Source: Bremerella sp. P1
GTDB taxonomy: Bacteria; Planctomycetota; Planctomycetia; Pirellulales; Pirellulaceae
Reading direction: 5' to 3'
Assembly (NCBI RefSeq): GCF_028748185.1
Contig: NZ_CP118164.1
Coordinates: 3,403,814 to 3,435,813 of the forward strand
Length of the DNA stretch: 32,000 bases
The notes under the pieces were generated by a model. It was not told the origin of the DNA, made no database searches, and saw only the letters and a program-made list of their open reading frames with translations. Positions 1-32,000 of this stretch are shown piece by piece. Position numbers and translations under genes: made by a program. How positions within the stretch are numbered: the first letter of the stretch is position 1; the number at the start of each line of letters is the position of its first letter.

Positions 1-2093
1 TCGTGTCCGATTTTCGCTTTGCCACTGGGACGCAGCGGTGTGAGAGCCAGGCCTGTGTTGCCGACCAGGTGACTCAGGTCGACGATCGTTTCGCGGCGGC
101 GAATTTCTTCCATTGCCTCGTCATCCGGAGCATCGAGCATCGTCTGATTCAAGAACGGCGTCTTCGGTAGAACGTGCTTCGCAAAGAAAGCCGCGGCTAT
201 CATTCCAGCAAATAAAACCAGGATCGTACCCAACGAGTATGGTACCTGGTCCAGTTCGTAGTCGGTCGTCGGCCAGATGAATGTCTGCATGGCCAGGACG
301 ATCCCGGCAATGAACATCGCGCCTCCTCCCAAGCCAAATATCCCGAAGCCTGGCAGTACGAGAAGTTCCAGCAAGATGAAGAAGAGGCCACCGATAATCA
401 GCATGGCTTCCAGCCAGCCGGCTGTCCCGTTGAGGAATCGACTCCAGAAGAAGAGCCCAAAGCACATCACCGCCACAAACCCAGGAATGCCCACACCAGG
501 CGCTTTAAACTCGCTGATCAACGCGATCACGCCGATGAACAAGCAGAACATGGCCAAGCCTGGTCTGGCCAGGATTTCAATAAACTGGTGAGCCCAATTC
601 TGCTTGGGGATCTCTAACTCATCAGGCAGGCCGTATCGCCGGGTAACATCGGAAACGCTGCTTGCATCTGCGTCGGCGACGCCCCAATCGAGTGCCTGAG
701 TACCGGTCAATTGCAGCGGTACGTCGGGCTGGGTGATCTCAGGGCCTTGCTTCCACTGATCGGCATCGGGAAGTTCCGCCGCTTCGCGCTCGCTAAGGTA
801 TTTGGTGAGCGTGGTGCCGGGACGTTGGTAGCGGAAGACCTTCAGGTCGGGATCATTCATCGCGCCCCAGACCGACCACGAGCGACTGGCTTCGACCGAG
901 ATCTTGGACAGGTAATTCTCCAGATCAGCTCGGCCTTGCTCGGTATAGCGATAGGTCCCCTCTCCACCGAGTCTGGAATTCGGGGCAATTGCAATCTCGT
1001 CGCAGGCCATCGCAATCAGCGAAGCATTGGAGGAGGCCTCTTCGGTGATCAAAACGACCGTATGCACGGTATCCGGCAAACCGAGAAGGAAGTTGACCAT
1101 GTTCTCGCAAGCGACCGGATCGCCTCCGCGCGACTTGAGCTCGATCAGGACGAAGTTCACGCCGCGCGTGACAGAATCCTGCATGGAAAGAGAGGTTCGC
1201 TGAACCATCCGATTGGAGATCTCGCCATCCATGACGAAGCGAGCCGCTTTCCAGTCTCGGTTGAGTCCCAGGTCTTGCGTGATCTGGTTTTCAGGGATTT
1301 CTAGCAGGTCTGCCAGTTGACGATAGTTTTCACTGACGTGGCTAATCAGTTGCAGGTCTTGCCGCAGCTGATTGGCAGTGAAGAGTGCCATCTTACCCCG
1401 AGGAACGAGTTTCTCGGAAGTTGCGACCTGACCATCATCTTTCAGCTGGGTGTACTCTTCACCACTGACGAAGCGACGATCGTTCACGCGGTAGAGTTCC
1501 AAGCTTGGGTCGAGCATCCCCAACGCCAGTTGCGAGGGCAGGACATTGCGGAACCCGGCGATCTCTTCGTAGGCATGTCGCATCGTGTTGGAAATCGCGG
1601 CTTCGTCGATTCCGGCGTTGCCGAGTTCCGCATCCGGATGCATTACGATCTGTTCGCATGCCAACGGAACGAGAACGGCATGCCCCTCGATCGGCCCCTT
1701 CAGATAAGCAACCGTCTTGAGCCGGGTCGCCTCTTTGGAAGTCAGAAAGCGCGCGATCGCCAGGCTGCGTTCAAATTCGCTGCCGCGCGACTGACCATCC
1801 GGGTCGGCTTCCAGTTCGAGAATCACGACCGGGCGCTCATCCTTGTCCGTGAGCCGAGAGACGAGCTTCTGAAGGCTCTTCTTAACATCGGTATCCACGG
1901 TGCCGCTGATCGGCAACGGAATCTTCAGGCGGACACCCTTTAGCTTCGGGGCCGCCCCTTGATTGGCCTGGTCCTTCTTCTCAGCGGCAAGTTCGTCCTG
2001 TTGGGACAGCACTGCCGAGGGGGACACTATGACTAGAGCCAGGAGCAGAAAAGCTTCTGCCCACCAGATCCAGGTGCCGCGAGCTTTCAACAT
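1..2093 (-). CDS. NfeD-like membrane-bound ClpP-class serine protease with two tandem protease-like modules; 3' end cut by window edge
   Basis: This gene is absent from the ORF track because it has no stop codon in the window. My own reverse-complement translation from the ATG at 2093..2091 stays open to position 1 (about 697 codons). The N-terminus MLKARGTWIWWAEAFLLLALVIVSPSAVLSQQ is a signal or anchor. Two ClpP/NfeD-N-like modules follow, the second reading ELKSRGGDPVACENMVNFLL...EEASSNASLIAMACDEIAIAPNSRLGGEG. Several hydrophobic helices come next (GLAMFCLFIGVIALISEF, FVAVMCFGLFFW, MLIIGGLFFILLELLVLPGFGIFGLGGGAMFIAGIVLAM). The start of the NfeD C-terminal OB motif is also present (GLALTPLRPSGKAKIGH). 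The plus-strand ORFs at 711..1304 and 1317..1943 are Arg/Gly-rich shadow frames. Confidence 0.75.
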   Translation of the reverse strand, partial: MLKARGTWIWWAEAFLLLALVIVSPSAVLSQQDELAAEKKDQANQGAAPKLKGVRLKIPLPISGTVDTDVKKSLQKLVSRLTDKDERPVVILELEADPDGQSRGSEFERSLAIARFLTSKEATRLKTVAYLKGPIEGHAVLVPLACEQIVMHPDAELGNAGIDEAAISNTMRHAYEEIAGFRNVLPSQLALGMLDPSLELYRVNDRRFVSGEEYTQLKDDGQVATSEKLVPRGKMALFTANQLRQDLQLISHVSENYRQLADLLEIPENQITQDLGLNRDWKAARFVMDGEISNRMVQRTSLSMQDSVTRGVNFVLIELKSRGGDPVACENMVNFLLGLPDTVHTVVLITEEASSNASLIAMACDEIAIAPNSRLGGEGTYRYTEQGRADLENYLSKISVEASRSWSVWGAMNDPDLKVFRYQRPGTTLTKYLSEREAAELPDADQWKQGPEITQPDVPLQLTGTQALDWGVADADASSVSDVTRRYGLPDELEIPKQNWAHQFIEILARPGLAMFCLFIGVIALISEFKAPGVGIPGFVAVMCFGLFFWSRFLNGTAGWLEAMLIIGGLFFILLELLVLPGFGIFGLGGGAMFIAGIVLAMQTFIWPTTDYELDQVPYSLGTILVLFAGMIAAAFFAKHVLPKTPFLNQTMLDAPDDEAMEEIRRRETIVDLSHLVGNTGLALTPLRPSGKAKIGH

Positions 2094-2186
2094 CCGGGGA
2101 CCTATCTACGCAGGAAATGAGCGCTAGAACTAGCGTTCCTATTCTTAGATAACTGAATTATAGCGCGTGACGAAACAGGGCAAAAG

Positions 2187-2232
2187 AAAATCCACCTTTC
2201 CGATTCATGAAGTAATCGAGAAGGTGGATTTT
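2187..2232 (-). terminator. Rho-independent terminator candidate downstream of the 2266..3318 gene
   Basis: A perfect 12-bp stem pairs aaaatccacctt (2187-2198) with aaggtggatttt (2221-2232). An inner 5-bp stem pairs cgatt with aatcg. On the minus strand the hairpin is followed by cttttg. It lies 34 nt after the stop codon. Confidence 0.55.
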
Positions 2233-2265
2233 GTGCGAATTAAGGCGATTTAGGCGGAATACACT

Positions 2266-3318
2266 TTAGCGAGGAATCGCCTGATTGGGACGAACCGCGT
2301 TGGCGGGTCCTTGCGGCTGTTGCTGAGCCCCAGGCGTCTGCTGAACGACTCGCTGCCAACCGCTGGGCAGTTGCGGCTGGTAGAACGAGCGTTTGAACAT
2401 CGCCTGCAGGCTGGCCGTCAGGCCTCCTTCTTCGTACGTCTTACGATCCGAAAACTGGTAGACCGTTCGCGAGTAGTTCGGCATGTTCGGTGGCGTGGCA
2501 TTCGGATTGTAGTTCCGGTCAAACACCGAGATGGCAAACGGCAGGAATTCTTCCCGATCGATCAGGATATCGATGTAGCGGTACTCGGCGGCATCTTGAG
2601 GACGCTTTGGCCATGCTTCCAGCCAGTATTCGTTGGGGTTGTTTGTTTGGTAAGGGGAGACACGTAGATGAAAGCGTTCTTTGATCTCTTCCTTTTTGGC
2701 ACCAAACAAAAATGGCAGAGGGCCATTGGTGATCGCCTGACCTTGTTGTTCTGGCGGTAGCGGCCAGATTTTCAGCTGCTTGGCAGCGACATCAAACTCG
2801 AAGATCGAAGCACCATCACAAACCCAGTGTTCCAGGACTTCGCTGGGACGGAACTCGTAGGTCGCCGGCTTGCCAGCTTCTTTGGCCGGCGTGAAATGCT
2901 GGATCGATTCGACTTTGAACAAGCCTTTGTCAGGCTGCTCGTACTTGATGGTGCCTTTGCTGTAGGTCTTGTGTGTATTGGCAGGGCCGAAGACCGAATC
3001 ATACTCCCAACGTTCAAAGTTAGCTTCGTAGTGATTGACCTTCTTACTGCGGAATTCCCAGAACTGCAGGATGTCGTCGATGTACTTCTGTTCCTGCGGA
3101 GTGACCTGGAACGGAGCCGGAATCATCTGGCCTTGGCCGGCTTGGGCCTGACCGCCAACCATGCCTGGCTGAAGATTCTGTTGCTGCGGATTGACCTGCT
3201 GCCCATTCTGGGCCAGTCCCAGAGGTTGGCCGGTGCCAGATTGAACCTGGGCAAAGCTGTTGCTGCTGACGAGGCCAACCATGGCCATGCACGCCGCGAG
3301 GAAGATTCCATTCTTCAT
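2266..3318 (-). CDS. Secreted Gln-rich protein with LolA-like (TIGR03009-type) domain
   Basis: This uses the ORF-track frame 2266..3351. I prefer the ATG at 3318, which gives a Sec signal MKNGIFLAACMAMVGLVSSNSFAQ, over the upstream GTG at 3351. A Gln/Gly/Pro low-complexity stretch follows the signal (QNGQQVNPQQQNLQPGMVGGQAQAGQGQ) and recurs at the C-terminus (QQTPGAQQQPQGP). The central region QEQKYIDDILQFWEFRSKKVNHYEANFERWEY...GTIKYEQPDKGLFKVE resembles the LolA-like TIGR03009 family seen in Planctomycetes; this is recalled, not searched. Confidence 0.7.
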   Translation of the reverse strand: MKNGIFLAACMAMVGLVSSNSFAQVQSGTGQPLGLAQNGQQVNPQQQNLQPGMVGGQAQAGQGQMIPAPFQVTPQEQKYIDDILQFWEFRSKKVNHYEANFERWEYDSVFGPANTHKTYSKGTIKYEQPDKGLFKVESIQHFTPAKEAGKPATYEFRPSEVLEHWVCDGASIFEFDVAAKQLKIWPLPPEQQGQAITNGPLPFLFGAKKEEIKERFHLRVSPYQTNNPNEYWLEAWPKRPQDAAEYRYIDILIDREEFLPFAISVFDRNYNPNATPPNMPNYSRTVYQFSDRKTYEEGGLTASLQAMFKRSFYQPQLPSGWQRVVQQTPGAQQQPQGPANAVRPNQAIPR

Positions 3319-3414
3319 CGAGGATTTCCGCTTTTGAGGGGGACCAAACACGACTGGGATGCCCCAGCCGATGGGGAAACGAGCCTGGATCGTATCACAT
3401 TGCCTGCATGCGAC

Positions 3415-4032
3415 CTAGATCGAATCTTCCCGCGGAGCTAGCAGGTGATAAAGCTCGTCGAAATGGGTCGCAACGTGCGTGGCAAGCTCGCTGCCGTCTA
3501 CGCTCGCGGGGTCTTTTCCTTCGGTAAAGAGAACGCTCGGACAGCCGGCGTTAATGGCCGATTGAATGTCGAGATCGTAGTCTCCCACCATCACGACCTC
3601 GTCGACGGTGAACTTCCAGCGGCGACAAATCTCGAGGATCGCCCACGGGTCAGGTTTGTGGGGGCCATCTTCCCGGCAGATGACGATGTCGAAGTAGTGT
3701 CCAATATTTAGAAACTTTAATGTGTGCCGAGTGGTCGCCGTACTGTTGCGTGTTACGATCGCCATCGGTCGACCCTCTCGAGCTAAAGCTTTCAGCAAGC
3801 GATCGGCTCCATCGATTATCGAGGCCCGGTTTGCACCCTCCATCTCATGGCGATGAAGAATCACTTCTTTCGCTGCTCGCTCGTCTTGGGACAGTTCGTC
3901 CAACTGCTCTAAGATAGGAATGCCAGGCTGCAGCCCCATATCGGCCTTCATTGCGGAAAAGTCGAGACCCGAATCGACCAGGGTCCCGTCCATATCGAAG
4001 ATGATGCCTTTGAGATGGGAAAGTGCCGTCAT
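3415..4032 (-). CDS. HAD-superfamily hydrolase (subfamily IA phosphatase, phosphoglycolate-phosphatase-like)
   Basis: The HAD motifs are present: motif I is IIFDMDGTLVDS, motif II is IVTRNS, and motifs III/IV are K...MVGDYDLDIQSAINAG. The product is 205 aa, a typical size. Confidence 0.85.
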   Translation of the reverse strand: MTALSHLKGIIFDMDGTLVDSGLDFSAMKADMGLQPGIPILEQLDELSQDERAAKEVILHRHEMEGANRASIIDGADRLLKALAREGRPMAIVTRNSTATTRHTLKFLNIGHYFDIVICREDGPHKPDPWAILEICRRWKFTVDEVVMVGDYDLDIQSAINAGCPSVLFTEGKDPASVDGSELATHVATHFDELYHLLAPREDSI

Positions 4033-4119
4033 GGTGAGTTGCTGTACTGCGAGTGTATGTAAAGAATCATGTTCCCTCGCCCGCTAGGGACAAGGCCATA
4101 AGACTTGAAAGGAAACTCT

Positions 4120-5115
4120 GTGGAAGTTGCTGTCTTTGGAACGAAATCGTACGACCGTCAGTTTCTCCAGGCAGCGGCCCATGGGACCGATATCGAGTGG
4201 AGTTTTATTGAGCCTCGTCTGACGGAGACCACGGCACCCTTGGCCTCCCCTTTCGAGGCGATCTGCTGTTTCGTCAACGACGAGATCTCCGCAGGTGTGC
4301 TGCAAAAGTTGGCCGACGGGAAAACCAAACTAATCGCGATGCGCTGTGCCGGCTACAACAACATTGACCTGCCCGTGGCTCAGCAGCTGGGGATCCAAGT
4401 TGCTCGAGTCCCGGCATACAGCCCTTACGCTGTCGCTGAACATGCCGCTGGTTTAATCCTGACGCTCAACCGTAAATACCACAAGGCGTACAACCGAGTT
4501 CGTGAAGGGGATTTCTCGCTGGGCGGTCTGCTGGGCTTTGATCTACATGGCAAAACGGTCGGCGTGATTGGTACCGGCAAGATTGGCCAGATTTTCGCCC
4601 GGATCATGCACGGATTCGGGTGTGAACTGCTCGCTTACGATGTCCATCCGGCAGAGGAATGTCAGAAGCTCGGTGTGAAGTATGAAGCCCTGGAAGAGGT
4701 GCTTGCCCAAAGCGATATTATCTCGCTGCACTGTCCGCTGCTGCCGGCGACCAAGCATTTGATCGACGACCAGGCGATTGCCAAGCTGAAACCAGGGGCC
4801 ATGATCATCAACACCAGTCGCGGCGGCCTGATCGATACCAAAGCCGCGATCGGTGGTCTGAAGTCTGGTCAGATTGGCTCGCTGGGTATCGACGTCTACG
4901 AAGAAGAAGCCGACCTGTTCTTCGAGGACATGTCGGAGTCGGTTATTCAAGACGACGTTTTTGCCCGGCTGGTGACGTTTCCCAATGTCCTTGTGACCGG
5001 TCACCAGGGCTTCTTCACGCAAAACGCTTTGGAGGCGATCGCCAATGTGACGGTCGAAAATTTGAAGCAGTTCTCCGCCGGCGAAAACCTGGCCAATCAG
5101 GTGAAGGTGAGCTAG
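4120..5115 (+). CDS. ldhA: D-lactate dehydrogenase / D-isomer-specific 2-hydroxyacid dehydrogenase
   Basis: The product is collinear along its full length with E. coli LdhA as I recall it: VAVFGTKSYDRQFL, RCAGYNNIDL, VPAYSPYAVAEHA, the GKTVGVIGTGKIG NAD-binding site, ISLHCPL, NTSRGGLID, GIDVYEEEADLFFED and VTGHQGFFT. The track starts at a TTG at 4105. I prefer the GTG at 4120, which has AAGGA 6-10 nt upstream and gives an LdhA-like N-terminus. Confidence 0.9.
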   Translation: MEVAVFGTKSYDRQFLQAAAHGTDIEWSFIEPRLTETTAPLASPFEAICCFVNDEISAGVLQKLADGKTKLIAMRCAGYNNIDLPVAQQLGIQVARVPAYSPYAVAEHAAGLILTLNRKYHKAYNRVREGDFSLGGLLGFDLHGKTVGVIGTGKIGQIFARIMHGFGCELLAYDVHPAEECQKLGVKYEALEEVLAQSDIISLHCPLLPATKHLIDDQAIAKLKPGAMIINTSRGGLIDTKAAIGGLKSGQIGSLGIDVYEEEADLFFEDMSESVIQDDVFARLVTFPNVLVTGHQGFFTQNALEAIANVTVENLKQFSAGENLANQVKVS

Positions 5116-5126
5116 TTACGCGGCAT

Positions 5127-5597
5127 TCAGAGGATCACGCTGGCCAGCTTCAGTATCGCATCGAACTCTTTCTTCTTCACCGGCTGAACCGAAAGGCGCG
5201 AGCCTTTGCGCATGAGCTCCATGTCGGAAAGTGCCTTCACGCCGGTAAGTTCATTACGCCCCAGCGGTTCGGGGAACTTCTTTTTAAGCTTGATATCGAC
5301 CATGAACCACCGCGGCTTCTCTGGGGTGCTCTTTGGGTCGTAGTGGTGGTCGTTTTCGTCCCAAGAGGTGAAGTCGGGATAGCTTTCCTTCACCACTTCC
5401 GCCACGCCGACAATCGCCGGTGGGTTGGCATTGGAGTGGTAGAAGAGCACCAGGTCCCCCTTCTTCATGTCGTCTCGCATGAAATTCCGGGCCTGGTAAT
5501 TGCGTACACCGGACCAGAAGGTGGTCTTCTTCTTTTCCTTGGCCAGATCATCGATCGAGTACGATTCTGGCTCCGTTTTCATTAACCAGTAATTCAT
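5127..5597 (-). CDS. EVE (PUA-like) domain protein
   Basis: The N-terminus MNYWLMKTEPESYSIDDL and the segments GVRNYQARNFMRDDMKKGDLVLFYHS and AIVGVAEVVKESYPD are the canonical stand-alone EVE/DUF55 pattern. The product is 156 aa. Confidence 0.85.
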   Translation of the reverse strand: MNYWLMKTEPESYSIDDLAKEKKKTTFWSGVRNYQARNFMRDDMKKGDLVLFYHSNANPPAIVGVAEVVKESYPDFTSWDENDHHYDPKSTPEKPRWFMVDIKLKKKFPEPLGRNELTGVKALSDMELMRKGSRLSVQPVKKKEFDAILKLASVIL

Positions 5598-5784
5598 CGT
5601 TTGGTGCTATCACTTGGAGATTGGGCCGCGAATGCCGGCAGTTTTCATGTTTTATCCGGAACCGATAGAATAAACGACTCGACCATTGTTTGTCATGGGG
5701 CGCAAGCCGAGGTTGACTCACGCTCGACAATTCGGGAAAACGTCGCTCCCACTCCCTTCGTGGTCCCCTTAAGAGCTATCCCCG

Positions 5785-6693
5785 TTGAAAAGCAGGACGC
5801 AAAAAAGCGACGAAGTCTTAGCCATCCCCATGTTTGTGGCGACGGTGGCGATCCTTTCGTTCTTTGCGCTCACCGTCCAGGAGTTCATGACGCGGGAAGA
5901 GCATTTCTATGTCCCGCGGCTGATGGCCTTCTTCTGGCTGACGCTGGCCATGTACCCGATTTTTTGGGCGGAATCACTCTGGCACTTTGCGATCGATAGT
6001 CCTCGCAAATGGAAAACGCTCTACGCATGTGTCCTGCCACCACTGCGATTGGCCCGGCGAGACATGGAGGATGGCTCTCGGATGTGGCTGCCCATTTTGG
6101 GATGGCGACACATCGATGAAGACCTGCACGAAGAGGTCGAACGAGACCTGAGCGTGCCGATGATTATCGTGGCTGTCATGATCCTTCCGCTGCTGGCAAT
6201 GGATTTCGTATGGACCGCGCAGCTCGAGCGTTCGCGTGAATTGCAAATCGTGGTCGAGACAGGCTACAGCATCACTTGGCTGGCATTCACGATGGAATTC
6301 ATCGTGATGTTCTCGATCGTCGACAAGAAGATGCTTTACTTGAAGACCCATTGGGTCGACTTGCTCATTATCTGTCTGCCGCTGATCGCCTTTCTCCGGG
6401 CCTTCCGCGTTACCCAACTTGTGCGTCTGCAGCAGGTAACTCGAGCGACGCGTGTCTACCGGATGCGTGGCCTGGCGCTGCGTGTGTGGCGAGGACTCTT
6501 GGCGATGGACGTGATCAGTCGCCTGGCGCGTATGACGCCCGAGGCGAAGATCGAAACGCTGAAGAAGATGATCCAGGAGAAGGAACGCGAGATCGAAGAC
6601 CTCGAAGAGGAGATCACCGATCTGGAAACGCAGATCCAGCCGAAGCCTGAGGACGAGGCCGCTCAGGAAATCCGCGAGGGGGAAGCGGCCTAG
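5785..6693 (+). CDS. Membrane protein with voltage-sensor-like domain (S1-S4) and C-terminal coiled coil; no pore module
   Basis: There are five to six hydrophobic helices. The S4-like segment has R205-R208-Q211-R214-Q217-R220-R223-R226, a basic or Gln residue at every third position. Acidic residues sit in the preceding helices (D140, E171 within FTMEF, D192 within WVDLLII). The C-terminus IETLKKMIQEKEREIEDLEEEITDLETQI is a heptad-type coiled coil. The start is uncertain: TTG at 5785 or ATG at 5830. Confidence 0.65.
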   Translation: MKSRTQKSDEVLAIPMFVATVAILSFFALTVQEFMTREEHFYVPRLMAFFWLTLAMYPIFWAESLWHFAIDSPRKWKTLYACVLPPLRLARRDMEDGSRMWLPILGWRHIDEDLHEEVERDLSVPMIIVAVMILPLLAMDFVWTAQLERSRELQIVVETGYSITWLAFTMEFIVMFSIVDKKMLYLKTHWVDLLIICLPLIAFLRAFRVTQLVRLQQVTRATRVYRMRGLALRVWRGLLAMDVISRLARMTPEAKIETLKKMIQEKEREIEDLEEEITDLETQIQPKPEDEAAQEIREGEAA

Positions 6694-6746
6694 GGGTTTT
6701 CAATCGAAGCAATAGCAACCACGCGCATCCGCGGCTGCTTCGCCTG

Positions 6747-7439
6747 TTACTTTTCTTTGAGCGGCGACTTGTCGAGTTCTTCCTTGCCGTCCAGCTCACG
6801 CAGACGAATGCTACGGTACCAGACTGGGTCGCCGTGATCTTGAAGCTTTAGCTTCGCTCCACGATCAGCAAGCTTGGCGCCACGCTTTCTCAGCTTTTCC
6901 ACCTGTTGGGCAAGCTCGGGATTGGTGTAGTCGATGTCGACGACTTTCTCGCCGTTGAGCCAATGCTGGATGACGGTACCCTGGCAGACGATTCGCCCGG
7001 TGTTCCACTGGCCCGGCTCTTTGGTGGCATCATGCGAAGGCGCGATGCAGTAGTAGAGAGATGCGGCGGACGTGTCAGGCGTCTTGCCGTCACGATGCTT
7101 CTGGTTGTCGAGAATCTGGTACTCGTACTGACCAGGTCGATAGTAAACCCCGCTATTGCTGCCTGGAGCGACTTTCCACTCGAAGCGAAGTTCGAAGTCG
7201 TCTGGGATGGGCTTCACGTCGTAGATGATATCGCCGCCGCGGCCCGTTCGTTCGATAACGCCGTCGGTGGCCTTCCAATTGCCGTTCTGCTTCCAGCCTT
7301 CGAGGTCTGCTCCGTTGAAGAGTAGCTCGAAGCCTTGAGCTTTCTCATCGGGAGTTAGGTGGTTGGCTTCCTCGGCGCACAGCAGTGCCGTGGAGGCAGC
7401 GGTAAGGATCAGGGAAAGACACAAGCTAAGTCGATGCAT
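6747..7439 (-). CDS. Secreted DUF1080 (3-keto-disaccharide hydrolase-like) domain protein
   Basis: I chose the start at ATG 7439 (cat at 7437-7439) because it gives the signal peptide MHRLSLCLSLILTAASTALLCAEE. DUF1080 hallmarks are LFNGADLEGWKQNGNWKATDGVI, DFELRFEWKVAPGSNSGVYYR, QILDN, WNTGRIVCQG, IQHWLNG and LQDHGDPVWYRSIRLREL. Confidence 0.85.
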   Translation of the reverse strand: MHRLSLCLSLILTAASTALLCAEEANHLTPDEKAQGFELLFNGADLEGWKQNGNWKATDGVIERTGRGGDIIYDVKPIPDDFELRFEWKVAPGSNSGVYYRPGQYEYQILDNQKHRDGKTPDTSAASLYYCIAPSHDATKEPGQWNTGRIVCQGTVIQHWLNGEKVVDIDYTNPELAQQVEKLRKRGAKLADRGAKLKLQDHGDPVWYRSIRLRELDGKEELDKSPLKEK

Positions 7440-7518
7440 GGGTGGGACCTTCTTGAAGTGAGTAGGAGTAGGCGTCACTTGGGACGACTCGCAAAACCTC
7501 ACGAAGATCCCAAATGCA

Positions 7519-8376
7519 TTAGCTCATGGTATGTTCCACGAAAAGCGCTTTCAACTTTCTGGTAATCGGGCCAGGCTTGCCGTCGCCGATTTCACGGTCG
7601 TCGACCTTCACCACACCAATCACTTCCGCGGCCGTACCGGTCATGAAGCACTCGTCAGCAACGTAGATGTCGTGACGGGTGAGCGTCTTCTCGAAGGTCG
7701 GAATACCGGCTGCTTGGGCCAATTCCAGGACGACATCGCGGGTGACGCCTTCCAGAATGCCGGCGTCGGTCGGTGGCGTCAGTAGGTTGCCGTCACGGAC
7801 GATGAAGATGTTATCCGCTGTGCACTCGGAAACTTCACCCTTGTGATTCAGCATCAAGGCTTCCAGGCAACCTGCGTTGCTGGCTTCGATCTTGGCCATG
7901 ATGTTGTTTAAGTAGTTCAGCGACTTGATCCGCGGCGAGAGGGCTGCTGGATGGTTGCGGATGGTCGCGGCCGTGATGATGGCCAATCCGTTGTCGTAGA
8001 ACTCTTGGGGGTAGAGCTTGATCTTGTCGACGATGATGATCACCTGGGGGTTTTCGGTTCGTTCAGGACCGAGCCCCAGCGTACCGGCACCACGCGTGAC
8101 GACCAATCGAATGTACCCATCGGTGAATTCGCTTTGCTTGACCGTTTCCAGGCAGGCCTCGGTGATTTCAGCCGTCGTCATCGGGATTTTCAGACAGATG
8201 GCCTTCGCCGAGTCGTAAAGCCGATCGATATGCTGTTCTAGGCGAAAGATCTTGCCGTTGTAGATCCGCAGACCTTCAAATACCCCGTCCCCGTACAACA
8301 GGCCATGATCAAAAACACTGACCATGGCTTCGTTGGGGGCGAAAAACTTCCCGTTGATATAGACTTTCGCGGACAT
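7519..8376 (-). CDS. ilvE: Branched-chain amino acid aminotransferase (class IV, short form)
   Basis: The segment VYINGKFFAPNEAMVSVFDHGLLYGDGVFEGLRIYNGKIFRLEQHIDRLYDSAKAI is typical of IlvE. I prefer the start at ATG 8376. The upstream ATG at 8421 is embedded in a minus-strand TATAAT hexamer (8420-8425) that could be the -10 box. Confidence 0.85.
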   Translation of the reverse strand: MSAKVYINGKFFAPNEAMVSVFDHGLLYGDGVFEGLRIYNGKIFRLEQHIDRLYDSAKAICLKIPMTTAEITEACLETVKQSEFTDGYIRLVVTRGAGTLGLGPERTENPQVIIIVDKIKLYPQEFYDNGLAIITAATIRNHPAALSPRIKSLNYLNNIMAKIEASNAGCLEALMLNHKGEVSECTADNIFIVRDGNLLTPPTDAGILEGVTRDVVLELAQAAGIPTFEKTLTRHDIYVADECFMTGTAAEVIGVVKVDDREIGDGKPGPITRKLKALFVEHTMS

Positions 8377-8570
8377 GGGTATCTTACTGGGAGATTCGGG
8401 GTGTGGGGTGGAAACTCGCATTATACCCTAATCCTATGATGTTGCCCTAGAGCCCCCTGAGGGTCTCCCAGCCGGGAGTATTAAACTTCATACTTCCAGC
8501 AGACAGTCGAATTAGGGCGAGGTTCAGGACCTGCCAGAGTTTTGATAGAAAGAGCTGCCGTGGCCCAATA

Positions 8571-8579
8571 GGGGGGGGG
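8571..8579. repeat. G9 homopolymer (C9 on the minus strand) just 3' of the adk stop codon
   Basis: I counted this directly: gggggggggt begins at 8571. The tract is non-coding and sits between adk and ilvE. Confidence 0.9.
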
Positions 8580-8582
8580 TGG

Positions 8583-9218
8583 CTAGATGATGTTGATCGA
8601 CTTGCGGATCTCGGCCTGAACGATATCTACGGCCTGGGTTCCGTCGACCTCGACGACCAATTCCTTGCGGCGGAAGATTTCCAGCACCGGCTTGGTCTTC
8701 TCGTGGTATTCGGCCAGGCGATTGGCCAGAACTTCTTCGGTATCGTCTGCCCGGCGGATCAGCTTTCCGCCACAGATATCGCAGCGACCTTCGATCTTCG
8801 GACGGTGATCGATCACGTTGAAGTCGACGCCGCAGTCTTCGCACAGTCGCCGCGCGAGGACCCGCTTCTTGATCACATCGTCCGGAACCACGATGTGGAC
8901 GACGGCATCGATGTCGTAGCTTTCCAGGAAAAACGCGGCCTGATTGGCGTTGCGGGGAAAGCCGTCCAGGATGAAGCCAAAGTTCCAGTCGTGTTCCTGC
9001 AGACGACGCTGGACGATCTCCTCGACGATTTCGTCATCGACCAACTTGCCGGCGTTGAGAATACGCTTAATCTTTGCCGCTAACTTGGTGTGGTTCTTGA
9101 TGTTCCATCGCAAGATATCCCCGACACCAATGTGAGTCAGGTCGAGGTGCTGTTCTAATAGTTTGGCCTGAGTTCCTTTGCCGGAACCCTGTACGCCCAT
9201 GAACACATATTTGTGCAT
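8583..9218 (-). CDS. adk: Adenylate kinase (long form with Cys4 zinc lid)
   Basis: The P-loop reads MHKYVFMGVQGSGKGTQAKLL. GFILDGFPRN is present. The lid carries CEDCG...CDICGG. Confidence 0.92.
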   Translation of the reverse strand: MHKYVFMGVQGSGKGTQAKLLEQHLDLTHIGVGDILRWNIKNHTKLAAKIKRILNAGKLVDDEIVEEIVQRRLQEHDWNFGFILDGFPRNANQAAFFLESYDIDAVVHIVVPDDVIKKRVLARRLCEDCGVDFNVIDHRPKIEGRCDICGGKLIRRADDTEEVLANRLAEYHEKTKPVLEIFRRKELVVEVDGTQAVDIVQAEIRKSINII

Positions 9219-9431
9219 GGCGACGTCCTTGCGAAATCAATCAAGTCGTGGGGAATTTTTTATAGCAAGCCGTAGATTGTAGTGCTTTCAGAGTCTCAGC
9301 GGAATTGGCAAACGCGGGAAATATGGGGCAGACGTGCGAAGCGTGGCCAGTCGCGAAGAACGCATCGTCAAATAGGCATAGCTCAGACAAGATTCCTGGG
9401 CACCAATCCGTGGATTGCACCCAGGCTTGCG

Positions 9432-10295
9432 CTACTTGTTCACGCCAATCATCTTCATCGCATCTTCCGCCTTTTTAGCCGACTTTTCGAGGAAGTCGGG
9501 AGCGAAGTCTTTCGATTTGCCCAGGTCAGACCGGATCGATCGAAGGAAGTTCAGGGCGATGTTTTCGTTTACGGCGTGCGGAACAAGGCCGACCGCGCCG
9601 CCACCGGCATGTGTACGGAAATCGCCTTCATTTTGAAAGCGAGTTATGCCTACCTTGGCGGCCAGGTTGTGGGGCCGAAGCAAGGAGACCAGGTCATTCA
9701 TGAACGCGTTCTCCTGACGTCCACCGCCACCGTTGGTATGGCGAAGTCCCAACGGCCATGCTGGCGATGGAGAAGCCAAGGAGTAAACCCGTACGTATTT
9801 CAGCGCTGCCGAACCAAAGACACGTTCGATAAAGAACAACGCGTTCGAGGTGATCAGGTTCCCTTGGCTGTGGGCGACGATCAGCGTATTGCGCCCATAG
9901 TTATTCGCGACTTCGCGAAACAAGGTGACCGTAGCCTGATTCCAGACAAACGCACCTTTGATCGTTTCTTCGACAATCTTTTGGACTTCGTCGTTTCGAA
10001 GCGTCTTCCCTGGGACGAGTTTCCGGTTGCCAAACATTCGAGCCGTGGCATTTTGCGTGTAATCGAGTACGCATTGCCCCATGTCCAAGATTGCTCCGTT
10101 GGACAAGTTGTAAACACCGTAGACCGGGTGTTCGCAAACAATCGACAGAAGCGACGCCGTCAAGGCATGGTCTTTGGCACTGTTGCGAATTCCGTTGACG
10201 TAATACAGCCGAGGCGTATTCACCGGGATGTTCAACAAGTTGTACTTGTTGACCTCCCCATCTTTGTTCGGGACCGTAGGAATCGTAGGAGCCAT
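9432..10295 (-). CDS. Putative alpha/beta-fold serine hydrolase (lipase/esterase-like), no signal peptide
   Basis: The nucleophile-elbow pentapeptide is A-H-S-Q-G within NTLIVAHSQGNLITS. It is preceded by a beta-strand/oxyanion-like segment LYYVNGIRNS. Candidate acid and His residues follow (FMNDLVS, LVPHAVNE). The overlapping plus-strand 339-aa ORF (9282..10301) is Arg-rich and reads as a shadow frame. I did not recognise a specific family. Confidence 0.5.
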   Translation of the reverse strand: MAPTIPTVPNKDGEVNKYNLLNIPVNTPRLYYVNGIRNSAKDHALTASLLSIVCEHPVYGVYNLSNGAILDMGQCVLDYTQNATARMFGNRKLVPGKTLRNDEVQKIVEETIKGAFVWNQATVTLFREVANNYGRNTLIVAHSQGNLITSNALFFIERVFGSAALKYVRVYSLASPSPAWPLGLRHTNGGGGRQENAFMNDLVSLLRPHNLAAKVGITRFQNEGDFRTHAGGGAVGLVPHAVNENIALNFLRSIRSDLGKSKDFAPDFLEKSAKKAEDAMKMIGVNK

Positions 10296-10720
10296 CGCTA
10301 GAGTTCCTCGGGAGTTTCAATTGTGGAGAAAAGGGTGAAGTTTGCTCTTCTCTATTACCCATCATATCAGGAGCTATCGATCATTAACGAACGAATCAGT
10401 GTTTGGTTGCCCAGATTTTTTGGGAATCGGGGAAATTCGTTGTGAGGTTGTCTCCGCTGCTCAAACGAGGACCTGCCTGGCGGCAAATAACGATACCTGT
10501 TTCTAGTTCGCAATGCTTGTTTTGCGTCATATTTGTGCCGTGCTTTATGAACTGGATTACTGAGAATCGTTCAGAAAATGGGGCATTGAACTGGGGCATG
10601 GAATAATGACAGTTTTTATGATACTTGTTTTGCGACATGTGAAAGAGGAATTCACGCGGGAGATAGACTAACCTAACACTCTGAAGGCACATCCCCGTTC
10701 GCCAAGCGAGTATCCGGCCC

Positions 10721-12019
10721 ATGAGCACAGCAACCGTTCGCACTGCCAATTCTCTTTCTGCTTTCGTTGTCTTGGGATGCCTGATGGCCGTCGGATCGGT
10801 CACTCAGGCCGAGCCAATGGATACTACGCAGGGTTGGCGGTTTGATCTTGGTAAAGGGCCGGCAGCGCCAGGATACGTGCAGGTACCTGCGTCACAGCGC
10901 CTGGATGAAGAACATGACTTTGGCTTCGACCTCGATTCAAAGCCTCGCGGACTTAAGCGTTCGACGAGCGATCTTCTTCGTGGCGATTTGGTAACGAGCG
11001 ACCAACCTTTCTTTTTCTCGATGAAGCTACCGGAAGGTAACTACCAGGTGACGCTTACGCTTGGTGATCCCGAGGAAGCGACATCGACCTACGTGAAAGC
11101 AGAGTCGCGGAGGCTGATGCTCCCGAAAGTGGAAACCAAGCCGGGTGACTTCGTGCAGGCAACGTTCACGGTGAATACGCGTACACCCATGATCCTCGGC
11201 GACGACCACGTCCGTCTGAAGTCGCGCGAGCATGGCGTACTGCACTGGGACGACAAGCTGACGCTCGAGTTCAGTGGCAAGCGTCCTGCGGTGTGTGCCA
11301 TTGAAATAACCCCGAACACGGAAGCGGTGACGGTCTTTGTTCTGGGGGATTCAACAGTCGCCGACCAGCCCCAAGAGCCGTGGAACAGCTGGGGGCAGAT
11401 GCTCACACGGTTCTTGGGGCCAGGGGTGGCAGTGGCCAACCACGCCGAATCTGGCGAGTCGATTAAAAGTTCTCTCGGAGCGCGACGCGTCAAAAAGGTC
11501 CTCACCTCGCTTAAGGAAGGGGACTACGTCCTGGTGCAGTTCGGGCACAACGACATGAAGGACAAAGATCCGGATGCCTTGGCCAAGTACAAAGCAAACT
11601 TCCAGCAGTTGATCGACGATGTTCGGGCCAAGGGGGCCCATCCGGTGCTCATAACTTCGATGGCACGCAAGGCCGGCGTCGAGCGCCCCACCCTGAAAGA
11701 TTACCCCGATACCGTCCGGGCGATTGCCCAAGAGAAGGACGTTCCATTGATCGATCTGAACATGATGAGTGTCACGCTTTATAAAGCTCTCGGGGACCAG
11801 CTCGACGCGGCTTTTCAAGACGGAAGCCATCACAACGCGTTTGGCAGCTATCTGCTGGCCAACTGCGTGGCGGAAGGAATTCGCGAGAATGTCCCTGAGT
11901 TGGCCAAGCATCTGCGAGCAGATGCCACGCCGTTCGACCCGAGCAAGCCGATGTCGCCGGAGGCCTTCGATGTGCCGGCGAGTCCAAGCGTTGATCTAAC
12001 GAAGCCGGACGGCAGTTAG
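10721..12019 (+). CDS. Secreted SGNH/GDSL hydrolase, rhamnogalacturonan acetylesterase-like, with N-terminal beta-sandwich-like domain
   Basis: The signal peptide ends ...GCLMAVGSVTQAEP. SGNH block I is VFVLGDSTVAD, block II is GESIKSS, block III is LVQFGHNDMK, and block V is DGSHHNAFGS. Confidence 0.85.
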   Translation: MSTATVRTANSLSAFVVLGCLMAVGSVTQAEPMDTTQGWRFDLGKGPAAPGYVQVPASQRLDEEHDFGFDLDSKPRGLKRSTSDLLRGDLVTSDQPFFFSMKLPEGNYQVTLTLGDPEEATSTYVKAESRRLMLPKVETKPGDFVQATFTVNTRTPMILGDDHVRLKSREHGVLHWDDKLTLEFSGKRPAVCAIEITPNTEAVTVFVLGDSTVADQPQEPWNSWGQMLTRFLGPGVAVANHAESGESIKSSLGARRVKKVLTSLKEGDYVLVQFGHNDMKDKDPDALAKYKANFQQLIDDVRAKGAHPVLITSMARKAGVERPTLKDYPDTVRAIAQEKDVPLIDLNMMSVTLYKALGDQLDAAFQDGSHHNAFGSYLLANCVAEGIRENVPELAKHLRADATPFDPSKPMSPEAFDVPASPSVDLTKPDGS

Positions 12020-12020
12020 C

Positions 12021-13121
12021 CTACCGGCCAAAGTGCTGCTTGAGAAACGTCAGTGTTTTGTTGTTCGACCACACATGACCTCCCTCGAAGAAATCGGTGT
12101 CGACGTTTTCCGGCTGCCCGAGGACCTCGTAAACCTTCTTAAGACGTGCGTATTCCTTCCGCGCACCGTCGATCGGGAAGATGGGATCGTCGATACCATT
12201 GATCAGCAAGACCGGTCGCGGCGCGTATAGCCCGACCACATCCGCCATCTCTCCTTCTCGCATGATTCCTGGCAGGGTGTTGCAGATGCAGTGATGAATG
12301 GCATAGATGGACTGGCGGTATTCAGAGAAGGCTCCCGCGATCATGACCAGTTTCACTCGCTCGTCCAGAATCGGCAGGTACATGGTCAACGTGCCACCGC
12401 CAGACAGGCCACACGCTCCGATTCGCTCGGCATCGACTTCGTCTTGCGTCTGCAGGAAGTCGATCACTCGCATCGCATCCCAGCAGCGAATGCCTTGTGG
12501 CGTCATGCCCATCAGAAAGGCATTCATCGAGGTTTCGTAGCAACTTCGCGGCGGAGACTTCACGCCTGGGTCTTGTCGCCCCACCGTTTCATTCCAACCG
12601 CGTACGACGATCGCCGCCGTGATGTAGCCGTGCTCGGCCATGTAAACCGCATAGTCGAGGGCACTGTCGTCAGTCTTCTTCTTTTGAGCCGGCGTTTCGT
12701 TCAGGCGGATGTACGGATCGATACCACTATGTCCATGCAGGCAGACAATCGCCGGCGTTTTTCCCTGAAGCTCGTGCGGGACGAAGTAATAGACCGGTGC
12801 CCAATAGTTCCGCTCGGTATGCACGTAAATCTTATGCCGCGTGAACTTCTCGAACTTCTCCTCTTCGGTCCATTTTACTTCCAGCGGAACGGCTTCCGGC
12901 ATCTCGCCTAAGAGGTCAACCACGGTGGCGTGCATCTTCTTCCTCCACGCTTCATGCTGCTCGGGAGTCGTCGCGTTATATAGCTGGGCGGGAATTACCT
13001 GGTGGCCGAGAAGCTCGAAGCTGTGGGAAACGTTGTTGTCTTTAGGAAATTCCTGGGCTGTAGCGATTGAGGAAGAAAGCGCAATTGCACAGAGGAGCGT
13101 GGCGATGCGAAACGCGTTCAT
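12021..13121 (-). CDS. Secreted alpha/beta hydrolase (acetylxylan-esterase / dienelactone-hydrolase-like)
   Basis: The signal peptide is MNAFRIATLLCAIALSSSIATAQE. Other features are AIVCLHGHSG, the nucleophile elbow GACGLSGGG, and a C-terminal GGHVW candidate catalytic His. Confidence 0.75.
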   Translation of the reverse strand: MNAFRIATLLCAIALSSSIATAQEFPKDNNVSHSFELLGHQVIPAQLYNATTPEQHEAWRKKMHATVVDLLGEMPEAVPLEVKWTEEEKFEKFTRHKIYVHTERNYWAPVYYFVPHELQGKTPAIVCLHGHSGIDPYIRLNETPAQKKKTDDSALDYAVYMAEHGYITAAIVVRGWNETVGRQDPGVKSPPRSCYETSMNAFLMGMTPQGIRCWDAMRVIDFLQTQDEVDAERIGACGLSGGGTLTMYLPILDERVKLVMIAGAFSEYRQSIYAIHHCICNTLPGIMREGEMADVVGLYAPRPVLLINGIDDPIFPIDGARKEYARLKKVYEVLGQPENVDTDFFEGGHVWSNNKTLTFLKQHFGR

Positions 13122-13213
13122 AGGTAGGATCTCTGGCGGGAACAGGGAGGGATCGTTCGATACTAACTTGCCAGACTTCGCTGGTGATTGAAAGTGTTAT
13201 TCAATTGCACCAA

Positions 13214-13245
13214 CAAAAAAATGCCCACGCGCTAGACGTGGGCAT
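13214..13245 (-). terminator. Rho-independent terminator of the PhoH2 gene
   Basis: The minus strand reads aatgcccacg-tctagc-gcgtgggcat followed by ttttttgttg. That is a 9-10 bp GC-rich stem and a U-tract, 30 nt after the stop at 13276. Confidence 0.8.
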
Positions 13246-13275
13246 TCGAGTGAACTTCGTGATTCGTAGACCGCA

Positions 13276-14619
13276 CTACAGCAGTTCGCTGGCGATGTCT
13301 GCCAGTTCCGAACGTTCGCCTTTCTCAAGCGAGATGTGAGCGTACAGGTCTTGCCCTTTCATGCGGTTGATCATGTACGACAAACCGTTGGACAAACTAT
13401 CCAGGTATGGATGGTCGATCTGGTTGATGTCGCCGGTGAAGACGATCTTGGTCCCCTCGCCTGCCCGGGTGATGATGGTCTTCACCTCGTGTGGGGTCAG
13501 GTTCTGGGCTTCGTCGACAATCATGTACATCCGCTGCAAGCTACGTCCGCGAATGTAGGCCAGCGGCGTAATGACCAGCTTTTCCTGCTCCAGCATACGG
13601 TTGATACGCTGGGCTTCTTTGTCGGTATCGTTGAACTGATGCCGGATCACTGAGAGGTTGTCGAACAGCGGCTGCATGTACGGATCCATCTTCGCCGAAA
13701 TATCGCCAGGCAAATAACCCAGGTCTCGGTTGGAAAGAGGAACGACCGGCCGAGCCAACAAGATCTGGCGATACGCCGATGAGCAAGCCAAGGCCGACGA
13801 AAGCGCGAGCAGTGTCTTACCGGTACCGGCCTTGCCGGCCAGGGTGACCAGCTTGATGTTGTCATCCATCAATGCCTTGATGGCGAACACCTGCTCAGCG
13901 TTGCGCGGCTTGATGCCGTACGGGCTGTACTTCTCGATTCGCCGCAGGACTTGTTCTTCGTGGTTGAAGGTCGCCAGAACCGACTTCGATCCGTTTCGCA
14001 GGACGAAGTTTTCGTTAGCGATCGGATCGCTCACTTCGGGAAAATCTTCCAGGTGAACGTTGCCAGAGTCCTGGTAGAAACGATCGATTTGTTCGGTCGT
14101 GATGTTCTCGAGGGTTCGGCGACCCGAGTAGAGGCTGTCGAAACTCTCGATCTTGTCGTTGATATAGTCTTGTGCCTGAAGGCCAAGGCTCTTAGCTTTC
14201 ATCCGCAGATTCACGTCCTTGGTGATCAGGATCACACGCCGATCGTTGACGTAACGTTGCAGATGGAGGGCCGTGTTCAGAATACGATTATCAGGCGAGT
14301 CGTGGAGAAAAACCTGATGGAGGCGAGCGTCTAATTCGTTGGTGATGATGACTCGGAGGCGGCCTTGTTCTTCGCCTAATGTGGCCCCTTCTTCAGAGAG
14401 TAGATCGCCGGTCATTTGGTCGATCTGGCGAAGAAACTCGCGGGCCTGGAAATTGATGTCCTCGTTGCCTTTTTTGAAGCGATCCAACTCCTCGAGGACG
14501 GTGATGGGCAAGGCCACATCGTGCTCCTCAAAATTTTGGAACGATCTTGCATCGTGCAAGATAACGTTGGTGTCGAGAACGAAAAGCTTCAACTGCGTCT
14601 GCACCGACTGACTAATCAT
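13276..14619 (-). CDS. PhoH2-type protein: N-terminal PIN domain fused to PhoH-like ATPase
   Basis: The PIN signature is [13 protein letters not shown]...[12 protein letters not shown]. The PhoH part has Walker [11 protein letters not shown], Walker [13 protein letters not shown], and FTGDINQID. Confidence 0.9.
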
Positions 14620-14695
14620 GCGTTCTCCGTTTGCACGGGACCATGGGCACGCGAGAGTGAAATGCCGAGTCGAAGGGCAACTGTGCGTCCCTTGT

Positions 14696-14728
14696 GGTCA
14701 CAATCCATTGCTTAGCTGGATTGTGACC
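14696..14728. repeat. Perfect 12-bp inverted repeat with a 9-nt spacer in the divergent intergenic region
   Basis: The arms are ggtcacaatcca (14696-14707) and tggattgtgacc (14717-14728), separated by ttgcttagc. No U-tract follows on either strand, so this is not a terminator. It lies 77 nt upstream of the PhoH2 start. Confidence 0.6.
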
Positions 14729-15124
14729 GAGGTGCCATCCTGGGAAAAGCCCGCTTTTTCCATGTCGTAACATTTTCAGGAAAATAGGCGAACTGCAGGA
14801 AATGGCCCCTCTGAGTATCTTCCGTGCGTTAATTGATTATACCGTATCGGACATATCCCTGTTTCTCAGGTTCGTCTCGTTTTAGCACTTAGACCTTTTG
14901 CACCAGTGACGTAACGTCTACTTACGAGAAACTTTGCGGAACCTTCGCCAGAATTTTGCCTCTCCGGAAAGTCTACCCAGGTGGACAGCGCAAAGATCGA
15001 AAAACTCCGGTCTTTGAGTTGCCGCCTATTGGGGGCAATGCCTACAATCGAGCAATACATGGAAGCGGTTTCGCGGATGGTTGCGAGATCCAAGTCGTGC
15101 ACCTTTTGAGACGAAAGGTTCTCA

Positions 15125-16639
15125 ATGGATTATGCGTCGATTCTGGCTCGTTACATCGGCAGGGAAGTTTATGTATCGACATTTGGCCACGTTCGCTTAC
15201 GTGGAGAATTGGTCGCAGTTTACGAAGACTGCGTCCGTCTAATTAATGCCTCGACTTCGCAAGAGTCTGAGGATGCCCCTTGGTCTAGTTCGGTGACGGA
15301 CTTTGGTGATGATGGACCCCAAACGGACGGCTCGGAAGCCCTGGTCCACTTTCATCACATTGTCGCGATCCGCTGTGCGGATGACGAATTGCTAGATGTT
15401 CCGGTGCTGCCGGAATTCAGTGCAGAGTCGTCTGAACCGATGGTCGAGAATGACACCACCACAGCCCAAGGGAGCACGCAGGAACCTTGGGAAGCGTTCC
15501 TCGAAGTGGATCGTTTAACCCTGGAATTGGGGCAAAAACTGGTCAAACTCGTGCATCCCGAGTCAACGGACATCATGCAGCGGACCTCTGCGATTCGCTG
15601 TCATTTGGCCGATTCGTTGGGGATGGTGATTCCGAGATTGCGCCTGCGTGATTCGCTTGATTTAGGGGATCAGGAATACCGAATCCTCATCGATCAATAC
15701 GAGGTCGCTCGCGGCCGACTGGGCCCTGGACAGTATCTGGCCCTCGACATGGGAACCTCCAGCGGAACGTTGCAAGGCGTCCGCGGGATCGATCCTACGT
15801 TTGGTGGACCAGGTATCTGGATCAAGTCCGATCAGCAGCAAGAGGCCGAGCAACTTGGCTATCTGGTTATCGATCCTTCGATGCTGGTGATTACGCATCT
15901 GCAGGAAACCTTGCGGCGACATGCCCACGAGATTCTGACGCTGGGCGACGTTCGTGAAATGCTCGAACGGCTGCGGGATCGCTCGCCGGGCGAGTTCGAC
16001 GAGATTCGCTCGAGCCCGATGACAGTGTCCATGTTGCACGCAGTTTTACGGCGATTATTAGAAGAAGGGGAGTCGATCAAGAACTTCTCGCGAATCGTCG
16101 AGATTCTGGCCCTGCACGGACACCGCAATCAAGACATTGAATCGCTGGTCGCGATGGTCCGCGTCCGACTCGGACGACAGTTAGTCCAGCGCTATATCGA
16201 TTCGGATGGGAAAGTCCATGCGATCGGTCTCGACCGAGAGTTGGAAGCTCCCCTACTGCAGATGAGCGACGAAGACGCTGGTCGGCACGTACGCGGCTGG
16301 ATGGAACGTCTTGTCGACGTATTGCGTGAAGCGTTCAATCGGCTCGACGAACAACAGCGACCGGTCGCGGTTATCGTTTCGTCCGATCTGCGGAATCGCT
16401 TGTGGCAAATCCTTTCGCCTCACTTCCCGCAGGTTACTGTCCTGAGCCTGGCGGAGATTCCGCGGGGGACCGACATCTACTGGCAGGTGATCATTTCGCC
16501 GGAAGAGGTCGGAGCCTTGGAAACGGCCGTCAAACGCCCACAGCACCCGGCGGTCGCGAAGGACACCACCTATCGTCCGAGCAAGAGCAAGATGTCCGAG
16601 CACATGGCGGAAGAATTGCCCCCGCGTCGGCCACGTTAA
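15125..16639 (+). CDS. Soluble FlhA/SctV (FHIPEP) cytoplasmic-domain homologue with Sm-like N-terminal domain; lacks the transmembrane export-gate domain
   Basis: Residues from about 130 to 480 are collinear with FlhA-C as I recall it. Matching segments are IRCHLADSLGMVIPRLRLRDSLDLGDQEYRILIDQYEVARG, IDPTFGGPGIWI, VIDPSMLVITHL, LHAVLRRLLEEGESIKNFSRIVEIL, VRVRLGRQL and PQVTVLSLAEIP. Residues 1-84 have an Sm-like strand pattern. The protein contains no hydrophobic helix. Confidence 0.75.
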   Translation: MDYASILARYIGREVYVSTFGHVRLRGELVAVYEDCVRLINASTSQESEDAPWSSSVTDFGDDGPQTDGSEALVHFHHIVAIRCADDELLDVPVLPEFSAESSEPMVENDTTTAQGSTQEPWEAFLEVDRLTLELGQKLVKLVHPESTDIMQRTSAIRCHLADSLGMVIPRLRLRDSLDLGDQEYRILIDQYEVARGRLGPGQYLALDMGTSSGTLQGVRGIDPTFGGPGIWIKSDQQQEAEQLGYLVIDPSMLVITHLQETLRRHAHEILTLGDVREMLERLRDRSPGEFDEIRSSPMTVSMLHAVLRRLLEEGESIKNFSRIVEILALHGHRNQDIESLVAMVRVRLGRQLVQRYIDSDGKVHAIGLDRELEAPLLQMSDEDAGRHVRGWMERLVDVLREAFNRLDEQQRPVAVIVSSDLRNRLWQILSPHFPQVTVLSLAEIPRGTDIYWQVIISPEEVGALETAVKRPQHPAVAKDTTYRPSKSKMSEHMAEELPPRRPR

Positions 16640-16660
16640 CGCAGCGAAGTAAACTTCAAG

Positions 16661-16703
16661 AGATGGCTACCGCCGGCTTCGGCGGTGGCCATCTTTCGTT
16701 TCT
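16661..16703 (+). terminator. Rho-independent terminator after the FlhA-C-like gene
   Basis: The hairpin is agatggctaccgccg-gctt-cggcggtggccatct, a 15-bp stem with one G-U pair. It is followed by ttcgtttctt and lies 22 nt after the stop codon. Confidence 0.8.
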
Positions 16704-16712
16704 TGACGCCCG

Positions 16713-17231
16713 CTAGTCTTCCAGTGCCTTACGTTCCTTCGGGTCAGGTACGACGTACGAGTCGACGATTTCCGATCTGCCCGGCGAGCTAGTGTAGGTG
16801 TGCGTTTCGCCATCCACGGTGGTCGTGGCCTGGATGTGGAACTTCGACTTGGCCCAGTTCAGGAAGCGTTTCTTCATCCATTCGCGGCAGGGCGGAATGA
16901 GCAAAGCGAAACCCAGCCCGTCGGTCAGCAGTCCTGGCGTCATCAAGAGAGCACCGGCCGCGAAGATCATCGCGGCGTCAGCCATCGCGCTGCCGGGCAT
17001 CTGTCCGGTCGCTAGCTGCGATTGAATCTTCTGCCAGGTCGAAAAACCTTGGCTGCGTGCCAGAAGCGTTCCCAGGATGCCAGTGAACAGCACGATGCCC
17101 AGCGTCACCAACCACCCTTCGTACTGGGCCAGCCACAGCAGCAAGGTGAGTTCCAGCAAGGGAACGGTGACGAAGAGAGCGAGTAGTATAGCAAAAACTT
17201 GAATGGTTCTAATCCGTGTTGAAAGGAGCAA
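16713..17231 (-). CDS. fxsA: FxsA family inner-membrane protein
   Basis: The segments PLLELTLLLWLAQYEGWLVTLGIVLFTGILGTLLARSQG and LLMTPGLLTDGLGFALLIPPCR match the FxsA pattern as recalled from E. coli FxsA. The start is a TTG taken from the ORF track and is uncertain. Confidence 0.8.
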   Translation of the reverse strand: MLLSTRIRTIQVFAILLALFVTVPLLELTLLLWLAQYEGWLVTLGIVLFTGILGTLLARSQGFSTWQKIQSQLATGQMPGSAMADAAMIFAAGALLMTPGLLTDGLGFALLIPPCREWMKKRFLNWAKSKFHIQATTTVDGETHTYTSSPGRSEIVDSYVVPDPKERKALED

Positions 17232-17282
17232 ATCGCCTACGGGAATGATAACACGCAGTTATTCGTCGCCAATCGCGGAAGC

Positions 17283-18446
17283 TTAGAAACGAAGTTGCCC
17301 GAGGGCCTCCACCAACGTGTCCAGGTGCTGCTGCGTGTGCCCCGAGGAAAGGCTGATTCGCAAGAGACACTCTCCGTCAGGCACCGAAGGAGGCCGAATG
17401 CCGGGGACCAGCATGCCGCGTTCAAACAACTTGGCAGAAAGCTCCATCACCAAGGCTTCTGTTCCGACGATCACCGGAATGATCTGGCTGTGACAGTCTC
17501 CCAGGCTCCAGCCTTGCCCTCGCAGTTCGTTTCGCAGAAACTCGGCACTGGCCATCAATTTTTGTCGACGCTCAGGCTCGTGCTGCACGATCTGCAGCGC
17601 GGCAACCATGGCCGCCGAATTGGCCGCCGGGGCGGCTGTCGAAAAGACATAAGGCCGCGAGCGATTCACCAGGTAATCGATCAGCATCTGGCTGCCAACG
17701 ACAAAGCCGCCATGTCCACCCAGCGCCTTGCTGAACGTCCCGACTCGCACTGGCACCCGATCTTCCACGCCGAAGTGTTCGCACAGGCCGTGACCATGCT
17801 GACCGAACACGCCGGTCGCGTGGGCTTCGTCGACCATCAGCATTGCTTCGTACTGTTCGGCTAGATCGACCAGTTCGGTCAGAGGAGCAATCGTGCCGTC
17901 CATGCTGAAGAGCGTATCGGTCACGATCAAGCGCCGCCGAAACGAGCCGCACTGCTTCAGTAGGTTTTCCAGGTAGTCGACGTCACGGTGAGGATAAACG
18001 CGAACGGTCGCTTTAGAAAGCCGCGTGCCGTCGATGATGCTGGCGTGGTTCTTCTCGTCGCTGAGGATCACATCGCCCCGATCGGTCAGCGCGTCGATTG
18101 TGCCGGCGTTGGCGGCAAAGCCGCTGGAAAACGTCAACGCGGCCTGGGTGTCTTCAAAGCGAGCCAGCTCTGCTTCAAGCCGGGCGTGCTCGCTGCCCCG
18201 GCCGGTGATCAGCGGACTGGCACCACTGCCCCACCCTTCGGCGACGATGGCCTTTTGTGCCGCATCTTGAAGACGAGGGTCAGCGGCCAGATCAAGATAA
18301 TCATTGCTGCCGAAGTTGATCAGGTGGTTCTCTTTCCACGAGACGGTGGCTCCCTGCTGGGTGGAGCGCACGTGGATCGCGCGCCGGCGCTCCATCGCAT
18401 GGAGCAGATCAAGTTGTTCGGGAATCCAAGCCAGAGAATCAAACAT
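17283..18446 (-). CDS. bioF: 8-amino-7-oxononanoate synthase (alpha-oxoamine synthase family)
   Basis: Family segments are FGSNDYLDLA, GSGASPLITGRGSEHARLE, SSGFAANAG, NHASIIDG, FSMDG, VDEAHATGV, the PLP-lysine segment GTFSKALGGHGG, and IRPPSVPDGECLLRISLSSGH, which resembles the BioF C-terminus. A Kbl-type paralogue cannot be fully excluded. Confidence 0.75.
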   Translation of the reverse strand: MFDSLAWIPEQLDLLHAMERRRAIHVRSTQQGATVSWKENHLINFGSNDYLDLAADPRLQDAAQKAIVAEGWGSGASPLITGRGSEHARLEAELARFEDTQAALTFSSGFAANAGTIDALTDRGDVILSDEKNHASIIDGTRLSKATVRVYPHRDVDYLENLLKQCGSFRRRLIVTDTLFSMDGTIAPLTELVDLAEQYEAMLMVDEAHATGVFGQHGHGLCEHFGVEDRVPVRVGTFSKALGGHGGFVVGSQMLIDYLVNRSRPYVFSTAAPAANSAAMVAALQIVQHEPERRQKLMASAEFLRNELRGQGWSLGDCHSQIIPVIVGTEALVMELSAKLFERGMLVPGIRPPSVPDGECLLRISLSSGHTQQHLDTLVEALGQLRF

Positions 18447-18517
18447 GGGTTACTCGCGAAATAGAGGTCTACTCTTATTATTTCGCAAGCACGCCGATCG
18501 CTCAAACGGGCTTGACC

Positions 18518-19294
18518 CTACTTCAGCAGCTGCTTTTTGAGATAGTCGACCAGGTCGAGCTTGACCGTGCCGTTTTCCAGCTCTTTGGCGATTGCCTTGT
18601 TCGCTTCACGAACGAGCTTTTCCTCTTTGCTTGAGAGTTTCTTGGCGAGCGTGCCTTCGAGCTGTTCGCCGATTTGCTCGGCTACTTCGCCATGGGCCTT
18701 GCCGATACGATGAACATAGAATCGCTCGAGTTCGATCTGGCCGCCGGTCACTTTGGGCGTCAGTTCGGCCGTGGAAACCAACGTGGACATGTCCCATTTA
18801 CTTTCAAGCTGGACATCCAGACGAATCTTGACCGTCGCCTCGGCGACTACGCTCACACCGAGCAGGCGCACTCCGCGGACCCATTGTTGGAATTCGGCCT
18901 CGCCTTGGAACTCGACCCGGGCATGGATCTGGCACGTCGAACGCATGGGGCCGACGTTGAGATCCTCGATCCAAATCCGGACATGCTGATTCGGGTCTTC
19001 GATGTGCCCCAGGTAACGAACCCAGTCTCCGTGGTTCTTGGCTTCCTTCACGCGTTCCAGCTTCAAGCTATTCCACTTGCCGCGGACTTTCAGCCGCTTG
19101 GTGAAGTCGTGTGTGCGTCCCCAGTCCGATTCGTCTTTGAACGAGGACGGAAGCGACCGCCGGACGGCGTCTTCCAAAATGGGGGAGAGAATCTTCTCGA
19201 AGTCGGCCTTGGGGGCTGCTGCTAGCATCGACGGAACGAGCAAGCAGATGCCCATAACGAGCAGCGGCAACGTTCTCCAGATTCGCAGCGGCAT
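18518..19294 (-). CDS. Secreted hypothetical protein
   Basis: The signal peptide is MPLRIWRTLPLLVMGICLLVPSMLAAAPKA. Amino-acid composition is balanced and the C-terminus is Lys/Glu-rich and helical. I recognised no family. Confidence 0.6.
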   Translation of the reverse strand: MPLRIWRTLPLLVMGICLLVPSMLAAAPKADFEKILSPILEDAVRRSLPSSFKDESDWGRTHDFTKRLKVRGKWNSLKLERVKEAKNHGDWVRYLGHIEDPNQHVRIWIEDLNVGPMRSTCQIHARVEFQGEAEFQQWVRGVRLLGVSVVAEATVKIRLDVQLESKWDMSTLVSTAELTPKVTGGQIELERFYVHRIGKAHGEVAEQIGEQLEGTLAKKLSSKEEKLVREANKAIAKELENGTVKLDLVDYLKKQLLK

Positions 19295-19471
19295 GAGCTT
19301 CTCCCCAAGAAGGTGTGGACACTAAGAGTGTTTATCGCAATTTTCTCGATTTGGTTCGCACGATTTCTCTAAAGTCGGACGAACCGGATTGGCACGGTTG
19401 TGCGAATTCTTCTAAGATTCCGTCCCGATTCTCGTACGATTCCCCCTCTCTCACCCATCGTGGTTTCACGA

Positions 19472-22400
19472 ATGAACGGACTCATTCCAAACGCCGGTCG
19501 ATTTCTCACGTGCGCGCTGCTGTGGACCTCTCTGACGATGCTAGCGTCGTCGGTCCAGGCCGAGGTGCCAGGCACCTGGTATTTGGATGCGCAGCTGAAC
19601 GACGTGACCTTCGTGGATGACCGGCATGGCATCGCGGTGGGCGATCATGGTGCCATCTGGCAAACCGATGACGGCGGACGCGAGTGGCGACAGATTCCCT
19701 CGGGCACCGATGCGCATCTCGCGAGCGTCTATTTCACCGACGCTCAGCACGGCTGGGCGGTTGGTGGTCATCAGCAACCCTACAGCACTCAAACGCGTGG
19801 TGTTGTTCTGGCGACCAGCGATGGCGGGATGACCTGGAAGACGATGCCGGAGCAGTCGCTGCCGAAACTGACCGGTGTACGCTTTGAAGATACCCGGCAC
19901 GGCTGGGCCGTGGGGCATGGTTCGCACATGTTTCCAACCGGACTGTTTGAAACGACCGATGGCGGTCGCAGTTGGCGAAGCTTGCCAGGCACCCAGAACA
20001 CACGCTTTCAAAAGTTTGCAGTACTAACCGGTGGCGAACTGTTATTGGCCGGTGTGAAGGGTAATCTTTCACTGGCCGATCGCGGCGGAATTCGCAAGCC
20101 GACGATTCTCGTCGACCCACTCAGGGACATGCAGGATATCGTCGTGGCCGGTGCCAAGGACGCGACGGCTGTCGGTGAAGGTGGCCTCATCCTCAATTCG
20201 ACCAACGCCGGGACTTCCTGGGAAGTCATCGCGCCGGGACAACTCCAGCAAACCGATCGACAGGTCGACTTCTACGCGGTCGAACGTCTGGGCAAGCACG
20301 TCTGGATTGCCGGCGACCCTGGTAGTTTCGTGCTGCACTCGGCCGACGGCGGGCAATCATTCCAAACACAAAAGTTACCCACCACAGCGACTATTCGAGC
20401 CATCTTCTTTCGCAGTGAAACGACTGGCTGGGCTGTTGGCTCGCTGGGAACGATTTTGCATACGCAAGATAGTGGGCAGACGTGGAAGGTACAGCGACAA
20501 GGTGGCCAACGCCTGGCACTGCTGGGAATCTTTCATGATGCCTCGATCATTCCATACGAACTGGTGAGTTACCACGCTGGTTCCCAGGGATATCTCACCG
20601 GCATGGAAGTGATCAACCGACCGATGCCGCAAACCGGTAAGCCTCGGCTACCACTGGACGATGCCCTGCTGCATAGCGGAGCAAATGTCGGGCACACGGC
20701 CTGGCAGTTCCCAGCCTACGACGCCAAGCTCAAGCTGACCGGTGATCAAATGGCCAAGACCTGGGACGCCGCCAACGACGGTCAGGGTCTTGCTGCTGCC
20801 GAAAGCTACCTGGTCCAACGCATTCGACAATGGAAGCCCACCGTCGTTTTGACCGACTACGCCGATCCAACCGGCAAAGATCCGCTGGCCTACATGGTGA
20901 ACCAGTTGGTGCTTCGCGCCGTCGAGAAAGCGGGCGATGCCGATAGTTTCCCGCAGCACCAGTCCGAACTGGGACTCGCTCCGTGGACAGTTGCCAGGGT
21001 GTGTAGCGTCGTACCGGAAGGCCAGAACGGCTCGATCACGTTGAACGCGACGCAGATCTCTCCGCAGCTGGCGATGTCTCTGTCCGAGCACGCTGGCGTC
21101 TCGCGGGGGATCGCTACAGGCCAATTGATCGAAACGCCTTCGACATTAGAAATGAAAGTCTTGCGTTCGTCGGGGCTGATCGAAGGTCGCTTGAGCGATA
21201 TCTTCACCGGCCTTTCCGTGCCAGCTGGCAAAGGAGCACGGCGACCACCGCAGCAAATGTCGCTGGTCGATCTGGCTCAGCTACAGCGAGCAGCACAGAA
21301 ACGCCGCAACATGTTCGAGATGATCAATCACGCCGTCCAAGATGAGCAGCGCGGCGCGTTGCTCTTGGGGCAGATGCTCAAGCTATCGGAAGACTTGCCG
21401 CCGGCACGTAGCGTCGAAGTCCTTTCGCACCTGGCCGAGAAGGCCAATGAAAGCGGTAACCTGTCTCTAGCGGCTGACATGCATCACCAGATTGTCAGCA
21501 CCTATCCATCGCACGTCCTGGCCGAGCGTTCCGCCGCTTGGCTATTGGCGTACTACGCAAGTAGCGAGATGCAGTTTCTGAATCGCAGCTCGGTGGAATT
21601 CGCCACTCCCACCGCACCCACGGAAACGCCAGAAGAAGAGACGGACGAGCAGAGTGGGGTCGCAACGGTATCGTTCGATGATCCCAACAACTACCGGCGT
21701 CCAACCAAGTCGCCTGAGCGTGCTGCCAAGTTGATTGCCCAGTTGAACCAGACGATGCCTCAAGTATTGGCTGACCCATCCTTAGCGTTCCTGTTGGAGC
21801 GTTTGCATTCCGAGCAAGGACACTCGCGTCAAGGCGAATCGTACATCCGACGTTTATTGAACTTGGGACAGGAAAACCCCTGGTGCCGTCGCGCCCAATG
21901 GGAACTTGTCCTCGGGCGAGGCAACAGCCGCGTCGATGCCCCGGTCGTGGCGGCCAACTATGAAGAGTCGAAGCCAGTACTCGATGGCCGATTGAATGAC
22001 CGGATCTGGCAAACGGGCAAGCCGGTCGACTTCCAGGCAGGTACCTTGTCACCGGAATCGGGCGCGCCCCCAGCCGCAATGATCGTGGGCTTTGACGAGG
22101 ACTATCTCTACCTGGCAATTCGGTGCATGAAGTCGAAGAACTTCCGCTACGAAGCCCCAGGGCAACGCGCACGCGAACGCGATGCCGATCTTCAGACAAG
22201 TGATCGCGTTCATATCTATCTCGATCTCGATCGCGACTACGCGACCTCGTATTGCTTGTCGGTCGACTATCGCGGTAGGACCGCCGATTCGCTGGTGGGC
22301 AACCTGGCATGGAACCCCAACTGGTATGTCGCCGCGGATCAGGATGCAACGACTTGGACCATCGAAGCGGCCATTCCTTTCAAGGAACTGTCAGGCCAGA

Positions 22401-22531
22401 TGCTTCAGCCGGGCGATACCTGGGGAATGGCCGTCCAACGCGTGATGGTCAGCGAAGGAACCGAGGCGTGGCCTTCCAGTGCCCTCTATGAAATGGGACC
22501 GAGTGAGTTCGGTCTCTTGCAATTTCAATAA
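19472..22531 (+). CDS. Large secreted multidomain protein: BNR/Asp-box (Ycf48-like) beta-propeller, LmbE-like degenerate domain, helical region, C-terminal CBM9-like domain
   Basis: The start at ATG 19472 gives the signal MNGLIPNAGRFLTCALLWTSLTMLASSVQAE; the track's upstream start at 19400 is unlikely. There are six Asp-box repeats: TDDGGREW, SDGGMTW, TDGGRSW, TNAGTSW, ADGGQSF and QDSGQTW. The C-terminus LDGRLNDRIWQ...DEDYLYLAIRC...DRVHIYLDLDRDY...TWTIEAAIPFKEL...GDTWGMAVQR is CBM9-like. Confidence 0.8.
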   Translation: MNGLIPNAGRFLTCALLWTSLTMLASSVQAEVPGTWYLDAQLNDVTFVDDRHGIAVGDHGAIWQTDDGGREWRQIPSGTDAHLASVYFTDAQHGWAVGGHQQPYSTQTRGVVLATSDGGMTWKTMPEQSLPKLTGVRFEDTRHGWAVGHGSHMFPTGLFETTDGGRSWRSLPGTQNTRFQKFAVLTGGELLLAGVKGNLSLADRGGIRKPTILVDPLRDMQDIVVAGAKDATAVGEGGLILNSTNAGTSWEVIAPGQLQQTDRQVDFYAVERLGKHVWIAGDPGSFVLHSADGGQSFQTQKLPTTATIRAIFFRSETTGWAVGSLGTILHTQDSGQTWKVQRQGGQRLALLGIFHDASIIPYELVSYHAGSQGYLTGMEVINRPMPQTGKPRLPLDDALLHSGANVGHTAWQFPAYDAKLKLTGDQMAKTWDAANDGQGLAAAESYLVQRIRQWKPTVVLTDYADPTGKDPLAYMVNQLVLRAVEKAGDADSFPQHQSELGLAPWTVARVCSVVPEGQNGSITLNATQISPQLAMSLSEHAGVSRGIATGQLIETPSTLEMKVLRSSGLIEGRLSDIFTGLSVPAGKGARRPPQQMSLVDLAQLQRAAQKRRNMFEMINHAVQDEQRGALLLGQMLKLSEDLPPARSVEVLSHLAEKANESGNLSLAADMHHQIVSTYPSHVLAERSAAWLLAYYASSEMQFLNRSSVEFATPTAPTETPEEETDEQSGVATVSFDDPNNYRRPTKSPERAAKLIAQLNQTMPQVLADPSLAFLLERLHSEQGHSRQGESYIRRLLNLGQENPWCRRAQWELVLGRGNSRVDAPVVAANYEESKPVLDGRLNDRIWQTGKPVDFQAGTLSPESGAPPAAMIVGFDEDYLYLAIRCMKSKNFRYEAPGQRARERDADLQTSDRVHIYLDLDRDYATSYCLSVDYRGRTADSLVGNLAWNPNWYVAADQDATTWTIEAAIPFKELSGQMLQPGDTWGMAVQRVMVSEGTEAWPSSALYEMGPSEFGLLQFQ

Positions 22532-22545
22532 ATCTGCTTAGAACG

Positions 22546-23559
22546 GTGCGAGATGAAACCAGTAGAGTTCTCTCGCAAACGGCATTAAGCGTGGCATATC
22601 TGATCGGAATCGATGAAGCTGGATACGGCCCCAACCTGGGACCGTTGGTCATCGGTGGAACCGTATGGCACCTCGACGACCGCCACGACGATCTCGACGG
22701 TATCGAACTGTACGACCTGTTGAAAGAAGCCATCGCGCGTAAGCCAAGTCGTAAGCATTTGGCGATTGCGGATTCAAAGGTCGTGTACGGTAAGCGAGAC
22801 GATCTCTCGCTGCTGGAAGAAGCCGTGCTCGCAACCGGCGATCATCTGGCCCATGTCCATCCGATCTGGGATGGATGCTGTGAGCCCGACCTGGGGGACG
22901 CCGCACCACAGGACCTGGCCCCATGGTATTTGGGGTGGCAGCATGTGTGCCCGCTGCACGCCGCGAGCGACACGGTCGCCGAGCGAACGACGCAGTTCGC
23001 CAGTGCCTGTCAGGCATGTGGCGTGTCGCTGAGCCAGGTGCGAAGCGTCTTTCTGACGGAGAAATCGTACAACGAGCGTCTCGCTAGAATCGGTAACAAG
23101 AGCACCGTGCTCTCGCACGCATCGCTCGGTTTGGTGCGGCGGCTGCTCGAAGAGATCGAGTCCCCGACTCCCCAGGCCGTACGCATCGTGTGTGACAAGC
23201 ATGGCGGGCGAGACTACTACGCCGGGCTCTTGCAGCACTTCTTCCCCGAAACGTGGTGGCAGATTCAAGAGGAGTCGCGCAGTGTCAGCCGTTATTTCGG
23301 CGAGTTCGGCCCGTTGGAAGTGTCGATCGAGTTTCGCTCGAAAGGGGAAGGCTTTCTCCCCACCGCGCTGGCGTCGATCTACGCCAAGTTCCACCGCGAG
23401 GTCGCGATGCGGGCCATCAATGCCTACTGGGCGAAACAGATTCCAGGAATCGCCGAGACCGCCGGGTATCCGGTCGACGCGGCTCGCTTTGCCGACGAGA
23501 CCGAAGCAAGCCGTAAGGAACTGAATATTCCGTGGGAAACATTCTGGCGACTCAAATAA
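22546..23559 (+). CDS. Divergent RNase HII-like (RNase H2 family) protein with large Cys/His-containing insertion
   Basis: RNase HII motifs occur in the canonical order: IGIDEAGYGPNLGPLV (DE), IADSKVV (D), IVCDKHGG (D), SKGEGFLPTALASIYAKFHRE, and AGYPVD. At 337 aa it is longer than the roughly 200 aa typical of the family. The GTG start is 14 nt after the upstream stop, and an alternative GTG lies at 22591. Confidence 0.6.
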   Translation: MRDETSRVLSQTALSVAYLIGIDEAGYGPNLGPLVIGGTVWHLDDRHDDLDGIELYDLLKEAIARKPSRKHLAIADSKVVYGKRDDLSLLEEAVLATGDHLAHVHPIWDGCCEPDLGDAAPQDLAPWYLGWQHVCPLHAASDTVAERTTQFASACQACGVSLSQVRSVFLTEKSYNERLARIGNKSTVLSHASLGLVRRLLEEIESPTPQAVRIVCDKHGGRDYYAGLLQHFFPETWWQIQEESRSVSRYFGEFGPLEVSIEFRSKGEGFLPTALASIYAKFHREVAMRAINAYWAKQIPGIAETAGYPVDAARFADETEASRKELNIPWETFWRLK

Positions 23560-23673
23560 TGGTCGCGAACCGCTCGTTGTCGATCTGGGGCCAGGGGAAT
23601 AAAATAACCAAAGTATGTGAAAAATAGGCGGCGAGCGAATTCGTCGTTTTCCCCCCAACAGAATCACAAGTTT

Positions 23674-24921
23674 ATGGCTACTTTCGACGTGGAATCGCAA
23701 TTGGATGTCGAACGCATCCGGGCCGATTTCCCCATTCTCCACCAGGTTGACGAAGAACAGAATCCCCTTGTTTACCTCGACAATGGTGCGAGTAGCCAGC
23801 GCCCGAAGTCGGTGATCGATTGCCTAAGTAACGTCTACGAAAAGCATTACGCCAATGTGCATCGTGGTGCCCATCGACTTAGTGGCGAGTCGACCGATCT
23901 ATTTGAAGAGGCCCGGCGTGCCGTTCAGCGGTTCATCGGTGCGTCTTCCGAGAATGAGGTGATCTTCACCAGCGGAACCACCATGGGCATCAACCTGGTG
24001 GCGCGCAGCTGGGGGGACGCCAACGTCACCGCTGGCGACGAGATTCTGCTGACCGAGATGGAACATCACTCCAATCTCGTGCCGTGGCATCAACTTGCGG
24101 AGCGAACCGGGGCCACGATTCGTGCGATTCCGGTCACCGTGGATGGGCAGTTGGATCTCAATGCACTTCCCGCCCGTCTCTCTGAGCGAACCAAGATTGT
24201 CGCCTTTGCGGCCGTTTCCAATGTGCTGGGGACGATCAACCCGGTGCGCGAGATTACCGAGGCAGCCCATGCGGTGGGGGCCAAGGTATTGGTCGACGCG
24301 GCCCAGTCGGTGCCGCACGAAGCGATCGATGTCGTTGGCTGGGATGCCGATTTCGTGGCTTTCAGCGGTCACAAAATGTTAGGGCCATCTGGCGTGGGGG
24401 TACTTTACGGCAAACAGTCGCTATTGGAAGAGATGCCACCGTTTTTGGGTGGCGGCAGCATGATCGATGTGGTCGAGATTGATCGCTTCACGCCTGCGAT
24501 GTTGCCAGCCAAGTTTGAAGCCGGTACGCCCCCAATCGCCGATGCGATTGCCATGAAACCGGCGATCGAATACCTGGAACAAGTTTGTTTGGCTCGTATC
24601 CTGCAACACGAACAATCGCTGGCCGCATACGCTCACGAGCTATTGGCCGATGTGCCGGGCCTGAAGATCTTAGGCCCGGATGTCAGTAAGAAGGCCGGCA
24701 TTGTCAGCTTTGTCATCGATGGCCTGGCCGCGAGTGACATCGCGACGTTTCTGGATGGACGCGGGATTGCCGTTCGCGAGGGGCATCATTGCACCCTGCC
24801 GCTGCATAAGAAGCTGGGAATCAGCGCGAGCGTGCGAGCCAGTTTCTATCTGTACAACACGCGGGAAGAGGTCGAAAAGCTGGCGGATGCTGTACGGACG
24901 ACGGTCGAGTTTTTCGGTTAA
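23674..24921 (+). CDS. sufS: Cysteine desulfurase, SufS/CsdA type (class V aminotransferase, group II)
   Basis: Family segments are RADFPIL, VYLDNGASSQRP, YANVHRGAHRLS, TEMEHHSN, the PLP-lysine segment AFSGHKMLGPSGVGVLYG, and the active-site Cys region REGHHCTLPL...RASFYLYNT. I prefer the ATG at 23674 over the upstream track start. Confidence 0.9.
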   Translation: MATFDVESQLDVERIRADFPILHQVDEEQNPLVYLDNGASSQRPKSVIDCLSNVYEKHYANVHRGAHRLSGESTDLFEEARRAVQRFIGASSENEVIFTSGTTMGINLVARSWGDANVTAGDEILLTEMEHHSNLVPWHQLAERTGATIRAIPVTVDGQLDLNALPARLSERTKIVAFAAVSNVLGTINPVREITEAAHAVGAKVLVDAAQSVPHEAIDVVGWDADFVAFSGHKMLGPSGVGVLYGKQSLLEEMPPFLGGGSMIDVVEIDRFTPAMLPAKFEAGTPPIADAIAMKPAIEYLEQVCLARILQHEQSLAAYAHELLADVPGLKILGPDVSKKAGIVSFVIDGLAASDIATFLDGRGIAVREGHHCTLPLHKKLGISASVRASFYLYNTREEVEKLADAVRTTVEFFG

Positions 24922-25020
24922 ACCGGATCGAAGATTACCAGACGCGGCATCCTAAATTCGCTAGACTGGTCGTTAGGCACGTTCAACATCTCGCTTCTTT
25001 TCGGACAGGAATTCAGGCAA

Positions 25021-25473
25021 ATGTCTCAAAAAGATTACACCCGACGCGACTTTCACAAGCTTTCCGCTGCTGCCCTGAGTGGGATGATGGCGGCCGGCAC
25101 GATCGGTTGTGGTGCGAAGCCCGATGCTACCGGTAACGGCGATGCTTCGCCCGAAGGCGAAGGCACTTCCACCGTCGCCAAGCATGCTTGTCGCGGATTG
25201 AACGAATGCAAAGGCCAAGGCGCCAAGGGCACCAACGAATGTGCTGGTGCCGGAGCGTGTGCGACCGTCGAACATCACGTATGTGGTGGCCACAACGAGT
25301 GCAAAGGCCAAGGCGGCTGCGGTAAGACGCCGGGGGCCAATGATTGCAAAGGGCAAGGTGGCTGCCATGTCCCGATGAGCGGCGGCATGTGGACCAAGGC
25401 CCGCGAGCTGTTCGAAGAGCAGATGAAAGAAAAGGGCCTCGAACTGAAGCCTGCTCCGGAACCGGCTGCCTAA
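25021..25473 (+). CDS. Cys-rich exported precursor-like protein (bufferin/BufA-like) with Tat-type signal and possible lipobox
   Basis: T7-R-R-D-F-H-K13 matches the Tat consensus S/T-R-R-x-F-L-K. A hydrophobic region follows, then I-G-C30. The core (aa 57-115) holds 9 Cys, partly in four decapeptide units of the form x-N-[ED]-C-[KA]-G-[QA]-G-[GA]-[CK]. The gene sits 34 nt upstream of a DUF692 gene. Confidence 0.75.
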   Translation: MSQKDYTRRDFHKLSAAALSGMMAAGTIGCGAKPDATGNGDASPEGEGTSTVAKHACRGLNECKGQGAKGTNECAGAGACATVEHHVCGGHNECKGQGGCGKTPGANDCKGQGGCHVPMSGGMWTKARELFEEQMKEKGLELKPAPEPAA

Positions 25474-25506
25474 GACACCGCTCGCCCAAGACTCTGAGTA
25501 GCGATT

Positions 25507-26418
25507 ATGCCTCAGCCACGGCTTGGCCACGAAAACCTGGGACTGGGGGTCGGACTGCGCGCCCCTCATTTCTCTTACATACTTGAGCACTGGCCGAAGG
25601 TCGACTGGTTCGAGATCATCTCGGAGAATTACATCGACTCGCAGGGACGCCCTCGGTATGTCCTTGATCAAATCGCCGAACGTTATCCGGTGGTGATGCA
25701 CGGCGTATCGCTCTCGATCGGCAGCACCGATCCGCTCGACTTCGATTATCTTGCCAAACTGAAGTCGCTATCGCAGGCGATTGGTGCCCGATGGATCTCG
25801 GATCATGTCTGTTGGACCGGCGTGTCCGGGCAGAATACGCACGATCTGTTACCAATTCCGTACAACGAAGAGTCGCTCAAGCACGTTGCCCAGCGGGTAC
25901 GCCAGGTGCAAGAGTTCCTTGAGCGTCCGCTGATCCTGGAAGATCCCAGCAGCTATGTCACCTTCGCCGCGTCAACGATGAGCGAGTGGGAATTCTTAAC
26001 GGCTTTGACCGAAGAGACTGGCTGCGGGCTGCTGCTCGATGTGAATAACGTTTATGTTTCGGCCGTGAATCACGACTTTGATCCGGTCGAGTACATCGAG
26101 AATCTTCCGTCGGAGAGCATCGTTCAGTTTCACCTGGCGGGGCATACCAACATGGGTGACTACTGCATCGACACACACGACGGCCACGTGATCGATCCCG
26201 TGTGGAAGCTGTATCGCCTGACTCACGAGCGAACTGGAGGCGTATCGACGTTGTTGGAATGGGATGCCAACATTCCCGACTTTCCGACGCTGCATGCCGA
26301 GGTTCTCAAGGCGAAGCGGTTTATCCAAGGGGAAACGATTACCGTCGATGAACCTGTCGGCAACGGCCACACGGCTGTTCCGCACCCGGCGCATCGTATC
26401 GAGCACGAAGTGAGCTAG
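25507..26418 (+). CDS. DUF692 family protein (MNIO / MbnB-like / BufB-like, TIM-barrel iron enzyme)
   Basis: The product is collinear end to end with the DUF692/UPF0276 pattern: [87 protein letters not shown], and TLLEWD. Confidence 0.9.
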
Positions 26419-26422
26419 ATCG

Positions 26423-27325
26423 ATGACCGACAGTAAACAGAATTTGCACGACTTGCCGGTGCTTCAAAAGTGGATGCAGTCGGTGATCACTCATGTGGAC
26501 GGCGTGGTGGAAGGAATCCATTCGCCGGAGGCCCAGCAGCAGATCCCGGTAGACGCGTCCCAGATCGAGTCGGTCGTCACGCCCAGTCAGCGACGCACCA
26601 GCACCGAGCGACTGGAAGTGTACGCCCACGCTTACTATGCCAGGTTGGTCGAATGTTTGAAGTCGATCTATCCCCTGTTTGCCAAGACGGTTGGGGATGA
26701 ACTATTCGATCAGTTCGCGATTGCCTACTTGCAACAGCATCCGTCACGATCTTACACGCTGAATCGGCTGGGAGATCAGTTTCCCGATTTCCTGGAAGAG
26801 ACGAGCCCGACCCGCGGAACCGATCAGCTGGGATTCGAGGACTTCCTGGTCGAGTTGGCCGTTGCGGAACGCACCATTGATGCGATCTTCGACGGGCCTG
26901 GTGTCGAGCAGACGGACGTGCTCTCGCCGTCGGAGTTGGAAGGCATCTCGCCCGATCAGTTTGCCGAGGCTACGTTCCAGATGGTGCCCTGTCTGCGGCT
27001 GCACTCGTTTGCTTTCCCGGTGAGTGACTTCATCACCGCGATCAAGCAAGATCCCCAAGCTGATATGCCAGAAGCTTCACCCAGTTGGTTGGCTTTAACG
27101 CGGAGGGACTACGTCGTACGGAGGGTGCCACTTTCGCGCTGGCAGTATCATCTGCTGGTGCGGCTTGCCGAGGGGCAGAGTGTTTCCCAGGCGATCGCAG
27201 GAGCGGTCGTCGAAGTCGTTCCGTCAGAAGATATTACGGAATTGCTAGCGGCTGCTTTCCAGAAATTCACCAGCGAGCAGTTCTTTCTGGCAATTGAAGT
27301 CCCTTCGGAGCGAAGAGATGGATAG
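26423..27325 (+). CDS. DUF2063 family protein (MbnC/BufC-like partner of DUF692 enzymes)
   Basis: The start is 4 nt after the DUF692 stop. Family segments are LQKWMQSVITH, RLEVYAHAYYARLVECLKSIYPLFAKTVGDELFDQFAIAYLQQHPSRSYTLNRLGDQFPDFL, and LVELAVAERT. These fit the DUF2063 N-terminal pattern. Confidence 0.8.
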   Translation: MTDSKQNLHDLPVLQKWMQSVITHVDGVVEGIHSPEAQQQIPVDASQIESVVTPSQRRTSTERLEVYAHAYYARLVECLKSIYPLFAKTVGDELFDQFAIAYLQQHPSRSYTLNRLGDQFPDFLEETSPTRGTDQLGFEDFLVELAVAERTIDAIFDGPGVEQTDVLSPSELEGISPDQFAEATFQMVPCLRLHSFAFPVSDFITAIKQDPQADMPEASPSWLALTRRDYVVRRVPLSRWQYHLLVRLAEGQSVSQAIAGAVVEVVPSEDITELLAAAFQKFTSEQFFLAIEVPSERRDG

Positions 27326-27580
27326 GCGATTCATTGCCCTTTGCCAGTGATCTTCACCAACGCATAAACGTTCCCCTCCCGGATCCCGAGAATGGGTAAA
27401 TCTTATGTAAGAAGCGAGGAAATGGAGGGGGAATGGGGTGCACTGTGGCTTGTGATCGGCCCAAGAGCCCCTACAATCAATGAGTTACTTTGGGGTTCTG
27501 ATTCTAGAGCTCCGTGAATTGGCAGGGTTACCCATCCGGTTTCCCCCATCCTTGCCTGATCTAGTTCTTTGAGGGCCGCA

Positions 27581-28780
27581 ATGGCATTGGTTAGCTGGGT
27601 TCGAGGTCGTGTTTTTAACTTCGTTCACCGTAACAACTTAGTGTACAACACGTGCTGGGAAGACCCCCGTTTGGACCGGGTCGCCCTGGAGATTCAACCT
27701 CACCACAATGTGATGGTCATCACGTCGGCAGGTTGCAACGCGCTAGACTACGTTCTGGCCGGCGCAAACCACGTTTATGCCGTCGACATGAATCCACGGC
27801 AAAACGCCCTGTTGGATCTCAAGAAGGCGGCCATCCAGAACCTGGAGTATGAAGACTTCTTCTCCATGTTCGGCAAAGGGCAGCTGCTCGACTTCAAGGA
27901 TACGTACAAGTCGCAGCTGCGTGGCTCGCTGCCGGAATGGTCTCGCAGCTATTGGGATCGGAAGATCAAGTACTTCCGCCCTCGCAAGAAACGCAGCTTC
28001 TATTTTCGCGGTACGTCCGGTGCGTTCGCCAAGGTGGTGAACATGTACGTCGAGAACGTCTTGCGGATGCGACCGCTGGTTCTCGACTTGCTCGATGCGA
28101 AGAACCTGGACGAGCAGAAAGAGATCTTTGAGGTCATCGACCGAAAGTTGTGGACCGGGCCGCTCAAGTTTGCCATGAGCCGCGACACGACCTGGAGCCT
28201 GGTCGGTGTGCCACGAGCCCAGCGCGAGCACTTGGAGAAGCAATACTCCAACGGCATCGTCGACTTCGTGCAGGACAACATGCGAGCCGTCTTCGCCGAG
28301 TTGCCAATCCAGGACAACTACTTCTGGCGCGTCTACGTCACCGGCCAGTACACCGAACAGTGTTGCCCCGAGTACCTCAAGCCTGAAAACTTCCAGAAGT
28401 TGAAGGACGGATTGGTACATAAGGTCAGCACGCATACCGACTCGGTACAGCACTTCCTCGAGAAGCACGACGGGCATCCAATTCATCGCCTGGTGCTGTT
28501 GGATCATCAAGACTGGCTGACCGACAAGCTCTACTTTGCCTTGGAAAACGAATGGCAGGCCATCGCCAACCGGATGGAAGGGGAAGAAGATGCCCGCATC
28601 ATCTGGCGCACCGGCGGCTTGAACACGGACTTCATCGACGAAGTCGAGATCACTCATAACGGTCAAAAGAAGCAGGTTGGCGAACTGTTGACCTACAACC
28701 AGCCACTGGCCGACGAGCTTCACGTCAAGGATCGCGTGCATACCTACGGGGCGTTCCGAATCGCGGACATCGCTGCCTAA
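27581..28780 (+). CDS. btaA: DUF3419 / BtaA-like S-adenosylmethionine:diacylglycerol 3-amino-3-carboxypropyl transferase
   Basis: The segment NTCWEDPRLDRVALEIQPHHNVMVITSAGCNALDYVLAGANHVYAVDMNPRQNALLDLKKAAI is the DUF3419 signature. A BtaB-like methyltransferase gene follows after 27 nt. I prefer the ATG at 27581 over the TTG at 27569. Confidence 0.75.
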   Translation: MALVSWVRGRVFNFVHRNNLVYNTCWEDPRLDRVALEIQPHHNVMVITSAGCNALDYVLAGANHVYAVDMNPRQNALLDLKKAAIQNLEYEDFFSMFGKGQLLDFKDTYKSQLRGSLPEWSRSYWDRKIKYFRPRKKRSFYFRGTSGAFAKVVNMYVENVLRMRPLVLDLLDAKNLDEQKEIFEVIDRKLWTGPLKFAMSRDTTWSLVGVPRAQREHLEKQYSNGIVDFVQDNMRAVFAELPIQDNYFWRVYVTGQYTEQCCPEYLKPENFQKLKDGLVHKVSTHTDSVQHFLEKHDGHPIHRLVLLDHQDWLTDKLYFALENEWQAIANRMEGEEDARIIWRTGGLNTDFIDEVEITHNGQKKQVGELLTYNQPLADELHVKDRVHTYGAFRIADIAA

Positions 28781-28807
28781 GTCACGCCAATCTTTGAGGA
28801 GCATCGG

Positions 28808-29542
28808 ATGAGTCTGGCTTCGGACCTGAAAGTCTTGTATCACCTTGCCGTGAAGCCGGTGAAGGGTGACAACCACGCCGAGCGACTGGACAGCTTTTAC
28901 AGCGGTCAGGCAGGCGCGTACGACGACTTTCGCAAACGCCTGCTCAAAGGGCGGGAAGAGATGTACCGCTCGATCGATCCGCCACAAGATGCCGTGTGGG
29001 TCGACATGGGAGGTGGAACTGGCTCGAATCTCGAGTTCATTTCCGATCGCATTGGCCAGCTGAAGCAGGGCTATGTGGTCGATCTGGCATCGTCTCTCTT
29101 GAAAGTCTGTGATGACCGCATCCAGGAACGCGGTTGGAACAATGTGAAGACGGTCGAAGCGGACGCCACGACCTGGACGCCTGACGAAGGGTACGCCGAC
29201 GTCGTGACGTTTTCCTACTCGCTGACGATGATTCCGGATTGGTTCGCGGCAATCGACAACGCGCTGCGGATCTTGAAGCCAGGCGGAACGATCGGTGTAG
29301 TCGATTTCTACGTTTCGCGCAAGTTCCCGGATGAGGCTCTCAAGCGACATTCGTGGTTCACGCGAAGTTTCTGGCCGGTCTGGTTCGCGTCAGATAACGT
29401 CTTTCCTTCGCGGGATCACGTCCCCTATTTGCAGCGACACTTTGAAACCACCAAACTAGAAGAGAATCGCGCCAAGGTTCCTTACTTGTTGTGGTTCAAG
29501 ACGCCGTACTACATCTTCACTGGTACGAAACGCGAGTCGTAG
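28808..29542 (+). CDS. btaB: Class I SAM-dependent methyltransferase, BtaB-like (DGHS N-methyltransferase)
   Basis: SAM motif I is [15 protein letters not shown]. Also present are [33 protein letters not shown] and [16 protein letters not shown]. The gene is positioned directly after the btaA-like gene. Confidence 0.7.
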
Positions 29543-29600
29543 GTCCGCATGTGGCCTTTGTTAGCCCAATGGAACTTCCACTAGCGAAATAGGTAAGCCC

Positions 29601-30254
29601 GTGGCGAAATCGGTTCTCTCACCATCCTTCCTGTTTCAGTATTCGGTCCCGCTGAACTATCGCGAGAAGATCTGGCAGCAAAAGCCGCTGGCCTACTCCG
29701 ACGACTACAAGCTGCGCGGGTTCGGAGAACTCGACAGCCGGAAGCAGTTTGCCGATGTCCGTGGTGGGTGGAACGAGCGAGGCGTTTCTTTCTCAGTGCT
29801 GGTCTCTGGGAAACGTCAGCCGGTATGGTGCCGCGAGAGTCGCGTTGACGAGAGTGATGGCTTTCAACTCTGGATTGATACTCGGGCAACGCACAACGTG
29901 CACCGCGCGACGCGGTTCTGCCATCGGTTTGCCTTCCTGCCCATCGGTGCCGGCCCAAGCTACCGCGACCCGGTTGGCGATCAGCTGCTAATCAATCGGG
30001 CACGAGAGAATGCGAATCCGGTCCGCCCTGGTGATTTGCGGGTCCGCGGAACGTTGACCAAAGATGGCTACCTGCTGGAGTGCTGCGTGCCGGCGACTAG
30101 CCTGACCGGGTATGATCCGAGCGAATACGACAAGCTCGGTTTCTTTTACGCCGTTATGGATCGCGAACTGGGATGGCAGACGCAGAGCGTCAACACGCAG
30201 TTTCCCATCGACGAAGATCCCAGCATCTGGACGACGCTCGAGCTGGTTCGTTAG
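29601..30254 (+). CDS. CBM9/DOMON-like domain protein, no signal peptide
   Basis: The start is GTG. The segments RGGWNERGVSFSVLVSG, DGFQLWIDTRATHN, FCHRFAFLP, GYLLECCVPATSLTGYDP and LGFFYAVMDRELGWQT resemble the CBM9-like beta-sandwich at the C-terminus of the 19472..22531 protein. Confidence 0.55.
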   Translation: MAKSVLSPSFLFQYSVPLNYREKIWQQKPLAYSDDYKLRGFGELDSRKQFADVRGGWNERGVSFSVLVSGKRQPVWCRESRVDESDGFQLWIDTRATHNVHRATRFCHRFAFLPIGAGPSYRDPVGDQLLINRARENANPVRPGDLRVRGTLTKDGYLLECCVPATSLTGYDPSEYDKLGFFYAVMDRELGWQTQSVNTQFPIDEDPSIWTTLELVR

Positions 30255-31876
30255 TAGTCACGCAGGATCTCAACGGCGGCGTTCTTGCCGCATGCTCCCA
30301 TCACGCCACCACCGGGATGGCTGGCAGCTCCGCAAAGGTAAAGCCCCTTCACCGGCGTGCGATGATCGGCCCAGCCTGGAATCGGCCGCATAGCGAAGAG
30401 CTGGTTGAAGTTCATTGCCCCTTGCATGATGTTCCCGCCGGTCAGCCCGTAGACGCGTTCGAGATCCAGTGGCGAAAGGACTTGGCGATGCATGACCGCG
30501 CCGGGCACGTTTGGGGCGTACTGTCCAATTTTGGCGATGCAGCGATCGGCAAACGATTCTTTGATGTCGTCCCAGTTGGCGTCGCGCAGGTTATAAGGAG
30601 CGTACTGGACGAAGATCGACAGAATGTGCTTCCCTTCCGGGGCAATGGTTTTATCGACCGATGTGGGCATCGTCATTTCCAGAATCGGTTCTTCACTCGC
30701 ACGACCATACTTGGCGTCGTCGTAGGCGCGTTCGATGTAGTCCATCGTCGGCGAGATGTGCATCGTCCCGCGATGAATGGGACTGAGACCCGATTCTGGA
30801 TAAGCCGTAAACTGCGGCGGCTCGGCTAGTGCCAGGTTGATCTTGGCGGAGGCGGAAGCATAGTCGATATTCGAGATGGCCCGCAGGAAGTCGGCCGGCA
30901 GTTGATCCGGCGAAAGGAACTTGCGGAACGTCAGGTTCGCGTCCACGCTCGAAGCCACCACCTTGGATTCGTAGGTCGTGCCATCTTCGAGCTCAACCCC
31001 TTGGATCTTGCTGTCGCTGGTGTGGATCTTCGCGACCGGTGCCTCGCGGACGATCGTCACGCCCATCTCTTCGCACGTCTTGGCCAACGACGCGGCGATG
31101 CCGCCCATGCCTCCTTCGACGAACCCCCACACGCCCCGTTTGCCGCCAGCTTCTCCCATCACGTGATGCAGCAGCACGTAAGCGGTCCCGGGTGCCGAGA
31201 TCGATGCGAACGCGCCGATGATGGCGTCGGTTGCCAGGGTTGCTCGAAGCGGTTCGCTTTCAAACCACCGTTCCAGAATCGGTCGGGCAGCGCCTGAGAG
31301 AAGCTCGATTGCTTCCGGGATTTCTCCGCCGAGTTTGCCGAACGTTTGATAGAAGCTCCACAGTCGCGATGTATCGCGAAGTCGCTTGGTAAGCGGAATG
31401 CTGCGCCAATCTTTGGGCATCGGTAGCGGATCAGGTGCCGTCTTCATCAGGATCGGTTCGACGACCGCGGCAATACGTTCCAGCAGCTCGTTGTACTTCG
31501 GATACTGCTGGGCGTCTTGCTGGCTGAACTTGGCGATTTCCTTCGTGTTACTGGCGACGTCGTGCCCCAGCAGCAAATAGCGACCGTCGTCGGTAGGGGT
31601 GAACGAAGCCGGGTCACGCGGCAGGATCTTCAGGCCGTTTTGTTTCAGCTTCAGGTCACGAATGATCTCCGGCAGCAGCAGGCTGACGACGTACGAGGCG
31701 GTCGAGACCTTGAAGCCGGGCCAAAGTTCTTCACTAGTCGAGCAGCCCCCGAGCACGTGCCGACGTTCGAGTACGGCGACTCTCTTACCGGATTTGGCCA
31801 GATACGCAGCGGTAATTAAGCCGTTGTGTCCAGCGCCGATTACGACGCAATCATAGTGCCCGCCACCAGATGCCAT
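30251..31876 (-). CDS. FAD-dependent oxidoreductase of the phytoene-desaturase (CrtI-like, COG1233) family
   Basis: The N-terminal dinucleotide fold is YDCVVIGAGHNGLITAAYLAKSGKRVAVLERRHVLGGC. The C-terminal motif GLYLCGAASHPGGGVMGACG is present. The product is 541 aa. Its stop codon overlaps the convergent gene by 4 nt. Confidence 0.85.
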   Translation of the reverse strand: MASGGGHYDCVVIGAGHNGLITAAYLAKSGKRVAVLERRHVLGGCSTSEELWPGFKVSTASYVVSLLLPEIIRDLKLKQNGLKILPRDPASFTPTDDGRYLLLGHDVASNTKEIAKFSQQDAQQYPKYNELLERIAAVVEPILMKTAPDPLPMPKDWRSIPLTKRLRDTSRLWSFYQTFGKLGGEIPEAIELLSGAARPILERWFESEPLRATLATDAIIGAFASISAPGTAYVLLHHVMGEAGGKRGVWGFVEGGMGGIAASLAKTCEEMGVTIVREAPVAKIHTSDSKIQGVELEDGTTYESKVVASSVDANLTFRKFLSPDQLPADFLRAISNIDYASASAKINLALAEPPQFTAYPESGLSPIHRGTMHISPTMDYIERAYDDAKYGRASEEPILEMTMPTSVDKTIAPEGKHILSIFVQYAPYNLRDANWDDIKESFADRCIAKIGQYAPNVPGAVMHRQVLSPLDLERVYGLTGGNIMQGAMNFNQLFAMRPIPGWADHRTPVKGLYLCGAASHPGGGVMGACGKNAAVEILRDY

Positions 31877-32000
31877 ACGAAACCAATCCTTGCTGAGGGA
31901 AGTCTGCGACTGAGGGATATCAATCTAGACTTCGCCAGAAGCAGGCAGGAAAGTTTACCTTGGCGCTGGGAATCGAATCGATCGGTACAACCGCGATAAG

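Follow-up and report, generated by a model that had tools for sequence, protein, structure and literature searches.

An FlhA-type cytoplasmic domain that lacks the membrane domain and is joined to a predicted Sm/LSm-fold domain in Bremerella sp. P1

The cytoplasmic domains of FlhA and SctV are understood in one setting only, the ring that they form on the cytoplasmic side of a membrane export gate, and in FHIPEP proteins the N-terminal part is a polytopic membrane domain of about 330 aa with 8 TM helices and the FHIPEP motif. A hydrophobic cleft in FlhA receives the conserved tyrosine of the export chaperones FliS, FliT, and FlgN, and L461 of Salmonella FlhA is essential for FliT binding. The cleft residues and R391 have roles in chaperone binding and ring formation (PMC5932034, PMC5916509), in Salmonella, FliJ binding and ring formation depend on the linker triad E351/W354/D356 and on K392/K393 (PMC5916509), and a role has also been described for the tyrosine of the GYXLI motif (PMC9431611). 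A soluble export-gate domain is known in FlhX (HP1575, PP_4329), a homologue of the cytoplasmic domain of FlhB which coexists with the full-length gene, is FliA-dependent, usually lies in or near flagellar operons, and can partially substitute for FlhB in H. pylori.

The protein described here, which we call LSm-FlhA-C, has 504 aa and is encoded by a complete open reading frame at 15125..16639 on the forward strand, stop codon included, of the 32-kb stretch of Bremerella DNA that was analysed (the window). It consists of an LSm-like domain, an acidic linker, an FlhA-type cytoplasmic domain, and a tail ending in PR, and we consider this identity and architecture close to certain. Like FlhX, it is the cytoplasmic domain of an export-gate protein occurring as a separate soluble protein; FlhX, however, derives from FlhB and carries no added domain, and the two are analogous rather than homologous.

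The FlhA-type domain, with subdomains D1–D4, occupies aa 128–458 (15506..16498, forward strand). Pfam FHIPEP (PF00771) matches aa 107–448 with an E-value of 3.8e-75 and 254 bits against a gathering score of 29.1, and the match is confined to positions 309–655 of the 657 in the profile, which means that the cytoplasmic half of FHIPEP alone is present. The NCBIfam FlhA model (TIGR01398) gives 276 bits over aa 104–451, short of its equivalog cutoff of 772, while the SctV model (TIGR01399) gives 123 bits against a cutoff of 692. As the Pfam cutoff is passed but the FlhA equivalog cutoff is missed, the protein is a homologue at the level of the domain and no FlhA equivalog. The closest solved structures are those of Salmonella FlhA-C (7ctn, E-value 2.7e-50; 3a5i, aligned to aa 77–447), and identity to canonical FlhA-C is about 30–35%. 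An AF2 model of aa 128–466 is confident and leads, in Foldseek, to FlhA-C structures with a TM-score of ~0.7 (normalised to target length). Set against FlhA-C of Salmonella (PDB 3A5I, 6CH2, 6CH3) and the Vibrio nonamer (7AMY), the protein is homologous over D1–D4, with about 32% identity, an E-value of 1e-50, and a TM-score of about 0.7; aa ~107–450 is thus a complete FlhA-type cytoplasmic domain with the D1–D4 fold.

The initial annotation, made from the letters of the sequence, had proposed collinearity with FlhA-C. The HMM search and AlphaFold monomer model that it suggested as checks both agree, with a significant match to the C-terminal part of FHIPEP and recovery of the FlhA-C fold, as do the NCBIfam and PDB matches, and the segments of Salmonella FlhA that it had quoted match the computed alignment. 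Its label "FlhA/SctV" holds for the FlhA half. The cytoplasmic domain of SctV/InvA/YscV/MxiA shares the fold and the nonamer-forming superfamily with LSm-FlhA-C but is more distant than FlhA (123 versus 276 bits; PDB E-values of 1e-18 versus 1e-50), and no injectisome genes lie nearby. On profile scores, the domain is of the FlhA and not of the SctV type.

Much of the chaperone cleft is retained. D223, F226, T257, and L207 align with D456, F459, T490, and I440 of Salmonella FlhA, and R158 aligns with R391. Across the family described below, D/E is found at position 456 in 52 of 61 members, F/Y at 459 in 52, T at 490 in 42, a hydrophobic residue at 440 in 56, and R at 391 in all 61; conservation of the cleft is at the level seen in 56 canonical FlhAs. 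In D3, the 504-aa protein also retains the counterparts of E508 and R515. The position of L461, on the other hand, is taken by a glycine, and conservation across the family is poor at the linker triad and at K392/K393. In the GYXLI motif, the glycine (57/61) and leucine (58/61) are kept, as is I/V, but the tyrosine is absent from all 61 members, while Y/F is present in 49 of the 56 canonical FlhAs. The roles put forward by the initial annotation (a sorting, decoy, or regulatory platform, or co-option) are hypotheses; the conservation of the cleft residues favours a docking role and does not prove it.

The main difference from FlhA lies in the N-terminal part, where the LSm-like domain takes the place of the FHIPEP membrane domain. 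Hydropathy windows detect no TM segment in the 504-aa protein; the largest 19-residue Kyte-Doolittle mean is 0.94, compared with 3.08 in canonical FlhA. A custom HMM of the TM domain matched neither the six-frame translation of the window nor any of the 61 family members (positive controls, ~450 bits), and tblastn with eight FlhA N-termini gave nothing below an E-value of 0.5 as a membrane-domain remnant in the window. At first sight, an FHIPEP protein without its N-terminal half suggests a pseudogene remnant, a split gene, or a gene-calling artefact of a full-length flhA, and relatives do carry the NCBI names "FlhA" or "FHIPEP family protein". This reading is refuted by the absence of a TM remnant in all six frames, by an architecture of ~500 aa that recurs in more than 60 clusters, with MAGs as well as complete genomes among their sources, by conservation of the start, the putative promoter, and the terminator, and by strong purifying selection: dN/dS for the whole coding sequence is 0.055–0.105 against four orthologues and is lowest in both folded domains. 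Its probability is practically nil. These ratios (0.06–0.10), the conserved putative sigma-70-like promoter, and the terminator with its 17-bp stem show that the gene is not a fragment; it is intact and selectively maintained, and its product is soluble. The earlier claims that the polytopic domain and any hydrophobic helix are missing and that the gene is an intact unit, with no split or frameshifted TM portion in the window, therefore stand.

A further expectation, that of a free-standing FlhA-C, is borne out as regards solubility and the missing membrane domain and needs correction as regards the first ~100 residues, which hold a conserved domain. An AF2 model of aa 1–86 (15125..15382, forward strand) built from a 42-sequence domain alignment has a pLDDT of 80.5, with the core above 90, and shows a helix (3–8) followed by five strands (14–19, 24–32, 36–45, 71–75, 79–84); the domain was not resolved in the full-length AF2 model, for which the alignment held 18 sequences. 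Almost all of the top 50 Foldseek matches in the PDB are Sm, LSm, or SmAP proteins, with TM-scores of 0.6–0.8 (normalised to target length), the best being LSm1-7, LSm2-8, and archaeal SmAPs. Going by this model, the domain is a conserved barrel with the Sm topology of a helix and five bent strands, as in the ring-forming Sm/LSm/SmAP/Hfq proteins. Its strands 3 and 4 are separated by an acidic insertion (aa 46–70; 15260..15334, forward strand; low pLDDT), at the place where Sm proteins vary between their Sm1 and Sm2 motifs. A net negative charge of this insertion is seen in 55 of 55 members of the family, and its tryptophan, W53, is kept in at least 90% of the sequences. Selection on the domain is strong (dN/dS 0.02–0.10).

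At the level of sequence, the relation to Sm proteins is faint. Neither Pfam LSM nor Hfq matches the N-terminal domain even at E-values up to 10, and hhalign against an archaeal Sm1 sequence aligned the helix and strands 1 and 2 only, with 9% probability. In contrast to Sm/LSm proteins, the domain is acidic rather than basic (net acidic in 54 of 55 members), lacks recognisable RNA-pocket residues (the Asn of Sm1 and the Arg-Gly of Sm2), and comes joined to a large non-RNA domain. Weak similarity was found to Pfam DUF6897 (PF21838), whose match covers both halves of the domain across the insertion, to the C-terminal SH3 domain of RimP, and to NCBIfam MM0924_fam, with E-values of 0.001–0.012; as all three fall below the curated cutoffs, the domain is a member of none of them.

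The two folded domains are connected by a variable, acidic, proline-rich linker (aa 87–127; 15383..15505, forward strand), the C-terminal end of which corresponds to the FlhA linker FlhA_L. It is the least constrained segment of the protein (dN/dS 0.17–0.24), and its length varies between 19 and 89 aa among family members; W122 aligns with W354 of Salmonella FlhA in the Bremerella/Blastopirellula clade only, and most of the linker triad is lost. The tail (aa 459–504; 16499..16636, forward strand) is predicted to be disordered, with a pLDDT below 50, and is an addition relative to FlhA. It ends in PPRRPR-COOH; close family members all share the terminal R..PR, and a P[RK] C-terminus is found in 29 of 54 family representatives compared with 1 of 246 canonical FlhAs.

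The start codon at 15125 is the first after the upstream stop, and all orthologues open with MDY, which rules out a mis-called start with an N-terminal extension. A 576-aa form of one orthologue (P0019) is an over-extended gene call. Upstream, a consensus scan finds a sigma-70-like promoter candidate, TTGCCG-N18-TACAAT (15019..15048, forward strand), whose GTTGCCGC and TAcAATC blocks are invariant in 7 loci, down to 51–57% protein identity; neither a sigma-28-like nor a sigma-54-like motif was found in the 505-bp upstream intergenic region. The putative promoter would leave a 5' leader of ~70 nt (15049..15124, forward strand). Nucleotide identity among Bremerella loci peaks at 15034–15270, a stretch of leader and 5' coding sequence for which no Rfam family matched and RNAalifold gave weak covariation. 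Downstream, a terminator-like hairpin (16659..16696, no strand assigned; a 17-bp stem with 10 GC pairs, closed by a loop of 4, and a T-rich stretch behind it) sits between the convergent LSm-FlhA-C and fxsA genes. The ORF is exactly as first called, and the long 5' region and strong terminator noted at the outset are both present.

The neighbouring genes were correctly named as phoH2, fxsA, and bioF, as judged by domain and family matches (BioF lies above its equivalog cutoff). PhoH2, which combines a PIN domain with a PhoH RNA helicase (13276..14619, reverse strand), is transcribed divergently from LSm-FlhA-C. In the clade of at least 50% identity, all 8 loci have it as the upstream neighbour, and in none of 7 distant family members does it adjoin the gene; across the loci examined no partner gene is conserved, PhoH2 adjacency being confined to the close clade. 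As the initial annotation had remarked for this locus, flagellar or T3SS genes are absent, and this holds for the whole window and for 21 related loci (16 non-redundant contexts). A broader survey of gene context on metagenome contigs (alignment A1) found nothing, and PADLOC returned no match for a link to defence systems. Methyltransferase and class IV aminotransferase (Aminotran_4) genes recur loosely and inconsistently among related loci. The sole match in a phage database is one PHROG of unknown function, which is merely FlhA-like.

An exhaustive profile search with the N-terminal domain yielded 65 sequence clusters, nearly all of 450–530 aa and with the domain at residue 1. FHIPEP (FlhA-C) is also present in 61 of the 65, so the architecture is conserved in relatives, and the 504-aa protein represents Bremerella (Pirellulaceae) in a family that comprises at least 61 sequence clusters and whose named members are all Planctomycetia. 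The FlhA-C part is highly divergent, with a mean distance of 1.8 within the family. In a neighbour-joining tree over 334 columns, 54 of the 61 members form one clade, but 7 long-branch members are misplaced and bootstrap support for monophyly is 0/50. The shared N-terminal domain is a better argument for a single origin than the tree. Group HMMs gave no preference for Planctomycetota FlhA, Armatimonadota scoring higher in 47 of 61 cases. A scan of genome contigs for canonical flhA in Bremerella and Blastopirellula returned orthologues of the present protein only, and homologue searches seeded with the best full-length FlhA matches led to Phycisphaerae and Armatimonadota.

What the protein does can be approached through its cleft. 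The reading we prefer, with a probability of about 0.4, is that LSm-FlhA-C serves as a platform in the cytosol on which flagellar chaperone-substrate complexes dock, with the LSm-like domain organising it. The retained cleft of the FlhA-C module would accept the chaperone tyrosine, and docking of the complexes would consequently take place in the cytoplasm and not at the membrane gate. Placed exactly where FlhA has its membrane domain, the LSm-like domain may supply oligomerisation or anchoring and so replace what the membrane domain and the MS ring provide in FlhA. The net effect would be that late flagellar subunits are held, pre-sorted, or buffered instead of exported, possibly in connection with the cycle of sessile mother and flagellated daughter cells in budding planctomycetes, and loss of the GYXLI tyrosine would fit a platform that no longer needs an open-close export cycle. 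Both flagellated daughter cells and flagellar genes are known from Pirellulales (PMC6995999), and a flagellin of B. marina (PMC6248924) and FliO of R. baltica (PMC5542435) have been reported. We count several observations against docking: folding alone could account for the conservation of the cleft residues, which lie where D1 meets D2, a glycine stands at L461, the E351/W354/D356 triad is poorly conserved, no flagellar neighbour occurs in 16 non-redundant contexts, the putative promoter looks sigma-70-like and not of a flagellar class, and Sm rings are usually 6–7-mers while FlhA-C rings are 9-mers. An elaboration in which an LSm-like ring templates a cytosolic FlhA-C ring, with the acidic Trp loop and the Pro-Arg tip acting as pseudo-ligands or latches, so that the hub times the release of subunits (flagellar or other) during the budding cycle, has a slim chance of being right.

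The FlhA-C scaffold and its cleft might instead have been co-opted for a non-flagellar function, binding unrelated clients or forming a cytosolic hub specific to planctomycetes. The housekeeping-like promoter, the large divergence of FlhA-C, and the novelties of the family (LSm domain, acidic Trp loop, C-terminal P[RK], loss of the GYXLI tyrosine) would all suit such a change, as would the fact that the gene never adjoins flagellar or T3SS genes in the loci examined; planctomycete flagellar genes, however, are not known to cluster tightly, which makes the missing linkage weak evidence. Abandonment of the ancestral ligands is also hard to reconcile with cleft residues and an R391 kept, as in bona fide FlhAs, over a very large divergence, and we regard co-option as possible but rather unlikely.

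Improbable, in our estimate, is a regulator of the export gate itself, in which the soluble FlhA-C inserts itself into the membrane FlhA-C ring, caps it, or competes with it or with FliJ/FliH-FliI, and export is shut down or retuned, for example in the non-motile mother cell. FlhX offers a precedent, and the invariant R391 and the retained E508 and R515 equivalents agree with such contacts, but the residues required for ring formation and FliJ binding are not conserved, and the divergence from canonical FlhA-C makes mixed rings less likely. A function linked to RNA, whereby the LSm-like domain binds RNA (flagellin mRNA, for instance) and couples it to chaperone docking, or works with PhoH2, appears more doubtful still and very improbable. 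The predicted Sm/LSm fold and the divergent phoH2 gene throughout the close clade speak for it, and localisation and control of flagellin mRNA via CsrA-FliW are known in other bacteria (PMC4894983). Speaking against it are the acidity of both domain and insertion, the unrecognisable Sm pocket residues, the lack of a Pfam LSM match, the weak profile-profile match to the archaeal Sm protein, and the absence of PhoH2 next to all 7 distant members.

Should the docking reading with its LSm-templated ring be true, this T3SS-derived, membrane-free assembly would be the first export-gate docking ring acting away from any membrane. The family keeps the docking cleft, drops the membrane domain, and gains a predicted Sm-like barrel, and it would be a natural experiment on FlhA-C which raises the questions of how the ring acts alone, how its assembly is nucleated, and how T3SS parts are recruited for cytosolic regulation; it may show the reuse of a part of a secretion machine inside the cell. 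It also gives structural studies a soluble FlhA-C that may assemble by itself. No account of an FlhA-C that lacks the TM part or is fused to an LSm domain came up in a full-text search, and LSm-FlhA-C is thus a conserved protein family that is undescribed in the literature searched. Its planctomycete members are now annotated as "FlhA" or "FHIPEP family type III secretion protein", a naming by which flagellar export genes could be miscounted.

The open reading frame at 15125–16639 on the forward strand is real, as the initial annotation had claimed, and encodes a soluble, selectively maintained protein of 504 amino acids with three elements: an LSm-fold domain, an FlhA-C domain, and a tail ending in Pro-Arg. 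The proposed C-terminal FHIPEP homology is significant: residues 107–448 match the Pfam model with an E value of 3.8e-75, covering only positions 309–655 of its 657, so that the match is to the cytoplasmic half. The NCBIfam model for FlhA (TIGR01398) scores 276 bits over residues 104–451 and that for SctV, the injectisome counterpart, 123 bits; since each model is matched over only half its length, both scores lie far under the equivalog cutoffs. The best solved relatives are structures of Salmonella FlhA-C (7ctn, E = 2.7e-50; 3a5i, aligned over residues 77–447), and injectisome SctV-C structures match much more weakly (E about 1e-18). Judged by these comparisons, the cytoplasmic domain is of FlhA type, not SctV type. 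The Salmonella FlhA strings quoted in the initial annotation reappear in the printed alignment to solved FlhA-C, and an AlphaFold2 model, confident at residues 128–466 (pLDDT 80–95), matches the crystal structures with a TM-score of about 0.7 (normalised by target length). A hydrophobic helix is indeed absent, the highest 19-residue Kyte–Doolittle mean being 0.94, versus 3.08 in a canonical FlhA.

The protein had been described as a stand-alone FlhA-C; soluble and gate-free it is, but it is not a bare domain, since residues 1–86 form an LSm-like domain that had been missed and that is conserved more strongly among close relatives than the rest of the protein. AlphaFold2, given a 42-sequence alignment of this N-domain, predicted its fold with confidence (pLDDT 80.5, rising above 90 in the core), with a helix at residues 3–8, strands at 14–19, 24–32, 36–45, 71–75, and 79–84, and a disordered insertion at 46–70. 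The modelled topology is Sm topology, and nearly all of the model's top 50 Foldseek matches in the PDB are Sm, LSm, or archaeal SmAP proteins, with TM-scores of 0.6–0.8 (target-length normalised). Sequence matches are all sub-threshold and involve small barrels (DUF6897, the RimP C-terminal SH3 domain, and MM0924_fam); profile–profile comparison gave a weak match to an archaeal Sm protein.

A word-indexed search retrieved 21 proteins of about 490–507 amino acids that align with the query over its full length at identities from 93% down to 39%, the source-named members being Blastopirellula or Bremerella. A genome scan places the window itself in Bremerella, with 91–92% identity both to Bremerella sp. 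JC770 and to a MAG of that genus. When 1.84 billion cluster representatives were searched exhaustively using HMMER with an N-domain profile (E < 1e-3), 65 proteins were found, 35 of them below 1e-10, nearly all 450–530 amino acids long with the domain beginning at residue 1. The architecture is conserved in these relatives: 61 of the 65 also match FHIPEP, the remaining four being short fragments, and the search found the N-domain joined to no partner other than FlhA-C. In databases, family proteins go under the names FlhA, FHIPEP family protein, or hypothetical protein. The complete genome of Planctomycetales bacterium 10988 includes an annotated distant member; the contexts of others are rich in sulfatases, DUF1501, and GFO_IDH_MocA and include an unlinked 23S–5S rRNA operon, features typical of planctomycetes. 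Upstream of the distant member P0073, this operon, with two tRNAs, accounts for a 4.7-kb gap in the gene calls (locus L013, 5594–9765, reverse strand); its 16S gene is unlinked, as is typical of planctomycetes. Among full-length matches, the best (35% identity) falls in an FlhA clade of Phycisphaerae (Planctomycetota) and the next in Armatimonadota; distance trees and group HMMs did not resolve the donor lineage of FlhA-C. Another non-canonical architecture is seen in P0031, a 741-residue protein from a JGI metagenome, which carries a partial FlhA-C (roughly D1–D3) at its C-terminus and whose N-terminus, with its hydrophobic segments and a C2H2-like run of Cys and His, is by eye unlike the FHIPEP membrane domain. 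A PHROGs profile of unknown function, phrog_12657 (length 579), matches the FlhA-C part of 15125–16636 with an E value of 1.4e-57; the phage or prophage proteins catalogued there therefore include an FlhA-like family.

Salmonella residues were transferred via the alignment to solved FlhA-C, and 61 family members were set against 56 canonical FlhAs drawn from Planctomycetota, Armatimonadota, and other phyla. In the chaperone cleft, which F459 and I440 line, D456 forms a hydrogen bond with the invariant Tyr of FliS and FliT (PMC5932034). Asp or Glu is found at 456 in 52/61 family members versus 55/56 canonical FlhAs, Phe or Tyr at 459 in 52/61 versus 43/56, and T490 in 42/61 versus 42/56; position 440 is hydrophobic in 56 of the 61, and position 461 (Leu) is Gly in the 504-residue protein. 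The chaperone cleft is kept at canonical levels and looks intact. Ring formation and FliJ binding are mediated by R391/K392/K393 and the linker triad E351/W354/D356 (PMC5916509). R391 is kept in all 61 members; conservation is poor at K392/K393 and the triad, with W354 (W122 here) kept only in the Bremerella/Blastopirellula clade. On the aligned sequences, what sets the family apart most sharply is loss of the Tyr of the GYXLI motif, which is proposed to drive an open–close cycle required for export (PMC9431611): it occurs in none of the 61, versus Tyr or Phe in 49/56 canonical FlhAs, whereas the motif's Gly and Leu, which flank it, are retained. Pro-Arg or Pro-Lys stands at the extreme C-terminus, after a variable disordered tail, in 29 of 54 full-length family members versus 1 of 246 canonical FlhAs (terminal Pro-Arg codons at 16631–16636 in the window); no known reader of this motif was identified.

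Several results agree with the earlier view of an intact unit and not a fragment. Using tblastn with the N-terminal 345 residues of eight diverse FlhAs, no membrane-domain remnant was found in the window (best E 0.5), and the C-terminal halves of the same proteins match the studied gene at E values of 1e-16 to 1e-51. An HMM trained on the membrane domains of 150 FlhAs, with which control FlhAs score about 450 bits, matched neither the six-frame translation of the window nor the 61 family members. Position 15125 is the first start codon past the upstream stop, and MDY opens all orthologues. Against four orthologues, dN/dS is 0.055–0.105 overall (N-terminal domain core, 0.02–0.10; FlhA-C, 0.025–0.09; linker, 0.17–0.24). 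A candidate promoter, the sigma-70-like element TTGCCG-N18-TACAAT (15019–15048, forward strand), is invariant in seven loci, down to 51–57% protein identity; no sigma-28- or sigma-54-like motif was found upstream of the gene, and a terminator-like hairpin with a 17-bp stem and a T-rich tail lies 3′ of the stop codon. The missing remnant, low dN/dS, and conserved start and promoter candidate make an artefact or pseudogene extremely improbable. The most conserved DNA of the locus is 15034–15270, comprising the leader and the first ~150 nt of the coding sequence (identity 0.92–1.00 versus close loci). Together with a dS versus the related locus L003 of 0.07 in the LSm core and about 1.0 in the FlhA-C part, this conservation points to synonymous-site constraint; RNAalifold gave weak covariation, and the region has no Rfam match.

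We propose that the family protein would dock flagellar chaperone–substrate complexes in the cytosol, that the LSm-like domain, in the position of the lost membrane domain, may supply oligomerisation or anchoring, and that late subunits might thereby be buffered, pre-sorted, or withheld without being exported. For this mechanism as a whole we estimate a probability of about 0.4. Indirect literature evidence indicates that Pirellulales are flagellated and have fT3SS genes (PMC6995999, PMC6248924, PMC5542435). Co-option to non-flagellar clients is rather unlikely, and direct gate regulation, in which the protein would mix with or cap the FlhA ring, decidedly so. Net charge is negative for the N-domain in 54 of 55 members and for its insertion, which carries a near-invariant Trp, in all 55; this argues against classical Sm-type RNA binding, and an RNA-linked role appears highly improbable.

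Among known systems, the 504-residue protein would work most like FlhA-C. The protein nevertheless fails membership as FlhA, as it has no membrane domain, scores under the equivalog cutoff, and lacks both the GYXLI Tyr and flagellar linkage. In concept it comes closest to FlhX, a soluble, stand-alone homologue of the FlhB cytoplasmic domain; FlhX, however, is a different protein, has no added domain, and is usually encoded in or near flagellar operons. Full-text literature searches turned up no account of an FlhA-C that lacks TM segments or is fused to an Sm domain.

The neighbours are those named in the initial annotation: PhoH2 (PIN and PhoH domains, divergent) and, convergent and downstream, FxsA and BioF. 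The reported lack of flagellar or T3SS neighbours also holds, both for every ORF of at least 150 amino acids in the 32-kb window and for seven distant members, which share no common neighbour and never lie beside such genes. In the clade sharing at least 50% identity, PhoH2 is the divergent upstream neighbour at 8/8 loci, and it adjoins the family gene in 0/7 distant members; we therefore treat the adjacency as local synteny. Within the divergent intergenic region, on the side nearer PhoH2, lies a perfect inverted repeat, GGTCACAATCC-N11-GGATTGTGACC (~14697–14729), which is conserved in Bremerella loci and could be an operator or leader hairpin for phoH2. In four distant loci, methyltransferase genes of PCMT, Methyltransf_11/23, or SpoU type are found beside the family gene or close to it (L016, 11522–12241; L019, 9597–10283; L020, 6068–6847; L018, 9475–10311); their types and orientations are inconsistent, and the proximity may be chance or residual synteny. 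Elsewhere in the window, 5127–5597 (reverse strand) encodes an EVE-domain protein (E = 8e-58), and 22546–23559 (forward strand) a 337-residue protein whose sole match is a short N-terminal RNase HII-like stretch. At 25507–27325 (forward strand), an MNIO-family bufferin maturase, BufB, scores over its equivalog cutoff (NF050167, 367 bits versus 310) and is followed by an HvfC/DUF2063 RiPP-recognition partner, which looks like a candidate bufferin-type RiPP cluster.

Follow-up and report, generated by a model that had tools for sequence, protein, structure and literature searches.

A nine-cysteine bufferin-type precursor family with a predicted twin-arginine and, in most members, lipoprotein presequence in planctomycetes

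The window analysed here, the whole 32,000-nucleotide stretch of Bremerella sp. P1 DNA, contains three genes that lie on the + strand in the order precursor, MNIO-family maturase (BufB) and DUF2063 partner (BufC), with 33 nt between the first two and 4 bases between the second and third (Table 1). Bufferin operons have been described with the same arrangement, bufA-bufB-bufC (PMC11626156, PMC12452194). The maturase matched the NF050167 MNIO_BufB equivalog with 367.1 bits against a cut-off of 310, and it scored under the respective cut-offs of the HvfB, ApyH, MbnB and ChrH models. The C-terminal domain of BufC gave sub-threshold matches to NGO1945_C (22.5 bits, under 27) and to HvfC NF050145 (58 bits, under 142). 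The initial annotation, made from the sequence of this stretch, had read the small first gene as a bufferin-type precursor, and the adjoining BufB-type MNIO and DUF2063 genes support that reading. Inspection of the translations revealed a hydrophobic presequence neither in BufB nor in BufC (N-terminus MTDSKQNLHD...), so that any modification of the precursor would take place in the cytoplasm, prior to export. The operon is flanked upstream by a SufS-like class-V aminotransferase and downstream by a DUF3419 protein and a methyltransferase, and neither side is conserved as a partner. A scan of positions 24700-27800 for promoters and terminators returned sites no more numerous than in shuffled sequence. 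An opposite-strand ORF of 242 aa (24973-25701) overlaps the precursor gene; it was taken as a shadow ORF and rejected, given the hundreds of conserved homologues of the + strand product. Homologue clusters of the precursor numbered 432 at E <= 1e-3.

Table 1. Genes of the candidate bufferin operon and features of the precursor, with positions in the window.
Feature	Position	Strand	Basis
bufA-like precursor gene, 150 aa plus stop	25021..25473	+	ORF and translation
Predicted signal peptide, aa 1-29 (n-region and Ala/Gly-rich h-region)	25021..25107	+	AF2 helix, aa 8-24
Candidate twin-arginine motif T-R-R-D-F-H-K, aa 7-13	25039..25059	+	RR conservation; TIGR01409 at cut-off
Candidate lipobox T-I-G-C, aa 27-30; Cys30 is the predicted lipidation/cleavage site	25099..25110	+	Conserved Cys
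Variable low-complexity linker/tether, aa 31-54	25111..25182	+	pLDDT <50
Cys-rich half-domain 1, aa 55-80 (Cys57, 63, 74, 80)	25183..25260	+	Aligns to half-domain 2 and to P0267
Cys-rich half-domain 2, aa 86-115 (Cys88, 94, 100, 109, 115)	25276..25365	+	Aligns to half-domain 1
C-terminal amphipathic helix, aa 123-138	25387..25434	+	AF2 helix, pLDDT 74-80
bufB, MNIO-family maturase, 303 aa	25507..26418	+	No signal peptide; PF05114, 370 bits
bufC, DUF2063 partner, 300 aa	26423..27325	+	No signal peptide; PF09836, 73.2 bits (cut-off 27.2)

No Pfam family, DUF2282 included, matched the precursor, and its match to the BufA2 model NF050166 was weak (30.7 bits, under the cut-off of 60). Nevertheless, 55 of 56 family members matched this model, none of them more strongly than E = 3.2e-9, and the match stops short of the C-terminal helix. 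The core is collinear with that of P0267, a Sec-type BufA2-like protein that itself attains the BufA2 cut-off, with 51% identity over 76 aa (E = 2e-19). By these alignments, the precursor belongs to the Buf_6/12Cys superfamily, as a divergent branch with nine Cys and a helical tail. With Bufferin 2 (BufA2; Buf_6/12Cys; NF050166; buf2ABC of C. vibrioides) it has in common the A-B-C gene order, the BufB-type MNIO, the DUF2063 partner, the H-x-C...N-x-C-K-G-x-G-G-C modules and a motif in the h-region of the signal peptide. Unlike BufA2, it contains nine core Cys instead of six or 12, adds a conserved C-terminal helix and a long variable linker, and starts with an RR-x-F n-region, where the bufferin papers describe a Sec-type signal. 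Bufferin 1 (BufA1; DUF2282) is likewise a small Cys-containing protein with a signal peptide, modified by MNIO and DUF2063 proteins (PMC11626156); BufA1, however, has four Cys and belongs to the DUF2282 family that the precursor does not match. Many BufA1 operons also carry genes for DoxX (BufD) and for sigma/anti-sigma factors; the operon in the window has neither. Bufferin 1 carries thiooxazoles and binds copper in the periplasm, and in Buf2 each of the four central Cys is lighter by 4 Da (thiooxazole), with a disulphide between the outer pair (PMC11626156).

The translation quoted in the initial annotation for the precursor gene was exact, including HAC at residues 55-57 and HHVC at 85-88, and the 35-aa Cys-free tail that it described was recovered at residues 116-150. 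Its account of the core, four tandem N-[ED]-C-K-G-Q-G-G-C decapeptides, required revision. Four N-x-C units do exist (LNECKGQGAK, 60-69; TNECAGAGAC, 71-80; HNECKGQGGC, 91-100; ANDCKGQGGC, 106-115) and all fit the looser pattern N-x-C-x-G-x-G-x-[C/K], but the strict pattern occurs only in units 3 and 4, and the units are not arranged head to tail, their starts being 11, 20 and 15 residues apart. The true repeat is a duplicated half-domain, the two copies of which are 53% identical (E = 3e-8) and follow the pattern H-x-C-x-G-x-N-x-C-K-G-Q-G, a short spacer, and N-x-C-x-G-x-G-x-C. Invariant positions are H55, C57, G59, N61, C63, N72, C74, G76 and C80 in the first copy, and C88, C94, G99, C100, N107, C109, G113 and C115 in the second. 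The number of core Cys was exactly nine in all 121 sequences, namely the query and 120 homologues.

Outside the core, 15 to 58 residues separate the lipobox Cys from the first Cys of the core across the family, and the intervening sequence is not conserved; such a variable stretch after Cys30 fits a tether. The C-terminal helix contains an invariant W124, and R128, F131, E132 and M135 are conserved in at least 90% of the sequences. AF2 modeling of the full protein (56 sequences; pLDDT 54.5) gave no confident fold for the unmodified core, and modeling of the core alone (141 sequences) reached a pLDDT of 64.8 and a pTM of 0.56; the confident parts were the signal helix and the C-terminal helix only. 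A Foldseek search of the PDB returned no match (best E = 4.2), nor did a PDB sequence search. Since AF2 yielded no confident core fold, the idea of a protein folded before export receives no support from the models.

To our count, the nine-Cys precursor family comprises at least 542 loci in species-representative genomes, and a search with the core only gave 364 representatives at 50% identity. The hosts are chiefly Planctomycetota (Pirellulales and Planctomycetales), with a few Acidobacteriota, Phycisphaerae, Verrucomicrobiota and others, and the nearest relatives of the precursor, at 86% identity, are in Blastopirellula and Bremerella. Across 80 related loci, the only recurrent neighbours were BufB, with a homologue within 6 kb of the precursor in 43 loci, and BufC, with a homologue in 40; neither an exporter nor a protease is conserved in the neighbourhood. 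In species-representative genomes, roughly every second family gene is without an MNIO inside 6 kb, and these stand-alone copies have no conserved neighbours apart from local synteny. Such copies would suit an ordinary Cys-rich, metallothionein-like periplasmic lipoprotein that is not a RiPP, whose unmodified thiols bind metal, the neighbouring MNIO having another substrate. We consider this explanation highly improbable, given that the precursor gene is located directly upstream of a BufB scoring above the equivalog cut-off, that BufB and BufC are its sole conserved neighbours, and that stand-alone precursor genes have been reported for true bufferin families (PMC12452194). Moreover, a stand-alone copy and an MNIO-linked copy can coexist in one genome, as in the locus pairs L026/L055 and L016/L036.

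Members of this family have very probably been counted as Buf2 in the published survey (PMC12452194). Its Table S2 gives, for Planctopirus limnophila, two Buf_6-12Cys genes interleaved with MNIO, DoxX and DUF2063 genes, and the same layout is found in one of our loci (L059), with two members of the nine-Cys family.

We then consider the presequence, in which T7-R8-R9-D10-F11-H12-K13 is followed by a stretch from L14 to G29 and by C30. The heptapeptide had been described as one residue away from the twin-arginine consensus, which is correct: it differs from S/T-R-R-x-F-L-K in one position, having His in place of Leu. Conservation of the RR pair had been proposed as a check on this motif, and the pair is kept in 120 of 121 homologues and in 79 of 80 species-level loci. 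Lys never substitutes for it in 120 sequences; Phe follows two residues after the RR in 115 of the 120, and Leu five residues after it in 116. With conservation of this degree, the motif is no chance occurrence. Throughout the presequence, R9, A18 and G21 are invariant, and R8, F11, L14, A17 and G29 are conserved in at least 90%, giving a family-wide architecture of an R-R-x-F-x-[KR]-L n-region and a weakly hydrophobic Ala/Gly-rich h-region, mostly followed by a lipobox. The +3 position is polar, being His in 66 homologues, Asn in 28 and other polar residues in the rest. The TatP pattern RR.[FGAVML][LITMVF] would be satisfied by only about 7% of the members, Thr (8 of 120) being the sole residue listed at +3 that it permits. 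TIGR01409 matched the precursor with 16.8 bits against a cut-off of 16.7, a margin of 0.1 bit, and matched 10 of 56 family members at E <= 0.01; Pfam TAT_signal gave no match to the precursor even at E <= 10. Taking the conservation together with the polar +3 residue and the marginal HMM matches, we regard it as likely that the presequence is of Tat type. The mean Kyte-Doolittle hydropathy of the h-region of the precursor is 1.34; a comparison with E. coli signal peptides is indicative only, and a control with homologous proteins takes its place.

For this internal control, which supplies the strongest evidence for a Tat signal, the Sec-type, BufA2-scoring P0267 served as the query, and the 119 relatives closest to it were compared. 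The n-region contained RR-x-F in 60 of these BufA2-like proteins (e.g. MDRREFTKIMGAVVAGM...), and the other 59 had a short, Lys-rich Sec-type n-region (e.g. MKKTTSTILAAAVSGL...), with a K:R ratio of 108:21. Both classes have the h-region motif L-x-A-A-V-x-G, and its spacing from the RR or KK is equal in the two. Hydropathy, taken as the maximum of a 12-residue Kyte-Doolittle window, is lower in the h-regions of the RR class than in those of the Lys class (2.00 versus 2.27; Mann-Whitney p = 2e-9), and the value for the nine-Cys family is 1.75. A less hydrophobic h-region is the classical difference between Tat and Sec signals. The RR-type BufA2-like genes are located directly upstream of MNIO and DUF2063 genes, indicating that they are true bufferin-cluster genes. 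The predicted Tat-type signal is thus not special to the gene in the window and is widespread in the Buf2 superfamily.

These data bear on the alternative that the precursor is a Sec-exported lipoprotein bufferin, in which RR-x-F...L-x-A-A-x-x-G is an element of a BufC/BufB leader, or the arginines are merely part of a positive n-region, and which crosses SecYEG unfolded, as reported for the C. vibrioides bufferins. Such a protein would account for an h-region conserved far beyond the needs of targeting, with A18 and G21 invariant, and for the marginal Tat HMM support and polar +3 residue. BufB-BufC recognition is also said, on preliminary data, to include the signal peptide (PMC12452194). On the other hand, half of the relatives use the common h-region scaffold without RR, which argues against the RR as a mere BufC leader motif, since the Lys-rich n-regions indicate that RR is not needed for recognition of the scaffold. 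The absence of any Lys in place of RR in 120 sequences and the significantly lower hydrophobicity of the RR-class h-regions likewise speak for Tat targeting. DoxX fusions, which retain the RR motif internally, also count in favour of the Sec alternative; an internal RR motif has precedent, however, in membrane proteins that use both Sec and Tat. One example is the Rieske protein Sco2149 of Streptomyces, where the motif precedes the last transmembrane segment. We therefore view Sec export as unlikely, and a Tat-type signal as the preferred reading. The Sec-type relatives have a further implication, namely that thiooxazole chemistry does not require Tat, and we have counted this against the Tat mechanism.

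Downstream of the twin-arginine motif, T-I-G-C30 fits the lipobox [LVI][ASTVI][GAS]-C at 15-35 residues from the start, except for the Thr at -3, which is off the strict consensus. Across the family, position -3 is T, L, A, V or M, position -2 is A, I, L or V, and position -1 is nearly always Gly. The check set for this site by the initial annotation was conservation of Cys30, and a Cys is present in 119 of 121 homologues and in 66 of 80 loci; it lies 21-23 residues after the first Arg in 117 of the 119, and is preceded by Gly in 115 of the 119. In 13 of the 80 loci the RR is kept, the Cys is absent, and an AxA-type signal-peptidase-I site is found instead (...GASFA/ADDKK, ...GVAQA/AQDKK). Such an exchange between Cys and AxA is expected of a choice of cleavage site, and supports reading T-I-G-C as a lipobox. 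The aligned sequences indicate that the RR pair is more fixed than the lipobox Cys, and the predicted cleavage type toggles between lipoprotein and soluble protein, at times inside one cluster (L059).

The lipid anchor had been put forward as a departure from the known paradigm, a claim that does not hold: about 16% of Buf2 bufferins are already predicted lipoproteins (PMC12452194), and there is experimental evidence of a lipidated RiPP modified by an MNIO (PMC13056109). In those lipidated MNIO RiPPs (DybA/chryseobasin-like), as in the family described here, the presequence of the precursor ends in a lipobox, and the general lipoprotein pathway matures the RiPP (PMC13056109). They differ in being described as Sec/SPII substrates and in their chemistry, the ChrH-type MNIO making a macrocycle and a hydantoin, not thiooxazoles. 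The claim of novelty for the Tat signal fared differently. It stands with respect to the bufferin literature searched, which names Sec-type signals only, in agreement with the initial annotation, but not with respect to the genes themselves, in view of the 60 RR-x-F proteins among the 119 BufA2-like relatives. Neither Tat nor a twin-arginine motif was mentioned in the bufferin and MNIO literature searched (PMC11626156, PMC12452194, PMC13056109, PMC13097082, PMC12538549), and a broader literature search likewise gave no mention. The sole link between RiPPs and Tat that we found is speculation, with failed preliminary attempts, in lanthipeptide phage display (PMC5686179).

A twin-arginine n-region followed by a lipobox is the arrangement of Tat-dependent (Tat/SPII) lipoproteins, to which the precursor would add a polar +3 residue. 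Such lipoproteins, found in Streptomyces and haloarchaea and exemplified by DmsA of Shewanella, are exported by Tat and then processed by Lgt and LspA; those known to us are enzymes or binding proteins, and we know of no RiPP precursor among them. TatA and TatC of E. coli, used as tblastn queries, gave no match in the window or in 84 related loci (806 kb), an expected outcome for such a small amount of sequence, and the same DNA contained no tat, lgt or lspA gene. We therefore infer the machinery from literature at the level of the class: tatC and tatA were present in five of five Planctomycetia/Phycisphaerae genomes surveyed (PMC3827258), and TatA/B, TatC and signal peptidase II have been described in the planctomycete Kuenenia (PMC2881027).

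We propose that the gene encodes the precursor (BufA) of a bufferin-type RiPP metallophore that is modified by BufB and BufC, exported by Tat, lipidated and metal-binding, and as a whole we hold this mechanism to be reasonably likely. By analogy with C. vibrioides Buf1 and Buf2, BufB and BufC would convert several of the nine core Cys into 5-thiooxazoles in the cytoplasm. The modified domain would then be exported post-translationally by TatA/TatC, not Sec, and Lgt and LspA would lipidate and cleave the precursor at Cys30. The mature product would be a head held at the membrane by a flexible linker (aa 31-54, about 24 residues), and this head, again by analogy, may bind copper or another soft metal in the periplasm.

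A variant of Tat export, raised in the initial annotation as metal-loaded export, would have the thiooxazole domain take up Cu(I) in the cytoplasm and leave as a metal-loaded protein, resulting in stoichiometric copper extrusion. The cytoplasmic location of the modification, with BufB and BufC lacking signal peptides, and the family-wide occurrence of a Tat-type signal would be in keeping with this, as Tat usually marks folding or cofactor uptake before export. However, the Sec-type relatives with the same Cys modules must load in the periplasm, two copper proteins that use Tat, CueO and NosZ, probably pass the membrane in the apo form, and Tat is also open to small unstructured proteins. Export of a metal-loaded protein is thus quite improbable, and in the mechanism that we prefer, metal would be bound after export, in the periplasm.

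The h-region motif L-x-A-A-x-x-G probably doubles as a recognition element for BufB/BufC, because it is conserved and is common to the Sec and Tat classes; the preliminary data on the signal peptide as part of the BufB-BufC recognition sequence (PMC12452194) point in the same direction. Taken further, the presequence might be three-in-one, consisting of a Tat n-region, a leader h-region bound by BufC and a lipobox, with BufC acting as a Tat proofreading chaperone that keeps the signal covered while BufB heterocyclises the Cys modules; this extension is a tentative one, and we think it rather doubtful. Its model is the Tat proofreading chaperones (REMPs), such as TorD, DmsD and NapD, in which a cytoplasmic partner binds the signal peptide and delays export until maturation is complete. 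The comparison is by analogy only: BufC could likewise hold export until maturation, but as a DUF2063 plus RRE-like protein it is unrelated to the REMPs. If the three-in-one reading is true, only finished, folded bufferin would be exported and lipidated, and the repeated change of n-region type, Lys-rich or RR-x-F, over a single conserved h-region in the Buf2 superfamily would represent two solutions of these lineages to premature export.

Bufferins have been presented as a RiPP class that uses the general Sec pathway, and their discoverers point to an unsolved question, namely what keeps the precursor from leaving the cytoplasm before the MNIO there has acted (PMC12452194). The relatives described here form a large natural set in which a common signal-peptide scaffold occurs with Tat-type n-regions in some precursors and with Sec-type n-regions in their homologues, making the question of premature export testable. 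A bufferin-type family with a Tat-type, mostly lipoprotein, presequence is well supported by the alignments and is the new element here, lipidation itself being already known. On sequence evidence, it would correct the stated Sec-only generalisation for bufferins, and if the use of Tat is true, bufferins of this type would be the first natural RiPP class on the Tat route. Some of the homologues have already been named 'twin-arginine translocation signal domain-containing protein' by NCBI, with the bufferin link absent; for these and other members, 'bufferin-type precursor' would be a better annotation than 'hypothetical' or a generic 'Tat signal domain' label.

The Cys-rich core of the precursor was found fused to a membrane domain in several matches from the homologue search with this core alone (P0149, P0164, P0168, P0169, and P0184), in which a DoxX domain (PF07681; 58.9 bits in P0149) is followed by the precursor-type core and C-terminal helix. 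The fusions retain the RR-x-F motif at an internal position, directly ahead of the last hydrophobic segment, an arrangement reminiscent of dual Sec/Tat-inserted membrane proteins. A fusion of DoxX with a bufferin-like core is not among the fusions given in the published bufferin survey (PMC12452194).

DoxX-like sequence was also present in a cluster containing two precursor-family genes (L059:3853-7360), one encoding RR and a signal peptidase I site (AVA|AD), and the other RR and a lipobox. The two precursors flank a BufB and an ORF that looks DoxX-like by sequence, and a BufC comes after them; this gene order is identical to that given for Planctopirus limnophila in Table S2 of PMC12452194. 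In the species-representative genomes, approximately half of the precursor-family genes have no MNIO within 6 kb (L004, L005, L009, L012, L020, L022, and L028, among other loci), and in some genomes a linked lipobox copy coexists with an unlinked AxA-type copy (locus pairs L026/L055 and L016/L036).

The core search additionally returned large proteins of 470–714 aa carrying a bufferin-like core at the C-terminus (P0228, P0232, P0235, P0242, P0244, and P0262), and reading through these six sequences revealed no obvious signal peptide. A domain scan, carried out on P0228 only, detected a Ferritin-like domain at the N-terminus (PF12902; 120 bits); the word "ferritin" is absent from the published MNIO landscape paper. 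Smaller matches of 200–250 aa (P0233, P0237, P0245, P0251, P0257, P0260, and P0261), likewise without a signal peptide, have a second Cys-rich tail (...SCGxSGxxxCSFG...) after the core, and may correspond to the "adjamnio-I" group in Table 2 of PMC12452194.

Other genes of the window are listed below. A class-V aminotransferase gene lies upstream of the precursor-family gene in 6 of the 80 related loci compared; local synteny probably accounts for its position next to the precursor gene, and there is no apparent connection with thiooxazole chemistry. The DUF3419 and methyltransferase genes, which we take to be similar to BtaA/BtaB-type betaine-lipid synthesis genes, have no conserved place beside the buf genes in other loci. 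The FHIPEP-matching ORF covers only the C-terminal half of the profile (positions 309–655 of 657); the gene may be truncated, or its start may be wrongly assigned.

Additional genes in the window
Feature	Position	Relation to precursor gene	Profile match
504-aa ORF	15125-16639		FHIPEP (FlhA-type export)
SufS-like class-V aminotransferase	23617-24921	same strand, 99 nt upstream	
DUF3419 protein, then SAM-dependent methyltransferase	27569-29542		DUF3419, 379 bits
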